64,000 nt of DNA from Oscillospiraceae bacterium. GTDB lineage: Bacteria; Bacillota; Clostridia; Oscillospirales; Oscillospiraceae. The notes under the pieces are model-generated. The model saw only the letters and a list, made by a program, of their open reading frames with translations, made no database searches and was not told where the DNA came from. A program made the position numbers and the translations under genes. Shown here piece after piece: positions 1-64,000 of this stretch. The number at the start of each line of letters is the position of its first letter. Within the stretch, counting starts at the first letter, position 1. Where the stretch lies: the NCBI GenBank assembly GCA_022804995.1, contig JAAWUC010000002.1, positions 464 through 64,463 of the forward strand. Direction: 5' to 3'.

Positions 1-1635
1 ACCGCCCGGGCCAACTCCCCCATGTCCGCCTTTTCCGCCGTCTATACCGGCACCGCCTCCCCCGTGGAGGGCCTCACCGCCTCGGACTGCGGAGAGCTCC
101 TGCTGGGCGTCCCCCAGGAGGTCTACGTCCGCAGCGCCCTCATCCGCCAGGGCGGTCTGGCTATCGGCCCCCACGCAGCCCTGGAGCAGCGCATCAACGC
201 CCTCGTCACCACCGGCGAGGAGGACGTGTCCTGCTCCGCCGTCTCCGACCGCCTGCGGCGTCAGCTCAACCGCCGCCGCCACAACCAGACCGGCCTGCTG
301 CCCCAGCTGGAGCGGGAGCTCACCCTTGTCCAAGCTACGTTGGGGGAGCTCCGGACTCTGGACAGCCAGCTCCAGGGCTGTGAAAAGGACCTGACCGCCA
401 CCCGGTCCCAGATCCAAAACGTCCACGCCCTGCTCTCCCGCCACGAGGCCGCGGACCAGGCCGACGCCCTCTCCCGGCAGGCGGAGGCCCGCCAGGAGGC
501 CCAGGCCGCCTCTCTCCGCCTCTCCCAGCTGGCGGACCAGGCCCGCCAGCGCGCCCAGCGCTCCGCCGATGCCCTCCGCCAGGCGGAGGAAGCTGCCGCC
601 CAGTCCCACCCCGAGGAGAAGGCCCCCGGCGCTCCCCCCCGTTTCTCCGCGCTGTGGCTTCTGCCCGGCCTCGCCGCCGCCGTCGCCGGGGGGCTTGCCG
701 TCTCCGTCTCCCCGCTCGCCGCCGCCGGAGCCATGCTGGCCCTTCTTATATATACGCTCTGCGCCGCGCTCCTCTACACCCGCCGCAAAGCCCGCTGGCA
801 GGCCGGGCAGGACCGCCGCCAGGCGGAGGAAACGGCATACCAGGCCCTTCTGGACGCCCTGGAATCCGCCCGGGCCGCCCACCAGTCCGACCTGGACGCC
901 CTCGCCGCCGCCGAAGCCGGCTATGAGGCCAGCCTCCATTCCGCCCAGCCCGCCGCTGCTCTCTCCGGCGCGCCCGCCCAGCCCGTCAAACGCCCCACGC
1001 TGACCAGGGACCAGCTGCAAAACAGCCTGCGGACTCTTCTCGGCCGGGAGGAATCCCTCAAGGCCGCCATCCACCGGACCACCGGCCAGATCCAGGGCCG
1101 TGGCGACCCCATCGCCCTGCGGGAGCGGGAGGCGGCGCTTCTCTCCCGCCGGGAGGAGCTCCAGGCGGAGTACGACGCCATCGCTCTGGCCATGGAGGTC
1201 CTCTCCCAGGCGGACACGGACCTGCAAAACCGGTTTTCTCCGGCTTTGGGAGAAAAATCGGCGGAGATATTTACAAAGCTCACCCAGGGGAAGTATAATA
1301 GAGTTCTGCTGGACCGGGAGATGACCCCCTCCGCCCAGGAGGCGGACCGTCTGGCCCCCCATGAGGCCGCGTTCCTCAGCCAGGGTGCGTCGGACCAGCT
1401 CTATCTGGCGGTACGCCTCGCGGTGTGCCAGCTGGTGCTGCCGGCGGAAAACGCCGCCCCCATCATCCTGGACGACGCCCTGGTCAGCTTCGACGACGGG
1501 CGCATGGCCGCGGCCCTGGACTATCTGCTGGAGCTCTCCGCCCAGCGGCAGATCCTGCTCTTCACCTGCCAGAGCCGGGAGGCGGCCTGCCTGCGCCGCC
1601 TCCACCCCAACGCCTGCCACATTGTCAGTCTGTGA
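1..1635 (+). CDS. SMC/SbcC-like AAA ATPase, YhaN-type, C-terminal part (5' end outside window)
   Basis: The frame is open from nt 1, so the ATG at 22 is probably internal. It has a long Q/A/R/E-rich coiled coil and two central hydrophobic helices (FSALWLLPGLAAAVAGGLAV, AMLALLIYTLCAALLY). The C-terminus carries an ABC/SMC signature plus Walker B/D-loop region (SQGASDQLYLAVRLAV ... PIILDDALVSFDD). No Walker A is visible, so the N-terminus must lie upstream. Confidence 0.6.
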   Translation, partial: TARANSPMSAFSAVYTGTASPVEGLTASDCGELLLGVPQEVYVRSALIRQGGLAIGPHAALEQRINALVTTGEEDVSCSAVSDRLRRQLNRRRHNQTGLLPQLERELTLVQATLGELRTLDSQLQGCEKDLTATRSQIQNVHALLSRHEAADQADALSRQAEARQEAQAASLRLSQLADQARQRAQRSADALRQAEEAAAQSHPEEKAPGAPPRFSALWLLPGLAAAVAGGLAVSVSPLAAAGAMLALLIYTLCAALLYTRRKARWQAGQDRRQAEETAYQALLDALESARAAHQSDLDALAAAEAGYEASLHSAQPAAALSGAPAQPVKRPTLTRDQLQNSLRTLLGREESLKAAIHRTTGQIQGRGDPIALREREAALLSRREELQAEYDAIALAMEVLSQADTDLQNRFSPALGEKSAEIFTKLTQGKYNRVLLDREMTPSAQEADRLAPHEAAFLSQGASDQLYLAVRLAVCQLVLPAENAAPIILDDALVSFDDGRMAAALDYLLELSAQRQILLFTCQSREAACLRRLHPNACHIVSL

Positions 1636-1644
1636 GGTCCCATT

Positions 1645-2487
1645 ATGCCGCTCTTTTTTCCCGACGCCTGCGTCTCGCCCCTCCAGCGGGGCTGCTTCAC
1701 CTTTCTCCTCCTGCTGGCCTACAGCTTTCTGGGCTGGTGCGGAGAGATGGTATACTGCTCCATCGGCCAGAGAAAGCTATGTGAGAAGCGGGGCTTTCTC
1801 AACGGCCTCCTCTGCCCCATCTACGGCCACGGAGCCCTAGTGGTCCTGCTGGTTCTGGACGGCAGGTGCGAAAATCCCCTGCTGACCTTTCTGCTGGGGG
1901 CGGTGCTCACCTCCGCCGTGGAGTATATCACCTCCTATGGCATGGAAAAACTCTTCCACATGCGCTGGTGGGACTACTCCCGCTACCGTTTCCACCTCAA
2001 CGGCCGGGTCTGCCTGCTCAACTCCACCCTCTTCGGCCTGGCCAGCGTGTTTCTCTGCCACTTCGCCAACCCGCCCATCGCCCGGTGGCTGGGCACCCTC
2101 TTCGCCGCCGGCCTGGGGGTCCCTCTGGCCCTGGTGCTGGGCGTCCTCTACCTGGCGGATATCGCCGTCTCCGTCCGCAGCGCCCTCCGCGTAGGCAGCC
2201 ACCTCGCTAAGCTCCACGACGTCCACGACGAGCTGGCCCGGCGGCTGGAGCAGCTCCGGGCCGGACAGCGCCAGTTCACCGAAGCCCAACGCCAGCGGCT
2301 GGAGGAGGTCCGGGCGGAGGCCCAGCGGAAGCTCCACGCCCTCTACGAGCGCCAGGACTTCTTCGACCGCCGCCTGCTGCAATCCTTCCCCACCCTGAAA
2401 TCCGCCCGCCACAGCGAGGCCCTGGCCAAGCTGCGTGAATATCTGGAAAACCGGAAGCAACCCATCAAAGAAAACAAGGAGATGTAA
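1645..2487 (+). CDS. polytopic membrane protein, PF06541-like (putative ABC-transporter type IV family) with charged coiled-coil tail
   Basis: The ATG lies 10 nt after the upstream stop. The motif LAYSFLGWCGEMVY ... RGFLNGLLCPIYGHGAL matches my recollection of this family. Several TM helices are followed by an R/E/Q-rich C-terminus. Confidence 0.55.
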   Translation: MPLFFPDACVSPLQRGCFTFLLLLAYSFLGWCGEMVYCSIGQRKLCEKRGFLNGLLCPIYGHGALVVLLVLDGRCENPLLTFLLGAVLTSAVEYITSYGMEKLFHMRWWDYSRYRFHLNGRVCLLNSTLFGLASVFLCHFANPPIARWLGTLFAAGLGVPLALVLGVLYLADIAVSVRSALRVGSHLAKLHDVHDELARRLEQLRAGQRQFTEAQRQRLEEVRAEAQRKLHALYERQDFFDRRLLQSFPTLKSARHSEALAKLREYLENRKQPIKENKEM

Positions 2488-2490
2488 GCA

Positions 2491-3324
2491 ATGTCTGAAT
2501 GCACCCACGACTGCTCCACCTGCGGCGAGAACTGCGGGGAGCGCACCGAGCCCCAGTCCTTTTTGAAGGAGCACAACCCCGCCGCCCGTGTGGGCAAGGT
2601 CTTCGGCGTCGTATCCGGCAAGGGCGGCGTCGGCAAGAGCATGGTCACCAGCCAGCTGGCGGTGCTCATGAGCCGGAAGGGCTATCAGGTGGGCGTCCTG
2701 GACGCCGACGTCACCGGCCCCTCCATTCCCAAGTGCTTTGGTGTCCGCCAGCGGGCCATGGCCGACGAGCGGGGGATGATCCCCGTCCCCACCTCCACGG
2801 GCATCCAGCTCATGAGCGTGAACCTGCTGCTGGACAATGAGACGGACCCGGTCCTCTGGCGGGGCCCGGTCATCGGCGGGGTGGTAACCCAGTTCTGGAC
2901 CGACGTGATCTGGGACGTGGACTACCTCTTCGTGGATATGCCCCCGGGCACCGGCGACGTGGCCCTGAGCGTGTTCCAGTCCCTGCCCCTGGACGGGCTG
3001 ATCATCGTGGCCTCCCCCCAGGAGCTGGTGAGCATGGTGGTGGAAAAGGCCGTAAAGATGGCGGAGATGATGAACGTGCCCATCGTGGGCATTGTGGAAA
3101 ACATGAGCTATCTTCTCTGCCCCGACTGCGGCAAGGAGATCCCTCTCTTCGGCCCTGGCCGGACCCAGGCCGCCGCTGACGCCCACAGCCTGAAGCTCTT
3201 GGCCCGGATGCCCCTGAACCCGGAGCTGGCCTCCCTCACCGACGCGGGCCGCATTGAGGACTTCCAGGGCGATTGGCTGAAAAATCTGGCAGATATTTTG
3301 GAGAAGTTCCACAGCAAGCAGTAA
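2491..3324 (+). CDS. Mrp/NBP35 (ApbC-like) Fe-S cluster carrier ATPase
   Basis: RBS AAGGAG. N-terminal Cys cluster CTHDCSTCGENCG, deviant Walker A SGKGGVGKS, and a C-terminal LLCPDCG motif. Confidence 0.85.
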   Translation: MSECTHDCSTCGENCGERTEPQSFLKEHNPAARVGKVFGVVSGKGGVGKSMVTSQLAVLMSRKGYQVGVLDADVTGPSIPKCFGVRQRAMADERGMIPVPTSTGIQLMSVNLLLDNETDPVLWRGPVIGGVVTQFWTDVIWDVDYLFVDMPPGTGDVALSVFQSLPLDGLIIVASPQELVSMVVEKAVKMAEMMNVPIVGIVENMSYLLCPDCGKEIPLFGPGRTQAAADAHSLKLLARMPLNPELASLTDAGRIEDFQGDWLKNLADILEKFHSKQ

Positions 3325-3367
3325 TCAATCTGTCTCATCAATACCATTTGTAAAGGAGGCCGCGCCT

Positions 3368-3859
3368 ATGTTCCGAGAAATGCGCCGGAAAAAGCAAGTC
3401 CTGCCGGAGTCCGACTGCCTGTCCATCCTGGACCGGGGCACCGCCGGGGTCCTGGCCCTGTCCGGGGACGATGGCTACCCCTATGCCGTCCCCATCAGCT
3501 ACGTCCGGGAGGGGGACACCCTCTATTTCCACTGCGCCCAGTCCGGCCACAAGCTGGACGCCGTCGCCCGTAATGAGAAGGCCTCCTTCTGCGTCATCGA
3601 CCAGGATCAGGTAGTCCCGGAGCGGTACACCACCCACTACCGCAGCGTCATCGCCTTTGGCCGGATCCGGATTGTCGAGGCCCCGGCGGAGAAGCGCCGC
3701 TCTGTGGAGCTGCTGGCCCGGAAGTACGCCCCCGCCGACACCCCGGAGCACCGGACGGAGTATATCGAAAAAGATTTTTCCCGGCTGTGCATGCTGGCAT
3801 TGACCATCGAGCACGTAACCGGAAAGCAGGCCAGAGAGCTGGTCCCCGCCGCGCAGTAA
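3368..3859 (+). CDS. pyridoxamine 5'-phosphate oxidase-like FMN-binding protein (NimA-like)
   Basis: RBS AAAGGAGG. MFREMRRKKQVL...GVLALSGDDGYPYAVPISYV...LYFHCA is typical of the PNPOx-like split-barrel family. Confidence 0.75.
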   Translation: MFREMRRKKQVLPESDCLSILDRGTAGVLALSGDDGYPYAVPISYVREGDTLYFHCAQSGHKLDAVARNEKASFCVIDQDQVVPERYTTHYRSVIAFGRIRIVEAPAEKRRSVELLARKYAPADTPEHRTEYIEKDFSRLCMLALTIEHVTGKQARELVPAAQ

Positions 3860-3870
3860 CGCGGTAAAAC

Positions 3871-3905
3871 GAACCGCCCGCGCCGTTTTTTGGCGCGGGC
3901 GGTTC
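3871..3905. terminator. bidirectional intrinsic terminator between convergent genes
   Basis: 14 bp perfect stem GAACCGCCCGCGCC / GGCGCGGGCGGTTC with a T-rich loop GTTTTTT, flanked by AAAAC and TCT. Confidence 0.7.
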
Positions 3906-3921
3906 TCTGTTCGCTTTCCGT

Positions 3922-4899
3922 CTACTGTGCCAGCACAGCGGCCAATCCGGCCTGGCTCTCCAGGGTCCCCTCATCCAACCACTTGGTCCTCCCCACCGAG
4001 CCGCCGTCGTGGTACACCGCCAGCAGCAGCCCGTCCGGCGGCTGGACGCAGCCGTCCTGGACTGGGAACTCCCAGTCCCCGATCCTCTCCATGCCCTCCT
4101 GGGACAGCTCATAGCGCACATCCGCCCGGAAGACGTTCACATACTCCTCCACCAGCTCGCTGTAGCTGGAAATCCACGCGATCTCCTCCACCCGGTACTC
4201 CCCTGTGAAGAGGGCCCGCGTCTCCCCGGACCAGCCGCCCATGTACGCCTCCACGGCCTTCCGGACCTCGTCGTCCAGCACATAGCCGTCCTTGTCCAGA
4301 AACAGCACCGTCATCCCCTCGGCCTCCTGCCAGTCCGGCTCCTCGGCCAGGGAGCCCCAGTCCGCAAAGGGCGCTTCCCCGTTCAGCCGGAAGGTCCGGG
4401 CCGTCTCCATCATCAGCTTCTCGTTTTCCGCCCAGCTCTCCGGATTGGACGCGAAGCCCCGGAGCTCCCAGCTGCCGCCCTTTCCGTCCGCCAGGTAGAG
4501 CATCCGCTCTCTGCCGCCGTCCTTTCCCGCCGTTACGGACGCGAAGCTCCCGTCGTAGTCCGCCGTCTCCTGACGCCACACCTCCAGCACGGCCTCATCG
4601 CGGCTCATCCACATCCCGCCGGACCCCTCCCGGACCGTCCACCCCTCGGGCACATAGATGCTCCAGCCGTCCCCCTCGTAGATGGTGCAGGCGATCTCCT
4701 TTCCGCCCACCTGGAGCACGGGCCCCTTCTCACCGGGGGCCTCCGGCGTCTCATCGCCGTCTATCTGCTGTACCGGCGCTTTCGTCTCCGGCTCAGGCCG
4801 GTTCCAGGGCTGCCAGATAATGATCCCCGCCGCGGCCAGTCCGGCCAGAATCGCCAGCACAATCCCCGCAATTTTCTTCTTGTCTATCGTCATGTACAC
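3922..4899 (-). CDS. hypothetical N-terminally membrane-anchored protein
   Basis: RBS AGGAGG sits 10 nt upstream of the ATG. One N-terminal TM helix (IAGIVLAILAGLAAAGIIIW) is followed by a Pro/Glu linker and an acidic W-rich ectodomain. No family recognised. Confidence 0.6.
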   Translation of the reverse strand: MYMTIDKKKIAGIVLAILAGLAAAGIIIWQPWNRPEPETKAPVQQIDGDETPEAPGEKGPVLQVGGKEIACTIYEGDGWSIYVPEGWTVREGSGGMWMSRDEAVLEVWRQETADYDGSFASVTAGKDGGRERMLYLADGKGGSWELRGFASNPESWAENEKLMMETARTFRLNGEAPFADWGSLAEEPDWQEAEGMTVLFLDKDGYVLDDEVRKAVEAYMGGWSGETRALFTGEYRVEEIAWISSYSELVEEYVNVFRADVRYELSQEGMERIGDWEFPVQDGCVQPPDGLLLAVYHDGGSVGRTKWLDEGTLESQAGLAAVLAQ

Positions 4900-5032
4900 C
4901 GTACCTCCTGTTCTGTCTGCCGAAGCCTACGGGCTTTATTATAGCGGATCTCCCTTCATCTGTGGGTTACAGCTCCATTACAATCCAATAACGAAGCAGT
5001 TCCTATTTGGTAACAGGAGGCCCCCTTGTGTA

Positions 5033-5179
5033 TCAGAATTTCATCTCCCCCTCCCCCAGCAGCTCCTCCGCCGAGAACCCGTCCTCCGGGCAATCCCACA
5101 GCTCGCCGCCGCCATCCATTAGAAACGCACCAAAGCCCCGAAGCTGTGCCCGTTCTAAAATGTCAGTAATTTTCTCCAT
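5033..5179 (-). CDS. small acidic hypothetical protein (48 aa), not in ORF track (<60 aa)
   Basis: My own translation: MEKITDILERAQLRGFGAFLMDGGGELWDCPEDGFSAEELLGEGEMKF. Perfect RBS AAGGAGG at 5187-5193, 7 nt from the ATG at 5179. It is divergent from the HTH gene. Confidence 0.4.
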   Translation of the reverse strand: MEKITDILERAQLRGFGAFLMDGGGELWDCPEDGFSAEELLGEGEMKF

Positions 5180-5319
5180 ATCGTCCCCTCCTTGTTCTCC
5201 CTTTTAGTTGATATTATAATCCAATAGGTTGAACTTGTCAACACCAATAAACTTTTCTTGCTTTTTTAGGGGAATTCGCTTATATTATAAACGAAAAGCT
5301 TTCATTGGAGGATAAACCC

Positions 5320-5541
5320 ATGGGTATGGCGGTCAAAGTAAAAATGCTTCTTGCGGTAAGGGGAATGACGCTCAAAGAGCTCGGTGCAAAATTAGAGCCC
5401 CCCACCTCTGTTCAAAATATCAGCAAAAAAATCAAAAGGGACAACCTGACGGAGCGGGACCTGACCGCCATTGCAAAAGCCTGCAATGCAACCTTCAAGG
5501 GCGGCTTCGTCCTCAACGACACCGGCACAGAGATTCAATAG
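5320..5541 (+). CDS. small helix-turn-helix (XRE-like) DNA-binding protein
   Basis: The ATG at 5320 is preceded by GGAGG at 5307-5311, so the TTG at 5305 in the track is probably too early. The HTH-like core is MTLKELGAKLEPPTSVQNISKKIKRDN. Local sequence is AT-rich. Confidence 0.65.
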   Translation: MGMAVKVKMLLAVRGMTLKELGAKLEPPTSVQNISKKIKRDNLTERDLTAIAKACNATFKGGFVLNDTGTEIQ

Positions 5542-5556
5542 ACGAAGAAAGCCAAA

Positions 5557-5589
5557 ACCGGCCGCCCCTGCTTCCGCAGGGCGGCCGGT
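5557..5589. terminator. bidirectional terminator hairpin
   Basis: 11 bp stem ACCGGCCGCCC / GGGCGGCCGGT between the convergent HTH gene and the amidohydrolase gene. Confidence 0.6.
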
Positions 5590-5605
5590 CTTCATAAACA
5601 CACAA

Positions 5606-6415
5606 TCACAGTTTTTTGTAGTGGTAGAACCGGGCGAAGTTGTGAAACAGGATATCCTCCAGAAAGTCCTCCTCCAGTCCAAGCCCCATCGCCTTCTCCA
5701 GCTCCTTTTTCGGGCACCAGATGGGGTAATCGGACCCAAAGAACACATGGCTGGGGTCGTACTCCCGGAGAATGGGGTACAGCGGCCCCTTGTCCTCCAC
5801 GTAGCTGAAGGAGGAGCTGATGTCGGTGTACATGTTCTCCAGCCTGGCGATAGGCCGAATCTTCTCGATATCCCAGTCCCCCCAGTTCCCCAGATGGGCG
5901 GCAATGCACCGCAGCCTGGGAAATGTCCTGGCAATGGGCAGCATCCGCCTGGGTCCGGACACATTCACTCTGGGGTCCCCCATGTGGGCGATGAGGAACA
6001 TGTCGTTTTTCTCCATCTCCTCATACATAGGGAACATCCGCTCGTCGTCCAGCACAAAATGCTGGAACTCCGGATGAATCTTCACCCCGAAGATCCCGTG
6101 CTCCCGCATCCAGGCCAGCTCGTCCCTGTAGTCCTCATACTCCGCGTGGAGGGTCCCGCAGGGGATAAACCTGGGCTGCTTGAGGGCCTCCTCCCAGATA
6201 TACCGGTTGATGTGCTCCACCTGATGGGCGGTGGTAGCGGCGGAGAAGACCATTGCGTAGTCGATCCCCGCCCCCTCCAGGGTCTCCACCAGCTCCCCCA
6301 CGCTGCCGTAGTGGTTGGGGGGCTCCGGCAGGTCGAAGTAGTCCGCCGTAGCCACCGTGGCCTTGGCGGCGATCTTGTCGGGGAAGATGTGGGTGTGCAT
6401 GTCGATGACTCTCAT
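5606..6415 (-). CDS. amidohydrolase family protein (PF04909-type metal-dependent hydrolase)
   Basis: Start moved to the ATG at 6415, which has RBS GAAGGAGA. The N-terminus MRVIDMHTHIFPDKIAAKA gives the HxH metal motif, and later HMGDP and FGSDYP motifs are present. Confidence 0.8.
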   Translation of the reverse strand: MRVIDMHTHIFPDKIAAKATVATADYFDLPEPPNHYGSVGELVETLEGAGIDYAMVFSAATTAHQVEHINRYIWEEALKQPRFIPCGTLHAEYEDYRDELAWMREHGIFGVKIHPEFQHFVLDDERMFPMYEEMEKNDMFLIAHMGDPRVNVSGPRRMLPIARTFPRLRCIAAHLGNWGDWDIEKIRPIARLENMYTDISSSFSYVEDKGPLYPILREYDPSHVFFGSDYPIWCPKKELEKAMGLGLEEDFLEDILFHNFARFYHYKKL

Positions 6416-6469
6416 AGCGCCGTCTCCTTCGCGGTTTACTGCGTTCCAGTATAACACAGGATCCGGTTC

Positions 6470-7858
6470 CTAGAAAACGGCGGATACCGCCAAAAATGCG
6501 ATGGACAGCAGGAAAAATACTAGTATCAATTTCCATACGAACCGAATCCACCGGTCGTAGGGCACCCCGCCCAGCGCCAGTCCGCCCATCACCACAGCGG
6601 CGGTAGGGGTGATCATATTCACCAGCCCCGACGCGGACTGAAACGCGGTGACAATCAGCTCCCCGCCCACCCCGGCGAACTGCCCCAAGGGCGCGACAAT
6701 GGGAATCGACAGCGTCGCCAGCCCCGAGGACGACGGAATCAGCACCGACAGCGGCAGGTAGATGAGGTACACCAGCAGAATGAACCCCACAGACCCGCTG
6801 CCCTCCAAAGCCCGCTCCCCCCAGTAGAGCACGGTGTCCGTAATCCGCCCCCCGTCCATGAGCACGGTAATGCCCCGGCTGATGCCGATGATAAGCCCCA
6901 CGCCCACCAGGTCCGCCGCCCCGTCCACGAAGCTGTCCACGATATCCTGCTCCCCCAGGCCGTAGACAATCCCCACGAGAATTCCCCCCACCAGGAACAG
7001 CCCGCTGAGCTCCGGAAACCACCAGCTCAGAGTCGGAATGGGCGCGCCGATCTCATCGAAGGGGATCACGGCGTAGATCATCACCGCAAACACTCCGGCG
7101 AACACCGCCAGCACCCACTTCCGCCGCCTGTCCAGCACCGGCACATCCCCGCCCTTACTGCCGCTCCCTTTTCCCCCCAGCCCGGCGGCCAGGGACTTCT
7201 CCGGGTGGGCCCGAATCCTCCCGGCGTAGGCCATCACATACCAGATGGCCAGCGCGTCAAACACCACCAGCATCACGAGCCGGATCATCATCCCATCCCC
7301 CAGGGACACCCCGGCAAACCCGGAGGCAATCCCGGTGGCAAAGGGATTGACGGTGCTGGCCAGCACCCCGGCCCCGCTGCCCAGCAGCACCACGCTGATC
7401 CCCACCAGGGCGTCGTACCCCGCGGCGATAAACACCGGAATCAGCAGCGGATAGAAGGCCATCGTCTCCTCCCACATGCCGAAGGAGGTGCCCCCCAGGC
7501 TGAACATAACCATCAGCACCGGAATCAGCAGAATCTCCTTCCCGCCCAGCAGCCGCGTCACGTTCCCCACCCCGGCGTCAATGGCCCCGGTTCTCATCAC
7601 AACGCCCAGAAAACCGCCCACCATCAGAATGAAGAGGGCCACATCCACCGCGTCATAGAACCCCTGGAACGAGGCCAGCACCACATCCCCGGCCCCCTGA
7701 GGCGACTGCTCCACGGCGTGGTAGGTCCCCGCCACCGGGGCCTCCTCCTCCCCGGAGCGCTCGTAGCGCCCGGCGGGGATCACCCAGGTGGCCGCCGCCG
7801 TGAGGATCAGCAGGCAGAAGAGGATGGTATAAGCCGTCGGCATCCGCATATTTTTCAT
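6470..7858 (-). CDS. YfcC/DcuC-type anaerobic C4-dicarboxylate/basic amino acid carrier family membrane protein
   Basis: Start moved to the ATG at 7858, which has RBS GGGAGGGA. The N-terminus MKNMRMPTAYTILFCLLILTAAATWVIPAGRYER is typical of YfcC. About 12 TM helices. Confidence 0.8.
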   Translation of the reverse strand: MKNMRMPTAYTILFCLLILTAAATWVIPAGRYERSGEEEAPVAGTYHAVEQSPQGAGDVVLASFQGFYDAVDVALFILMVGGFLGVVMRTGAIDAGVGNVTRLLGGKEILLIPVLMVMFSLGGTSFGMWEETMAFYPLLIPVFIAAGYDALVGISVVLLGSGAGVLASTVNPFATGIASGFAGVSLGDGMMIRLVMLVVFDALAIWYVMAYAGRIRAHPEKSLAAGLGGKGSGSKGGDVPVLDRRRKWVLAVFAGVFAVMIYAVIPFDEIGAPIPTLSWWFPELSGLFLVGGILVGIVYGLGEQDIVDSFVDGAADLVGVGLIIGISRGITVLMDGGRITDTVLYWGERALEGSGSVGFILLVYLIYLPLSVLIPSSSGLATLSIPIVAPLGQFAGVGGELIVTAFQSASGLVNMITPTAAVVMGGLALGGVPYDRWIRFVWKLILVFFLLSIAFLAVSAVF

Positions 7859-7971
7859 CACATATCCCTCCCAACACTTCCGGCCTAGTTTGCGCGGAGG
7901 AGGGCGGAATATGCGTTTTACATCTGCGTCCTCTGATTTTTCCATTTCCCTGCCGCTGCCCTTCTCTCGGC

Positions 7972-8011
7972 CAAAATAAAAAGCCGGTACAGCCATAGAC
8001 TGTACCGGCTT
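7972..8011 (-). terminator. intrinsic terminator of the small lipoprotein gene
   Basis: 12 bp perfect stem AAGCCGGTACAG / CTGTACCGGCTT (7981-8011). On the minus strand it is followed by TTTTATTTT (7972-7980). Confidence 0.75.
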
Positions 8012-8058
8012 TTATTCGGGGTCTGCAACAGGGACAGGCAAATACCAGCGTCAAAACC

Positions 8059-8319
8059 CTACCTGGGACGCCAATGATCATGGCTTCTGTCGATACAGGC
8101 CACGTCTGAGCATCCCATATTGCCGTAGAAGCTAAAATATTCCGCGTCCGGATATTCTTCAGAAAGCTCATCGAGGATTTCATTGAACTCTGCCGCATGG
8201 ACTGTCAAAAGCTCCTCCAGACCGTTATCCTCATTACCGGCCAAAACACCGCAGCCGCAGGCTAAGACAATCAAAAATAAGAGCAGAACTATGCCAAAAG
8301 CAAATTTAAGCCTAGTCAT
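8059..8319 (-). CDS. small putative lipoprotein (86 aa), AT-rich gene
   Basis: RBS AAGGAGG. Signal peptide with lipobox-like LACGC. TTGACT-16-TATTAT promoter-like sequence upstream. Visibly lower GC than the neighbours. Confidence 0.55.
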   Translation of the reverse strand: MTRLKFAFGIVLLLFLIVLACGCGVLAGNEDNGLEELLTVHAAEFNEILDELSEEYPDAEYFSFYGNMGCSDVACIDRSHDHWRPR

Positions 8320-8423
8320 AGATGACCTCCTTGCTCATCGGCCCTGTCCCATGTTGCATAATAATTATATAATTTTTGAAGTCAACCGTCAAGCGCGTTT
8401 TAGCCGTTTTCCAGCTTTCGCTG

Positions 8424-9488
8424 TCACAGCGGCTTGTACGCCTCAATGCCAATGCCGTCGAAAGAGGGCATATCGAAATAGACCCCCAGGGCCATGTCAA
8501 TAAGCGGCATGAGGGACACCGCGCCGGTGCCCTCCCCCAGAGCCATGCCCAGCCGGAGCAGGGGCCGCAGGCCCAGTGCCTCTATCACCAGCCCCGCGCC
8601 GGGCTCGGCGGACAGGTGGGAGGGCAGCAGCACATCCGCCGCCGCCGGGCACAGCCGCGCCGCGATGAGCGCCGCCGCACCGGAGATGTACCCGTCCAGG
8701 ATCACCGGCACCCGGTGAAGGGCGCAGCCCAGATAGAACCCGGCCATAGCCGCGATGTCGAAGCCCCCCACCTTGCTCAGCACGCCGATGGGGTCGGCGG
8801 GGTCCGGCCTGTGGAGGGCCAGCGCCCTGTCAATCACCTGGATCTTCCGCTCCAGTCCCGCGTCGGAGAGGCCCGCGCCCTTGCCGGTCATCTCCCGGGC
8901 CGGCCGCTCCAGCAGAGCCGCCGCCACCGCGCTGGTGGTGGTGGTGTTGCCGATGCCCATCTCCCCGGCGGCAAGAAGGGTGTACCCCTCCCCCGCCAGC
9001 TCCCCGGCGATCTCCATGCCGCCCAGCAGGACGCTGACCGCCTCTCCGCGCTCCATGGCCGGCTCCACCGAGAGGTCCCGGGTGCCCCGGGCGGTCTTGA
9101 TGGAGCGCAGGCCCTCCACCTCCGCCAGCATCCCCGCGTCCACAGGGAGCACAACGGCCCCCGCCGTCCGGGCCATGCAGCAGACGCTGGACCGGCCGGT
9201 GCGCATATTCCCCGCCACCACGGCGGTGACGGAGCTGTCGGTCTGGGTGACGCCCTGGGCCACTACGCCGTTGTCGGCGCAGAACACGGCTACCGCTTTT
9301 TTCAGCTCCCGCCGCAGGGGGGCGGTCCCGGCCATCCGGGCCACCAGCCCCTCCAGCTCCCCCAGTCCGTGGAGGGGCTTGGCCACCGCGTCCCAGTGGC
9401 GCAGGGCCTGATCGGACCGCTCCCTGTCCGCCCCCCGGATCTCCGCCAGGGCCTCCCGGAGGCGCTGCTCCAGACGCTCCTGTTCCAT
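8424..9488 (-). CDS. cobT: nicotinate-nucleotide--dimethylbenzimidazole phosphoribosyltransferase
   Basis: The motifs GEMGIGNTTTTSAV, FCADNGV and AAMAGFYLG are typical of CobT. It starts 5 nt after the ybaB stop. Confidence 0.9.
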   Translation of the reverse strand: MEQERLEQRLREALAEIRGADRERSDQALRHWDAVAKPLHGLGELEGLVARMAGTAPLRRELKKAVAVFCADNGVVAQGVTQTDSSVTAVVAGNMRTGRSSVCCMARTAGAVVLPVDAGMLAEVEGLRSIKTARGTRDLSVEPAMERGEAVSVLLGGMEIAGELAGEGYTLLAAGEMGIGNTTTTSAVAAALLERPAREMTGKGAGLSDAGLERKIQVIDRALALHRPDPADPIGVLSKVGGFDIAAMAGFYLGCALHRVPVILDGYISGAAALIAARLCPAAADVLLPSHLSAEPGAGLVIEALGLRPLLRLGMALGEGTGAVSLMPLIDMALGVYFDMPSFDGIGIEAYKPL

Positions 9489-9493
9489 CCCGC

Positions 9494-9862
9494 TTACAGG
9501 CCGAAAGCGCCCAGGTTCACGCCGCCGCCGATGCCGTCCATAGTCTTGGTCATGGCCTCGTCGGCCTGGCGCAGGGCCTCGTTGACGGCGGAGAGCACCA
9601 TATCCTGGACCATCTCCGCGTCGTCAGGGGAGAGCGCCTCGGGGCTGATGGTCAGCTCGGTGAGCTCCTTCTTCCCATTGCACACGGCCTTCACCGTGCC
9701 GCCGCCCACAGAGGCGGAGAACAGGGTCTTCTCCACCTCCTCCTGGGCCTTCTCAATGTCCTTCTGCATCTTCAGCAGCTTCTGCTGCATCTGGGCCTGC
9801 TGGCGCATCATGCCGCCAGCGTTCATACCCGCCGCGCCGCGGGGAAATCCGCCTTTTGCCAT
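9494..9862 (-). CDS. ybaB: nucleoid-associated protein YbaB/EbfC
   Basis: MQQKLLKMQKDIEKAQEEV...GGGTVKAVCNGKKEL...I is classical YbaB. It lies downstream of dnaX. Confidence 0.9.
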   Translation of the reverse strand: MAKGGFPRGAAGMNAGGMMRQQAQMQQKLLKMQKDIEKAQEEVEKTLFSASVGGGTVKAVCNGKKELTELTISPEALSPDDAEMVQDMVLSAVNEALRQADEAMTKTMDGIGGGVNLGAFGL

Positions 9863-9869
9863 GGTGTTC

Positions 9870-10580
9870 TCCTTTGTTTGTTGATATTATTGTCTCTTTT
9901 ACCTTTTGTGCTGCTATATTCTCATATGTGATATAATCAATATCACGATAGCCCAAGCTGCAAATCTCACCGTTTCTTGCACAAACATATCCTACCGCGA
10001 TATCCTCCCGATACAGCAGATATATCAACCACTCATTCGGCGCTAAAAAAATACGTTCTGAATTCCAATATGTCTCGGGGCCGGATTGATATATTTTCCT
10101 AAATTCAGAAAAATTACTTTCAGTAACCCTTACAATTCCATCCGCTTCGGCTCGTATGGCAGAGCTGTCAAAAACAAAAATATCAGGGCAGAGATTGCGT
10201 TGGTATTTCTTTTTGGGAATCCTAAATACAGGTCATATCCTGTAAAATGCACACCGGCATATTCCAAGAACTCTGTTAAAGCCTGTTCTGTATTTCTGTT
10301 AATGAGAACCCTGATAGAAAAATTGAATCCATCCATCAACTGCTCCGTCTATAACAAAAAGAAGAATCTCCCGATCTTCGTTACGGTAACTTTTCCAAAC
10401 ATAATCCACAAATTCCTCTTTTGTAGAAACACCGTCCGACCAAAGAGGATAGCCAGATTTTGTCTGATCTAATGCCAATGAGTATGCAAAATCCATGTAT
10501 TGCTCTATATCTTCTTTTGCAGCCTTTACTAACATTTTCCTACATTTCTTAAGTTCCAGATTTATCAGACAGTTATCCAT
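9870..10580 (-). pseudogene. frameshifted acetyltransferase-like (GNAT-like, weak) gene in an AT-rich insert
   Basis: Three overlapping minus-strand reading-frame pieces in three different frames tile the insert. They are 10580-10299 (MDNCL...EILLFVIDGAVDGWIQFF), 10339-10130 (...ALTEFLEYAGVHFTGYDLYLGFPKRNTNAISAL) and 10232 down to about 9870 (...IVRVTESNFSEFRKIY...WLIYLLYREDIAVGYVCARNGEICSLGY). The last piece has no ATG near its beginning. Confidence 0.45.
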
Positions 10581-10631
10581 TAAAGATCAAGAAATTGTAC
10601 TCTCAGCAAGACAGAAGGTAAAAGGAGGATA

Positions 10632-12326
10632 TTATTTGACCACAAAATTGTCATATTTTCCGCCTCTGCGGATAAGCTCCTCCAGCTTGTCCGGGGCGGA
10701 CGCCCCGGCGGGGCTTTCCCCCGCCGCGCCCACCACGAACTGCACCCGCACGGACCGGCCCAGGTGCTCCGCTGTCAAGCGCTGGATCTCCTGGGCCGCC
10801 TCGCTGCCCTCCAGGGACTCACGGGTCAGCTCGTCCCCGCAGCGGACCACCAGCACATCCCCCTCCAGCGCGCCGTGGGCGTCGTCAAGCATGTACTGGT
10901 ACATGGGGGAGACGTGGTCCTTGAACCGCTCAATCAGCGTCTCCCACAGACCGCCGCTGGACCCCGGCGCCGGCTTGGCGGGCCGCTCCGGCGCCTCTAT
11001 CGAACCCGGTTCCGGCGGGGGAGCATCCCCGTCCCCCGGCGGAGGCGGCGCCTCCCAGGGGGGCGTCTCTTCCTTCGCCGGGGCCGGAATGGGGGCCGGG
11101 TCCTCCCAGGGCGGCGCGTCCGGCGCTGGGGCCGGTTTCGCCCCGGAGGACTGAACGGGCCTGGGTTCTGCCGGAACCGCCGCCGGCAGTCCCCCCTCCT
11201 CCAGCCGGGCGATCCGCGCCGCCAAGGCCGTCACATCCCCGCACAGGCTCTCGTCGCACAGCTTCATCAGGCACAGCTCCGCATCGGTGCGGCGGTTCAC
11301 GCTCAGGGGCAGCGCCGCCGCAGCGGCCTGGAGCTGGCCGGTCATGTGGATCAGCCGGGCGGGGCTCGTCCCCCGAGCCAGCCGGTCCAGCGCGGCCAGC
11401 TCATAGCTCCCCGAGAGCAGCGCCGCCCCGCCCTGGGGCGCGGTCACGCGGATGAGCAGGTCCCGGGCCAAAGCGGAGAGCTCCCCCAGAAGGGCCCCCA
11501 CGTCCTTCCCGCCGCTGTAGAGCTCGTCGAGCAGCGTCAGGGCCCCGGGCACATCCCGCCGGAGAATCCGGTCCATCAGCTCCGCCGTCCGCAGGCTTCC
11601 CGTCAGCCCCAGCACGTCCAGCACCCGCTGGCTGTCCACGGTCCCCCCTGCCGCGCCGCACTGGTCCAGCAGGCTCAGCGCGTCCCGCAGAGCCCCGTCG
11701 GCCAGCCGGGCCAGGAGCTCCGCCGCCTCCGGCCGCAGGTCCATGCCCTCTTCCCCCGCCACGTAGGCCAGCCGCCCGGCGATGTCGGCGGGCTGAATGC
11801 GCTTGAAGGCGAACCTCTGGCACCGGGAGAGGATGGTGGCGGGAACTTTGTGGAGCTCGGTGGTAGCCAGGATAAAGATTAGGTGGGCCGGGGGCTCCTC
11901 CAGAATCTTCAGCAGGGCGTTGAAGGCCGCGGTGGACAGCATGTGGACCTCGTCGATGATGTACACCCGGTAGGTCAGTCCGGCGGGGGCGTAGATCGCC
12001 TCGTCCCGGAGGGCGCGGACGTGGTCCACGCCGTTGTTGGAGGCGGCGTCCAGCTCCAGCACATCCAGCAGGCTCCCGTTGTCGATGCCCAGACAGGCGG
12101 GGCACCGGTTGCAGGGGTCCCCGTCCACCGGATGATGGCAGTTGACCGCTTTGGCCAGAATTTTGGCGCAGGTGGTCTTGCCGGTGCCCCGGGTGCCGGT
12201 GAAGAGGTAGGCGTGGCTGAGCCTCCCCTCCGCCGCCTGACGGCGGAGGGTGCCGGTGATGTGCTCCTGGCCCACCACATCCGCGAAGGCCCTTGGCCGC
12301 CACTTGCGGTAGAGCGCTTGATACAT
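10632..12326 (-). CDS. dnaX: DNA polymerase III subunit gamma/tau
   Basis: Start moved to the ATG at 12326 (MYQALYRKWRPRAFADVVGQEHI). Walker A GTRGTGKTTCAKILAK, zinc module CNRCPAC, Pro-rich linker. The 83-codon extension in the track overlaps the SRP RNA gene. Confidence 0.9.
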   Translation of the reverse strand: MYQALYRKWRPRAFADVVGQEHITGTLRRQAAEGRLSHAYLFTGTRGTGKTTCAKILAKAVNCHHPVDGDPCNRCPACLGIDNGSLLDVLELDAASNNGVDHVRALRDEAIYAPAGLTYRVYIIDEVHMLSTAAFNALLKILEEPPAHLIFILATTELHKVPATILSRCQRFAFKRIQPADIAGRLAYVAGEEGMDLRPEAAELLARLADGALRDALSLLDQCGAAGGTVDSQRVLDVLGLTGSLRTAELMDRILRRDVPGALTLLDELYSGGKDVGALLGELSALARDLLIRVTAPQGGAALLSGSYELAALDRLARGTSPARLIHMTGQLQAAAAALPLSVNRRTDAELCLMKLCDESLCGDVTALAARIARLEEGGLPAAVPAEPRPVQSSGAKPAPAPDAPPWEDPAPIPAPAKEETPPWEAPPPPGDGDAPPPEPGSIEAPERPAKPAPGSSGGLWETLIERFKDHVSPMYQYMLDDAHGALEGDVLVVRCGDELTRESLEGSEAAQEIQRLTAEHLGRSVRVQFVVGAAGESPAGASAPDKLEELIRRGGKYDNFVVK

Positions 12327-12354
12327 AGAAGGCCGCCCCCTTTTCCGGTTCGCA

Positions 12355-12379
12355 GAAAAAATGCGGCCAAAGGCCGCAT
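12355..12379 (-). terminator. intrinsic terminator of the SRP RNA gene
   Basis: On the minus strand, ATGCGGCC-TTT-GGCCGCAT is followed by TTTTTT. Confidence 0.7.
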
Positions 12380-12380
12380 C

Positions 12381-12566
12381 ATGTCTGGCTTTCACACCGT
12401 CAAATACCCTCCGCAAGCATCCGCTCCGAACCGGAGCCCTCGCGGCACATATCCTCCCGCTTAATGCTGCTCGGTTCCCCGCCTGACATGGTTCACGGGC
12501 ATCCATTGCGCGAGACCGGAACCTCAACACGAATGCCTGCGGAGGATATTCCACAGTGTCCTGCTT
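12381..12566 (-). ncRNA. ffs: signal recognition particle RNA (scRNA/4.5S-type)
   Basis: The minus strand reads ...GCGCAATGGATGCCCGTGAACCATGTCAGGCGGGGAACCGAGCAGCATTAAGCGGGAGGATATGTGCCGCGAGGG... This parallels the B. subtilis scRNA domain IV core (GCGCAAUGG..AUGAACCAUGUCAGGUCCGGAAGGAAGCAGCAUUAAGUG...AUGUGCCGCAGGG). The 5' ATATCCTCCGCAGGCAT pairs with the 3' ATGCTTGCGGAGGGTAT. The position upstream of dnaX is the classic Firmicutes location. The exact ends are approximate. Confidence 0.85.
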
Positions 12567-12595
12567 ATTATACACGAAGTTTGCCCGGAATTCAA
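12567..12595 (-). promoter_or_regulatory. sigma-A promoter of ffs
   Basis: Minus strand TTGAAT (12595-12590), 17 nt spacer, TATAAT (12572-12567). Confidence 0.7.
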
Positions 12596-12697
12596 GAGGA
12601 AAATTCCAAAGGGGCAGGGTCAGGAGATTTTTATGAGAAAACGTACAAATCCTCTCAAGCGCATCTGGATCTGCCGGGCCATTATCAACAGGATCGG

Positions 12698-12970
12698 GGC
12701 ATTCTGCTGGCCAGTCCCCAGCTCTGCGAGCTGAGCCTAACCCTCACCGACGGGTGGCTGGCGGTCATCGTCGGGGACCTGTTCCTCATGGCCCAGGTGC
12801 TGAAGCTGCTGTTGAAGATCGCGGAGCAGTACAGTGCTGGAGCCTCAATATTCTGACGGCTTTATCCCCAAGCTGCTCTATGAGATCATCAACAAGCGCA
12901 CAGCCTTCGGATCAGGCTGCCGGAAGGCGTGTTTGATATGACCACTGCCGTACACGGGATTTTTCAGTAA
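12698..12970 (+). pseudogene. decayed 3' fragment of a sensor histidine kinase (HATPase domain)
   Basis: An N-box-like VIVGDLFLMAQVLKLLLKIAEQY is followed, in other frames, by GFIPKLLYEIINKRTAFGSG and GVFDMTTAVHGIFQ*. There is no H-box or N-terminal part, and there are multiple frame breaks. Confidence 0.4.
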
Positions 12971-13010
12971 AACATAGTGAGGAACCGCGGCTACGGTTCC
13001 TCACTATGTT
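12971..13010. terminator. 17 bp perfect inverted repeat (bidirectional terminator-like hairpin)
   Basis: AACATAGTGAGGAACCG-CGGCTA-CGGTTCCTCACTATGTT. It lies at the 3' ends of both the kinase fragment and the transposase remnant. Confidence 0.6.
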
Positions 13011-13328
13011 CTAAAGCTGAAAGCTGCTCATCACAAAATTGTTTCAAATCTGGAATATCTGTTGTAACTACATCCCAAAGGAGGAGCATCTGGATGGATC
13101 CATCCCGATCAGACACATTGGCGGCTGTTACGGCTATGGCATGGGGCAATCCCATCGTATCAACTATGACGCGGCGTATGATGCCAGACACTTTTTCCCT
13201 GCGTCATAACCCTTTTTCTCCGCTGTATCCGCATTTTGTACGCTCTGCGCGTCAACAATTCCACCGGGTTGGTTTCTTTGCCTCTTCCAAATTCTCTCGG
13301 ATCGGCTTATATCCTTCCCGGCTGATAA
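12991..13328 (-). mobile_element. IS5-family (DDE) transposase remnant, N-terminally truncated and frameshifted
   Basis: The minus-strand translation ...SERIWKRQRNQPGGIVDAQSVQNADTAEKKGYDAGKK, a 1-nt frame break near 13190, then VSGIIRRVIVDTMGLPHAIAVTAANVSDRDGSIQML matches the conserved IS5-family core. No inverted repeats or N-terminal half are present. Confidence 0.65.
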
Positions 13329-13339
13329 ATGGCGCCGGT

Positions 13340-14344
13340 CTATTTTTTATCCCAAATCTTATTGAGATAGTAGCAGAAGCGGCAGTCGTTGATCTCCAGC
13401 TGCCGGTCAAAAATGCCATCGTCGCAGAGTTTTCTCATGTAGCAAAAGCACCCCTTGCCACCGCTGTATTTCAGGTGCTCCTCAAAACCGGCGGCCCGAA
13501 GGGCCTCCGACAGCCCCTCCATGTTAGGGCTGCGCCGGGCCCGGACCCGCTTGCCGTCCTTCTCAAAGACGGAGGGGCTGCGGTCCATATAGGGGGTGTA
13601 GAACTCCTGGCCCTCATGGGCGTGGCCGTTGAGGATATAGGCAGCGGTAGCCAGATACCGGTCCACATACGCCGCGTCGTGAATGCCGTTCCCGGCGCAC
13701 AGGGTGTCATAGGCGTCGCGGAAGGAGGCCCAGCGTTTCAGGTTGCGGTAGGAGTGCTCCACAGAGACCTGACTGTCAAAGAAGTTGCCGTTCAGCTCGT
13801 CGCCGCAGAACAGGATGCGCTCCCGTCGATCCAGGAATTGGAGGGAGCCCTCCCGGTGCTCGTCAATGGCGAAAACTTCCAACGCCCGGCCTTTGAGGTT
13901 GATAACGTCGCCGTCCTTGAGAAAAACCACAGGATAGTCGTCCGGAATATCCTTAAGGACCTCGAAGTCACCGAAGGTTTCACACCGTCCCGCATAGCTC
14001 TTCTCCGACATATAGACCACCTCGAACTGGTAGTTGTTCATGGTGTGGTCGAAGTGGTTATGGGTGTTGAAGAGCCGGGTGAGGGGCTTGCCGGGGACCA
14101 GGGATTGGCAGAACTCCCGGATATTTCCCGCGCCGCAGCCGCTGTCGATGACGATCACCTCGTCGTCTCCCTCAATGACATAGCTGTGGTCGCCGTCGCT
14201 GAGGACCTGCCAGGTACCGGGGGCAACCTGCTTCGCCTTGAAATAGGGCTGGTCCATGGGCTGCATATTTCCCTCGTCATCCTCCACCAGAATGTCATGG
14301 AGCGCGGAGAGATCCAGTGCCGGCATACCTTTTTTCCACTGCAT
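13340..14344 (-). CDS. MBL-fold metallo-hydrolase with C-terminal Cys-containing extension
   Basis: HxHxDH motif NTHNHFDHT, and later FCGDEL. There is an extra C-terminal stretch of about 100 aa (…GKGCFCYMRKLCDDG…DCRFCYYL). Confidence 0.85.
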   Translation of the reverse strand: MQWKKGMPALDLSALHDILVEDDEGNMQPMDQPYFKAKQVAPGTWQVLSDGDHSYVIEGDDEVIVIDSGCGAGNIREFCQSLVPGKPLTRLFNTHNHFDHTMNNYQFEVVYMSEKSYAGRCETFGDFEVLKDIPDDYPVVFLKDGDVINLKGRALEVFAIDEHREGSLQFLDRRERILFCGDELNGNFFDSQVSVEHSYRNLKRWASFRDAYDTLCAGNGIHDAAYVDRYLATAAYILNGHAHEGQEFYTPYMDRSPSVFEKDGKRVRARRSPNMEGLSEALRAAGFEEHLKYSGGKGCFCYMRKLCDDGIFDRQLEINDCRFCYYLNKIWDKK

Positions 14345-14592
14345 AGGGGTCTTCCTTTCCCGCCGGAGTATTGTCCGGTAAATAAAATTTTATAAAAGCG
14401 ATATTGCTTTATATGAAAATTATCATATAATTTATATAAAGTCAAGTTAATTTCACAAAAATAGCAAAGCAAACAATTTTTATCTTCTATTTTTATGCGT
14501 ATTGAACAACTCTGATTTATAGTGAGATAAAAATGCCAAAAATAGCTTTCTAATAATTTATATAAATTTTAGCTAATCACCCGGAGAATCTG

Positions 14593-14622
14593 TTGACTTG
14601 CGGGTTTGTGATGTGCTATGAT
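14593..14622 (+). promoter_or_regulatory. candidate promoter of the LacI-family regulator gene
   Basis: TTGACT (14593-14598), 18 nt spacer, TGC-TATGAT (extended -10, 14617-14622). Confidence 0.5.
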
Positions 14623-14657
14623 AAAGAAAATCTTCAAAACAGCGAGGGAGAGAGCAC

Positions 14658-15671
14658 ATGGCGATTACAGCAAAAGAATTGGCAAAGGAGCTGGGGGTTT
14701 CCCCCGCCGCAGTTTCAATCGCGCTCAACGGACGAACCGGAATCAGCGAGAAGAAGCGGCAAATAATTCTGGAGGCGGCTGAGAGCGCTGGGCTGCGCCG
14801 GGACAGCCGGAAAACACCCGTCTCCCCGGTGATCCATCTGGTGATCTTCAAGAAGCACGGTATGGTCTATGGAGATACGCCGTTTTTTTCCGCGCTGCTG
14901 GAGGGCGTGAGCGCCCAAGTGTCAGAGTCTGGCTGCCGGCTGCAGGTGTCCTATTTCTACGCGGCACAGGATGATAAAGAGCAGCTCCAGGGGATCGCCT
15001 CCTCCGACTGCGCCGGAATTCTGTTGCTGGCCACGGAAATGGAGTACGAGGATCTGTGCTGTTTCATGGCGCTGAAGCTCCCGGTGGTGATACTGGACAG
15101 TTTTTTTGAGAACGCACCCTTTGACAGCGTGGTGATCAACAATGTCCAGGGCGCGGTGCAAGCGGTGGAGTATCTGCTGGCCTGCGGGCATCGCCATCTG
15201 GGCCATATTCGGTCCAGCGTGGAGATCAGTAATTTCTACGAGCGCCATATTGGCTGTCTAAAAGGCGTCAAAGACTGTGTGGAAGGAGGGCGCTGTACAT
15301 TAGATACCATTTTTACCGGATCAACCCACGAGACGGCTTACCGCGATATGAACCGATACTTGGAGGAGAATCCGGTTCTGCCCACCGCGTTTTTCGCCGA
15401 TAACGATATTATTGCCGGCGGCTGTATGCGGGCTCTCCGGGAGCACGGCTACAATATTCCGGAAGACGTCTCCATAGTGGGATTTGACGATGTTCCAACG
15501 GCCAACGTGGGTTTTCCGGGACTGACGACTGTCAATGTTCCAAAGGAATATTTGGGAAAGTTTGCGGTGCAGAAGCTCCTGGAGCGGATAAGGAGTAAGG
15601 AGCCAACTCCCACAACAAAAACCTGCGTCAATACGGCACTGGTGATCCGGGATACCGTGAAGCGGCTGTAG
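14658..15671 (+). CDS. LacI-family transcriptional regulator
   Basis: N-terminal HTH ITAKELAKELGVSPAAVSIALNG followed by a periplasmic-binding-protein-like sugar-binding core. Confidence 0.9.
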   Translation: MAITAKELAKELGVSPAAVSIALNGRTGISEKKRQIILEAAESAGLRRDSRKTPVSPVIHLVIFKKHGMVYGDTPFFSALLEGVSAQVSESGCRLQVSYFYAAQDDKEQLQGIASSDCAGILLLATEMEYEDLCCFMALKLPVVILDSFFENAPFDSVVINNVQGAVQAVEYLLACGHRHLGHIRSSVEISNFYERHIGCLKGVKDCVEGGRCTLDTIFTGSTHETAYRDMNRYLEENPVLPTAFFADNDIIAGGCMRALREHGYNIPEDVSIVGFDDVPTANVGFPGLTTVNVPKEYLGKFAVQKLLERIRSKEPTPTTKTCVNTALVIRDTVKRL

Positions 15672-15703
15672 CAGCGCGGCGGATACCAGGCAGAAACTTT
15701 TAT

Positions 15704-15733
15704 GGGAAAGCCAGCAGGCTTTCCCGATTTTTT
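15704..15733 (+). terminator. intrinsic terminator after the LacI gene
   Basis: GGGAAAGCC-AGCA-GGCTTTCCC followed by GATTTTTTAT. Confidence 0.7.
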
Positions 15734-15872
15734 ATCTCTAAAGCTAAATAGTGTATAAATTATTTAGTTCTTAACTGCCGTTGAAAACCACAAACCGCAG
15801 CAAGGTATTTAGATAATATAGCTAAAAACACCATTCAAGTCCTGTACAAAACGCTGTTTTTGTAAAAATTGC

Positions 15873-15901
15873 TTGACAGTTTCAAAAATATACGCTATTC
15901 T
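15873..15901 (+). promoter_or_regulatory. candidate promoter of the sugar-utilisation operon
   Basis: TTGACA (15873-15878), 17 nt spacer, TATTCT (15896-15901). The inverted repeat TACAAAA-N6-TTTTGTA at 15845-15864, just upstream, is a candidate LacI-type operator. Confidence 0.45.
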
Positions 15902-16007
15902 TTAGAAAAATAACACGAATTGTTTATTTTATAATTTAGTTACAACAGATATAATCGGAACTCTTGGATTCCGTTTATATAAAAACATACGAAGAAGGAG
16001 CAGAAAA

Positions 16008-17135
16008 ATGAAAAAGAAGTTTTTAGCACTCTTACTCACCTTCACAATGGTCCTGGGCCTGGCGGCCTGCGGCGGCGGAAGCGGCGGACAGACGCCCAAC
16101 GGCGACACGCAATCCGGCGGCGGCCAGCAGCAGACCGACGCCCAGCAGCCCAGCGGCGGCGAGACGGCCGGCTCCGCCGGCAAGATCGCGGTCATCCGCA
16201 ACATGGAGAATTCCGACCACACAGCTCAGTTCTTCCAGGGCTGTATTGATGAGGGCGAGGCCCTGGGCTACACGGTCGATACCTTTATGTCCAACCAGGA
16301 CGACGTAGTAATGCAGGATCTGATGGAGCAGGCCCTGTCCAAGGACTACGACATCTGGATTGTCTCCCATGCCAATGAGGGCTATCAGTACGAGGTGATT
16401 TCCAAGGCTGTGGAGAAGGGCATCAAGGTCGTAGGCTTCGACTGCGGCGGCGAGCATGTTCCCGGCGTTACATACACCTCCCAGAACGATATTGCCCTCT
16501 CCCAGCTGTCCCTGGACGCTATGATTGAGGGCGTAGAAGCCGCCGGTGGCCAGCAGCCTGTGAAGTTTGCTGAAATCAATATTCTTGGACTCATCGTTCC
16601 CTTTGATACCCGCCACGGTGTCATCGAGGAGTACATGGCCGGCGGCAAGCTGGACTGCGTGGAGATCATCTCCCCCAACCTGGGCGGCGACACCTACAGC
16701 CAGATCTACACCGCCACCACGACCGTGCTCAACAAGAACGAGGGCAAGATCGGCCTGTGGGCCGCCAGCTCCGGCTTCCTGGACGGCGCGGTGGACGCCA
16801 TCAACGATGCCGGCCGTCAGGACGACGTAACCATCACCGCGGTGGATATCTCCAATACCGAGCTGGCCCGCATGGTCAGCGCCCCCAACTACTACGCCTG
16901 TGCCGCTGTTGACCCCTATGTTATCGGCATGGTGGATGTGCGCCTGGCGGTGCTGAAGGTGCTGGGCGTGGAGACCCCGGAGACCTACGCCCTGGAGCCT
17001 GTGAATATCTACGGCAGTCAGATCACCGACAGCGACGACATGTCCAACCTGGACCAGAAGTTTGATGATTTCGGCTCCACGGAGGCGTTCAACACTGACG
17101 AGATCGAGGCGGAGCGGGATAAGTACGCCAAGTAG
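16008..17135 (+). CDS. sugar ABC transporter substrate-binding lipoprotein (RbsB-like PBP type I)
   Basis: Signal peptide plus lipobox LGLAACGGGS, a Gly/Gln-rich linker, then a PBP fold. It is the first gene after the promoter. Confidence 0.85.
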   Translation: MKKKFLALLLTFTMVLGLAACGGGSGGQTPNGDTQSGGGQQQTDAQQPSGGETAGSAGKIAVIRNMENSDHTAQFFQGCIDEGEALGYTVDTFMSNQDDVVMQDLMEQALSKDYDIWIVSHANEGYQYEVISKAVEKGIKVVGFDCGGEHVPGVTYTSQNDIALSQLSLDAMIEGVEAAGGQQPVKFAEINILGLIVPFDTRHGVIEEYMAGGKLDCVEIISPNLGGDTYSQIYTATTTVLNKNEGKIGLWAASSGFLDGAVDAINDAGRQDDVTITAVDISNTELARMVSAPNYYACAAVDPYVIGMVDVRLAVLKVLGVETPETYALEPVNIYGSQITDSDDMSNLDQKFDDFGSTEAFNTDEIEAERDKYAK

Positions 17136-17216
17136 CCGGCCCAGCAGATCGGCTCGCCGCGCGGATGCAATTCTCCGCGCGGCGGCCCCCAAAACAACAA
17201 GAAAAGGCGGTGTGCA

Positions 17217-18743
17217 ATGACAGAAACGACAAAAATCGAAATGCGGGACATCTGCGTGGAGTTCCCCGGCGTCAAGGCGCTCCAGGACGTGGACTTCACC
17301 ATTGAGAGCGGCCACGTAACGGCTCTGGTGGGGGCCAACGGCGCGGGCAAGTCCACGCTGATGAAGGTCCTCTCCGGCGTCTATTCCCACTACACAGGGC
17401 AGATCCGGGTCAACGGTCAGGATGTGGAGCTCCGCAACCCCAACGCCGCGAAGGATCTGGGGGTGGAGACGGTCTACCAGGAGGTGGACACAGCCCTGGT
17501 TTCCACGCTGACTGTGGCGGAAAACATTATGATGGACTATCTGGTCCGCGGCATCGGCAAAAAACAGTTTATTAACAGGAAGCATATCCGGCAGACCTCC
17601 CAGGAGATTTTGAAGCAGCTGGGAATTGAGATCCCCATCAACCAGATCATCGCCAAGCTGAGCATGGCCCAGAAGCAGATGGTAGTTATCGCCCGGGCGG
17701 TGCTGCGCAGGTGCAAATTCCTCATTCTGGACGAGCCCACGGCCCCTCTGAGCAGCGCGGAGACAGAAAAGCTTTTTGAAATTGTCCGCAAACTCCAGAG
17801 CGAGGGCGTCGGCGTCATCTTCATCTCCCATCGGCTCAATGAGCTCTTTGAGATCTGCGAAACCATGACGGTCCTCCGGGACGGCCGGATTATCGAAGCC
17901 AACAAGCCCCTGACCAAGGACCTCACCACCAACGCCATTGTGGAACTGATGCTGGGCCGTGCCTTCAACGAGGCCTTGGACCGCAGCGGTCGGACCATTG
18001 GCGAGGTGATTCTCCGGGCCGACGGGCTCACCGAGAAAACAGGGTTGGTGCAGGATATCCGCATGGAGGTCCGCGCCGGTGAAATCGTAGGCATCTCCGG
18101 CCTAGTGGGCGCCGGGAAGACCGAGCTCTGCAAAACGCTGTACGGGGCTATGGGCGAAGCGAACGGAACCCTGGAGATCAACGGCAGGCCCGTGAAGCTC
18201 AAGTCCCCCCTCCAGGCGGTGAAGGCCGGTCTGGCCCTGATCCCGGAGGAGCGGCGCAAGGAGGGCATTATCATTGGGGAATCGGTGGCCAATAACCTGT
18301 CCATGGCCACCATCGACAAGTATACCCGGCTCTTTTCCTTCGTGGACCGGAAGCAGGAGGTCGAAGCCGCCAAAAAGAAGATCGCAGACGTGAAGATCAA
18401 GACGCCCACACCTTATCAGAGCATCGAGTACCTGTCCGGCGGCAACCAGCAGAAGGTGACCATCGGCAAATGGCTGGACTCCGACGCCAGCGTGTACATT
18501 TTTGATGAACCCACCAAGGGCATCGACGTGGGCGCAAAGCAGGACGTCTACAAATTGATCATAGAGCTGGCCAGAAACGGAAAGGCCGTCATCTACTCAA
18601 GCAGTGAGCAGAGCGAGATATTACAGCTGACGGACCGGGTCTATGTGATGTACGGCGGCAAAATTCAAAAAGAATTTAAAACCGCCGACGTGACAGAGGA
18701 ACAGCTGCTGCTGTATTCAACAGGAGGGGAGCTTGTCAAATGA
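17217..18743 (+). CDS. sugar ABC transporter ATP-binding protein (duplicated ABC cassette, RbsA/MglA-like)
   Basis: Two Walker A motifs (GANGAGKST, GLVGAGKTEL), signature motifs (LSMAQKQ, LSGGNQQK) and Walker B motifs (ILDEPT, IFDEPT). Confidence 0.9.
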   Translation: MTETTKIEMRDICVEFPGVKALQDVDFTIESGHVTALVGANGAGKSTLMKVLSGVYSHYTGQIRVNGQDVELRNPNAAKDLGVETVYQEVDTALVSTLTVAENIMMDYLVRGIGKKQFINRKHIRQTSQEILKQLGIEIPINQIIAKLSMAQKQMVVIARAVLRRCKFLILDEPTAPLSSAETEKLFEIVRKLQSEGVGVIFISHRLNELFEICETMTVLRDGRIIEANKPLTKDLTTNAIVELMLGRAFNEALDRSGRTIGEVILRADGLTEKTGLVQDIRMEVRAGEIVGISGLVGAGKTELCKTLYGAMGEANGTLEINGRPVKLKSPLQAVKAGLALIPEERRKEGIIIGESVANNLSMATIDKYTRLFSFVDRKQEVEAAKKKIADVKIKTPTPYQSIEYLSGGNQQKVTIGKWLDSDASVYIFDEPTKGIDVGAKQDVYKLIIELARNGKAVIYSSSEQSEILQLTDRVYVMYGGKIQKEFKTADVTEEQLLLYSTGGELVK

Positions 18744-19732
18744 ATCAACTGTTATCGAAAACCAACCGCAGGAAATTGTCCCATTTCCTGTCCGCCTGGG
18801 GCGCGGTTATCTCCATGATTGTGGCCTTCGTCATCTTTTCCATTCTTCAGCCCTCATTTTTCTTCACCTTAAATAATGTAGAGAATATCCTGCGGGCGGC
18901 GTCCATCACGGTAGTTATCGCCATGGGCACCACCTTCGCCTTCTCCTGCAATGTGTTCGACCTCTCTGTGGGGGCTCTGGCCACTCTGGGCGCGGCCTTT
19001 TCCCTGACGTTTATGGTCTGGTACGGCATCCCCTTGCCGCTGGCCATTCTGCTGACGGTGGTCTGCTGCATGGCCTTCGGCGCCATCAACGCCATTCTGG
19101 TGCTCAAATTCAAGATCCCCGCGATTCTGACCACTCTGGCCATGCAGTTCATCATGTCCGGCCTGGCCTTGACCTACTCGGGCGGCAGTGTCATCAACCC
19201 AAACCGCCCCGGCGCCAACGGCCAAGAGATCGTCATGGAAGTGCCGGAGCTGTTCTGGAAGCTAGGCAAGGCGCCCTGGATTTATATTATCATGCTGGCC
19301 TCCGTGGCAGTGGTGGCCATTTTTCAAAACTACACCAAGCACGGCCGCTATCTGTACATGGTGGGCGCGAATCCCGAGGCGGCCAAGCTGGCCGGTATCA
19401 ATGTCACCGCCTACCGGACCCTCGCCTTCGTGGTCACAGGCGTTTTCGCTGCGCTGGGCGGTGTTCTGATTGTGGCCCGGGCCGGTACTGTGGCGGCCAA
19501 CGCCGGCGGATCCTACCTGATGCCCGCTATGGCGGCTGTCAACATCGGTATTGCCGTGGCCGGCGTGGGCAAGCCCAACGCCATCGGCACCCTCATTGGC
19601 GCGCTGCTCATCCAGGTGGTGGAAAACGGCCTGTTTATGCTGAGCGTGCCCTACTATTCTATTGATATTGCCAAGGGCCTGATTCTGATTCTGGCGCTGC
19701 TGCTGAGCAACTTGGGCGCCGAGGACAAGTAA
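18740..19732 (+). CDS. sugar ABC transporter permease (RbsC-like)
   Basis: 4 nt overlap with the ATPase gene. Polytopic membrane protein with about 9-10 TM helices. Confidence 0.9.
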   Translation: MNQLLSKTNRRKLSHFLSAWGAVISMIVAFVIFSILQPSFFFTLNNVENILRAASITVVIAMGTTFAFSCNVFDLSVGALATLGAAFSLTFMVWYGIPLPLAILLTVVCCMAFGAINAILVLKFKIPAILTTLAMQFIMSGLALTYSGGSVINPNRPGANGQEIVMEVPELFWKLGKAPWIYIIMLASVAVVAIFQNYTKHGRYLYMVGANPEAAKLAGINVTAYRTLAFVVTGVFAALGGVLIVARAGTVAANAGGSYLMPAMAAVNIGIAVAGVGKPNAIGTLIGALLIQVVENGLFMLSVPYYSIDIAKGLILILALLLSNLGAEDK

Positions 19733-19769
19733 CCTGGGCCCAATAGACGAAAAACAGAGGTGTGATCGT

Positions 19770-21179
19770 ATGAAAAATAAATTTGGAATTATCGTCTCCA
19801 CCCGGAGCTTTTTCCCCTCCCACCTGGTCAAGACCGCCCGGGAGGACATTGCCAGAGTAATGGCGGAGATGGGCTATGAGTATGTCATGGTGGGCGAGAA
19901 CGACACCAGGCACGGCGCGGTGCTCACCTTCGACGAGGCCAAGGTCTGCGCGGAGCTGTTCAAGAAGCACCGGGAGGAGATTGGCGGCATCGTGGTTGTG
20001 ATGCCCAACTTCTGCGAAGAATTGGGGATCACCGAGGCCATTGAGCTGGCCGGCCTGAACGTGCCAGTTCTCATCCAGGCCTGCGACGACGACTTCAACA
20101 AGCTGGATATGGCCAACCGCCGGGACGCCTTCTGCGGGAAAATCTCCCTGTGCAACAACCTCTACCAGCGGAATATCCCCTATACCCTGACCCAGCTCCA
20201 CACCTGCCCCATTGATTCCACGGAGTTCCGGGCCGATCTGAAGCGGTTTGCCGGCGTGTGCGCGGTGGTCAACGGCCTGAAAGGGGCCCGGATCGCTATG
20301 CTGGGGGCCCGGCCCATCGCCTTCAACACCGTCCGCTTTTCGGAGAAGATCCTCCAGAAACACGGCGTATCTGTCCAGACGGTGGACTTCTCCGAGCTGA
20401 TCTTCAACGCCATGAACTACAAGGACGAGAAGAAGGTAGCGGAGAAGATCGCGGAGATCCGCGCCTACGGCAGTGTGCCGGAGTGGATCTCCCCCGAGGT
20501 CATGGAGAAACAGGCCAAGCTGTGTCTGGCCATCAGCGAGAAAGTGGACGAGCTTCAGTGCGGCGCTTCCACCGTCCAGTGCTGGGACAGCGTAGAGAAC
20601 AACTACGGCTGCGCCACCTGTCTGGCCATGAGCATGATGGGTGAGAGCGGCAAGCCTTCCGCCTGCGAGAGCGACGTCACCGGTGCGCTGTCCATGCTGG
20701 CGGCCCATCTGGCCTCCGGCGGAGCCACGGCCCTGATGGACTGGAACAACAACCTGCGGGAGGACCGGAACGCCTGCATCTCTCTCCACTGCTCCAACTT
20801 CCCCAAGAGCTTTTTCGCCAGCGACGTGGAGATCGAGTGCCTGGACGTGCTGGGCTCCACCCTGGGCAAGGCCAACTGCTTCGGCGCCTGCAAGGGGCAG
20901 GTAGCCGCCGGCGACATGACCTTCCTGCGCTTCACCACTGACGACCAGCGGGGCGTCCTGAAGGCATATGTGGGCGAGGGCGAGTTCCGCGCCGAGGCGC
21001 TGCCCACCAAGGGCGGCCTGGCCAACTGCTATATTGAGAATCTCCAGGGACTGATGCGCTATATCTGCGAGAACGGCTACGAGCACCATGTGTGTTTTGT
21101 CCGGGGACACGTGGCGGATATCCTGGAGGAGGCCTTGACCAAGTACATGGGCGTCCAAGTCTACCGCCACAGGGGGTAA
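19770..21179 (+). CDS. L-fucose/L-arabinose isomerase family protein (short, ~470 aa form)
   Basis: MKNKFGIIVSTRSFFPSHL...VVVMPNFCEE...RRDAFCGKISLCNNL is typical of COG2407-type fucose-isomerase-like proteins. Confidence 0.8.
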   Translation: MKNKFGIIVSTRSFFPSHLVKTAREDIARVMAEMGYEYVMVGENDTRHGAVLTFDEAKVCAELFKKHREEIGGIVVVMPNFCEELGITEAIELAGLNVPVLIQACDDDFNKLDMANRRDAFCGKISLCNNLYQRNIPYTLTQLHTCPIDSTEFRADLKRFAGVCAVVNGLKGARIAMLGARPIAFNTVRFSEKILQKHGVSVQTVDFSELIFNAMNYKDEKKVAEKIAEIRAYGSVPEWISPEVMEKQAKLCLAISEKVDELQCGASTVQCWDSVENNYGCATCLAMSMMGESGKPSACESDVTGALSMLAAHLASGGATALMDWNNNLREDRNACISLHCSNFPKSFFASDVEIECLDVLGSTLGKANCFGACKGQVAAGDMTFLRFTTDDQRGVLKAYVGEGEFRAEALPTKGGLANCYIENLQGLMRYICENGYEHHVCFVRGHVADILEEALTKYMGVQVYRHRG

Positions 21180-21184
21180 GAGCT

Positions 21185-21625
21185 ATGCTGAGAGGAATTC
21201 CCCCCGAGCTGTCTCCCCAGCTGCTAGAGACTCTGGCCGAGATGGGCCACGGCGACACCATCACTATCGGCGACGCCTACTTCGCCGCCGCCTCCATGGC
21301 CAAAAACAGCCGGCTTCTCCGGGCGGACGGTATGTCCGCACAGAGGATGGCGGACGCCATCCTCCAGCTGATGCCCCTGGACAACATGGCTGCATCCTCT
21401 GTAACCGTCATGGGCATTGAGGATGGGAAGGGCGGTCTGGCGCTGCTGGATATGTCTGAGAAGCTGCTGGAAACCGTCCGCCGCCACGATGAGAAAGCGG
21501 CAGAGACCAGCGAGATTGTGGACCGCCTCACCTTCTACGAGCGAGCCGAGCAGTCCTTCGCAGTTCTCGCTACCGGGGAGCCTGAGCACTACGGCTGTAT
21601 CATTTTACAGAAGGGCGTCCGGTGA
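21185..21625 (+). CDS. fucU: RbsD/FucU family mutarotase (L-fucose mutarotase-like)
   Basis: Start moved to the ATG at 21185. MLRGIPPELSPQLLETLAEMGHGDTITIGDAYF...RLTFYERAEQSFAVLATGE..YGCIILQKGV aligns along its whole length with E. coli FucU as I recall it. Confidence 0.85.
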   Translation: MLRGIPPELSPQLLETLAEMGHGDTITIGDAYFAAASMAKNSRLLRADGMSAQRMADAILQLMPLDNMAASSVTVMGIEDGKGGLALLDMSEKLLETVRRHDEKAAETSEIVDRLTFYERAEQSFAVLATGEPEHYGCIILQKGVR

Positions 21626-21650
21626 GGGCCCCTTCTTGAAGGAGGAAACC

Positions 21651-22484
21651 ATGAATCCTGATTTGAAGATCAAGGCATATGATCTGCGCAAAAACATTCT
21701 GGATATTGTCATAGCCGGAAGGTGCGGGCATATCGGCGGCGACATGAGCGTGCTGGAGGTTCTGATGACCCTGTACGACCGGATGAATGTGTCCCCGGAC
21801 CGCCTGGAGGACCCGGACCGGGACCGTTTTGTCCTCAGCAAGGGCCACTGTGTGGAAGCGCTCTACGCAGTTCTGGCGGAGAAGGGGTTCCTGTCCCTGC
21901 CGGATATCCTAGAGCGATACTCCAAATTTGGATCCCCCTACATCGGCCACCCCAACAACAAGCTCCCCGGCATTGAGATGAACTCCGGCTCCCTGGGCCA
22001 CGGCCTGGGGGTATCGGTGGGCATGGCCCTGGCCGGGAAGATGGACGGCAGGCCCTACCGCGTCTATACCGCTATGGGCGACGGCGAGCTGGCGGAGGGC
22101 TCCGTCTGGGAGGCCGCGATGGCCGCGTCCCACTTCCACCTGGACAATCTGTGCGCGGTGGTGGACCGGAACCGCCTCCAAATCTCCGGCCCCACAGAAG
22201 AGGTAATGGCCCATGAGGATCTGGCCGCCCGGTTTGCCAGCTTTGGCTGGCATGTCATCCGTGTCTCAGACGGCAATGATGTGGAGCAGCTGAATGCCGC
22301 CTTCGACGAGGCGGAGACCGTCAAGGAAAAGCCCACAGTGATTATCGCTAACACGGTGAAGGGCTGTGGATCCGCCGTGATGGAGGACAAGGCCGCCTGG
22401 CACCACAAGGTGCCGACACAGGAGGAGTACGATCAGATCGTCCAAGATTTTGCCGCCAGAAAGGAGGCCCTGCGCTGTGAATAA
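21651..22484 (+). CDS. transketolase, N-terminal (ThDP pyrophosphate-binding) subunit
   Basis: Start at 21651 with RBS GAAGGAGGA. Motifs GHIGGDMSVLEVL, SKGH, GSLGHGLG and GDGELAEGSVWEA. Confidence 0.9.
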   Translation: MNPDLKIKAYDLRKNILDIVIAGRCGHIGGDMSVLEVLMTLYDRMNVSPDRLEDPDRDRFVLSKGHCVEALYAVLAEKGFLSLPDILERYSKFGSPYIGHPNNKLPGIEMNSGSLGHGLGVSVGMALAGKMDGRPYRVYTAMGDGELAEGSVWEAAMAASHFHLDNLCAVVDRNRLQISGPTEEVMAHEDLAARFASFGWHVIRVSDGNDVEQLNAAFDEAETVKEKPTVIIANTVKGCGSAVMEDKAAWHHKVPTQEEYDQIVQDFAARKEALRCE

Positions 22485-23412
22485 GATCGCAAACCGCGCT
22501 GTAATGTGCGAGGTCCTGATGGAGCGGGCCAAGCGGGACCCGGACCTGGTGGTCCTGTGCAGCGACTCCCGGGGCAGCGCCTCTCTAGCTCCCTTCGCTC
22601 AGGCGTACCCCAAGCAGTTTGTGGAGGTGGGCATCGCGGAGCAGGATCTGGTGAGCATCGCCGCCGGCCTGGCCGTCTGCGGGAAGAAAGCCTACGCCGT
22701 CTCCCCTGCCAGCTTCCTGTCCACCCGAAGCTATGAGCAGGCCAAGGTGGACTGCGCATACTCCCGCGCCAATGTGAAGCTCATCGGTATTTCCGGCGGC
22801 GTCAGCTACGGGGCTTTGGGCATGACCCATCACTCCGCCCAGGATATCGCCGCTATGGCGGCTATCCCCGGGATGCGGGTCTACCTGCCCAGCGACCGCC
22901 GCCAGACAAAGCGGCTCTTTGAGAGCCTTCTGGAGGATTCACAGACCGCCTATGTCCGCCTGGGCCGCAACCCGGTGGAGGATCTCTACGAGGAGGGAAG
23001 CGTCCCCTTCGAGATGGACCGGGCCGTATGGGTCCGGCGGGGGAGGGACGTAGCCATCATTGCCTGCGGCGAGATGGTCAAGCCTGCGGTGGACGCCGCG
23101 GACGCTCTGACCAAGGAGGGTATCTCCGCAGCGGTCCTGGATATGTACTGCGTCAAGCCTTTGGATACCCAGGCGGTGCTGGAGGCGGCACAGAGCTCCA
23201 AGCTGGTGGTCACTGTGGAGGAGCACGCCCCCTGGGGCGGTCTGGGCCCCATGGTCGACCGGGTCGTCTCCGAGAACTGTCCTAGGCGGGTAATCAATCT
23301 TGCTCTGCCGGATGAACCAGTGATTACAGGCGAGTCCAAAGAGGTCTTCGCTCATTACGGCCTGGACGCCACCGGTATTTCCAAGACCGTGGCGGATGCG
23401 CTCCGGGGGTGA
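22477..23412 (+). CDS. transketolase, C-terminal (pyrimidine-binding) subunit
   Basis: The GTG at 22477 lies 9 nt after AAGGAGG and overlaps the upstream stop. Motif FVEVGIAEQDLVSIAAGLA. Confidence 0.9.
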   Translation: MNKIANRAVMCEVLMERAKRDPDLVVLCSDSRGSASLAPFAQAYPKQFVEVGIAEQDLVSIAAGLAVCGKKAYAVSPASFLSTRSYEQAKVDCAYSRANVKLIGISGGVSYGALGMTHHSAQDIAAMAAIPGMRVYLPSDRRQTKRLFESLLEDSQTAYVRLGRNPVEDLYEEGSVPFEMDRAVWVRRGRDVAIIACGEMVKPAVDAADALTKEGISAAVLDMYCVKPLDTQAVLEAAQSSKLVVTVEEHAPWGGLGPMVDRVVSENCPRRVINLALPDEPVITGESKEVFAHYGLDATGISKTVADALRG

Positions 23413-23416
23413 AGGG

Positions 23417-24904
23417 GTGGCTGCGTATATTCTCTCCGTGGATCAGAGCACCCAGGGCACCAAGGCGCTGATCTTCGACCAGAAGGGCGCCATTCTGGCG
23501 CGGGCGGACGTGCCCCACCGGCAGATCATCGACAGTGCCGGCTGGGTGGAGCACGATCTGGAGGAGATTCTGCAAAATACTATTGAGGCGTCCAGACAGG
23601 CAGCGGCCAAGGCCGGCGTAGACCCGGCGGATATCGCCTGCATGGGCATCAGCAACCAGCGGGAAACCTGCGCCGCCTGGGACCGGGAAACCGGAGCCCC
23701 GGTTCACAACGCCATCGTCTGGCAGTGCGGCCGGGCAAAGGACATCTGCGGAGAGCTGGAGCGGGCCGGCTGGGGCCCGGCGGTAAAAGAGCGCACCGGG
23801 ATCAATCTCTCCCCCTACTTCTCCGCCTCCAAGCTGGCGTGGCTTCTGCGGAATGTGCGGGAGGCGCCGGAGCTGTCCCGGACAGGAAAGCTTTGCTGCG
23901 GGACCATTGACAGCTGGCTGGTATTCCGCCTGACCCGGGAGCGGACCTTCAAGACGGACTACTCCAACGCCTCCCGGACCCAGCTTTTCAATCTCCAGAG
24001 ACTGAAGTGGGATGAGGAGATCTGCGGTGCGTTCGGCATCAATCCGGCCTGCCTGCCGGAGGTCTGCTTCTCCGACAGCTGCTTTGGCTCAACGGATTTG
24101 GGCGGTTTCCTGCCCAGGCCGGTTCCCATCCACGGCGTTCTGGGGGACTCCCACGCGGCCCTCTTCGGCCAGGGCTGCCACCGGCCGGGAATGGTAAAGG
24201 CTACTTATGGGACCGGCTCCTCGGTGATGATGAACATCGGGAAAAAACCGATCCTGACCAAATCCCTGGCAACCTCTATCGCCTGGGGGATGGGGAATAC
24301 AGTGGAATACGTGGCGGAGGGCAATATTAACTACGCCGGAGCAATCGTCACCTGGCTGAAGGACGATATGGGCCTGATCAGCTCCTCGAAGGAGGTCGGG
24401 AAACTGGCCGCTGAGGCCAACCCGGAGGACACCACTTGTCTGGTTCCCGCCTTCAGTGGCCTGGGAGCCCCCTACTGGAGCGGAAATGCCAAGGCCATGA
24501 TCTGTGGAATGACCCGGCTGACCGGGAAGCGGGAGCTGGCCAAAGCGGCGGAGGAGGCTATCGCCATGCAGGTGGCGGATATCCTCCAGCTGATGGAGGA
24601 GGCCGGTATTCATGTGGACGTCCTCAAGGCGGACGGCGGGGCCACGCGGGACGCCTACCTCATGCAGCTCCAAAGTGACATACTGGGAAAGCCGGTAGAT
24701 ATCTCTGACGCGGAGGAGCTCTCCGCCATCGGCGCGGCCTACTGCGCCGGAATTGCGGCGGGGGTTCTCTCTAAGAAAGATCTGTTTCCGGTGCGGAGCG
24801 CACTGTCCTATGCCCCAAAGATGGACGATATTGCACGGCAGAAAAAGTGCAGTCTATGGAAGGAAGCAGTCCGGCTGACACTGCATCAGGCAGAGCAGAA
24901 ATAA
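23417..24904 (+). CDS. FGGY-family carbohydrate kinase (glycerol-kinase-like)
   Basis: The GTG at 23417 gives the N-terminus VAAYILSVDQSTQGTKA. Motifs NQRETCAAWD, GTGSSVMMN and ADGGATRD. Confidence 0.85.
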   Translation: MAAYILSVDQSTQGTKALIFDQKGAILARADVPHRQIIDSAGWVEHDLEEILQNTIEASRQAAAKAGVDPADIACMGISNQRETCAAWDRETGAPVHNAIVWQCGRAKDICGELERAGWGPAVKERTGINLSPYFSASKLAWLLRNVREAPELSRTGKLCCGTIDSWLVFRLTRERTFKTDYSNASRTQLFNLQRLKWDEEICGAFGINPACLPEVCFSDSCFGSTDLGGFLPRPVPIHGVLGDSHAALFGQGCHRPGMVKATYGTGSSVMMNIGKKPILTKSLATSIAWGMGNTVEYVAEGNINYAGAIVTWLKDDMGLISSSKEVGKLAAEANPEDTTCLVPAFSGLGAPYWSGNAKAMICGMTRLTGKRELAKAAEEAIAMQVADILQLMEEAGIHVDVLKADGGATRDAYLMQLQSDILGKPVDISDAEELSAIGAAYCAGIAAGVLSKKDLFPVRSALSYAPKMDDIARQKKCSLWKEAVRLTLHQAEQK

Positions 24905-24979
24905 ACTTTATCCTGAGCAAAGTCTTTTATAGAAAAGCTGCTTACGGCCTGGAAGAATACATAGTTTGAGAATCCCAAA

Positions 24980-25022
24980 ATACCGCAGGAAGTACGGAGT
25001 GAAGCTTCCTGCGGTATTTTTC
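24980..25022 (+). terminator. intrinsic terminator of the sugar operon
   Basis: ATACCGCAGGAAG-N12-CTTCCTGCGGTAT followed by TTTTTC. Confidence 0.7.
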
Positions 25023-25046
25023 TTTGAAGCAGGACCTTCTTAATAG

Positions 25047-25250
25047 CGGCAAAAACCGTCACCGATACACAAACGATTTCATCTGCGGTGGATACACCTA
25101 CCCCAGCCTTTCTCTGGCAGCGCAGACCGGGTGGACATGCTTGACCAGGGCGCGGATACCTGTGTGGAGCTGTCTGTTGACCTGAGTGAGATCCTGGCAA
25201 TTCTCAATTCTGTGCTGCGCAGGGAAATCCAGCGGTCCAAAACCGGGTAA
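25047..25250 (+). pseudogene. orphan 3' fragment of a response-regulator receiver domain
   Basis: The frame ends ...SGSADRVDMLDQGADTCVELSVDLSEILAILNSVLRREIQRSKTG*. This resembles the alpha4-beta5-alpha5 end of a REC domain (GADDY..KP...EL.ARI.AVLRR). There is no N-terminal phosphoacceptor part and no RBS or start. Confidence 0.3.
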
Positions 25251-25256
25251 AGCAGC

Positions 25257-25295
25257 AAAAAAATCCCTCAAAGCCTTGCGGCTCTAAGGGATTTT
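25257..25295 (-). terminator. terminator downstream of tRNA-Val
   Basis: On the minus strand, CCCTTAGAGCC-GCAA-GGCTTTGAGGG (GNRA loop) is followed by ATTTTTTT. Confidence 0.6.
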
Positions 25296-25297
25296 CC

Positions 25298-25374
25298 TGG
25301 TGGACGCTAACGGACTTGAACCGCTGACCCCCTGCACGTCAAGCAGGTGCTCTAGCCAGCTGAGCTAAGCGTCC
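25298..25374 (-). tRNA. tRNA-Val (anticodon GAC), CCA encoded
   Basis: Folded by hand from GGACGCTTAGCTCAGCTGGCTAGAGCACCTGCTTGACGTGCAGGGGGTCAGCGGTTCAAGTCCGTTAGCGTCCACCA. Acceptor stem GGACGCT/AGCGTCC, D arm GCTC/GAGC, anticodon stem CCTGC/GCAGG with loop TTGACGT, T arm AGCGG/CCGTT with a TTCAAGT loop. Confidence 0.95.
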
Positions 25375-25391
25375 ATATGCGGAACATTGAT

Positions 25392-25420
25392 ATGATACCT
25401 CATTCAAGCGGATTTGTCAA
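25392..25420 (-). promoter_or_regulatory. sigma-A promoter of tRNA-Val
   Basis: Minus strand TTGACA (25420-25415), 17 nt spacer, TATCAT (25397-25392), about 17 nt upstream of the tRNA 5' end. Confidence 0.65.
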
Positions 25421-25460
25421 CAGCTTTTCGGGAAATTTCTCAAGAAAATTTCAAAGCAAC

Positions 25461-25488
25461 AGCGGGCCGGCTTCCCAGCCGGCCCGCT
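25461..25488 (-). terminator. terminator after jag
   Basis: 12 bp perfect stem AGCGGGCCGGCT-N4-AGCCGGCCCGCT directly downstream of the jag stop, with T-rich sequence following on the minus strand. Confidence 0.7.
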
Positions 25489-25505
25489 TCTTCCTCCCAG
25501 GCATC

Positions 25506-26441
25506 CTACGCCTGCTCCTGATTCCGCTTTTCCCGGTCGTAGGCCACAATCACCCGCCGGTTGGGGTCCGTCCCCATGGAGTAGGTGGTGATGTTTTCCA
25601 CATTTTGCAAAGCGGTGTGGATTACATGGCGCTCGTAGGCGTTCATGGGCTCCAGCGGCACGCTTCTCTTGTAGCGGATCACCTTCCCCGCTACCTTCAG
25701 CGCCAGCTTCTGGAGGCTCTGTTCCCGCTTGAGGCGGTAGTTCTCCGCGTCCACATGGATCCGCACCCGCTTGTCCGCGCCCCGGTTGACGGCGTAGTTG
25801 GCCAGCTGCTGGATGGCGTCCAGGGTCTCCCCTCTCCGCCCGATGAGCTGCCCCATCTTCTCCCCCTCCAGAAAGACCTTGTACCGGCCCTTCTCCGGCT
25901 GATAGATGTTGATAACGGCAGTGCTGTTCATATGCTCCAGCAGTCCGGTCAGGAACGTCCGGATCTGTACCGCCTTCTCGTCATTGTCCCCGCAGGGCTC
26001 TCCCAAATCCACCGGCGGCGGCAGCGGAACATCCTCCGTCCGCTCCTCATCTCTCCGCTGCTCCGGCCTGGGACGGTTCTCCCCCGCCCTCCGGCGGCGG
26101 CGCTCCGGCCGCTCGGAGCGCTCCCGTCTCTCCGGCACAGGGGCGGAAGCCGCAGGGGCCTCCTCCCGAATCTCCCGAACCTCCGGAGCGGGCCGCTTCT
26201 CCGGCGCGCCTCTGCTGGGCTGAGCTGCCGGCGCACTCACCTCCCGCACCGGCTCCGGATCCTCCAGGCCGTAGGTCACCCGGACCTTGGCAGGACTGGC
26301 GCCGATGCCGAACAGGCCCTTCTTCGCTCTCTCCAAAATCTCAACGGACACATCATCCCGGTCGAGGCCCAGCTCCGCCAGCGCCTTGCTGACAGCCTCC
26401 TCCTCGGTCTTGCCCGTCATGTCAAGATACTTCATTGCCAT
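25506..26441 (-). CDS. jag: Jag/KhpB RNA-binding protein (Jag_N, KH, R3H) with expanded R/E/P-rich linker
   Basis: N-terminus MKYLDMTGKTEEEAVSKALAELG, C-terminal R3H LEPMNAYERHVIHTAL. It lies downstream of yidC. Confidence 0.85.
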   Translation of the reverse strand: MAMKYLDMTGKTEEEAVSKALAELGLDRDDVSVEILERAKKGLFGIGASPAKVRVTYGLEDPEPVREVSAPAAQPSRGAPEKRPAPEVREIREEAPAASAPVPERRERSERPERRRRRAGENRPRPEQRRDEERTEDVPLPPPVDLGEPCGDNDEKAVQIRTFLTGLLEHMNSTAVINIYQPEKGRYKVFLEGEKMGQLIGRRGETLDAIQQLANYAVNRGADKRVRIHVDAENYRLKREQSLQKLALKVAGKVIRYKRSVPLEPMNAYERHVIHTALQNVENITTYSMGTDPNRRVIVAYDREKRNQEQA

Positions 26442-26450
26442 ATCGGGTAT

Positions 26451-27560
26451 TTACTCCTCCGTATCATATCGGTCTGCCCTGTAGCTGCGGCCCCGGGCAT
26501 AGGGGCGGTTGTCCACCCGGCCCGCCTCGGTGGTGGAGGGGCCGCTCTGCTTGGGCTGCTGGACCCTTCTGGGCTTTTTGGACTCTGTCTCCCGCTGCTC
26601 CTGGGCCTTTTTCTTGGCCTCCTCCATGCGCAGCTTCCGCGCGGCCTCCCGCTTGGCGGCCCGCTCCTCCTCCTCGGCGTTGATCTTCTTGGTGTAGAAC
26701 CTGCCAAGCAGGTACTCGCGGATCATGAGCCACAGGCTGTTGGCAATCCAGTACAGGCCCAGTCCGGCGGGCATAACGAAGCAGAACCAGATGCTCATCA
26801 GGGGCATCATGATGTTTATCATCTTCATGCTGGCCTGCTGCTCCTGGCTCTGACCGTTGGATCTGCTGATCACGATGGTCTGCACATAGTTGAGGGCCGC
26901 TGCCAGCACGGGGATCAGAATCAGCCCAATCATCGCCCACTCCGGGGCAAAATTCTTGATTGCCGCCTGGGGCTGAAGGCTCAGATCGACCCCCAGGAAA
27001 TCGAATTGCATATGGAGCAGCTTGCTGCCCACGCCCTCGATGCCGGACCAGTCGTACCTGTCCCAGTTCTGGGAAATAAAGTTGGCCAGATCGATCTGCT
27101 CATAGGCGCCGAAGGCCCCGTTGGACATAGTCTCCGCCGCGTAGCCCAGCCCCTCCGCGGCCTTCCGCAGGGCGTCGCAGGCGGCCTCGCTGATACCCAT
27201 GAAATAGACGATAGGCTGTCGAATGATGGAGTACAGGGGAACGAGGATAAACATAGGCACCAGGGACCACAGGCACCCGCCCATGGGGTTGATGCCCTCC
27301 TCCTGATAGAGCTTTGCCAGTTCCTCCTGATATTTCTGCTGGTTGTTGGCGTACTGCTTCTGCAGCTCCGCCTGCTTGCTGGACATCATGCCCATGCGGA
27401 TCATGCTGCGCTTGGACTTCATCTGGAGAGGCACCATGATCAGGGTGACAACCAGACTGAACAGGATGATAGACGCGCCGTAGGACCCGGTGACGGCGTA
27501 CAATCCCCGCAGCACCGCCGCGAAGGGCAGGCTGACGATTTTGCCAAAGGCACCAAACAT
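26451..27560 (-). CDS. yidC: membrane protein insertase YidC with basic C-terminal tail
   Basis: The polytopic core has the PAGLGLYW motif. The Lys/Arg/Glu-rich C-terminus resembles the ribosome-binding tails of Gram-positive YidC2. Confidence 0.9.
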   Translation of the reverse strand: MFGAFGKIVSLPFAAVLRGLYAVTGSYGASIILFSLVVTLIMVPLQMKSKRSMIRMGMMSSKQAELQKQYANNQQKYQEELAKLYQEEGINPMGGCLWSLVPMFILVPLYSIIRQPIVYFMGISEAACDALRKAAEGLGYAAETMSNGAFGAYEQIDLANFISQNWDRYDWSGIEGVGSKLLHMQFDFLGVDLSLQPQAAIKNFAPEWAMIGLILIPVLAAALNYVQTIVISRSNGQSQEQQASMKMINIMMPLMSIWFCFVMPAGLGLYWIANSLWLMIREYLLGRFYTKKINAEEEERAAKREAARKLRMEEAKKKAQEQRETESKKPRRVQQPKQSGPSTTEAGRVDNRPYARGRSYRADRYDTEE

Positions 27561-27602
27561 TGACGTTTTTCCTCCGATTGAAAAGTCGATGGACGTCCGG
27601 CC

Positions 27603-27815
27603 CTAGGGGACCGGGTCGTAAAGAGGCCCCTTATAGAAGGGGTGGCATCGCAGAAAGCGCCGGAGGGCCAGCCACCCGCCCCTCGCCGCCCCGTACTTCT
27701 CCACGGCCTCCAGGGCATACTGGGAGCAGGTGGGGATAAAGCGGCACCGCGGGGGCAGGCCGGGGGAGATGGAGCGCTGGTAGAAGCGGATGAGCCGGAC
27801 AAGGATACGTTTCAT
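27603..27815 (-). CDS. yidD: membrane protein insertion efficiency factor YidD
   Basis: [31 protein letters not shown] overlap with the rnpA stop. Confidence 0.9.
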
Positions 27816-28150
27816 TTTTCCTCCTCCATGAGTCCCAGCTCCCGGCAGGCCCGCCGGAAATCTGCTGTCAGCTTCCGCCAGGGCCCGTCCACCGACCGCG
27901 CCCTGGCCACCAGGATCACATCCCAGCCTTGCTTCATCTCCGGCTGCGCCAGGCGAAAGACCTCCCGGAGCCGCCGCCTGGCCCGGTTGCGGACCACAGC
28001 GCCGCCCAGCTTGGTGCTGACGGTGACGCCCAGGCGGTTTTTCCCAAACCGGCCCCGGCGGCAGTAGACAACCATGGACGGGGTGACAACGGACTTTGCC
28101 TTGGCGTACATCCGCTTAAACGCCCGATTTTCCTTAATGGTATCCCTCAC
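27812..28150 (-). CDS. rnpA: ribonuclease P protein component
   Basis: The GTG at 28150 follows GGAGGGAGG. Motifs [10 protein letters not shown] and the RNR motif [12 protein letters not shown]. It lies downstream of rpmH. Confidence 0.85.
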
Positions 28151-28246
28151 TGTCCCGCCTCCCTCCGGAAAAAGCCCAAGGGACGGCAGGAAAACGCCCT
28201 GACCGTCCCCGTGATCCATCTATTCGCGATGCAAGCTCCGCTTTAC

Positions 28247-28381
28247 TCAGTGGGTCAGGCGAGCGCGGCCCTTGGCCCGGCGGCGGGCGAGCACCTTGCG
28301 GCCGTTGGCGGTCCGCATTCTCTTGCGGAAGCCGTGCTCCTTGGAGCGCTGGCGCTTCTTGGGCTGATAGGTACGGAACAT
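28247..28381 (-). CDS. rpmH: 50S ribosomal protein L34 (44 aa, not in ORF track)
   Basis: My own translation: [50 protein letters not shown] at 28391-28396 lies 9 nt from the ATG at 28381. Confidence 0.95.
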
Positions 28382-28509
28382 TTGCATACACCTCCTGTTC
28401 AGAATCTGCTGTACGGCGAGGGGCCGTACTACTCGACGGCGGGCGGCGTCCGTTCAGATGCCGCCCCGCAGTTGACAAGAAAAATTCTGTCTTTTGACAG
28501 GTGAAACTC

Positions 28510-28538
28510 ATTATACATAAATTTCTGGAAGGTGTCAA
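28510..28538 (-). promoter_or_regulatory. consensus sigma-A promoter of the rpmH operon
   Basis: Minus strand TTGACA (28538-28533), 17 nt spacer, TATAAT (28515-28510). Confidence 0.7.
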
Positions 28539-28566
28539 CATAAAAATTCTTCAATTCGCAGAGTAC

Positions 28567-28601
28567 AAAAAATAGTAGGGGCGGATAATATCCGCCCCTA
28601 C
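28567..28601 (-). terminator. terminator of the WG-repeat protein gene
   Basis: Stem GTAGGGGCGGAT / ATCCGCCCCTAC, followed on the minus strand by TATTTTTT. Confidence 0.7.
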
Positions 28602-28618
28602 AAAGATTTTCTCTTTTC

Positions 28619-30439
28619 TCAGGCGGTATACCCCGCGCTGGTGTCAATAGTAATCGTCTTGCTGGCATTATCCCAGCCAATCCCGAAATCGAACGCCTGG
28701 CCGATATCCCGCAGCTTAAAATAGTTATTCCCGTCGATGGTGTAAGCGGTCAAAGCCACCTCTTTCCCATCAATCAGCAGCTTGGAGGCGGAGACGGCGG
28801 CGGCCTTGCTCCCGGCGCTCTTGGCGCCCATCTCGCTGCCGTTGGCGGTGTAGCCCTGGCCGGAGGTCAGCGTGATGGTCTTGGAGGCATTGTCCCAGCC
28901 CACCTCGAACTGCTTCTCGGTGCCGCTGAGCACATAGGCCAGATCTCTCAGCTTAAAGTAGTTGCTCCCGTCGATGGTATAGGCGTCGAAGGCCACTTCC
29001 TTGCCGTTGACCAGTACCTTGGAATTGGTGGGGCTGGCGCTGGGGCCGGAGGGCTGGGCGGGGGTGCTGGGGGTGCTGGGAGCGGAGGACACGGACGGCT
29101 CAGTCCAGCCGGAGGACTTTATAATGCTCATTTTACCGTCGCCGTTAAAATTCTTTACCACAAAAACTCCAGGCTCGTCGGTGTATTCTACCTCGGTGAG
29201 TGTGCAGGGCACGACCTCCGCGCCGGTGGTGTCCACAAAGCCCCATTTGTCGTCAAAGGTTTTCACCGCCGCTACGCCGCCGGAAAAATCCTTCACCTCG
29301 GCGTACTTGCAGGACACGATTTCCCGCCCTGTGTAGTCGATGAAGCCGTACCGCCGCCTGCCGGACTCACTGCTCGAGATGCGGAAACAGCCGTTGCCGG
29401 CATTGACGGCAGAATTGTTGGTGGTTCCTGTCACCTTGCCCGTTTTATCAATGATACTATGGGAATTTACCAACGCATAGCCGTCACAGAATTCAAAGGC
29501 AGATACAGATATATACTGGCAAGGGATGACCAATACTCCTGCCTCGTTTACATAGCCATATTTATCGTCCTTTTGCACTAAAGCCATACCGTTGGCAAAG
29601 CCCCATACAAAATCATAGCCGCCGCTGACGATCTGCCCGGACTTATTGACAAACGCGTAACCGTAGTGAAAGCTGTCTTTTTGGTACATCGGTACAACCT
29701 CCGAGGAAATATCCTCCGGCCAATTATTACTCCTATAACTGTAGTCCTGAGGAAGCAGATCTTTACCCGTTGTGTCAATGACCGTCTGGCGATTGCCCAG
29801 CTGCACCACTGCGAAGCCGTTGACAAAGTGTCTTGCATTGGCGTACTGGCAGGGGATAACTACCTTGCCGGTTTTGTCCATGTAGCCGTAATAAGCGTTG
29901 GTAGCGTCATAGGTCACAGCCAGGCCGTCATAGAAATTCCCTGCCCGATAGTCATGCTCGAAGGGAATGACCACCTTGCCGGTTTTATCCACATAGCCGT
30001 ACTTTTTTGTTTCTTTATCATAAACTCTGGCAAGGCCCTCGTGGAAATCGCTCTTTCCATCCTCCTCCGGCACCAAGTTTTTCTCCAAGGTAAAGAGATA
30101 TTTGCCGGTGTTGTCCACAGCGTGCCACCTGTTGTCTTTTCTCGCCCATGCGGCGCCGTCAGAGAAGTCCATGACAGTGGGATCACTCTCGATCGCATAG
30201 GAGTGGGGCGGGATAATTATGTTGCCGTTTTTGTCGAAAGCGCCGTAGCCGGACCCGCCGCTATGTCCCCGCCAGGTGATTCCCTCATGGAAGCCTTCAA
30301 TCGTATACCCGGCCCATTCGCAGAAGCTGTAATAGGTCTCCGGCGAGACAATTTCGGTCATGGTGGCCGCAGCTGCCGGGACCGTCAGGCCCAGGCACAG
30401 CACCAGGGCCAGCGCGAGGGATAGAAGTTTCTTTCTCAT
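28619..30439 (-). CDS. secreted WG-repeat (KWG-type) protein with two C-terminal copper-amine-oxidase-N-like (stalk) domains
   Basis: Signal peptide MRKKLLSLALALVLCLGLTVPAAAA. There are many repeats of the form YGY(V/M)DKTGKVVIP..Y....F.(D/N)G(L/F)A.V. The C-terminal domain is tandemly duplicated: SKVLVNGKEVAFDAYTIDGSNYFKLRDLAYVL...GWDNASKTITL and SKLLIDGKEVALTAYTIDGNNYFKLRDIGQAF...GWDNASKTITI. Confidence 0.8.
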   Translation of the reverse strand: MRKKLLSLALALVLCLGLTVPAAAATMTEIVSPETYYSFCEWAGYTIEGFHEGITWRGHSGGSGYGAFDKNGNIIIPPHSYAIESDPTVMDFSDGAAWARKDNRWHAVDNTGKYLFTLEKNLVPEEDGKSDFHEGLARVYDKETKKYGYVDKTGKVVIPFEHDYRAGNFYDGLAVTYDATNAYYGYMDKTGKVVIPCQYANARHFVNGFAVVQLGNRQTVIDTTGKDLLPQDYSYRSNNWPEDISSEVVPMYQKDSFHYGYAFVNKSGQIVSGGYDFVWGFANGMALVQKDDKYGYVNEAGVLVIPCQYISVSAFEFCDGYALVNSHSIIDKTGKVTGTTNNSAVNAGNGCFRISSSESGRRRYGFIDYTGREIVSCKYAEVKDFSGGVAAVKTFDDKWGFVDTTGAEVVPCTLTEVEYTDEPGVFVVKNFNGDGKMSIIKSSGWTEPSVSSAPSTPSTPAQPSGPSASPTNSKVLVNGKEVAFDAYTIDGSNYFKLRDLAYVLSGTEKQFEVGWDNASKTITLTSGQGYTANGSEMGAKSAGSKAAAVSASKLLIDGKEVALTAYTIDGNNYFKLRDIGQAFDFGIGWDNASKTITIDTSAGYTA

Positions 30440-30659
30440 ACTCTGTTTTCTCCTCCGTTAAATAAGGTTTTCCCTTGGTGACTACCAAGGGAAAAAGAGA
30501 GACGTCTCTCTTTGGCTTTCATTATAGCAAAAACTGCCACCCCGTCAAGAGCGAATTCCGTCCTGCAAACGACAAAAATCCTGACAAACACAGCCGGCCC
30601 TCCCGCCGCCGCTTTCCGCAGAAAACGCACTTTCTATTTTATTTTAGAATAAGTATCAG

Positions 30660-30688
30660 TTGCAATTCCCAGCAAATTCTGATATAAT
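30660..30688 (+). promoter_or_regulatory. candidate dnaA promoter
   Basis: TTGCAA (30660-30665), 17 nt spacer, TATAAT (30683-30688), 60 nt upstream of the dnaA ATG. Confidence 0.6.
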
Positions 30689-30748
30689 AGGCCAGTTAAG
30701 GAACCGCCGTGCCCTCCGCGGGCCAACACAGAAAAAGGGAGAGCTTCT

Positions 30749-32062
30749 ATGCAGTCAGTCGCCGATATCTGGACAATGATCCTCACCCGCCTCCGGGAGG
30801 ACCTGTCCGAAACCACCATCAAAACCTGGTTTGACGAGACCTCGGTGGTGTCCCTGGAGGGCAACACCCTGGTGCTCCACTGCCCCAACGACTTCAAGCG
30901 CAATAATATCCAGGACCGCTTCCTCCCCAGCATTGAGGCCAGTCTGAAGGACATCTTCTCCTCCGACATGACCGTCCGCCTGCTGGATGACGAGGGCCTG
31001 CGCCTTTACCGCCACCCGGAGGAGAAAAAAACGGTGTCCCTGATGGAGTCCGGGGAGTTCACCTTTGACACCTTTGTGGTGGGTCCCTCCAATACCATGG
31101 CTCACGCCGCCGCCCAGGCGGTGGCCGACGCCCCGGGCCAGCACTACAACCCCCTGCTCATCTACGGGGACTCCGGCCTGGGCAAGACCCACCTGCTCTA
31201 CGCCATCGCCCACGTCATCCGCTCCCGGGACCGCAGCGCCCGTCTGGTCTATATCAAGGGCGACGACTTTATCAACGAGTTTATCGAGCTCATCCGGGCC
31301 GGCCGGGGCAGTGAATTCCGCACCAAGTACCGGGAGGCGGACCTGCTGCTGGTGGATGACGTCCAGTTCCTGGCCGGTAAGGATCAGGTGCAGAACGAGT
31401 TTTTCCACACCTTCAACACCCTCTTCGAGGCAAAGAAGCAGATCGTCCTCACCTCCGACCGGCCTCCCCACGAGATGACCCTCCTGGATGACCGGCTGCG
31501 CACCCGCTTTGAGTGGGGCCTCCTCACCGACGTGAAGCCGCCGGATCTGGAGACCCGCATCGCCATCCTGAAAAACAAGGCTGTCCAGCTGGGGTTCATC
31601 CTGGACGACGAGACGGCCAACCATATCGCCACCAAGATCACCGCCAACGTCCGCCAGCTGGAGGGGACCATCAAAAAAATAAAGGCATTCAAAGAACTCC
31701 ACGGAATGCCGGTCAACCGGGAGACAGCCGACCGGGCAATCCAGGACATGAGCCAGTCCAACGAATTCCGCATCACCCCGGAGAACATCATCAAGGAGGT
31801 CTGCCGCTACTACCATATCGAGGAGGACCAGCTCCGGGGCCCCTCCAGGAGCCGGGACTGCCTGAACGCCCGGCAGGTAGCCATGTACCTCATCCGCCGC
31901 CTGACCAGCCTCTCCCAGGACGACACCGGCAAGCTCTTCGGAGGCCGGGATCACGCCACAGTCTACAACGCCCTCAAAAAGGTAGAAAAGCAGATGAAGA
32001 GCAGTCCCGCCTTCGCTGAAACTGTCAAGGCCATCACCACCAATATCAACTCCACCAAATAG
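30749..32062 (+). CDS. dnaA: chromosomal replication initiator protein DnaA
   Basis: AAA+ Walker A GDSGLGKTHLL, Walker B LLLVDDVQF, and a C-terminal DNA-binding domain (RQVAMYLIRRLT..S...GKLFGGRDHATVYNA). Confidence 0.97.
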   Translation: MQSVADIWTMILTRLREDLSETTIKTWFDETSVVSLEGNTLVLHCPNDFKRNNIQDRFLPSIEASLKDIFSSDMTVRLLDDEGLRLYRHPEEKKTVSLMESGEFTFDTFVVGPSNTMAHAAAQAVADAPGQHYNPLLIYGDSGLGKTHLLYAIAHVIRSRDRSARLVYIKGDDFINEFIELIRAGRGSEFRTKYREADLLLVDDVQFLAGKDQVQNEFFHTFNTLFEAKKQIVLTSDRPPHEMTLLDDRLRTRFEWGLLTDVKPPDLETRIAILKNKAVQLGFILDDETANHIATKITANVRQLEGTIKKIKAFKELHGMPVNRETADRAIQDMSQSNEFRITPENIIKEVCRYYHIEEDQLRGPSRSRDCLNARQVAMYLIRRLTSLSQDDTGKLFGGRDHATVYNALKKVEKQMKSSPAFAETVKAITTNINSTK

Positions 32063-32080
32063 CCCTGGCACAAATCAACA

Positions 32081-32340
32081 TTTTCCCCACTGTTTTCCAC
32101 AATATAACCAACATCAACCGTGTAAAACCCGTGGAAACTGATCCCCACCCCAAGCCCTGTGGAAACCGGCGGAAAACACACCCTCTTATCCACATCCCCT
32201 GTGGAAACGCTTTCTCCCTGTTTCCAACGGTTTCCGCCCCTTATCCACAAAAATTTTCTCTACTAACCCTACTGCTAAAAAAACTATTTTATTCTTCTCA
32301 TACCGGGAACATACCGCCCGGACCAAATTTTTTGAAAGGA
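32081..32340. other. oriC (dnaA-dnaN type): DnaA-box cluster, DnaA-trio-like array, AT-rich unwinding region
   Basis: Boxes: TTTTCCACA 32093-32101, CGTGGAAAC 32130-32138 (rc GTTTCCACG), TGTGGAAAC 32158-32166, TTATCCACA 32186-32194, TGTGGAAAC 32200-32208, TTATCCACA 32241-32249. In-phase CTA triplets start at 32260, 32263, 32269, 32275 and 32284. An A/T-rich tract runs to about 32340. Confidence 0.8.
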
Positions 32341-32350
32341 CAAAAACGTC

Positions 32351-33460
32351 ATGCGATTCTCCTGTGAGAAGGCAATTCTGCTTAGCGCCATCAACACCGC
32401 CTCCCGGGCCGTCTCACCCAAGAGCTCCATCCCCGCTCTGGAGGGTCTTCTGCTCCAAGCGGACAGCCGGCTGACCATCTCCGGCTACAATATGCAAACC
32501 GGCATCCGTACTGCGGTGGACGCCAGCGTCACGGAAGACGGCTGTCTGGCCGTCAACGCCCGGCTCTTCGGCGACATGATCCGCCGTCTGCCTGACGACG
32601 TGGTAAGCTTCTCCTGCGACAGCAGCTTGAATATCACCCTGATCTGCGGCGACGCCTCCTACAATATGACCGCTATCCCCGCTGACGACTACCCCGATCT
32701 CCCGGAGGTGGAGGACGAGTATTCCGTCTCCATCAGCCAGCGCCTCCTGAAAACCATGATTAGTGAAACATCCTTCGCCGTCTCCACCAACGAGGCCCGC
32801 CCGGTCCACACCGGGTCCCTCTTCGAGATCGAGGAGCAGTCCCTGACAGTCGTCAGTGTGGACGGCTTTCGGCTGGCCCTCCGCAGGGAGAAGCTGGAAA
32901 ATTCAGGAAGCGGCGCCTTCCGGTTCGTCGCCCCCGGTTCCGCCCTCAACGAGGTGGAAAAAATCTGCGGTGACGCTGACGACCCCGCCTCCATCACCCT
33001 GGGCAGCCGCCACCTCCTCTTCGAGGTAGGCCCCACCCAGCTCATCTGCCGCCGCCTGGAGGGGGAGTTTTTGGACTACCGGGCAGCTATCCCCCGGACA
33101 AACCCCATCATCCTGACGGCGGACAGCAAATCCCTCATGGCCTCCATCGACCGCGTGAGCGTGGTCATCTCCGATAAGCAGAAGAGCCCTGTCCGCTGCG
33201 TCTTTGAGCTGGATAAGGCCACGCTCTCCGCCAAAACCGCCAGTGGGGAGGCACGGGACATCTGCCGCGTGGAGGGGGACGGAAACGGCCTTGAAATCGG
33301 CTTCAACAACCGCTATCTGATGGACGCCCTCAAGTACGCCCCGGCGGACAAGGTCCGGCTGGAGCTGAATACCGGCATCTCCCCCTGTATTATTGCCCCC
33401 GTGGAGGGAGAGGAGAATTTTCTCTATATGGTACTGCCCGTGCGTCTGAAAAACAGCTGA
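32351..33460 (+). CDS. dnaN: DNA polymerase III beta sliding clamp
   Basis: About 370 aa with three-domain clamp architecture. N-terminus MRFSCEKAILLSAINTASRAV. Located downstream of dnaA. Confidence 0.97.
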   Translation: MRFSCEKAILLSAINTASRAVSPKSSIPALEGLLLQADSRLTISGYNMQTGIRTAVDASVTEDGCLAVNARLFGDMIRRLPDDVVSFSCDSSLNITLICGDASYNMTAIPADDYPDLPEVEDEYSVSISQRLLKTMISETSFAVSTNEARPVHTGSLFEIEEQSLTVVSVDGFRLALRREKLENSGSGAFRFVAPGSALNEVEKICGDADDPASITLGSRHLLFEVGPTQLICRRLEGEFLDYRAAIPRTNPIILTADSKSLMASIDRVSVVISDKQKSPVRCVFELDKATLSAKTASGEARDICRVEGDGNGLEIGFNNRYLMDALKYAPADKVRLELNTGISPCIIAPVEGEENFLYMVLPVRLKNS

Positions 33461-33475
33461 CAGGAAAGACTTACT

Positions 33476-33691
33476 ATGGAAACAATCCCCATCACAACCG
33501 AATTCATCAAGCTCCAGGATCTCATGAAGCTGGCAAACCTGGTGGGCACCGGCGGGGAGGCCAAGGTCCTCATTCTAGACGGACAGGTTTCCGTAAACGG
33601 TGGCATCTGCCTCCAGCGGGGGAAGAAGATCCGCCCCGGGGACGTGATCTCCTTCCGGGGCAGGGACTATACCGCGGCCTATGCGGATTGA
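33476..33691 (+). CDS. yaaA: S4-domain RNA-binding protein YaaA
   Basis: 71 aa. IKLQDLMKLANLVGTGGEAKVLILDGQVSVNG. Conserved position between dnaN and recF. Confidence 0.85.
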   Translation: METIPITTEFIKLQDLMKLANLVGTGGEAKVLILDGQVSVNGGICLQRGKKIRPGDVISFRGRDYTAAYAD

Positions 33692-34799
33692 CGGCATCCT
33701 GCTGGAGAACTTCCGCAACTACCGGCGGGAGGAGATCCGCTTTCACCCCCAGTGCAACGTCATCTGCGGGGAGAACGCCCAAGGCAAGACCAACCTCCTG
33801 GAGGCCATGGTGTACCTAGCCTGCGGCAAGTCCCCCCGGACCCGGTCGGACCGGGAGCTCATCCGCCTGGAGCAGGACGGCTTTCTCCTGGAGGGAACCA
33901 TTTTCTCCCGAGACCGCTCCTTCATCAGCCGCATTGAGGCCTGGGGCGGGCGGCGGAAGCGGATCACCATCAACAAGGTCCCGGCCAAGACCGCCTCGGA
34001 GCTCAGCGGCGTCCTCAATACGATCTTTTTCAGCCCGGAGGACCTCCAGCTCATCCGGGAGGGGCCGATCCAACGCCGCCGCTTTCTGGACGCCTCCCTC
34101 TGCCAGCTGCGGCCCCGGTACGCCGCCGCCCTGGCCGAGTACACCCGCCTTCACGAGCACAAAACCCGGATTCTCCGGGACTGCGCCGAGAGGCCGGATC
34201 TCATCGCCACCCTGCCGGACTTCAACCTGCGCATGGCGGAGACGGGGGCGGTGCTCATCCACTACCGCTCCCGGTTTGTCCAGCGCCTGGCCCGCCACGC
34301 GGCGGCGGCCTACGGGGAGTGCTCCGGCGGGCGGGAGGAATTATCCGTGTCCTACCAGACCGTGAAGACCGTCACGGATCCCCTGGCCGACGAGCGGGTG
34401 CTGCTAATGCAGCTGGTGGAGCACCAGCGGGCCCACCACTACGCCGAGATCTCCAGCCGCCAGTGCCTCTCCGGCCCCCACAAGGATGAGCTGGAGGTGC
34501 TGCTGGACGGCCTGAGCGCCAAGTCCTTCGCCTCCCAGGGTCAGACCCGGACGGCGGCGCTGTCCCTGAAGCTGGCGGCCCGGGAGATCCACCGGGAGCT
34601 CCTGGGGGAGTACCCGGTGCTGCTGCTGGACGACGTGCTCAGCGAGCTGGACCCCAGGCGGCAGGAGTTTGTGCTCAACCGGGTGGGCGGCGGGCAGATC
34701 TTTATCACCTGCTGCGAGGAGGACCGGCTCCACACGCTGCTCCGTGGGAATGTCTACCGGGTGCGATCCGGCGGTGTGTCTCTGGAGAAGGAGGGCTAG
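33681..34799 (+). CDS. recF: DNA replication/repair protein RecF
   Basis: Walker A GENAQGKTNLLEA, signature SQGQTRTAALSLKLA, Walker B LLLDDVLSELD. Confidence 0.95.
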   Translation: MRIDGILLENFRNYRREEIRFHPQCNVICGENAQGKTNLLEAMVYLACGKSPRTRSDRELIRLEQDGFLLEGTIFSRDRSFISRIEAWGGRRKRITINKVPAKTASELSGVLNTIFFSPEDLQLIREGPIQRRRFLDASLCQLRPRYAAALAEYTRLHEHKTRILRDCAERPDLIATLPDFNLRMAETGAVLIHYRSRFVQRLARHAAAAYGECSGGREELSVSYQTVKTVTDPLADERVLLMQLVEHQRAHHYAEISSRQCLSGPHKDELEVLLDGLSAKSFASQGQTRTAALSLKLAAREIHRELLGEYPVLLLDDVLSELDPRRQEFVLNRVGGGQIFITCCEEDRLHTLLRGNVYRVRSGGVSLEKEG

Positions 34800-34801
34800 C
34801 C

Positions 34802-35092
34802 ATGTATGTACACCTGGGCGGCGGCGTCACCGTCCCGTCCCGGGAGGTAGCGGCCGTTTTCGATTTGGACAACGCCACCACCTCCATCCACACCCGCCGC
34901 TTTCTGGAGCGGGCCCAGGAGGAGGGGATGCTCCTGCCCATCGGGGAGGATCTGCCCAAATCCCTGGTGGTCTGCTGCCCCAAGGGCGGCTGGCAGAGGG
35001 TCTACCTCTCCCCCATGTCTCCCGCCACCCTTCAGGGGCGGCTTGCCGGTCCCGGCGGGGCCCGGAATGGAACTACCCAGTTTTTGCGTTAG
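34802..35092 (+). CDS. DUF370 protein (YaaB/RemB-like)
   Basis: 96 aa, in the conserved slot between recF and gyrB as in Bacillus. Motif VAAVFDLD. Confidence 0.75.
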   Translation: MYVHLGGGVTVPSREVAAVFDLDNATTSIHTRRFLERAQEEGMLLPIGEDLPKSLVVCCPKGGWQRVYLSPMSPATLQGRLAGPGGARNGTTQFLR

Positions 35093-35101
35093 GAGAATCA
35101 T

Positions 35102-37051
35102 ATGACTGAACAGAATGAACTTGAGATGAACACAACCCAGGTGGACCACGCCTACGGCGGATCGGAGATCCAGGTCCTGGAGGGACTGGAGGCGGTGCGC
35201 AAGCGCCCCGGCATGTACATCGGCTCCACCAGCGAGTCGGGCCTGCACCACCTGGTTTACGAAATCGTGGACAACTCCATCGACGAGGCCCTGGCCGGCT
35301 TCTGCGACACCATCACCGTCTCTATCAACGAGGGCGACACTATCACCGTGGCTGACAACGGCCGGGGCATCCCGGTGGACATCCAGCCCCAGACGGGCCT
35401 GCCGGCCCTGGAGGTGGTATTCACCGTGCTCCACGCCGGCGGAAAGTTCGGCGGCGGGGGCTACAAGGTCTCCGGCGGCCTCCACGGCGTGGGCGCCAGC
35501 GTGGTCAACGCCCTGTCGGAGTGGCTGGAGGTCCAGGTGCGCAAGGATGGGAAGATCTATGAGATGAAATTCTCCCGCGGTGAGATCACCCAGCCTATGC
35601 GGGTGGTGGGGACTGCGGACCGCACGGGAACCACCGTCACCTTTAAGCCGGATCCGGAGATGTTCGATATTCTGACCTTCAGCTACGACACCATCCATAC
35701 CCGGATGCAGCAGCAGGCGTTTTTGAACGCCGGCCTGCGCATCTCCACCTTCGACAACCGGGAGGGCCGGGAGGAGGCTGACTCCATGTGCTACGAGGGC
35801 GGCATCCGGGAGTATGTGGACTGGCTCAACCAGAATAAGACCCCCATCCACGACGGCGCAGTCTACATGCGGGGGAAGAAGGACGACTCCTCCGTGGAGA
35901 TTGCCCTCCAGTATACGGACACCTACAGCGAGACCATTGTCTCCTTCGCCAACGACGTGCGCACACCCGAGGGCGGGATGCACGAGGAGGGCTTCAAGCG
36001 GGCCCTCACCACAGTTCTCAACGCCTACGGCAAAAAGGCCGGCATCATTAAGGGGGACGACAAGGTCTCCGGCGAAGACTGCCGGGAGGGTCTGACCTGC
36101 GTGATCTCCGTCAAGCTGACGGACGCCCAGTTTGAGGGCCAGACCAAGGCGAAGCTGGGCAACGCCTCCGTGCGGACCCTGACGGCGGCGGTGGTGTCCG
36201 AGAAGCTGGAGGAGTACCTGGAGGAGAATCCCCGGGTAGCCCGGACCATTCTGGATAAGGCCATGATGGCCAACCGGGCCCGGGAGGCCGCGAAAAAGGC
36301 CCGGGAGTCCGTCCGCAGGAAGACGGCCCTGGGCGGCGCGGCCATGCCGGATAAGCTGCGGGACTGCAACGAGAACAACCCGGAGCTGACAGAGCTCTAT
36401 ATCGTCGAGGGCGACTCGGCAGGCGGATCTGCCACCCAGGGCCGGGACAGCCGGTTCCAGGCCATCCTGCCCCTGTGGGGGAAGATGCTCAACGTGGAGA
36501 AGGCCCGGGTGGACAAGGTCTACGGCAACGACAAGCTCCAGCCTGTCATCACCGCTCTGGGAGCGGGCATCGGCGAGGAGTTCGATGTCAATAAGCTCCG
36601 CTACCACAAGATCATCATCATGGCCGATGCCGACGTGGACGGGAGCCATATCCGCACTCTTCTGCTGACCTTCTTTTTCCGCTTCATGCGCCCGCTGATT
36701 GAGCAGGGCTACGTCTACTCCGCCGTGCCGCCCCTCTTCAAGCTCACCCGGGGCAAGACCACCCGCCTGGCCTTCTCCGAGCCGGAGCGGGACGCCATCT
36801 CCTCAGAGCTCCGAGGCGACAACCCCAACGCCAAGGTGGACATCAGCCGCTTCAAGGGCCTGGGCGAGATGAACCCCCACGAGCTGTGGGAGACCACCAT
36901 GGACCCGGAGCGGCGGACTCTGCGGCGCATTGAGCTGGACGACGCGGTCCAGGCCGACGCCACCTTCACCGTCCTCATGGGGGAGAAGGTGGAGCCCAGA
37001 AAGGAATTTATCGAGAAAAACGCCAAATACGCGGTGAATCTCGACTACTAA
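35102..37051 (+). CDS. gyrB: DNA gyrase subunit B
   Basis: GHKL ATPase ([17 protein letters not shown]), Toprim motif EGDSAGGSA, and [12 protein letters not shown]. Confidence 0.97.
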
Positions 37052-37063
37052 AGGGAGAATAGC

Positions 37064-39571
37064 ATGAGCAAAAAGCCACAGTACGATCCCGAGGAGATCC
37101 GTTTTCCGGATCAGAAGATCATCTCCTCCCCTCTGGTGCCGGAGATGGAGAAGTCCTATATTGAGTACGCCATGTCGGTCATCGTGGGCCGGGCCCTGCC
37201 GGACGTCCGGGACGGGCTCAAGCCGGTCCACCGCCGGATCCTCTACGCCATGTACGAGGATAATCTGACCAGCGACAAGCCCTTCAAGAAGTCGGCCACC
37301 TGTGTGGGCGACGTGCTGGGCCGGTACCACCCCCACGGCGACGCCTCCGTCTATGACGCCCTGGTTCGTCTGGCCCAGGACTTCTCCATGCGCTATATGC
37401 TGGTGGACGGCCACGGCAACTTCGGCTCCGTGGACGGCGATCCTCCGGCGGCCTACCGGTATACCGAGGCCCGGCTCTCCAGAATCTCCGACGAGATGCT
37501 CCGGGACATCGACAAGGACACGGTGGACTGGGACCCCAACTTTGACGAGTCCCGGAAGGAGCCACGGGTCCTGCCCAGCCGCTTCCCCAACCTGCTGGTG
37601 AACGGATCCGCCGGCATTGCCGTGGGCATGGCTACCAACATCCCCCCTCACAACCTGCGGGAGGTCATTGGGGCCTGCGTCCACGTGCTGGACAATCCGG
37701 AGGCGGATCTTGGCAGTCTGATGGAGTATATCAAGGGCCCCGACTTCCCCACCCGGGGCATCATCATGGGCCGGGCCGGCATCCGGCAGGCCTACGCCAC
37801 GGGCCGGGGCCATATCCGCATCCGGGCCAGGACGGAGTTTGAGGAGTTCGGCCAGAACCGCACCCGCATCATCGTCACCGAGATCCCCTACCAGGTGAAC
37901 AAGCGGATGCTGATCAAGAACATGGCGGACCAGGTGGAGGACAAGCGTCTGGAGGGCATCAGCGATATCAGGGACGAGTCCGACCGCAACGGCATGCGCA
38001 TCGTCGTGGAGCTCAAGCGGGACGCAAACCCCCAGGTGGTTCTCAACCGCCTCTTCGCCCAGACCCAGCTCCAGACCACCTTTGCCATCAATATGCTGGC
38101 CCTGGTGAACAACCAGTCCCAGCCCAGGATCCTCTCCCTGCGCCACATCATCGACGAATATTTGAAATATCAGGAAGAGATCATCATCCGCCGCACCAAG
38201 TTCGATCTGAAGAAGGCCCAGGAGCGGGCCCATCTTCTGGAGGGCCTGCTCCTGGCCCAGGACAACATCGACGAGGTAATCCGGATCATCCGATCCAGCT
38301 ACAGCGAGGCCAAGGAGCGGCTGATGGAGCGCTTCGGCTTTGACGATGTCCAGGCCCAGGCCATCTGCGATATGCGTCTCATCTCCCTCCAGGGCCTCAA
38401 CCGGGAGAAGCTGGAGACGGAGTACAGGGAGATCGAGGAGCGCATCGCCTATTACCAGAGCCTCCTGGCCGACGAGGCCATGCTCAAGGGCGTCCTCAAG
38501 GAGGAGCTGGAGGCCATCGCCAATAAATACGGCGACGACCGTGTGACGGAGATCGGCTTTGACGAGGACGATCTGGACGTGGAGGACCTCATCGAGGAGG
38601 AGCAGTGCGTCTACACCCTCACCCAGGGGGGCTATATCAAGCGCACCCCCGCCAGCGAGTACCGCCTCCAGGGCAAGGGCGGCAAGGGCAACAAGTCCAT
38701 GTCCACCAAGGAGGAGGACAGCGTCAACACCGTGTTCACCGCCTCCACCCACGACTACATTCTCTTCTTCACCAATACAGGCCGGGTATACCGGCGCAAG
38801 GGCTACCAGATCCCCGCCTCCGGCAAGACGGCCAAGGGCACCAATATTGTCAACATCCTCCCGGTGGAGCCCGGGGAGGCCATCAGCGCCATGATCTCCA
38901 CCGGCGATATCTCCGCCGGGGAACGCTTCCTTGTGATGGTCACCCGCAGCGGCACCGTCAAGCGCCTTCCCGGGGAGTCCCTGCGGAATCTGCGCAGCAA
39001 CGGCATCCGTGCCATCACCCTGGATGAGGGGGACGAGCTCATCTCCGTCCGGGAGACGGACGGCGGCATGAAGATCCTCATCGCCACCCGCGATGGATCG
39101 GCGGTCTGCTTCGACGAATCCGATATCCGCCCCACGGGCCGGGGATCCATGGGCGTACGAGGCATCCGCCTGCGTCCGGACGACTATGTGGTGGGCGCGG
39201 CCCGGGCTGTCCCCGGCAAAAACGTCCTGACCATCACGGAGAAGGGCTACGGCAAGCAGACTCCGGTGGAGGAGTACCGCGTCACCGCCCGGGGCGGCCT
39301 TGGCATCAAGAACTACGGCCTTACGGACAAGACCGGCAAGGTGGTGGGCATCAAGGTGGTGGACGGCAGCGAGGATCTGCTGGTCCTCACGGAGAAGGGC
39401 ATTCTCCTGCGCACCGCCGTGGATACCATCAAGACCTGCGGCCGGTCCACCCAGGGCGTTATCGTCATGCGCTTCAAGGAGGAGGACGACAAGGTCATCT
39501 CCATCGCCCTCACCGAGCGGGAGGAGGTCCAGGAGGCCGCGGAAACCGCCCAGGAGTCTGAGAATCCCTGA
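37064..39571 (+). CDS. gyrA: DNA gyrase subunit A
   Basis: Active-site region [15 protein letters not shown]-like [17 protein letters not shown], a C-terminal beta-pinwheel and an acidic tail. Confidence 0.97.
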
Positions 39572-40335
39572 TGAAACGCATCTATGCCTCCTTCGTCATA
39601 GCCTTCTCCACCTACTCCAAGATCCCCATGCCCCAGGTGGAGTGGAGCGAGGCCAATATGCGCCATACCCTGTCCTTTTTCCCCCTGGTGGGAGCGGTGC
39701 TGGGCCTCTTGTTCTGCGCCGCCGCCCGGATCTGCGCCCTTCTGAACCTGGGCCCCGTCCTCACGGCGGCGGTCCTCACCGCCCTCCCGGTCCTCCTCAC
39801 CGGCGGCATCCACCTGGACGGCTACTGCGACACCATCGACGCCCTCTCCTCCCACGCCCCCCGGGAGAAGAAGCTGCAAATCCTCAAGGACTCCAACGCC
39901 GGCGCCTTCGCGGTTATCTGGTGCTGTGTCTGGTTTGTCCTCTATTTCGGCCTGCTCACGGAGTTGCGCAGTACCGGAGCCGCTGCCGCCGGCTTTCTTC
40001 TCAGCCGCGCCTTCAGCGCCCTGGCGGTCGCCCGCCTGCCCTCCGCCCGGGCGGGGATGGGAGCCTCCCTGAAATCCGGAAGCCGCTATCCCCTCTGGGT
40101 CTTTCTGGTGTATTTGTTGATTTTTCTTGCCGTCTCCTGGCTGACGGGGGCCCTTCTGCCAGGCTGTGCGGCCATGTTTTCCACAATTATCTTCTATTTT
40201 GTGTATAAGTCCATAGCGCTGCGGGAATTTGGCGGCTTCACCGGCGATTTGGCGGGCTGGTTTCTACAGGTCTGCGAGCTGGTGATCCTGGCCTCCCTGG
40301 TCCTGACGGAAAAGGCGGCGGTCCTATGCCTCTGA
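39571..40335 (+). CDS. cobS: adenosylcobinamide-GDP ribazoletransferase (cobalamin synthase)
   Basis: The ATG overlaps the gyrA TGA (TGATG). Polytopic protein with TYSKIPMP and LDGYCDTIDAL motifs. Confidence 0.9.
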   Translation: MKRIYASFVIAFSTYSKIPMPQVEWSEANMRHTLSFFPLVGAVLGLLFCAAARICALLNLGPVLTAAVLTALPVLLTGGIHLDGYCDTIDALSSHAPREKKLQILKDSNAGAFAVIWCCVWFVLYFGLLTELRSTGAAAAGFLLSRAFSALAVARLPSARAGMGASLKSGSRYPLWVFLVYLLIFLAVSWLTGALLPGCAAMFSTIIFYFVYKSIALREFGGFTGDLAGWFLQVCELVILASLVLTEKAAVLCL

Positions 40336-40886
40336 ATATCCTGTTTATCCGCCACGGCCAGACCCAGGGCAACCTGGAGCGCCGCTACATCGGCTCCACG
40401 GATCAGCCCCTCTGCCCCGAGGGCCGGGAGGCTCTGGCTGGCCGTCAGCTGCCTCCAGCTAATCAAATCTATGCCTCCCCCCTCCTCCGCTGCCGGGAGA
40501 CGGCCTCTCTTCTCTTTCCGTCTCAGCCCTTCGAGGTCGTGGAGGATTTCCGGGAGTGTGATTTCGGCGCCTTCGAGAACCATACCTACGAGGAGCTGAA
40601 GGACGACCCGGCCTATCAGCTCTGGCTGGATACGGCTGGCGAGATACCGCCGCCCGGCGGCGAGAGCAAGGCCGCCCAAAAGATCCGCACTCTGGGAGCC
40701 TTTCACTCCGTCATCTCCCGGCACAGCGCCGGAACCATTGCCCTGGTAGTCCACGGCGGCACTATCATGGCCATTCTGGAATCCCTGGAGCCCACCCATG
40801 AGTTCTACCGCTGGCAGGCGGAAAACGGCTGCGGCTGGCTCTGCGCTTGGGACGGAAGGAGCTTGACCGTAATATCCAGCTATTAA
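40326..40886 (+). CDS. cobC: histidine phosphatase family protein (alpha-ribazole phosphatase CobC-like)
   Basis: RHG motif ILFIRHGQTQGN. Overlaps the cobS 3' end by 10 nt. Confidence 0.8.
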   Translation: MPLNILFIRHGQTQGNLERRYIGSTDQPLCPEGREALAGRQLPPANQIYASPLLRCRETASLLFPSQPFEVVEDFRECDFGAFENHTYEELKDDPAYQLWLDTAGEIPPPGGESKAAQKIRTLGAFHSVISRHSAGTIALVVHGGTIMAILESLEPTHEFYRWQAENGCGWLCAWDGRSLTVISSY

Positions 40887-40926
40887 AAGGGCAGTACAGT
40901 TTCACCTGTACTGCCCTTCCCGTTTC

Positions 40927-42582
40927 CTATATCCGATTGACCACCGGAATGACCATAGGACTGCGCTTGGTGTGCTTGAAGAGATACCCGCTGACAGCGG
41001 ACTTGACGGCGCTTCTCAGTTCGCCCAGATCCTTTGCGTTTTTCTCCACCACCGTCTCCGCAGTCTTCCCGGCCACCTCCCGGAGCTCCCGCATCATATC
41101 CTCGGACTCCTTCACATAGATAAAGCCCCTGGTGATAATCTCCGGCTCGCTGATCAGGTGCCCGTTCTGAATATTGAGAATGATCACCACCATGCCGTCC
41201 TCAGCCAGAATCTTCCGATCCCGGAGCACCACGGCCCCCACGTCGCCCACGCCGCTGCCGTCCACGAACACGGAGCCGGAGGGCGCGGGATTCTCGGCGA
41301 TTTTGATCGTTTTGGTGGTCAGCTCTATCACGCTGCCGATGTCGGGCAGAACCATATTTTTCTGGTCCATCCCCATCTCCATAGCCAGCGCCATATGGCG
41401 GCGCAGCATTTTCTGTTCCCCGTGAAGCGGCACAAAGAACTTGGGCCTGGTCAGCGCGTGAATGATTTTCAGCTCCTCCTGGCAGGCGTGCCCAGACACA
41501 TGGAGGGCGTCGGACTTGTCGTAGACCACATCCACATTCTTCCGGAACAGCTCGTTGATCACCTTGCCAATCGTCTTCTCATTCCCGGGGATAGCGCTGG
41601 CGGAGACGATCACCCGGTCCCCGGGCCCCACGTCAATCTGCCGGTGCTGGGAGAAGGCCATCCGGTACAGGGCGCTCATCTCCTCCCCCTGGCTCCCGGT
41701 GGTCACCAGCACCTGCTTGTCCAGGGGCATGGATTTGATCTTGTTGATGTCCACCACCGTGTTCTTGGGCAGCTTCATGTACCCCAGCTCTGTGGACACC
41801 CGCATGATATTTTCCATGCTCCGCCCAGTCACGGCCACCTTCCGCCCGCAGGCGGCGGCGGCGTCAATGACCTGCTGAATCCGGTGTACGTTGGAGGCGA
41901 AGGTGGTGACAATGATCCGCTGCTTGCACCCGTTGAAGAGCCGGTCAAAGGTCTTGCCCACGATGGACTCGCTCATGGTGTACCCGGGCCTCTCCACATT
42001 GGTGGAGTCCGCCAGCAGGGCCAGCACGCCCTCCTTCCCCAGCTCGCCGAAGCGCCCCAGGTCGATCACGTCCCCGTCGATAGGCGTGGAATCAATCTTG
42101 AAGTCCCCGGTGTGGATGATCACACCCATGCTGGTGTGGATAGCAAAGGCCACGGAGTCGGCAATGGAGTGGTTCACATGGATGAACTCCACATAGAACT
42201 TCCCGGCCCGGATCATCTCCCCGGCCTCCACAGTAATCAGTTTGGTCTGCTTGAGCAGGCCGTGCTCCTCCAGCTTGAGCTTGATCAGCCCGGCTGTAAA
42301 TCTGGTGCAGTAAATGGGCATGTTCACCTGCCGGAGCACATAGGGAATGGAGCCGATGTGGTCCTCGTGTCCGTGGGTGATGAAGAGCCCCCGGATCCGT
42401 CCCTTGTTTTTCACCAGATAGGACACGTCGGGGATCACCAGATCGATCCCGTACATGTTCCCGTCCGGGAAGCCCATGCCGCAGTCGACGACGATCATCT
42501 CGCCGCCGTGCTCATAGACCGTCATGTTCTTTCCGATCTCATTGAGACCGCCGAGGGGAATAATTTTCATTTTTTCTGCCAA
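40927..42582 (-). CDS. rnj: ribonuclease J
   Basis: KIIPLGGLNEIGKNMTVYE and the MBL motif FITHGHEDHIGSIPY, followed by beta-CASP and C-terminal domains. The TTG start at 42582 is 7 nt after AAGGAG. Confidence 0.9.
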   Translation of the reverse strand: MAEKMKIIPLGGLNEIGKNMTVYEHGGEMIVVDCGMGFPDGNMYGIDLVIPDVSYLVKNKGRIRGLFITHGHEDHIGSIPYVLRQVNMPIYCTRFTAGLIKLKLEEHGLLKQTKLITVEAGEMIRAGKFYVEFIHVNHSIADSVAFAIHTSMGVIIHTGDFKIDSTPIDGDVIDLGRFGELGKEGVLALLADSTNVERPGYTMSESIVGKTFDRLFNGCKQRIIVTTFASNVHRIQQVIDAAAACGRKVAVTGRSMENIMRVSTELGYMKLPKNTVVDINKIKSMPLDKQVLVTTGSQGEEMSALYRMAFSQHRQIDVGPGDRVIVSASAIPGNEKTIGKVINELFRKNVDVVYDKSDALHVSGHACQEELKIIHALTRPKFFVPLHGEQKMLRRHMALAMEMGMDQKNMVLPDIGSVIELTTKTIKIAENPAPSGSVFVDGSGVGDVGAVVLRDRKILAEDGMVVIILNIQNGHLISEPEIITRGFIYVKESEDMMRELREVAGKTAETVVEKNAKDLGELRSAVKSAVSGYLFKHTKRSPMVIPVVNRI

Positions 42583-42959
42583 AACAGGTCACTCCTTTTT
42601 GTCGAAAACAGTCAAAATCCGGCTGTAAAAAGCGCAACGCAATAAGACGGGAGAGAGCCTCTCAAATTTCCGCGCCCCGCTTCGCGCGGAGGAGAGAGAC
42701 TGACGCCCGCTATGTAGATCCGATTCTGTTTTCCGTATTATTTCATCACGGGACACGCCGCAGCTGCCCGAGAAAAAATCAGTCAAACGGCGGAGCCCAC
42801 CGCCGGGTCCGCACATATACCGCATTAGTATACCACACTTTTGGGAAAAAGTATACAGAAATTTTCGGTCAGCCCGGATTTTTTGGGGAGCGATCCTCCG
42901 CCCTCCCCAAAACCCCGGCGGAGCCGTTCGGATCCCCACGGAAAAAATTCGGAGCCCTC

Positions 42960-42988
42960 TTGCTCTTTTTCTAAAAATATAGTATACT
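42960..42988 (+). promoter_or_regulatory. candidate zapA promoter
   Basis: TTGCTC (42960-42965), 17 nt spacer, TATACT (42983-42988). Confidence 0.45.
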
Positions 42989-43046
42989 TTCCATAAAATT
43001 ATTCTGGAATGTTGTAACCATCCATACGAAAAAGGGAGGACGTGCA

Positions 43047-43379
43047 ATGGAAAACAGTGTGAGTGTCAGCATCTGCGGCATGAAGTATACCTTCCTCTCG
43101 GAGGAGAACCCGTCCTACATGGAGAAAGTTGCCGCGCTGGTGGACGTGAAGATGGAGGAGATCCTGTCCGGCGGCAAAATCAACCAGATGGACGCGGCCA
43201 TTCTCACCGCCGTCAACCTGGCCGACGAGATGATCAAGCAGCAGGGCAACGCGGAGAATCTGCGGGCCCAGCTCAAGGGCTACCTGGACGAGGCCAACAA
43301 GGCCAAGGCGGAGCTCAGCGAGAGCAAGCGGGAGATCTTCAAGCTCCAGCAGCAGATCCAGAAGCTGGAGAAGAAGTAG
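43047..43379 (+). CDS. zapA: cell division protein ZapA
   Basis: 110 aa. N-terminal VSICGMKYTFLSEENPSYMEKVAALVD and a C-terminal coiled coil. Confidence 0.85.
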   Translation: MENSVSVSICGMKYTFLSEENPSYMEKVAALVDVKMEEILSGGKINQMDAAILTAVNLADEMIKQQGNAENLRAQLKGYLDEANKAKAELSESKREIFKLQQQIQKLEKK

Positions 43380-43383
43380 GCCC

Positions 43384-45477
43384 ATGGAGCTTCTCTCACC
43401 CGCCGGCCGCTGGGAGGCCATGATCGCCGCCGTACAGAACGGGGCGGACGCCGTCTACCTGGGCTGCGGCTCGTTGAACGCCCGCCGGGGCGCGGAAAAC
43501 TTTACCCCTGACCAGCTGCCCCAGGCGGCGGACTACTGCCGCCTCTACGGGGTTAAGCTCTACCTGACCCTCAATACCCTCCCCTCTGACCGGGAGTTTT
43601 CCGAGGCGGAGCACATGCTCCGCCTGGCAAGCCGCTGCGGTGTGGACGGCGTCATTGTCCAGGACTGGGGCGTCGCCGCCCTGGCCCGGGCCGTCACCCC
43701 GGACCTCCCCCTCCACGGATCCACCCAGATGACGGTCCATACCCTCTCCGGGGTGGAACAGGCGGCGGCGCTGGGCATGTCCTGCGCCGTCCTGGGCCGG
43801 GAGCTGGACCGGGAAAATGTCCGCCATATCTGCGCCCGCAGTCCGATTCCGATTGAGGTTTTCGCCCACGGGGCCCTGTGTATGTGCTGGTCCGGCCAGT
43901 GCGCCATGAGCGCCCTCATCGGCCAGCGCAGCGGCAACCGGGGCCTGTGTGCCCAGCCCTGCCGCCTGCCCTGCCGCTTCGACGGCGGGAAGCCCTCCCA
44001 CCTCCTGAGCCTGAAGGACGCCTGTATGGCCTCCCGCCTCTCGGAGCTCCGGGATATGGGCGTCTCCATCCTGAAGCTGGAGGGCCGCATGAAGCGTCCG
44101 GAGTATGTGGCCATCATCACCCGTATCTACGCCAATCTTCTGAAGGAGGACCGCCTGCCCACTCCAGCGGAGCTGGACCAGCTGGCCCTGGCTTTCTCCC
44201 GGGACGGCTTCACCGACGCCTACTGGCGGGGAAAACCGGGTCCGGACATGTTCGGCACCCGGAGCGAAAACGCCCCGGACCCTACCGCCCTGTTTCAGGA
44301 GGCCAAAGCGGCCTATGAACGAGGCGATCTGCGCACCGTTCCCGTCCGGATGGAGGCGGACTTCCCGGCGGATCAGCCCTGCCGCCTCACCGTCTCAGAC
44401 ACCGACGGCCATAGGGTCTCCGCCAGCGGCCCCGTCCCGGAGCCGGCCCGCTCCCGATCCTTGAATCCGGAGGATGTCAAAGCCCGCCTGTCCAAAACCG
44501 GCGGCACCGCCTTCCGTTCAACGGAGACGGCAGTAACGCTGGCCCCGGACCTGTTTCTCCCCGCCAGCGAGATCAACGCCCTGCGCCGGGACGGCCTGGA
44601 GCGGTTGACCGCCCTGCGGACCGCGAAGCCGGCCCGCCGGGAATCCCCGGCTCCTCCCCCGCCTCCGAACACATACACCACAAAGGAACCAGCCTTTACC
44701 GTGTCTCTCACCAGTGCCTCCCAGCTGACGGACGTGCTTCTGGATCTCTTTCCGGCGGTCGTCTACCTCCCTGTGGAGCGTATAGAGGCGTTTTCGCTGG
44801 AGAGCCGTCCCGGTGTCGAATTCTGCGCCGCTCTGCCCCGTATCTGCAAGGACAGCGAAATGCCCGCCCTTCTCCGCCTTCTGGAGACGGCGAAGGAGAA
44901 AGGCTGTACTTCTTTGGCCGTCCAAAATATCGGGCAGCTCCCCCTGGCGGAGAAATTCGGCTTCACCGCAAGGGGCGATTATGCCCTGAATGTTTTCAAC
45001 AGCCGCTCTCTGGACCAGCTCCGGGCCTGGGGCCTTCAAAGCGCCTGCCTCTCCTTCGAGCTGCGCTATGAGCAGATCCGAGACCTGCAAAAGCCTCTCC
45101 CCTGTGAGTCCATCGTCTATGGCCGTCTCCCCCTGATGGTCACGGAGAACTGTCTCATCTCCAATGCCGGGAAGGGTTGTTCCGCCCGAATGGGCCTTCC
45201 CACCCCTTGTGACCGGCCTCATACAATAACAGACCGTAAAAATGAGGTGTTTCCAATCCTCCCCGTATTCGGCTGCAGAAGCGAGATTGAGAACAGCAAG
45301 ACCCTCTTCCTGGCGGATAAACCGGAGTATCGCCGCTGCGGCCTGACCTGCGCCCGTCTCCGCTTCACCACGGAGACGCCGGAGGAATGCGTCCAGCTCC
45401 TGAGGCGCTATCAGGGAAGGAGCGGGGATATCCCCGCCTCCTATACCAGAGGTCTTTTCTATCGCGGTGTGGAATAA
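43384..45477 (+). CDS. peptidase U32 family protein (long form)
   Basis: MELLSPAGRWEAMIAAVQNGADAVYLGC, Cys-rich CMCWSGQCAMS, and KLEGRMK motifs. Confidence 0.85.
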   Translation: MELLSPAGRWEAMIAAVQNGADAVYLGCGSLNARRGAENFTPDQLPQAADYCRLYGVKLYLTLNTLPSDREFSEAEHMLRLASRCGVDGVIVQDWGVAALARAVTPDLPLHGSTQMTVHTLSGVEQAAALGMSCAVLGRELDRENVRHICARSPIPIEVFAHGALCMCWSGQCAMSALIGQRSGNRGLCAQPCRLPCRFDGGKPSHLLSLKDACMASRLSELRDMGVSILKLEGRMKRPEYVAIITRIYANLLKEDRLPTPAELDQLALAFSRDGFTDAYWRGKPGPDMFGTRSENAPDPTALFQEAKAAYERGDLRTVPVRMEADFPADQPCRLTVSDTDGHRVSASGPVPEPARSRSLNPEDVKARLSKTGGTAFRSTETAVTLAPDLFLPASEINALRRDGLERLTALRTAKPARRESPAPPPPPNTYTTKEPAFTVSLTSASQLTDVLLDLFPAVVYLPVERIEAFSLESRPGVEFCAALPRICKDSEMPALLRLLETAKEKGCTSLAVQNIGQLPLAEKFGFTARGDYALNVFNSRSLDQLRAWGLQSACLSFELRYEQIRDLQKPLPCESIVYGRLPLMVTENCLISNAGKGCSARMGLPTPCDRPHTITDRKNEVFPILPVFGCRSEIENSKTLFLADKPEYRRCGLTCARLRFTTETPEECVQLLRRYQGRSGDIPASYTRGLFYRGVE

Positions 45478-45573
45478 CCTGTTTATTTAGTCCTTTTTTT
45501 TGTATTGGTGAGTTCAAGCGCTGTCCATTCCACGGATGACAGCTTTTAGTAATTTGAAAACAAGGGTGTAAAA

Positions 45574-46377
45574 ATGTTTAAGATAACGCAAAAAAATAAC
45601 ATCATCACAAAAAAACCGTTTGAATGCAAGAGAGATCATCTCACAATTCGGGGGACCGAATATAGGCCAACAGGAGAAAGTTTACCGATAGCAATCGTTT
45701 GCCATGGTTTTATGGCATTTCAAGACACAGTGAAGCAATATGCAATAGAGCTGGCGAATATGGGGTATTTAACCTATACGTTTGATTTTTGCGGAGGCAG
45801 TGTTATCAAAGGGAAAAGCGATGGATTGACAACCGAAATGTCCGTATTAACGGAAGTTAAGGATTTAGAAAGCGTACTTGACTATGCGGCGAGCAGAGAA
45901 TATGCGAATCAAAATGATATTGTTGTTATGGGATGCAGCCAGGGTGGATTTGTTTCTTCTTTAGCTGCAGCAAAGGAAAACTATAACATAAAGAAATTGA
46001 TTCTCTTTTACCCTGCGTTTTGCATTCCAGATGACGCCAGGGCAGGAAAGATGATGTCTGCGAGATTTGACCCCAATCATTTGCCGGAGGTCATTCAATG
46101 TGGCCCTATGAAGCTTGGCAAATGTTATGTGGAGGATGTTATAAGAATAGATCCATTTCAGGAAATCAAGGGCTATAAGAACGATGTTTTAATCGTTCAC
46201 GGAGCAAAAGATGAAATTGTAAATATAAAGTATTCAAAGAAGGCATATAAAACCTACAGGGATATAAGTGCAGATAGAAAGGCAAGAATTGAAATCATTA
46301 AAAATGGCGGACATGGTTTTTCAAGAGAAATAGATAAAATTGCAAAAGAAATATTAAATGATTTTATGGTATCATAA
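45574..46377 (+). CDS. alpha/beta hydrolase (dienelactone hydrolase/S9-like), AT-rich gene
   Basis: Nucleophile elbow GCSQGG, later HGAKDEIV and GGHGF (catalytic triad context). Codon usage and GC clearly differ from the flanks. Confidence 0.75.
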   Translation: MFKITQKNNIITKKPFECKRDHLTIRGTEYRPTGESLPIAIVCHGFMAFQDTVKQYAIELANMGYLTYTFDFCGGSVIKGKSDGLTTEMSVLTEVKDLESVLDYAASREYANQNDIVVMGCSQGGFVSSLAAAKENYNIKKLILFYPAFCIPDDARAGKMMSARFDPNHLPEVIQCGPMKLGKCYVEDVIRIDPFQEIKGYKNDVLIVHGAKDEIVNIKYSKKAYKTYRDISADRKARIEIIKNGGHGFSREIDKIAKEILNDFMVS

Positions 46378-46404
46378 TGTTATCTCAAATTTAGAGGAAA
46401 GTCC

Positions 46405-46851
46405 ATGAAACTGAAGATCAAAGCATTATCCGATAAAATCGGAAAGGAGATCCCCCTCCCCTACTACGCAACCCAGGGCGCGGCGGCGCTGGATCTCCAC
46501 GCCTGTCTGGATGAGCCTATGACCATTCCGGCCGGCGGACAGGCCATGGTGCCCACCGGCATTGCCGCGGCCATTCCCACCGGCTATGTGGGCATTATGG
46601 CGGTCCGCAGCAGTATGGGCGTTAAACATGGCATAACCCTCACCAACGGCATCGGCGTCATCGACAGCGACTACCGGGGCCCGCTGGGCGTAGCCCTGCA
46701 TAACTTCCGTGAGGAGCCCTATACCATAGAACCTGGGGACCGGATTGCTCAGCTGATGGTGGTCCCCGTGGTTCGGGAGAACATTGAGGTTGTGGAGGAG
46801 CTGCCGCCCACGGAACGGGGTCAGGGCGGCTTTGGCTCCACGGGGAGGTAG
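46405..46851 (+). CDS. dut: dUTP diphosphatase
   Basis: AAALDLHA, VRSSMG and GVIDSDYRG motifs, with a C-terminal GGFGSTG. Confidence 0.9.
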   Translation: MKLKIKALSDKIGKEIPLPYYATQGAAALDLHACLDEPMTIPAGGQAMVPTGIAAAIPTGYVGIMAVRSSMGVKHGITLTNGIGVIDSDYRGPLGVALHNFREEPYTIEPGDRIAQLMVVPVVRENIEVVEELPPTERGQGGFGSTGR

Positions 46852-46855
46852 GCAG

Positions 46856-47446
46856 ATGCTCCGGATTATTTTAGCCTCCCAGTCCCCCCGGCGGCGGCAG
46901 CTGCTGGAGCAGATTGGGCTGGAACATTTTGAGGTTCTGGCGGCGGACGCGGACGAGACCTACGACCCGTCCCTCCCGCCGGAGAAGATCGTGGCCTCCA
47001 TCAGCCGCCAGAAGGCGGAGGCGGTCCGCCCTCTGGCGGAGGGCGCCCTGATCATCACGGCGGACACTATGGTTTTCATGGACGGCCTGCGCCTGGGTAA
47101 GCCCAGGAGCCAGGAGGAGGCCCGGGAGATGCTCTCCGCCCTCTCCGGCCGGACCCACCACGTCTGTACCGGAGTCACCGTCTGTCTGGGTTCCCGGGTG
47201 ATCACGGAGGCGGAGACAACAGACGTCACCTTCCGTCCCCTCACCGGCTGGGAGATCGCCAGCTATGTACGCACCGGCGAGCCCATGGACAAGGCGGGAT
47301 CCTACGGCGTCCAGGGTTTAGGCGCTCTCTTCGTGGAGCGTATCGACGGCGACTATTTCAACGTCATGGGCCTCCCCCTCTGCCGCCTGGGCAGGATGCT
47401 GGGGAAATTCGGCGTTGACCTGTTTCTCCAGGAGGAAGACCAGTGA
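46856..47446 (+). CDS. maf: Maf-like nucleoside triphosphate pyrophosphatase
   Basis: Start moved to the ATG at 46856. ILASQSPRRRQLLEQIG, DTMVF and KAGSYGVQG. Confidence 0.9.
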   Translation: MLRIILASQSPRRRQLLEQIGLEHFEVLAADADETYDPSLPPEKIVASISRQKAEAVRPLAEGALIITADTMVFMDGLRLGKPRSQEEAREMLSALSGRTHHVCTGVTVCLGSRVITEAETTDVTFRPLTGWEIASYVRTGEPMDKAGSYGVQGLGALFVERIDGDYFNVMGLPLCRLGRMLGKFGVDLFLQEEDQ

Positions 47447-48282
47447 AGCGATTTTTCACCAAGTACGGCATGACCGTGCTGGCCTTGGCTGCCGCCATTG
47501 CCGTAATTCTCAGCGTGATGACCTACTTCTCCTCCACCGCCGCCGTCCTGCCCAATCTGGCGGGCATCGTCGCCGCTCCCTTCCGGAACGTCGGCGCCTG
47601 CGTCACGGAAAAGGTGAACGATTGGCTTGACTACCTGACCAATTACGACGCACTGAAGGCGGAAAACGAAGCCCTCAAGCTCCGGATTGCCCAGATGGAG
47701 GAGGAGAACCGGCAGGCGAAATATGACCGGGAGGAGAACGCCCGTCTGCGGGAGCTGATGGAGCTCCAGGAGCAGCGCCGGGATTTGAAATTCGCCTCCG
47801 CCCGGGTGGTGGAGTTGGACTACTCTAACTGGGCCAGCATGCTGACCATCAATAAGGGCGTCGGCCAGGATGTGAACGTGGGGGACTGTGTCATCACGGA
47901 GACCGGCTGTCTGGTGGGTGTGGTGACGGAGGCGGGACACAACTGGTCCACCGTCCGCACCATCCTGGACAGCGATACCTCCATCGGGGCCCTGGTGTTC
48001 CGCAGCGGCGTCAGCGCCGTGGCTCAGGGGGAGTTCTCCCTGATGAGCGAGGACCGTCTCCGTCTGGCCTACCTGGGCACCGATCCGGACGTGGTGTCCG
48101 GAGATCTGGTAGTGACGTCCGGTCTTGCGGGCTACTACCCCTCCCAGCTGGTCATCGGCTATGTGGAGGAGCTGACCGCCGGCGACGACGGCATGGACCA
48201 GTACGCCATCATCGACCCCAGTGTGGACCTGGAGGGCCTGACGGAGGTCTTCGTGGTCACAAGCTTTGATATCGTGGAGTAA
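47443..48282 (+). CDS. mreC: rod shape-determining protein MreC
   Basis: N-terminal TM helix, coiled coil LKAENEALKLRIAQMEEEN, and a beta-rich C-terminal domain. 4 nt overlap with maf. Confidence 0.85.
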   Translation: MKRFFTKYGMTVLALAAAIAVILSVMTYFSSTAAVLPNLAGIVAAPFRNVGACVTEKVNDWLDYLTNYDALKAENEALKLRIAQMEEENRQAKYDREENARLRELMELQEQRRDLKFASARVVELDYSNWASMLTINKGVGQDVNVGDCVITETGCLVGVVTEAGHNWSTVRTILDSDTSIGALVFRSGVSAVAQGEFSLMSEDRLRLAYLGTDPDVVSGDLVVTSGLAGYYPSQLVIGYVEELTAGDDGMDQYAIIDPSVDLEGLTEVFVVTSFDIVE

Positions 48283-48286
48283 CCGT

Positions 48287-48799
48287 ATGCTGCCAAAAAG
48301 CTATATCGTCCTTAAATGGACCGTCTACGCCCTGGCCACTTTTCTCTTCTTTGTCCTCCAGTACCTGGTGCTGGGGCAGATTCGGGTGCTGGGGCTGACG
48401 CCCTTTCTGTACCCCATTCTGCCGGCGGTGGTGGCCTCCTACGAGGGCCCCCGCCGGGGCGCTGTTTTTGCCCTGATCCTGGGCCTGATCTGTGACCAGC
48501 TGGTGGTGGGACCCTTCGAGGGCTTCTATACCCTGATATTCACCTTTATTGCCCTCCTCTCCGCCCTCATCGGGGAAAATCTTCTCTCCCCCGGCTTTCT
48601 CTGCGCGCTGACAGTCTCCGCTCTGGCTATGCTGCTGACCAACGGAGGCCGTATTTTGGTGGAGCTGCTGACGGGCAACACCCATCTGATGCTCATGGGC
48701 CGCATTGCCCTGGGCGAAACCCTGATCACTCTTCCGGCCCTGCTGGTGGTTCTGCCCCTGTACCGGGTGATCCACCTGCGGTGCGCCTCGGACTACTGA
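48287..48799 (+). CDS. mreD: rod shape-determining protein MreD
   Basis: Small polytopic membrane protein directly after mreC. The start is uncertain (48266 or 48287). Confidence 0.7.
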   Translation: MLPKSYIVLKWTVYALATFLFFVLQYLVLGQIRVLGLTPFLYPILPAVVASYEGPRRGAVFALILGLICDQLVVGPFEGFYTLIFTFIALLSALIGENLLSPGFLCALTVSALAMLLTNGGRILVELLTGNTHLMLMGRIALGETLITLPALLVVLPLYRVIHLRCASDY

Positions 48800-48821
48800 T
48801 TTGCCATAAAGGAGGCCCCCT

Positions 48822-51029
48822 TTGGAAGATACCAAGCGATTTCACCGCCGTCTGCGTTTTCTGCTGATGGTGTTCGTCCTGACCATGCTCTCCTTCACCG
48901 GACTTCTGTATCAGGCCCAGGTGGTTCACTACGAGGACTATCTCAGCCGATCCACTACCCAGGTAGCCCATGAGGAGACTGTGGAGACCTCCCGGGGCAT
49001 CATCACCGACCGGAACGGGAAGGTCCTGGTGTCCAACCAGCAGATCTATACCATCTCCTTCGACCCCTCCAAGGTCTCTTCGGATCCGGACCCGGAGATC
49101 TCCCATAAGCGGAGCGTGAGCCGGGCGGTGCTCCGGCTGGTTCGGCTGTGTCGGGATTACGGCGTGGCCTGGGAGGACAATCTCCCCATTACCTCCGCTC
49201 CTCCCTTCGCCTACACCACCTCTCAGGTTGGGGATACCCAGAGATCCCGGTTCCAGAAGTATTTGGCGGACCGGGAATGGTCGGAGAACGAGCTGACGGC
49301 GGAGTCCCTGTACCCTGCGGCTGTCCCCACCCTCCGCCGGGAGCTGAACCTCCCCAATAAGGTCATCCCCGCCTCGGAGCTGTTGGAGCTGATGCGGGAG
49401 GACTTCGACCTGGATGAGAACCTGTCCGATGAGGAGGCCCGCCAGGTGCTGGGGGTCCTCTACGAGCTGGAGCTCCGGAAGCTGGTAAATATCGACAGCT
49501 ATGTCTTCGCCCGGGATATCTCCGTGGAGCTCATTTCTATCCTCAACGACGGCGGCTTTGAGGGCGCCATTGTTGGCCGGGAGTCCAGTCGGGTCTATAA
49601 CACCGACTACGCTGCCCACATCCTTGGCCGTGTGGGCAAATTCCACGGGACCGAGGAGCGGGACGCCCTCAACGCCCCCTATAACGCGGCCCGGGAGGCC
49701 GGCGAGGACACCTCCGGCCTCCGCTACTACCAGATGGACGACGTGGTGGGCCGGGACGGGGTGGAGCAGGCCTTTGAGTCCTATCTCTGCGGCCTGGACG
49801 GGAGCCGTCTGATCTATACCAACGAGGAGGGTAAGATCACCGGTGAGGTCTACGCCCAGGACCCGGAGCCCGGCAAGACCGTGGCCCTCACCATCGACAT
49901 TGACTATCAGGCCGCGGTGGAGCAGGCCTTGGAACAGGCCGTCCTCTCCATGAACGAGGCTGACGGTCTGGAGACGCGGGGAGCTGCTGCTGCGGTGGTA
50001 TCGGTGCAGGATTCTGAGGTGCTGGCATTGGCTACCTACCCCACTTACAGCCAGCGGACCTACCAGGAGGACTTTTCCGCCAACAACGAGAACCCAGGCC
50101 ATCCATTTGTTAACCGGGCTCTGGATGGGGCTTACGCCCCTGGATCTACCCTCAAGCCGGCCACGGCGGTGGCGGGACTGGAGAACGAAGTCATCACCCC
50201 TACCTCCACCATCCGCACCATGGGCCGGTATATGTACTACTATATCCCCAACTCCGCCGCCAGCTACACCCCTGCCTGCTGGCTCTATAACCAGTCCGGC
50301 GGCAACCATGGGAGCATCAATGTCTCTCAGGCTATCTACCACTCCTGCAACTATTTCTTCTATGAGGTGGGCCGTCTGGTGGGCATCAGCGCTCTGGACG
50401 AGTGCTATGCCGGCTTCGGCCTGGGCCAGCCCACGGGCATCGAGCTGCCGGAGAGCACCGGCACCCTGGCCGGTCCGGCCTACTCCGCCACGCAGGGCCA
50501 ACCCTGGTATGACGGCAATACCCTTCAGGCGGCTATCGGCCAGTCAGACAATACCTTCACGCCCCTCCAGCTGGCCAATTATGTAGCTACCCTGGTCCGT
50601 GGCGGGGACCGCTACGCCGCCCATCTGCTGAAGTCCGTTCGCTCCTACGACGATCGGGAGGTCCTCTATACCTACGAGCCTGAGGTTCTCTCCACAGTAG
50701 AGATGAGCGAGGGCACCCTGGACGCTGTGAAGAAGGGTATGGGGGATCTGGCTACCAAGAACGCCAGCGTGGCCCGGTACTTCAACAACTGTGTCGTCAC
50801 CGCCGGAGCTAAAACCGGCAGCGCCCAAACCGGCGTGGTCAACGTAACCAACGGTGTCTTTGTCTGTTTTGCCCCCTTTGATGAGCCGGAGATCGCCGTG
50901 GCGGTGGTCATTGAGAAGGGCGGCAGCGGCGCGGCCCTGGCCTCCACGGCTGTGGAAATTGTCAACGCCTATTTTGCCGGCGGCGATATGGGCGCGGTCC
51001 TCCTCCCGGAGGGGAGCCTGATCCCCTGA
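48822..51029 (+). CDS. mrdA: penicillin-binding protein 2 (class B transpeptidase)
   Basis: TTG start after AAGGAGG. SxxK (GSTLKP), SxN (HSCN) and KTG (AKTGSA) motifs. Located downstream of mreCD. Confidence 0.85.
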   Translation: MEDTKRFHRRLRFLLMVFVLTMLSFTGLLYQAQVVHYEDYLSRSTTQVAHEETVETSRGIITDRNGKVLVSNQQIYTISFDPSKVSSDPDPEISHKRSVSRAVLRLVRLCRDYGVAWEDNLPITSAPPFAYTTSQVGDTQRSRFQKYLADREWSENELTAESLYPAAVPTLRRELNLPNKVIPASELLELMREDFDLDENLSDEEARQVLGVLYELELRKLVNIDSYVFARDISVELISILNDGGFEGAIVGRESSRVYNTDYAAHILGRVGKFHGTEERDALNAPYNAAREAGEDTSGLRYYQMDDVVGRDGVEQAFESYLCGLDGSRLIYTNEEGKITGEVYAQDPEPGKTVALTIDIDYQAAVEQALEQAVLSMNEADGLETRGAAAAVVSVQDSEVLALATYPTYSQRTYQEDFSANNENPGHPFVNRALDGAYAPGSTLKPATAVAGLENEVITPTSTIRTMGRYMYYYIPNSAASYTPACWLYNQSGGNHGSINVSQAIYHSCNYFFYEVGRLVGISALDECYAGFGLGQPTGIELPESTGTLAGPAYSATQGQPWYDGNTLQAAIGQSDNTFTPLQLANYVATLVRGGDRYAAHLLKSVRSYDDREVLYTYEPEVLSTVEMSEGTLDAVKKGMGDLATKNASVARYFNNCVVTAGAKTGSAQTGVVNVTNGVFVCFAPFDEPEIAVAVVIEKGGSGAALASTAVEIVNAYFAGGDMGAVLLPEGSLIP

Positions 51030-51031
51030 TA

Positions 51032-51047
51032 TGTTTCACGTGAAACA
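51032..51047. other. parS centromere-like site 1
   Basis: TGTTTCACGTGAAACA is a perfect 16 bp palindrome matching the Firmicutes parS consensus tGTTNCACGTGAAACa. It lies 3 nt after the PBP2 stop. Confidence 0.9.
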
Positions 51048-51085
51048 TTGCCCGTCCACTACACAATGAAGGAGAGCCCCTGTCT

Positions 51086-52936
51086 ATGGATATCCCCGTC
51101 TTTGATTCCCGGAGCGAGCTCTATAAAACCCCCTACGGCGCTGTCCCCTGCGGCACAAGGATCGACCTAACCCTCCGCCCCCTCAAGGCGGAGGGCTTTA
51201 CTGCCTGCACTCTAGTAATTTACCAGGAATTTGCGGGCCGGCGGCTGGAGCTTCCCCTTTCCCCCGCCGGAGAGTGGGAGGACCGGTCCCTCTTCACTGT
51301 CTCCTACACCGCCCCCGAGGAGCCGGAGTTGATCTGGTACAGCTTCCGCTTCACCCGGTCCGACGGCCAGCAGATCTCTCTGGACAAAAACGAGGCCTCC
51401 TGGCAGCAGACGGTCTATGACAACTCCCTGTCTACGCCGGACTGGTTTGGCCGGGGCGTCACCTATCAGATCTTCCCGGATCGGTTCTGCCGCTCCCGCG
51501 TCCCTGACCCCACCGGTATGATCGGGGACCGCCGTGTCCATGAGAACTGGGAGGAGCTGATGGACTACCGGCCGGATGAAAAGGGCATTATCCACAACTG
51601 CGACTTCTTTGGCGGCAATCTGGCGGGTATCACCGGGAAGCTGGACTATCTTCAGAGTCTGGGCGTCTCCACTCTCTACCTCTGCCCCATTTTCGAGTCC
51701 GCCAGCAATCACCGCTACGATACCGGGGATTACGATAAGGTGGACCCCATGCTGGGGACGGAGGAGGACTTCCGGACACTCTGCCAGGAGGCGAAGAAGC
51801 GGAGGATCCGCGTTATGCTGGACGGCGTGTTCAACCACACCGGCAACAACAGCCGCTATTTCAACGCCCTGGGCCAGTACCCGTCCCTGGGCGCGGCCCA
51901 GAGCTGGGAGAGCCCCTATATCAACTGGTATACCTTTCAGGAGTGGCCCACCAAATATGACAGCTGGTGGGGGATCCACACCCTTCCGGCGGTAAACGAG
52001 AACGATCCGAACTATATTGACTTCATTGTGGAGGGCCAGTGTTCCGTAATCCGCCGATGGCTCCGGGCCGGGGCGGAGGCCTGGCGGCTGGATGTGGCCG
52101 ACGAGCTCCCCGACGAGTTTATCGCCCGGATCCGCCGGGTGATGATGGAGGAGAAACCGGAGAGCTTCCTTCTGGGGGAGGTCTGGGAGGACGGCAGCAA
52201 TAAGATCTCCTACGACAAGCGCCGGAGATACCTCCTGGGCCGGGAAACCCACGGCCTGATGAACTACCCCTTCCGGGTGGGGGCGATGGCCTACCTACAG
52301 GGCGGGGACGCAGCCTGCTTCCGGGAGGCCATGGAGAGTATCCGGGAGAACTATCCCCCCTCCGCCTTCTACAGCGCAATGAATATGCTGGGAACCCATG
52401 ACAATCCCCGTATCCTGACTATGCTGGGCAAGCCGCCGGAGACAGCCCCGGAGGATCGGGATCAGAGGGCGCACTACCGCCTGACCCAGGCGGAGCGGGA
52501 CCGGGGCCGGGCTCTGCTGATGGCGGGAGCGGTCCTGCTCTACGCGTTCCCCGGATCCCCTACGATTTTCTACGGCGATGAGGCCGGTATGGAGGGCTAC
52601 GAGGATCCCTTCAACCGGGGCACCTTTCCCTGGGGCCGGGAGGACCGGACCCTTCAGGACTGGTTTGTCAGGCTGGGCGCGCTCCGAAACGCCCGCCCCT
52701 CCCTCCAGGCCGGATCGCTCCGCTGGCTCCACGCCCAGGGCCGGGGGTTGGCCTTCCTCCGAGAGCTGGAAGGAGAGAGGACTGCCGCCCTCATCAACGC
52801 CGGAGATGAGCCACTGTCTCTGGAGATTCCCTGGGAGACAGAAGCTGTTGACGCGCTGAGCGGAGAGACCTTTGAGCCGGTGGAGGGGAGGCTGTACCTC
52901 CAGATGCCGCCGCTGTCGGCACGCCTGCTGGTTTGA
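51086..52936 (+). CDS. GH13 alpha-glucan-active glycoside hydrolase (neopullulanase/cyclomaltodextrinase-like)
   Basis: GH13 conserved regions DGVFNHTG, GAEAWRLDVADE, GEVWED and LGTHDNPR, plus an N-terminal E-set-like domain. No signal peptide. Confidence 0.85.
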   Translation: MDIPVFDSRSELYKTPYGAVPCGTRIDLTLRPLKAEGFTACTLVIYQEFAGRRLELPLSPAGEWEDRSLFTVSYTAPEEPELIWYSFRFTRSDGQQISLDKNEASWQQTVYDNSLSTPDWFGRGVTYQIFPDRFCRSRVPDPTGMIGDRRVHENWEELMDYRPDEKGIIHNCDFFGGNLAGITGKLDYLQSLGVSTLYLCPIFESASNHRYDTGDYDKVDPMLGTEEDFRTLCQEAKKRRIRVMLDGVFNHTGNNSRYFNALGQYPSLGAAQSWESPYINWYTFQEWPTKYDSWWGIHTLPAVNENDPNYIDFIVEGQCSVIRRWLRAGAEAWRLDVADELPDEFIARIRRVMMEEKPESFLLGEVWEDGSNKISYDKRRRYLLGRETHGLMNYPFRVGAMAYLQGGDAACFREAMESIRENYPPSAFYSAMNMLGTHDNPRILTMLGKPPETAPEDRDQRAHYRLTQAERDRGRALLMAGAVLLYAFPGSPTIFYGDEAGMEGYEDPFNRGTFPWGREDRTLQDWFVRLGALRNARPSLQAGSLRWLHAQGRGLAFLRELEGERTAALINAGDEPLSLEIPWETEAVDALSGETFEPVEGRLYLQMPPLSARLLV

Positions 52937-52945
52937 AAATTTCTT

Positions 52946-52961
52946 TGTTTCACGTGAAACA
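52946..52961. other. parS centromere-like site 2
   Basis: TGTTTCACGTGAAACA, 10 nt after the GH13 stop and about 85 bp upstream of the soj promoter. Confidence 0.9.
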
Positions 52962-53046
52962 TTTTGAAACGGAATACTCTGCCCGTCCCGGAGCGGTTCC
53001 GGGGCGGGATTTTTTTCTTCCCTGGACAAAATTTGCAAATTTCCTG

Positions 53047-53074
53047 TTGAAAAGTCTGGCTTTTGTGTTATACT
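53047..53074 (+). promoter_or_regulatory. candidate soj promoter (extended -10)
   Basis: TTGAAA (53047-53052), 16 nt spacer ending TGT, TATACT (53069-53074). Confidence 0.55.
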
Positions 53075-53128
53075 AATCTTGTATGCTCAAATACTGGGCC
53101 GGTAGGCCCTGTTGTGGGAGGCGCTGTT

Positions 53129-53884
53129 TTGGGTAAGATTGTTGCGATTGTCAATCAGAAGGGCGGCGTGGGGAAAACCACCACCTGCGTCAGTCTGACC
53201 GCCGCGCTGCGGGAGAAGGGGAAACGGGTGCTGCTTTGCGACTTCGACCCCCAGGCCAACGCCACCTCCGGCATGGGCGTGGACAAGAGCCTGACCCAGG
53301 GCGTGTATGATGTGCTGATCAACGGTGTGGAGCCGTCCAAGCGGGTGGTTTCCACCCGGTATGGGGACGTACTCCCCTCCTGCAAATCCCTGGCGGGAGC
53401 CGGTATTGAGATGATTGGAATGGAGGGCCGGGAGCACCTGCTGCGGAAAGCGCTGGAGGCGCTGGCCCCCAGCTACGACTACATATTCATCGACTGCCCG
53501 CCGTCTCTGGAGCTGTTGACTCTGAATGGACTCTGCGCGGCGGACAGCGCCATGGTCCCAGTCCAGGGGGAATATTTCGCGCTGGAGGGCCTCAGCGACC
53601 TGATGAATACTATCCGCATTGTAAAGCGGAACTTCAACCCGAACCTGGAGCTGGAGGGGGTTCTCCTGACCATGTTTGACAGCCGGACCAATCTGGCGGT
53701 CCAGGTGGCGGAGGAGGTCAAGCGCTACTTCCCCGGCAAGGTCTACGCCACCGTGGTCCCGCGGAATGTCCGTCTCAGCGAGGCTCCCAGCCATGGCAAG
53801 CCCATCAGCGCCTACGACCGGGCATCTCGGGGCAGCGAAGCCTACGCCTCCCTTGCGGAGGAGTTCCTCCGCAAGAGCGTCTAG
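53129..53884 (+). CDS. soj: chromosome partitioning ATPase ParA/Soj
   Basis: The TTG at 53129 is 7 nt after GGGAGG. Deviant Walker A NQKGGVGKTTT, and IFIDCPPSL. Confidence 0.9.
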   Translation: MGKIVAIVNQKGGVGKTTTCVSLTAALREKGKRVLLCDFDPQANATSGMGVDKSLTQGVYDVLINGVEPSKRVVSTRYGDVLPSCKSLAGAGIEMIGMEGREHLLRKALEALAPSYDYIFIDCPPSLELLTLNGLCAADSAMVPVQGEYFALEGLSDLMNTIRIVKRNFNPNLELEGVLLTMFDSRTNLAVQVAEEVKRYFPGKVYATVVPRNVRLSEAPSHGKPISAYDRASRGSEAYASLAEEFLRKSV

Positions 53885-53890
53885 GTCTGC

Positions 53891-53916
53891 ATACTTTTCT
53901 TTGAAAAGAAAAGTAT
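53891..53916. repeat. AT-rich palindrome P1 (12 bp arms)
   Basis: ATACTTTTCTTT-GA-AAAGAAAAGTAT, 7 nt after the soj stop. Confidence 0.85.
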
Positions 53917-53970
53917 CAAAAGAAACTTTTGTTGTAAAAGCTTAATATGCGCCAATAAAGTTCTTTTTTG

Positions 53971-53998
53971 ATTCTTTTTTCTTTCAAGAAAAAAGAAT
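53971..53998. repeat. AT-rich palindrome P2 (12 bp arms)
   Basis: ATTCTTTTTTCT-TTCA-AGAAAAAAGAAT, ending 23 nt before the parB ATG. Confidence 0.85.
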
Positions 53999-54020
53999 GA
54001 ACAACCAGAAAGGAGCCCCC

Positions 54021-54893
54021 ATGGCAAATAAAAGCAGCGGCCTGGGCAAGGGCCTGGGCGCCCTGTTGGGCGACAATTTTTCAATGGAACCGGCGGGCGG
54101 GCCCTCTGCTCTGCCTATCTCCCAGGTGGAGAGCTGCGCTGCCCAGCCGAGAAAAAATTTCGATCAGGACAAGCTGGAGGAGCTGGCCGAGAGCATCCGT
54201 CAGCACGGCGTGATCCAGCCCCTGACCGTGCGGAAGCTAGCCAGCGGATACTACCAGATCATCGCCGGAGAGCGCCGCTGGCGCGCTGCACGGCTGGCCG
54301 GGCTGGAGGAGATCCCTGCGGTCATTATTGAGGCCGACGACCGGAAGGCCATGGAGCTGGCCATGATTGAGAACCTCCAGCGGGAGGATTTGAACCCCAT
54401 TGAGGAGGCCGAGGGCTTTCGGGTTTTGGTCGAGGAGTACGGCCTCACCCAGGAGCAGGCCGCCCAGCGGGTGGGCAAGTCCCGCAGCGCTGTGGCAAAC
54501 GCGATGCGCCTGCTGGATTTGCACGTCTCCATTCGGAATCTGGTGGAGGATGGGCGGATCTCCGCCGGTCACGCCAGAGCGGTGCTGCCCCTCTCCCCTC
54601 CCCTGCGGGTGGAGGCGGTGAGAACCATTATCGACTCCGGTCTCAGCGTCCGGCAGACGGAGCAGCTGGTGAAAAAATTGCAGGCCAGAGCCCAGAATGA
54701 GGAGAAGCCGGAGCCTGCGAAAAAGGCGGAGACGGAAGTGGACTACGTGGCGGAGGCGGAGCGCTCCCTCTCCGCACGGCTGGGCCGGGCCTGCCATATC
54801 TCCCGCGGGAAGAAAAAGGGCAAGGTCGAGATTGAATATTACGGCGTGGACGATCTGAACGATCTGTTGGAGGCGCTGGAGAGATTACAGTAG
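54021..54893 (+). CDS. spo0J: chromosome partitioning protein ParB/Spo0J
   Basis: Start moved to the ATG at 54021 (RBS AAAGGAG). GLGKGLGALLG, IQPLTVRK and the ParB box AGERRWRAARLAG, plus an HTH (TQEQAAQRVGKSRSAVANAMRLL). Confidence 0.9.
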   Translation: MANKSSGLGKGLGALLGDNFSMEPAGGPSALPISQVESCAAQPRKNFDQDKLEELAESIRQHGVIQPLTVRKLASGYYQIIAGERRWRAARLAGLEEIPAVIIEADDRKAMELAMIENLQREDLNPIEEAEGFRVLVEEYGLTQEQAAQRVGKSRSAVANAMRLLDLHVSIRNLVEDGRISAGHARAVLPLSPPLRVEAVRTIIDSGLSVRQTEQLVKKLQARAQNEEKPEPAKKAETEVDYVAEAERSLSARLGRACHISRGKKKGKVEIEYYGVDDLNDLLEALERLQ

Positions 54894-54898
54894 GGATG

Positions 54899-54914
54899 TG
54901 TTTCACGTGAAACA
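54899..54914. other. parS centromere-like site 3
   Basis: TGTTTCACGTGAAACA, 6 nt after the parB stop and 18 nt before the serS ATG. Confidence 0.9.
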
Positions 54915-54932
54915 CTCGATAAGGAGAGACGT

Positions 54933-56237
54933 ATGCTAGATATCAGGTTTATCCGGGAGAATCCGGAGGCAGTTAAAGAGAACATTAAAAAGAAGTTCCA
55001 GGAGGAGAAGCTCCCTCTGGTGGATCAGGTGCTGGCGCTGGACAGCGAAAACCGGGCCGCGATTACCGAGGCCAGCGAGCTCCGCTCCCAACGGAACACC
55101 CTCAGCAAGCAGGTGGGGATGCTGATGGGCCAGGCGAAGAAGGACCCCTCCAAGCTGGAGGAGGCGGAGAAGGTCAAGGCCCAGGTCAAGGCCAACGCCG
55201 ACCGGCTGGCGGAGCTGGAGAAGAAGGAGGGGGAGCTGGAGGAGAAGATCCGGGAGATTATGATGGTGATCCCCAACATCATCGACGCCTCTGTGCCCGT
55301 TGGACCGGACGATTCCTGCAATGTGGAGGTGGAGCGGTTCGGAGAGCCGGCGGTTCCGGACTTTGAGGTGCCCTATCACACGGAGATTATGGAACGCTTC
55401 GGGGGGATCGACCTGGATGCCGCCGGGCGGGTGGCCGGAAACGGATTTTACTACCTGTTGGGTGATATTGCCCGGCTCCACGAGGCGGTGCTGGCCTATG
55501 CCCGGGATTTTATGATCGATAAGGGCTTTACCTACTGCATTCCCCCCTTCATGATCCGCTCCAATGTGGTGACGGGCGTGATGTCTTTTGCGGAAATGGA
55601 CGCGATGATGTATAAAATCGAGGGCGAGGACCTATATCTGATTGGGACAAGCGAGCACTCGGTCATTGGACGGTATATTGACCAGATTCTCCAGGAAAAG
55701 GACCTGCCTCAGACGCTGACCTCCTACTCCCCCTGCTTCCGGAAGGAGAAGGGCGCACACGGTATCGAGGAGCGGGGCGTGTACCGAATCCATCAGTTTG
55801 AAAAGCAGGAGATGGTGGTGGTGTGCAGGCCTGAGGAGTCTATGGACTGGTATGAGAAGATGTGGCGGTTCAGCGTAGAGCTGTTCAGGAGTATGGATAT
55901 CCCTGTGCGGCAGCTGGAGTGCTGCTCCGGCGATCTGGCGGATTTGAAGGTCAAGAGCTGCGATATCGAGGCATGGAGCCCCCGGCAGAAAAAGTATTTT
56001 GAGGTGTGCTCCTGCTCCAATATGGGCGACGCCCAGGCCCGGCGGCTGAAGCTGCGGGTCAAGGGGGGCGATGGGAAAACCTATCTGCCCCACACGCTGA
56101 ACAACACTGTGGCGGCTCCGCCCCGGATGCTGATCGCCCTGCTGGAGAATAATTTGCAGGCGGACGGCAGTGTGCGGATTCCCGAGGCGCTCCGGCCCTA
56201 TATGGGCGGGAAAACGGTGATCCTGCCGAAGGAGTAA
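54933..56237 (+). CDS. serS: seryl-tRNA synthetase
   Basis: N-terminal coiled-coil arm and a class II core (LIGTSEHSV, FRKEKGAHG, FEKQEMV, NNTVAAPPRMLIALLENN). Confidence 0.95.
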   Translation: MLDIRFIRENPEAVKENIKKKFQEEKLPLVDQVLALDSENRAAITEASELRSQRNTLSKQVGMLMGQAKKDPSKLEEAEKVKAQVKANADRLAELEKKEGELEEKIREIMMVIPNIIDASVPVGPDDSCNVEVERFGEPAVPDFEVPYHTEIMERFGGIDLDAAGRVAGNGFYYLLGDIARLHEAVLAYARDFMIDKGFTYCIPPFMIRSNVVTGVMSFAEMDAMMYKIEGEDLYLIGTSEHSVIGRYIDQILQEKDLPQTLTSYSPCFRKEKGAHGIEERGVYRIHQFEKQEMVVVCRPEESMDWYEKMWRFSVELFRSMDIPVRQLECCSGDLADLKVKSCDIEAWSPRQKKYFEVCSCSNMGDAQARRLKLRVKGGDGKTYLPHTLNNTVAAPPRMLIALLENNLQADGSVRIPEALRPYMGGKTVILPKE

Positions 56238-56321
56238 CAGAGCTTGGACCAAACCCGCCGGACGGGGCGGGACATAGAAGTGCCGTCCGCGTCCCTTTAA
56301 CCGACGGAAAGGAGAAAATGT

Positions 56322-56642
56322 ATGACAAGGCTGCTGAAAATGCTGGGCGCCGCCGCGCTGATCGCCGGAGTGGTCCCCTACCGGTATACCAAGAATGAGG
56401 AAACCGGTGAACAGAAAATCCAGGCCCTGCTGTGGAAAGCCGTCCGTGTGCCCAACGGTGGAGAAAAGGACAGGACAACCGTGAACATCGGCTTTATCTC
56501 CCCCTTCGAGAAGGAGAAGGGCGAGCCGGAGATCTTTACCCAGGGCGTGGTTGTGGAGTACGGCGGAGGCGCGGACGAGGACGATATGGACTTGGCCGAG
56601 CCGGAGGCCGTGGAACAGACGGAGGAAAATACCGAGGCATAA
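56322..56642 (+). CDS. hypothetical small protein with N-terminal hydrophobic segment and acidic tail
   Basis: RBS GGAGA. 106 aa. No family recognised. Confidence 0.5.
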   Translation: MTRLLKMLGAAALIAGVVPYRYTKNEETGEQKIQALLWKAVRVPNGGEKDRTTVNIGFISPFEKEKGEPEIFTQGVVVEYGGGADEDDMDLAEPEAVEQTEENTEA

Positions 56643-56671
56643 GCCGTCGGAAATAGATGGGAAGAGGACGA

Positions 56672-57076
56672 ATGAAGAAGTTTTTAGAGGAGTTTAAAGC
56701 CTTCGCTATGCGGGGGAATGTGATGGACCTGGCTGTGGGTGTCATCATCGGCGGGGCCTTCAGCGCCATTACAAACTCCCTGATCAACGATATCATCAAC
56801 CCCATCCTGGGCATGATTGCCGGGGACAACAACGCACTGGTGGAGTCTCTTGTCTTCCGCCTACCCGGAGGCGGGGAGCTAATGCTGGGCAGCTTTCTCA
56901 ACGCGGTTTTGAATTTTATTGTGATGGCCTTTGTGGTCTTCTGCATGGTAAAGGCCCTCAATAAGCTCTCCCGAAAAAAGGAAAAGGAAGCCGCCCCTCC
57001 CCCGGCGCCGCCGGAGCCCTCCAATGAGGAGAAGCTGCTGACGGAGATCCGGGATCTGCTGAAGGAGAAGCCGTGA
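56672..57076 (+). CDS. mscL: large-conductance mechanosensitive channel
   Basis: MKKFLEEFKAFAMRGNVMDLAVGVIIGGAF is the canonical MscL N-terminus. Two TM helices. Confidence 0.9.
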   Translation: MKKFLEEFKAFAMRGNVMDLAVGVIIGGAFSAITNSLINDIINPILGMIAGDNNALVESLVFRLPGGGELMLGSFLNAVLNFIVMAFVVFCMVKALNKLSRKKEKEAAPPPAPPEPSNEEKLLTEIRDLLKEKP

Positions 57077-57765
57077 GAGAGATCCTGGAACGAGGACTGG
57101 CGGAGCTGGGAGTGGACGCGGCTTGCGCGCCGGGGCTGACGGCCTTCTCCCAGCTGCTGCTGGAGAAAAATAAGGTGATGAATCTGACGGCTATCACGGA
57201 GCCGGAGGATGTGGCGCGGCTGCATCTGCTGGACAGCCTGTACCTGCTGAAAAGCGGAGGGCTGGGGAAAGCAGTGGTGGATGTGGGTAGCGGGGCCGGG
57301 TTTCCGGGGATGCCCCTGGCTATCGCCGCGCCGTCCATAGAGGTAACTCTGCTGGACAGCCTGGGAAAGCGAATCGCATTTCTGGAGGAGGCCGCCGGGG
57401 CGCTGGGAATTCAGAATGTGAAGTGCGTCCAGGCACGGGCGGAGGAATTCGCCGGGGAAAAGCGCGAGAGCTTCGACGGGGCGGTGAGCCGGGCGGTGGC
57501 GGCGCTCCCAGTGCTGTGTGAGCTGTGCCTGCCGCTGGTGAAGGTGGGCGGCGTGTTCGTAGCGATGAAATCCAGCCATACCGAGGAGGAGATTGAGCAG
57601 GCCAAGCGGGCCGTAAAGCTCCTGGGGGGACGAATCGTGTCCGTAGAGGACTACCGGATCCCCACCACAGAGGTGGTCCACCGGCTGGTGAAGGTGGAGA
57701 AGATCTCCCCTACTCCAAAAAAGTATCCCCGGCGGTTCGCGCTTATCAAAAAACAGCCTTTATAA
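57073..57765 (+). CDS. rsmG: 16S rRNA (guanine527-N7)-methyltransferase
   Basis: The GTG overlaps the mscL stop. SAM motif VVDVGSGAGFPGMPLAI. Confidence 0.9.
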   Translation: MREILERGLAELGVDAACAPGLTAFSQLLLEKNKVMNLTAITEPEDVARLHLLDSLYLLKSGGLGKAVVDVGSGAGFPGMPLAIAAPSIEVTLLDSLGKRIAFLEEAAGALGIQNVKCVQARAEEFAGEKRESFDGAVSRAVAALPVLCELCLPLVKVGGVFVAMKSSHTEEEIEQAKRAVKLLGGRIVSVEDYRIPTTEVVHRLVKVEKISPTPKKYPRRFALIKKQPL

Positions 57766-57808
57766 CAAAAACAAAGCAAAACGTAGTTTTGCGCAGGAGT
57801 TCTTTTTG

Positions 57809-57834
57809 ATACTTTTTCTTGCAAGAAAAAGTAT
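57809..57834. repeat. AT-rich palindrome P3 (perfect 26 bp)
   Basis: ATACTTTTTCTTG|CAAGAAAAAGTAT. It ends 27 nt before the minD-like TTG start. The flanks match the P2 context. Confidence 0.85.
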
Positions 57835-57860
57835 GAACAACCGAGGGAGGGTGAGCTGGC

Positions 57861-58592
57861 TTGGGGCAGACAATTTCCGTGGTGTCAGGCAAGGGGGGGA
57901 CCGGTAAGACCTCCTTTACCGCTAACGTAGGCATGGCGCTGGCCCAGATGGGACACCCTACCCTCTGTCTGGACTGCGACGTGGGGCTGCGGAACCTGGA
58001 TATCGCGATGGTGATGACCGACCGGGCTGTGATGGATTTTACCGATGTGCTGGCCGGACGGTGTACACTGGAGGAGGCCGCGGCGGCTCACCCTAAACAG
58101 AAAAATCTGTTTCTGCTCACCGCTCCCAACCGGGAGACCTGGGTGGATGAATCGCTGTTCCAGGGACTGTTTGAGGAGATCAACCGGAAGTTTGACTACT
58201 GTCTGGTGGACGCGCCGGCGGGGCTGGGCATCGGTTTCCGGCTGGCGATCTCCGGGGCGGACCGGGCCGTGGTGGTCACCACCACCGAGGCCAGCAGTCT
58301 GCGTGACGCGCAGAAAACAGTGATGGAGCTGAAAAACCTGAGGACCGTCCACCTGGTGGTGAACCGGTGCCGGAAAAAATTGTTGAAAAGTCTGCACCAG
58401 ACCATTGACGACGCAATCGACACAGCGGGCCTGCCCCTGCTGGGGGTGGTGCCGGAGGACGAAACCATGCCGCTCTACGCCGGAAGGGATATCCCTTTGC
58501 TGCTGAGCGGAAACGACTGCGCGGCCCAGGCCTACCGCAATATCGCCAGGAGGCTGGACGGTCAGCGGGCGGCGCTGATGCGGCTGCGATAG
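57861..58592 (+). CDS. MinD/ParA-family P-loop ATPase (orphan, short form)
   Basis: The TTG start is 9 nt after GAGGGAGGG. Deviant Walker A SGKGGTGKTS, and LVDAPAGLG. No recognisable C-terminal amphipathic membrane-targeting helix. No minC or minE in the window. Confidence 0.8.
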   Translation: MGQTISVVSGKGGTGKTSFTANVGMALAQMGHPTLCLDCDVGLRNLDIAMVMTDRAVMDFTDVLAGRCTLEEAAAAHPKQKNLFLLTAPNRETWVDESLFQGLFEEINRKFDYCLVDAPAGLGIGFRLAISGADRAVVVTTTEASSLRDAQKTVMELKNLRTVHLVVNRCRKKLLKSLHQTIDDAIDTAGLPLLGVVPEDETMPLYAGRDIPLLLSGNDCAAQAYRNIARRLDGQRAALMRLR

Positions 58593-58697
58593 GAGGAAAA
58601 TTTGTGTACGACCTGACCAAAAAAACAGGAATTCATACATATTCGGGGTAAAACGCGCCGCTTAGGCCGCGCCCCCAGAAAGGATGCGAGTTATTAT

Positions 58698-59126
58698 ATG
58701 TATATCGCACTGATGGCCCACGATACAAAAAAGGATTTGATGGTCCAGTTCTGCACCGCCTATGCAGGGGTCCTCTCCAGGCATAATCTGTGCGCTACCA
58801 ACGCCACGGGGCGCATTGTCCATGAGGCGACCGGCCTGCATGTGCATCTGTTTCTCTCCTGCCAGCACGGCGGGAGCCAGCAGATCGGCGCGCGAATCGC
58901 TTACAATGAGATGGATATGGTCCTGTTTTTCGTGGACCCCAACGACGCGTCGCTGGAGAAGGAGCTGCTCTATATTTCCAGGCTGTGCGATCAGAACAAC
59001 ATCCCCTTCGCCTCCAATGTCGCGACGGCGGAAATGCTGGTTCTGGGGATGGCCAGGGGGGATTTGGACTGGCGGAATATTGTCAATCCCAAGAATAAAT
59101 TCCGGCGGGATGTGTTGCCCCGGTAG
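58698..59126 (+). CDS. methylglyoxal synthase-like (MGS-like domain) protein with substituted catalytic residues
   Basis: Aligns end to end by eye with B. subtilis and E. coli MgsA (IALMAHDTKK..., IHEATGL, GG.QQIGA, NIP.A.N..TAE). The GGDQQ Asp is Ser, and PHEPD/PHDPD is LEKEL. Confidence 0.8.
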   Translation: MYIALMAHDTKKDLMVQFCTAYAGVLSRHNLCATNATGRIVHEATGLHVHLFLSCQHGGSQQIGARIAYNEMDMVLFFVDPNDASLEKELLYISRLCDQNNIPFASNVATAEMLVLGMARGDLDWRNIVNPKNKFRRDVLPR

Positions 59127-59147
59127 AGAGAAAAGGAGATGCCAGAG

Positions 59148-60494
59148 ATGAATGTTCAGCCGAGAACCCTGTCCGGGTTTATGGAACTGCTGCCCGGCGA
59201 TCAGATTTTGATGGAGCGGTTCATGGAGACGCTGCGGGAAACCTACAGCCTCTATGGATTTACGCCCCTGGATACGCCTGTTATTGAGGCCAGCGAGGTG
59301 CTGCTGGCGAAGGGCGGCGGGGAGACCGAAAAGCAGATCTACCGCTTTACCAAGGGGGACAGCGATCTGAGCCTGCGGTTTGATTTGACTGTGCCCCTGG
59401 CGAAGTATGTGGCACTGCACTACGGGGAGCTGTCCTTCCCCTTCCGGCGCTATCAGATCGGGAAGGTCTACCGGGGAGAGCGGGCCCAGCGGGGACGGTT
59501 CCGGGAGTTCTATCAGGCGGATATTGATATCATTGGGGACGGAAAGCTGGATATCGTCAACGAGGCGGAAATCCCCGCCATTATCTATCAGACGTTCAGC
59601 AGACTGGGGCTGGAGAGGTTCCAGATACGGGTCAACAACCGGAAGATCCTCAACGGGTTCTATGATATGCTGGGGCTCCGCGAGCAGTCCGGGGAGATCA
59701 TGCGGACTGTGGACAAGCTGGAGAAAATCGGCGGCGACAAGGTCCGGGAGCTGCTGATGGAGGCTGGGGTCTCGGAGGAAAAGGCCGGGGAGATCCTGCG
59801 GTTTATCGGGATTCGCGGAGAAAACAGCCAGGTGCTGAAGGCCCTGGAGAGCTATCGGGGAAAGGATGAGCTCTTTGACCAGGGGCTGGAGGAGCTGGGA
59901 ACCGTGGTGAAGTATCTGGGGGCCTTCGGGGTGCCGGAGGAGAACTTCGCCGTGGATCTGACCATCGCCCGGGGGCTGGACTACTACACCGGGACGGTAT
60001 ATGAGACGATGATGACAGACCACCCGGAGATTGGTTCTATCTGTTCCGGGGGGCGTTATGATAACTTAGCGGAATATTACACAAATAAACAACTGCCCGG
60101 TGTCGGAATTTCCATCGGATTGACCCGGCTGTTCTATGTTTTGCAGGAGCAGAAGATGCTCAATGAGGAGGCCGGGACCGCGCCGGCGGATGTGCTGCTG
60201 CTGCCCATGACGGAGGAGCTGGGGCCGGCGATCGAGCTGGGCACGAGGCTCCGGGGCGAGGGGATCCGGGTACAGCTGTATACGGAGCCTAAAAAGTTCA
60301 AGGCGAAGATGAATTACGCCGACAAGCTCGGCGTGCCCTTCGTGGTATTTCTGGGGGAGGATGAGATTCAGGAGGAGGTTGTGTCCTGCAAGGATATGGT
60401 CTCCGGGGAGCAGACGAAGCTGGACTTTTCCAGCACTGTGACGCGGGTGAAGGAGCGGCTGGCGGCCAACCGGCGCCAGCGGGTGATCCGATAG
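59148..60494 (+). CDS. hisS: histidyl-tRNA synthetase
   Basis: The ATG at 59148 is 9 nt after AAGGAG. Class II motifs (FRYERPQ-like RGERAQRGRFREFYQADIDIIG, GGRYDNL) and a C-terminal anticodon-binding domain. Confidence 0.95.
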   Translation: MNVQPRTLSGFMELLPGDQILMERFMETLRETYSLYGFTPLDTPVIEASEVLLAKGGGETEKQIYRFTKGDSDLSLRFDLTVPLAKYVALHYGELSFPFRRYQIGKVYRGERAQRGRFREFYQADIDIIGDGKLDIVNEAEIPAIIYQTFSRLGLERFQIRVNNRKILNGFYDMLGLREQSGEIMRTVDKLEKIGGDKVRELLMEAGVSEEKAGEILRFIGIRGENSQVLKALESYRGKDELFDQGLEELGTVVKYLGAFGVPEENFAVDLTIARGLDYYTGTVYETMMTDHPEIGSICSGGRYDNLAEYYTNKQLPGVGISIGLTRLFYVLQEQKMLNEEAGTAPADVLLLPMTEELGPAIELGTRLRGEGIRVQLYTEPKKFKAKMNYADKLGVPFVVFLGEDEIQEEVVSCKDMVSGEQTKLDFSSTVTRVKERLAANRRQRVIR

Positions 60495-60515
60495 CCCGGG
60501 AGAAGGGAGTCTGTG

Positions 60516-60771
60516 ATGTCCTGGAAGCGGCGGGTGAAGATCGGACTGGGGATTGTGCTGGCGGTCCTCGTGGCTGTCGGGCTGTGGTTCGCGCGGCCTG
60601 TGGGGCTCGAGGAGATCTGCCCCGGACTGGAGCTGGCGGAGTGCCGGGGAATTGACGCTGCGGGGCTATGACGGGGAAACCTATCCGGTGCGGACCTCGG
60701 GACAGAAGGAATGGGTCCGGGAGGTCCTGGAAATATTTTTGGATATACCCCTTGAAATTGATTCCAAATAG
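60516..60771 (+). pseudogene. small membrane-anchored protein gene interrupted by a frameshift
   Basis: The ATG at 60516 (RBS AGAAGGGAG) gives MSWKRRVKIGLGIVLAVLVAVGLWFARPVGLEEICPGLELAECRGIDAAGL*, with the stop at 60669-60671. The next frame continues ...GELTLRGYDGETYPVRTSGQKEWVREVLEIFLDIPLEIDSK* to 60771. The break lies near the CCGGGG run at about 60645. Confidence 0.3.
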
Positions 60772-60820
60772 ATAAATTCTATTCGCAATATACATTTCGT
60801 TATAGGAAAGAGGACGTATT

Positions 60821-62596
60821 ATGACACAGAATCGTACACACACCTGCAACGAGCTCCGGCTGGAGCACGCGGGGCAGAAGGTCAAGCTCTCCGGGTGGAT
60901 GGAGAACGTCCGGGAGGTGGGGCAGAATTTTGCCTTTGTCATCCTCCGGGACTTCTATGGGACCACTCAAGTCGTTGTGGAAACCGAGGAGATGATGGAG
61001 ATTGTCCACGGGCTTAACAAGGAGTCCACCATCTCTGTGGAGGGCACGGTCCGGGAGCGGAGCAGCAAGAATAAGAACCTGCCCACCGGCGAAATCGAGG
61101 TCGTGCCGGAGAAAATCGAGGTCCTGGGGCGCTGCCGGTACAACGAGCTCCCCTTCCAGGTGGGCCGCAGCCGGGAGGCCGACGAGAGCCTGCGGCTCAA
61201 GTACCGGTATCTGGACCTGCGCAATCCCGAGGTGAAGAAGAATATTGTCCTGCGGTGCAATGTGGTGGCCGCTATCCGGCAGGCTATGATGGACCACGGG
61301 TTTCTGGAGATTACCACGCCGATTCTGACGGCGTCCTCCCCCGAGGGGGCCCGGGACTACCTGGTGCCCGCGAGAAAGCACCCCGGGAAGTTCTACGCCC
61401 TGCCCCAGGCCCCCCAGCAGTTCAAGCAGCTGCTGATGACCTCCGGATTTGACAAGTACTTCCAGATCGCGCCCTGCTTCCGGGACGAGGACGCCCGGGG
61501 CGACCGCTCCCCCGGGGAGTTCTATCAGCTGGATATGGAGATGAGCTTCGCCACCCAGGACGACGTGTTCGGGGTGATTGAGGACGTGTTCCCGCCGATT
61601 TTCGCCAAGTATGGACTCTACAATCGGGCATCTTCCGCGCCCTTTAAACGAATTGGATTCGTGGAGGCCATGGAGACCTACGGCTCCGACAAGCCGGACC
61701 TGCGGATTGATTTGACCGTGACCGACGCCACGGAGCTGCTGGCGGACTGCGGGTTCGAGCCCTTTGCCGGCCAGACGGTGAAGGCCATTGTGGTCACGGA
61801 CTTCAGCGCCCCCCGGAAGCAGATTGACAAGCTCTGCGCCGACGTGGAGGTCCAGGCGGGGGAAAAGGCCTACTGGTTCCGCCTGGATGAGAAGGGCGAG
61901 CTGGTGGGCGGCATCTCCAAGTTCGTGGCGGAAAAGAAGGATGAGGTTGTGGCGAAGCTGGGGCTGAAGCCCGGCTGCTTCGTGGGCCTTACCGCCGGGA
62001 AAAAGAGCGCGGCCCAAAAGACCGCCGGTGTGCTCCGCAGCAAGCTGGGGGCGCTGTGCCCCAACCACATGGACAGGGAGAAGTATGAGTTCTGCTGGAT
62101 TGTGGATTTCCCCATGTACGAGATTGGGGAGGAATCCGGGGAGCTGGAGTTCTGCCACAATCCCTTCTCTATGCCCAACGGCGGGAAGGAGATTCTGGAG
62201 AAGGCCATCGCCGGCGAGGCGGACCCGCTGAGCATTACCGCCTTCCAGTATGATTTGGTGTGCAACGGCGTGGAGCTCTCCTCCGGCGCGGTGCGCAACC
62301 ATGACCCCGAGATTATGGTCAAGGCCTTCCGGATGGTGGGCCTGGGCGAGGAGGATGTGAAAGCCAAGTTCCCGGCGATGTACAACGCCTTCTGCTACGG
62401 CGCGCCCCCCCACGCGGGCATCGCCCCGGGCATTGACCGGATGGTGATGCTGCTGGCCGGAGAGGAGTCCATCCGGGAGATTATCCCCTTCCCCATGAAC
62501 AAGAACGCCCAGGACCTGATGATGGGCGCACCCTCCGAGGTGGAGCAGAAGCAGCTGGATGAGCTGCATATTGCGCTGACGGAGATCGAGGAATAG
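60821..62596 (+). CDS. aspS: aspartyl-tRNA synthetase
   Basis: N-terminal OB fold, QSPQQFKQLLM-like PQAPQQFKQLLM, CFRDEDARGDRSPGEFYQLDMEMSF, and a GAD insertion. Confidence 0.95.
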   Translation: MTQNRTHTCNELRLEHAGQKVKLSGWMENVREVGQNFAFVILRDFYGTTQVVVETEEMMEIVHGLNKESTISVEGTVRERSSKNKNLPTGEIEVVPEKIEVLGRCRYNELPFQVGRSREADESLRLKYRYLDLRNPEVKKNIVLRCNVVAAIRQAMMDHGFLEITTPILTASSPEGARDYLVPARKHPGKFYALPQAPQQFKQLLMTSGFDKYFQIAPCFRDEDARGDRSPGEFYQLDMEMSFATQDDVFGVIEDVFPPIFAKYGLYNRASSAPFKRIGFVEAMETYGSDKPDLRIDLTVTDATELLADCGFEPFAGQTVKAIVVTDFSAPRKQIDKLCADVEVQAGEKAYWFRLDEKGELVGGISKFVAEKKDEVVAKLGLKPGCFVGLTAGKKSAAQKTAGVLRSKLGALCPNHMDREKYEFCWIVDFPMYEIGEESGELEFCHNPFSMPNGGKEILEKAIAGEADPLSITAFQYDLVCNGVELSSGAVRNHDPEIMVKAFRMVGLGEEDVKAKFPAMYNAFCYGAPPHAGIAPGIDRMVMLLAGEESIREIIPFPMNKNAQDLMMGAPSEVEQKQLDELHIALTEIEE

Positions 62597-62605
62597 GATT
62601 TTGGC

Positions 62606-62643
62606 GGAACCGCGTTTTAACAGGGCGCGGTTTCGCCCGTTTT
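62606..62643 (+). terminator. intrinsic terminator after aspS
   Basis: GGAACCGCG-N11-CGCGGTTTC followed by GCCCGTTTTAG. Confidence 0.65.
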
Positions 62644-62653
62644 AGGGAGGATC

Positions 62654-63481
62654 ATGATGCTGAGGCTGACACAGTTTTGGAAGGATGGGGCGCCGGCTCT
62701 GGGCGTTTGGACCGAAGAGGGCGTGATCGATGCCTCCGCTATTGCGGGGACCATGCTGGGGGCAATCCAGGGCGGCGGGGCCGTGCTGGACCGGCTGGCG
62801 GCGCTGAAGGGACCGGTGCTGGAGGAGGCGCGCTTCGCGCCGGTGGTCACAGGCGGGGACAAGATCCTCTGTATCGGGCGAAACTATAAGGACCACGCCG
62901 AGGAGTGCGGCCGGGAGCTGCCCGGGGCCCCGGCGCTGTTCAACAAGTTCCGCTCCGCCCTGGCCGCCCACGGACAGGAGATCGTTCTGCCCAGGGAGTA
63001 CAAGCGGTACGACTATGAGGGCGAGATGGTGGCGGTAATCGGGAAACCCTGCCGGAATGTGCCCAGGGAGAGGGCTATGGAGTATGTCTTTGGGATGACC
63101 TGCGGCAATGACTTGACCGCCAGGGACCTGCAGTACGCCAGAGCCGGTCAGTGGCTGATGGGGAAAAGCCTGGACAACTTCGCCCCGGTAGGGCCCTGCG
63201 TGGCCGTGGGGCTGGATCCCGGGGATCTGGGGATCACAACGAGAGTCAATGGGGAGCTGCGGCAGAACAGCCGGACCAGCAAGCTGATTTTCGATCTGCC
63301 CTATCTGATTGCGGACCTCTCCCGGCACTTTACGCTGCTGCCCGGAGATCTGCTGTTCACCGGGACGCCGGAGGGTGTGATGCAGGGGTATCCCGAGGAC
63401 AAGAAGCAGTGGCTGAAGCCCGGCGACCGGGTGGAGGTGACCCTGGAGGGCGTGGGCACGCTGGTCAACACACTGGCATGA
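62654..63481 (+). CDS. fumarylacetoacetate hydrolase (FAH) family protein
   Basis: KILCIGRNYKDHAEE, YEGEMVAVIG, NDLTARDLQ and GDLLFTGTPEGV. Confidence 0.85.
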   Translation: MMLRLTQFWKDGAPALGVWTEEGVIDASAIAGTMLGAIQGGGAVLDRLAALKGPVLEEARFAPVVTGGDKILCIGRNYKDHAEECGRELPGAPALFNKFRSALAAHGQEIVLPREYKRYDYEGEMVAVIGKPCRNVPRERAMEYVFGMTCGNDLTARDLQYARAGQWLMGKSLDNFAPVGPCVAVGLDPGDLGITTRVNGELRQNSRTSKLIFDLPYLIADLSRHFTLLPGDLLFTGTPEGVMQGYPEDKKQWLKPGDRVEVTLEGVGTLVNTLA

Positions 63482-64000
63482 GAAAGCAGGTATTCACGGT
63501 ACTGCTCCTGCTGCTGGTATTGGCGGGGTGCGCCCCCTCCCCTGCCCCGGACCCGGCTCCGGTGCCAGTGCCGGAGGTGGAGGAGCCGGCGGTCCCCCCA
63601 CCGGAGCCGGTGGAGGTTCGGGAGCCGGAGCCGGATCCACGGGCGGAGACAGTGGAGGCCATCCTCGGGGCGATGACCCTGGAGGAGAAGGTGGGGCAGA
63701 TGTTCTTCCCCAGGTGCCCGGAGGTGGAAGCGGCGGAGAAGATTGCCGGATTCCATCTGGGGGGCTGTCTGCTGTTTACCAAAGATTTCAAGGACAGCGG
63801 GAAGAACTGGCTGACGGCGGAGCAGCTGATGGAGAAGCTGGAGGGGTATCAGGCGGCGGCGTCGGTGCCGCTTCTGATCGGCGTGGACGAGGAGGGCGGC
63901 ACCGTGGCCCGGGCCAGCCGGAACCCCAATCTGTTCCCGGAGAAGTTCCAGTCGCCCCGGCGGGTATTCGCCAGGGGGCTGGAGGCGGATCCGGAGGGCG
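63478..64000 (+). CDS. GH3 family glycoside hydrolase lipoprotein (NagZ-like), 3' end outside window
   Basis: The ATG overlaps the FAH stop (ATGA). Lipobox LLVLAGCAP, a Pro/Glu-rich linker, then EKVGQMFF and IGVDEEGGTVAR. The frame is open to the window end. Confidence 0.8.
   Translation, partial: MRKQVFTVLLLLLVLAGCAPSPAPDPAPVPVPEVEEPAVPPPEPVEVREPEPDPRAETVEAILGAMTLEEKVGQMFFPRCPEVEAAEKIAGFHLGGCLLFTKDFKDSGKNWLTAEQLMEKLEGYQAAASVPLLIGVDEEGGTVARASRNPNLFPEKFQSPRRVFARGLEADPEG

Follow-up and report, generated by a model that had tools for sequence, protein, structure and literature searches.

Gene content and boundaries of the operon

The window, the 64,000-nucleotide stretch of an Oscillospiraceae bacterium contig analysed here, carries a run of nine genes on the + strand that the first-pass annotation had listed as extending from a LacI regulator to an FGGY kinase. 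Open reading frame, Pfam and NCBIfam searches recovered all nine at the expected positions; in-frame start codons, the purine-rich motifs ahead of them and alignments with homologues served to refine the gene starts. The first gene (14,658–15,671, +) encodes a LacI-family repressor with the Pfam domains LacI and Peripla_BP_3; it is preceded by a promoter-like site (14,593–14,622) and followed by a terminator-like hairpin (15,703–15,726). The protein is 46–47% identical to the LacI that adjoins the equivalent cassette in congeners and is probably the regulator of the operon. A further promoter-like site, TTTATA-16-TATAAT, with an overlapping inverted repeat (15,949–15,980) that is a candidate operator, lies at 15,928–15,980 (+), both being assigned by consensus matches only. 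Next come the components of an ABC importer encoded within the operon: a lipoprotein solute-binding protein of a CUT2-type ABC system (16,008–17,135, +; Pfam Peripla_BP_4, with the lipobox LAAC at its N-terminus), a double-cassette sugar ABC ATPase (17,217–18,743, +; two ABC_tran stretches in Pfam), and an RbsC-like permease (18,740–19,732, +; BPD_transp_2), whose gene overlaps that of the ATPase by 4 nt. The catalytic genes that follow encode an isomerase (19,770–21,179, +), a 146-aa RbsD/FucU-family protein (21,185–21,625, +), the two subunits of a split transketolase, TktN (21,651–22,484, +) and TktC (22,477–23,412, +), and an FGGY kinase (23,396–24,904, +). Short intergenic gaps and overlaps throughout are consistent with a single operon behind a separately terminated lacI.

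The downstream edge of this accessory block is marked by a tRNA-Val(GAC) gene (25,298–25,374, –), located with ARAGORN, beyond which jag and yidC follow on the – strand. An open reading frame on the + strand at 25,377–27,563 was rejected as spurious, since jag and yidC occupy the opposite strand. An empty insertion site was sought in congeners; the jag neighbourhoods of two of them (G007 and G003) show no synteny with the window, which makes a before-and-after comparison impossible.

The isomerase

A transketolase-type pathway for D-apiose, comprising ApsI, AplK and AptAB, was reportedly described by Carter et al. in 2018 (Nat Chem Biol 14:696). This non-oxidative route, with ApsI, AplK and AptA/AptB, is catalogued as MetaCyc PWY-8089. 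Apiose clusters have been described in E. coli ST131 and Pectobacterium; E. coli SE15 (ST131) has aplK, aptA and aptB, and cluster-positive strains use D-apiose for growth (PMC13001218). In a preprint (10.1101/2025.09.14.675865), Carter et al. are cited for the breakdown of apiose in gut Bacteroides and Clostridia. The clusters of Klebsiella and Rahnella have the arrangement aptA-aptB-PF02952 isomerase-FGGY kinase, and their proteins are 70% (AplK), 79% (AptA) and 77% (AptB) identical to those of E. coli.

The window isomerase, a protein of 469 aa, belongs to the same PF02952 (Fucose_iso_C) family and is predicted to be a D-apiose isomerase, converting apiose to apulose. Aligned along its full length with the isomerase of the Klebsiella and Rahnella clusters, it shows 41.6% identity. 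Fucose_iso_C is its sole Pfam domain, the N-terminal domains of FucI are absent, and no FucI model in NCBIfam matched it. Its structural model (pLDDT 93) superposes best, over the whole length, on the L-arabinose isomerases (AraA; 4r1o, 2ajt), with a TM-score of 0.82–0.84, although sequence identity with AraA is only ~15%, no AraA Pfam domains were detected and the genomic context differs. FucI structures cover the model and extend past it, with TM-scores of 0.78 by model and 0.62–0.64 by target. A sequence search of the PDB gave no match, and the names attached to the protein in the ESM Atlas were only the generic "L-fucose isomerase-like". The assignment to the FucI family made in the first-pass annotation thus holds for the Fucose_iso_C match and fails for the N-terminal domains and the fold, which is AraA-like.

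In a phylogenetic tree the isomerase falls inside a fully supported (100%) Bacillota clade of 33 members, and no isomerase more than 36% identical to it was found in 60 relatives. A sister clade within the family is accompanied by another type of FGGY kinase and by a class II aldolase, so that the substrate cannot be read from family membership alone. The characterised ApsI is presumed to share the family and fold of this isomerase. In the Enterobacteriaceae genomes examined (37 of the 68 bearing AplK, among 401 searched), the clusters contained either a PF02952 isomerase or one or more SDR genes, and no other type of isomerase was seen. No Pectobacterium name occurred among the listed homologues of the Klebsiella isomerase or of E. 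coli AplK, nor did the cluster look-ups produce one; a preprint (10.64898/2026.02.12.705490) gives UniProt Q6D5T8 as the AplK of Pectobacterium atrosepticum.

The kinase and the absence of an aldolase

The kinase is GlpK-derived and is predicted to be an apulose kinase resembling AplK. It scores 538 bits on the glycerol-kinase-like model NF000756 and 553 bits on TIGR01311, under the cut-off of 590 for the latter, against 739 bits for the true GlpK of this genome on another contig (C64); the presence of that enzyme led us to reject the window kinase as the glycerol kinase of the organism. On TIGR02628, the L-fuculokinase (FucK) model, whose cut-off is 470.9, it reaches 83 bits, and its scores on the ribulokinase models are lower still. 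Its identity with AplK of E. coli SE15 is 39%, and its similarity to GlpK is on par with that to AplK (401 bits for E. coli GlpK, 360 bits for AplK). In the kinase tree it sits in a 26-member clade of cassette kinases with 100% support, and a branch with only 75% support sets all cassette kinases, together with the AplK proteins of Enterobacterales, apart from the rest.

The window contains no class II aldolase, and the only PF00596 match in the genome lies in an unrelated context on contig C92. No fucA-type aldolase is encoded nearby, an outcome in favour of the first-pass annotation, which had named such a gene as a refutation. The earlier proposal of an isomerase, a kinase and a dedicated transketolase working in the absence of an aldolase is upheld, while its label "fucose-type" is not, given an isomerase with only Fucose_iso_C and an AraA-like fold and a kinase like GlpK rather than FucK. 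With the E. coli L-fucose pathway (FucI, FucK, FucA and FucU) the operon shares the isomerase superfamily, an FGGY kinase and an RbsD/FucU-family protein; it differs in having a dedicated transketolase in place of aldol cleavage by FucA. A D-arabinose or L-fucose type of route, in which the isomerase would produce D-ribulose or L-fuculose for phosphorylation by the kinase, with the transketolase simply boosting pentose-phosphate flux, draws on this superfamily-level similarity to FucI, on the RbsD/FucU-family gene and on the fact that FucI also acts on D-arabinose. The architecture of the isomerase, the poor FucK and ribulokinase scores and the lack of an aldolase all speak against such a route, as does a transketolase that has lost two active-site residues and is no duplicate of the housekeeping enzyme (see below), and we regard it as highly improbable. 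The D-arabinose alternative of the first-pass annotation is accordingly not supported.

The split transketolase

TktN, the AptA-like ThDP-binding N-terminal subunit (Pfam Transketolase_N), is 44% identical to AptA of E. coli SE15, and TktC, the AptB-like pyrimidine-binding C-terminal subunit (Pfam Transket_pyr and Transketolase_C), is 36% identical to AptB of E. coli and 39% to that of Klebsiella. In a tree built from concatenated TktN and TktC sequences, all 43 cassette pairs, among them that of the window and the AptAB proteins of E. coli (ST131), Klebsiella and Rahnella, separate with 100% SH-aLRT support from 27 non-cassette transketolases taken from relatives of the window's organism. The cassette enzymes also share a derived active site. 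The canonical motif (T/S)H(A/G)G..VGEDGxxHQ is replaced by G(V/I/L)(S/N)(G/A)G..YG(A/P)L..(T/S)H(H/T/L) in all cassette enzymes and in AptB, and the window TktC has GISGGVSYGALGMTHH in place of the canonical THAG..GEDGxTHQ. In the numbering of E. coli TktA, which was verified, the window enzyme has Ser at the position of His461 and Leu at that of Asp469, and it retains the equivalent of His473 and the cofactor motifs GDGE and Asn. Mutagenesis of the yeast transketolase is reported to show that Asp469 binds the hydroxyl missing from apulose-4-phosphate. The N-terminal subunits of the cassette enzymes have WHH for WHG, and GGD(M/L)S or GADLS for GGSLS; the window TktN carries the corresponding motifs of the AptAB clade, GH(I/T)GGD(M/L)S and WHH.

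A second split transketolase pair is encoded on contig C128; its counterparts are 80–97% identical in most congeners searched, and it is matched in 26 of 26 relatives. This pair is the housekeeping transketolase and the window pair is an extra copy, which answers, in favour of the first-pass annotation, its question of whether the latter might be the sole transketolase of the genome; a housekeeping role for the window pair was rejected on this ground. A scheme in which the transketolase would act on the unphosphorylated ketose and the kinase on the C3 product was dropped in view of the relationship to AplK and AptAB.

Split transketolases are also used in the sulfo-transketolase and sulfo-transaldolase pathways (SqwGH; SftI), together with a sugar isomerase, and the only NCBIfam match of the window isomerase is to the sulfoquinovose isomerase SftI. 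These likenesses could suggest a sulfoquinovose or 6-deoxy-hexose route of the sulfo-transketolase type. The match to the SftI model (NF048012), however, falls far short of the cut-off (83.1 bits, with 700 required), and among the nine operon genes there is no match to a sulfoquinovosidase, to a sulfoacetaldehyde reductase or to a sulfonate exporter. The sulfo-transketolase route is not known to need an ATP-dependent kinase, and here one is encoded in translational coupling with the transketolase. We regard this reading as barely credible.

Orthologous cassettes, importer and FucU-like protein

Among 33 loci whose isomerases are 62–80% identical to that of the window, the TktN-TktC-kinase-isomerase cassette is near-universal. 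An apiosidase-like gene lies within 10 kb in about 11 of the 33 orthologous loci, all in other Bacillota; seven of these were confirmed by PF13204 matches above cut-off, as were one gene beside a Monoglobus cassette and one in a further locus (L051). No apiosidase gene was found in the source genome, which is 89% complete.

The nearest solved chain to the binding protein is 5ulb (3.6e-39), followed by 4ry8 (8e-14), and its identity with the binding protein of the E. coli apiose cluster is only 23%. The ABC ATPase resembles AraG, XylG and RbsA and scores under their NCBIfam cut-offs. Orthologues of the binding protein, 43–65% identical, occur alongside the cassette in six loci (L024, L025, L027, L028, L029 and L081). 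Orthologues of the FucU-like protein directly follow the isomerase in three of these (L024, L028 and L029) and are also present in L025 and L081. The window protein belongs to the RbsD_FucU family (113 bits in Pfam), as had been claimed; its designation as a mutarotase is not borne out by a score of 97.8 bits on the L-fucose mutarotase model, under the cut-off of 141. We propose that it may convert ring forms or anomers of apiose. It is conceivable, though we think it unlikely, that the subgroup of loci with this importer and FucU-like protein (the window, Anaerofilum hominis, Acetanaerobacterium elongatum and Solobacterium) has a new family of apiose- or rare-sugar-binding proteins together with an RbsD/FucU-family furanose interconverter for a branched sugar, or alternatively channels some sugar that is not apiose into AptAB-type cleavage.

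The divergence of the binding protein also bears on whether the same isomerase, kinase and AptAB chemistry might serve a different rare sugar, with this subgroup importing a related small or branched aldose, possibly from nucleoside-like or other furanosides. Such a reading could account for the distant binding protein, with 4ry8 as its second-closest solved relative, for the lack of a detected apiosidase in the source genome and beside any of the six loci that share the binding protein, and for the IU_nuc_hydro genes that adjoin four other cassettes. Against this, the isomerase is 70–72% identical to apiosidase-linked isomerases (e.g. those of L031, L034 and L036) and branches within their group in the tree, the transketolase signature with its loss of the Asp469 equivalent is common to all these cassettes, and a missing hydrolase is compatible with cross-feeding on free apiose. 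We therefore judge a different substrate to be improbable.

A proposed route for D-apiose

Together, these comparisons make it likely that the operon serves the import of D-apiose and its conversion to xylulose-5-phosphate and dihydroxyacetone phosphate (DHAP) by the published isomerase, kinase and transketolase route, both the substrate and the position of phosphorylation being deduced from relatedness to known systems. The first-pass annotation held that the substrate could not be deduced and cited D-apiose as a mere analogy; the transketolase tree and signature, the four-gene cassette of Enterobacterales and the PF13204 neighbours point instead to the D-apiose route itself. Here, free apiose would be bound by the lipoprotein and taken in by the ABC system, and the RbsD/FucU-like protein would probably speed interconversion of its furanose forms. 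The isomerase, with its AraA/FucI fold, would convert apiose to the ketose apulose, which the GlpK-derived kinase would phosphorylate to apulose-4-phosphate. The split ThDP enzyme would then transfer the C1–C2 glycolaldehyde unit onto glyceraldehyde-3-phosphate, yielding xylulose-5-phosphate and DHAP, and the housekeeping transketolase encoded elsewhere in the genome would take over the remaining steps. LacI would control this uptake and catabolism operon.

Most likely, then, the operon encodes a known pathway in divergent form and not a new one of fucose type. With the known D-apiose transketolase pathway it shares the four catalytic gene families clustered with a CUT2 ABC importer, a transketolase of the AptAB clade with its altered active-site motifs, a GlpK-derived kinase and an isomerase of the family that the clusters of Klebsiella, Rahnella and Sodalis carry, although identities with the validated apiose proteins of Enterobacterales are only 36–44%. 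It is a variant of mosaic origin: its regulator is a LacI in place of the SorC/DeoR type of the known clusters, its binding protein is of another subfamily, there is no DUF2291 gene, an RbsD/FucU-like gene is added, and the host belongs to Bacillota. E. coli-type clusters differ further in having two SDR oxidoreductases where the window has the isomerase.

Implications

Current annotation labels both types of transketolase "transketolase" and the kinase "glycerol kinase". The signature described here, in which the equivalents of His461 and Asp469 are replaced and WHG becomes WHH, offers a simple sequence test that separates transketolases of the apulose-4-phosphate type from housekeeping ones. 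Apiose, a branched plant-wall sugar, is among those characteristic of rhamnogalacturonan-II and plant apiosides. With apparent uptake of free apiose and no encoded apiosidase, the organism would be a scavenger rather than a primary degrader, and knowing which gut Clostridia use apiose helps to map pectin cross-feeding.

Organization of the operon

From its sequence relationships, the operon most likely encodes a divergent version of the known D-apiose transketolase pathway (ApsI isomerase, AplK kinase and AptA/AptB transketolase) and not a new fucose-type route. Open reading frame calling with Pfam and NCBIfam searches confirmed the nine genes seen in the first-pass annotation, tightly spaced on the plus strand at 14658-24904. 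They encode a LacI-family regulator, a Peripla_BP_4 binding protein with a lipoprotein signal (lipobox LAAC), a double-cassette ABC ATPase, a BPD_transp_2 permease, a 469-residue isomerase whose sole domain is Fucose_iso_C, an RbsD/FucU-family protein (FucU-like; 21185-21625), the transketolase halves TktN (N-terminal; 21651-22484) and TktC (C-terminal; 22477-23412), and an FGGY kinase (23396-24904), with gene starts refined from in-frame start codons, purine-rich upstream motifs and homologue alignments. The lacI gene has a promoter-like site to itself and is followed by a terminator-like hairpin, and the binding-protein gene is preceded by a second promoter-like site, which an inverted repeat overlaps. 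Housekeeping genes flank the operon, with dnaX and a metallo-beta-lactamase-fold gene upstream, and tRNA-Val, jag (25506-26441) and yidC (26451-27560) downstream, all three on the minus strand. Because it shadows jag and yidC, a plus-strand reading frame of 728 residues at 25377-27563, which has no family match, was rejected as spurious.

Comparison with fucose enzymes

The earlier label of a fucose-type locus is a misfit for the kinase, the isomerase and the FucU-like protein, the last of which falls short of the cut-off for L-fucose mutarotase. The kinase is glycerol-kinase-like (NF000756, 538 bits) rather than FucK-like (83 bits on the FucK model, against a cut-off of 471). It reaches 553 bits on TIGR01311, below the cut-off of 590, and the true GlpK of the genome, on contig C64, scores 739 bits. 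Evidence from the kinase is less strong than that from the transketolase. Cassette kinases, those encoded together with TktN, TktC and the isomerase, form robust clades separate from true GlpK; their grouping with Enterobacterales AplK has only 75% support, and the window kinase scores a little higher against E. coli GlpK than against AplK. The isomerase lacks the N-terminal domains of FucI and has an AraA-like fold: its AlphaFold model (pLDDT 93, pTM 0.92) superposes over its full length on L-arabinose isomerases (TM 0.82-0.84), while FucI structures reach well past it (target TM 0.62-0.64). A sequence search of solved structures with this isomerase returned no match.

The pathway logic of the first-pass annotation, in which an isomerase and a kinase work with a dedicated transketolase and no aldolase, was right, and it withstood both of the refuting checks proposed there. 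Besides the window pair, the genome (2.4 Mb in 165 contigs, 89% complete) has a split transketolase pair on contig C128 that belongs to no sugar cluster. It has matches in all 26 relatives searched, and identity is 80-97% in most congeners; this pair is housekeeping, and the window pair is an extra copy. No fucA-type aldolase is encoded at the locus. The sole class II aldolase of the genome lies elsewhere, on contig C92, as a 366-residue protein containing two stretches of class II aldolase. An unrelated FGGY kinase and a class-III aminotransferase stand on either side of it, an unusual trio (L007:3-3859, minus strand).

Cassette neighbourhoods and characterised apiose clusters

The lead to apiose came from a Saccharofermentans-like genome (3.2 Mb), in which LacI and a TktN-TktC-FGGY-isomerase set are followed by two PF13204 apiosidase-domain proteins. 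Among 80 genome loci surveyed, 33 have an isomerase 62-80% identical to the window's and contain the four-gene cassette wherever the flanks allow, and in about 11 of these an apiosidase-like gene lies no more than 10 kb away. All nine apiosidase-like genes checked (seven of the approximately 11, one beside a Monoglobus cassette and one at the Planctomycetes locus L051) score above the PF13204 cut-off and carry DUF5060. The window order of binding protein, ATPase, permease, isomerase and FucU-like gene recurs in Anaerofilum hominis, Acetanaerobacterium elongatum, Solobacterium and two further Bacillota. At four loci (L019:4674-6725, L020, L021 and L046), the cassette is immediately preceded by paired inosine-uridine nucleoside-hydrolase-like genes, whose products may free the sugar from furanosides that are not pectin fragments.

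In the isomerase tree, the window protein lies inside a Bacillota clade (100% support), and cassettes of Bacteroidales and Oscillospirales make up the sister group. Another, separate clade of 29 isomerases comes mainly from Chloroflexota and Acidobacteriota, is 46-49% identical to the window's and lacks the transketolase; at its loci (L049-L093), a different FGGY kinase adjoins in 21 of 33 cases (e.g., L082:5696-7345) and a class II aldolase in 16 of 33 (e.g., L093:9187-9843), which looks like an isomerase-kinase-aldolase sugar route. Since the family feeds two downstream chemistries, belonging to it is not enough to identify the substrate. At L051:2965-6183, an isomerase of this family directly follows the PF13204 gene, with no transketolase within reach.

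The aplK, aptA and aptB genes were named in E. coli SE15, and strains with the cluster grow on D-apiose (PMC13001218). Compared with that cluster, the window has a homologous kinase and both transketolase halves, at 39% (AplK), 44% (TktN/AptA) and 36% (TktC/AptB) identity. The same cluster occurs on Klebsiella plasmid pINF102.2, with proteins 70-79% identical to those of E. coli, and on a Rahnella plasmid; in both, a PF02952 isomerase 41.6% identical to the window's sits between aptB and the kinase. An AplK orthologue was found in 68 of 401 sampled Enterobacteriaceae genomes, and the clusters have at least three architectures (L011, L174, L175, L184, L216-L229 and L209-L215): two adjacent SDR genes (the E. 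coli type), a DeoR regulator with a transporter flanked by SDR genes, or a PF02952 isomerase.

On indirect evidence, the biochemically characterised ApsI probably belongs to the family of the window isomerase: the cluster survey, the E. coli paper and a preprint citation point the same way. The AplK/AptAB clusters examined in Enterobacteriaceae (37 of the 68 AplK genomes) contain SDR oxidoreductase gene(s) or the PF02952 isomerase, with no further isomerase type seen in these 37, and the two oxidoreductases of the E. coli cluster replace apsI (PMC13001218). A passage of the preprint version refers to Carter et al. on apiose degradation in gut Bacteroides and Clostridia (10.1101/2025.09.14.675865), and Bacteroides and Clostridia cassettes contain the window-type isomerase.

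Transketolase active site

In a tree of concatenated transketolase halves, a branch with 100% support separates all 43 cassette pairs (those of Bacillota, Bacteroidales, Monoglobus and Chondrinema and the three Enterobacterales AptAB pairs) from the 27 remaining transketolases of relatives of the window's genome. The canonical motif (T/S)H(A/G)G..VGEDGxxHQ holds His461, Asp469 and His473 of E. coli TktA (numbering checked on the E. coli sequence). In its place, the alignment of all cassette enzymes and AptB has G(V/I/L)(S/N)(G/A)G..YG(A/P)L..(T/S)H(H/T/L); cassette enzymes also change WHG to WHH and GGSLS to GGD(M/L)S or GADLS, with cofactor motifs kept intact. By alignment, the altered active site is a shared derived feature of the cassette enzymes and AptB. 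In yeast transketolase mutagenesis, the Asp binds the hydroxyl beside the cleaved bond, while phosphate binding is aided by the His. Apulose-4-phosphate lacks such a hydroxyl and has a shorter phosphate arm, so the signature change would fit this substrate. Three split transketolases of relatives G004, G010 and G016 (L157, L158 and L160) form a long-branched clade with another non-canonical motif in the His461/Asp469 region, GTDPGV..NGGTHMPFED, and may be specialised for another substrate.

Origin and role of the operon

Among the 60 relatives searched, 36 of them of the same genus, no isomerase exceeded 36% identity to the window protein. Two congeners carry LacI and an isomerase-TktN-TktC-kinase cassette (L165:9104-15010 in G012, and L166 in G002) with a different isomerase type, about 25-26% identical to the window's, and their transketolase (70-72%) and kinase (57%) are closer to the window's counterparts. 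The congeners' isomerases share 77% identity with the one in Monoglobus pectinilyticus, whose cassette (L128:6995-13226) has this second type in the same position, followed by a PF13204 apiosidase-domain protein. Judged by this comparison and the rarity of its isomerase, the window operon looks mosaic, with regulator, transketolase and kinase of the genus type and an importer-isomerase-FucU block of another lineage. Its chromosomal site, adjoining tRNA-Val, differs from those of the congeners' cassettes.

What novelty remains concerns the gene for the FucU-like protein, the subfamily of the binding protein and the value of the transketolase signature as a marker for annotation. A search of the window's genome (89% complete) found no apiosidase gene, which suggests that this bacterium takes up free apiose released by other organisms.
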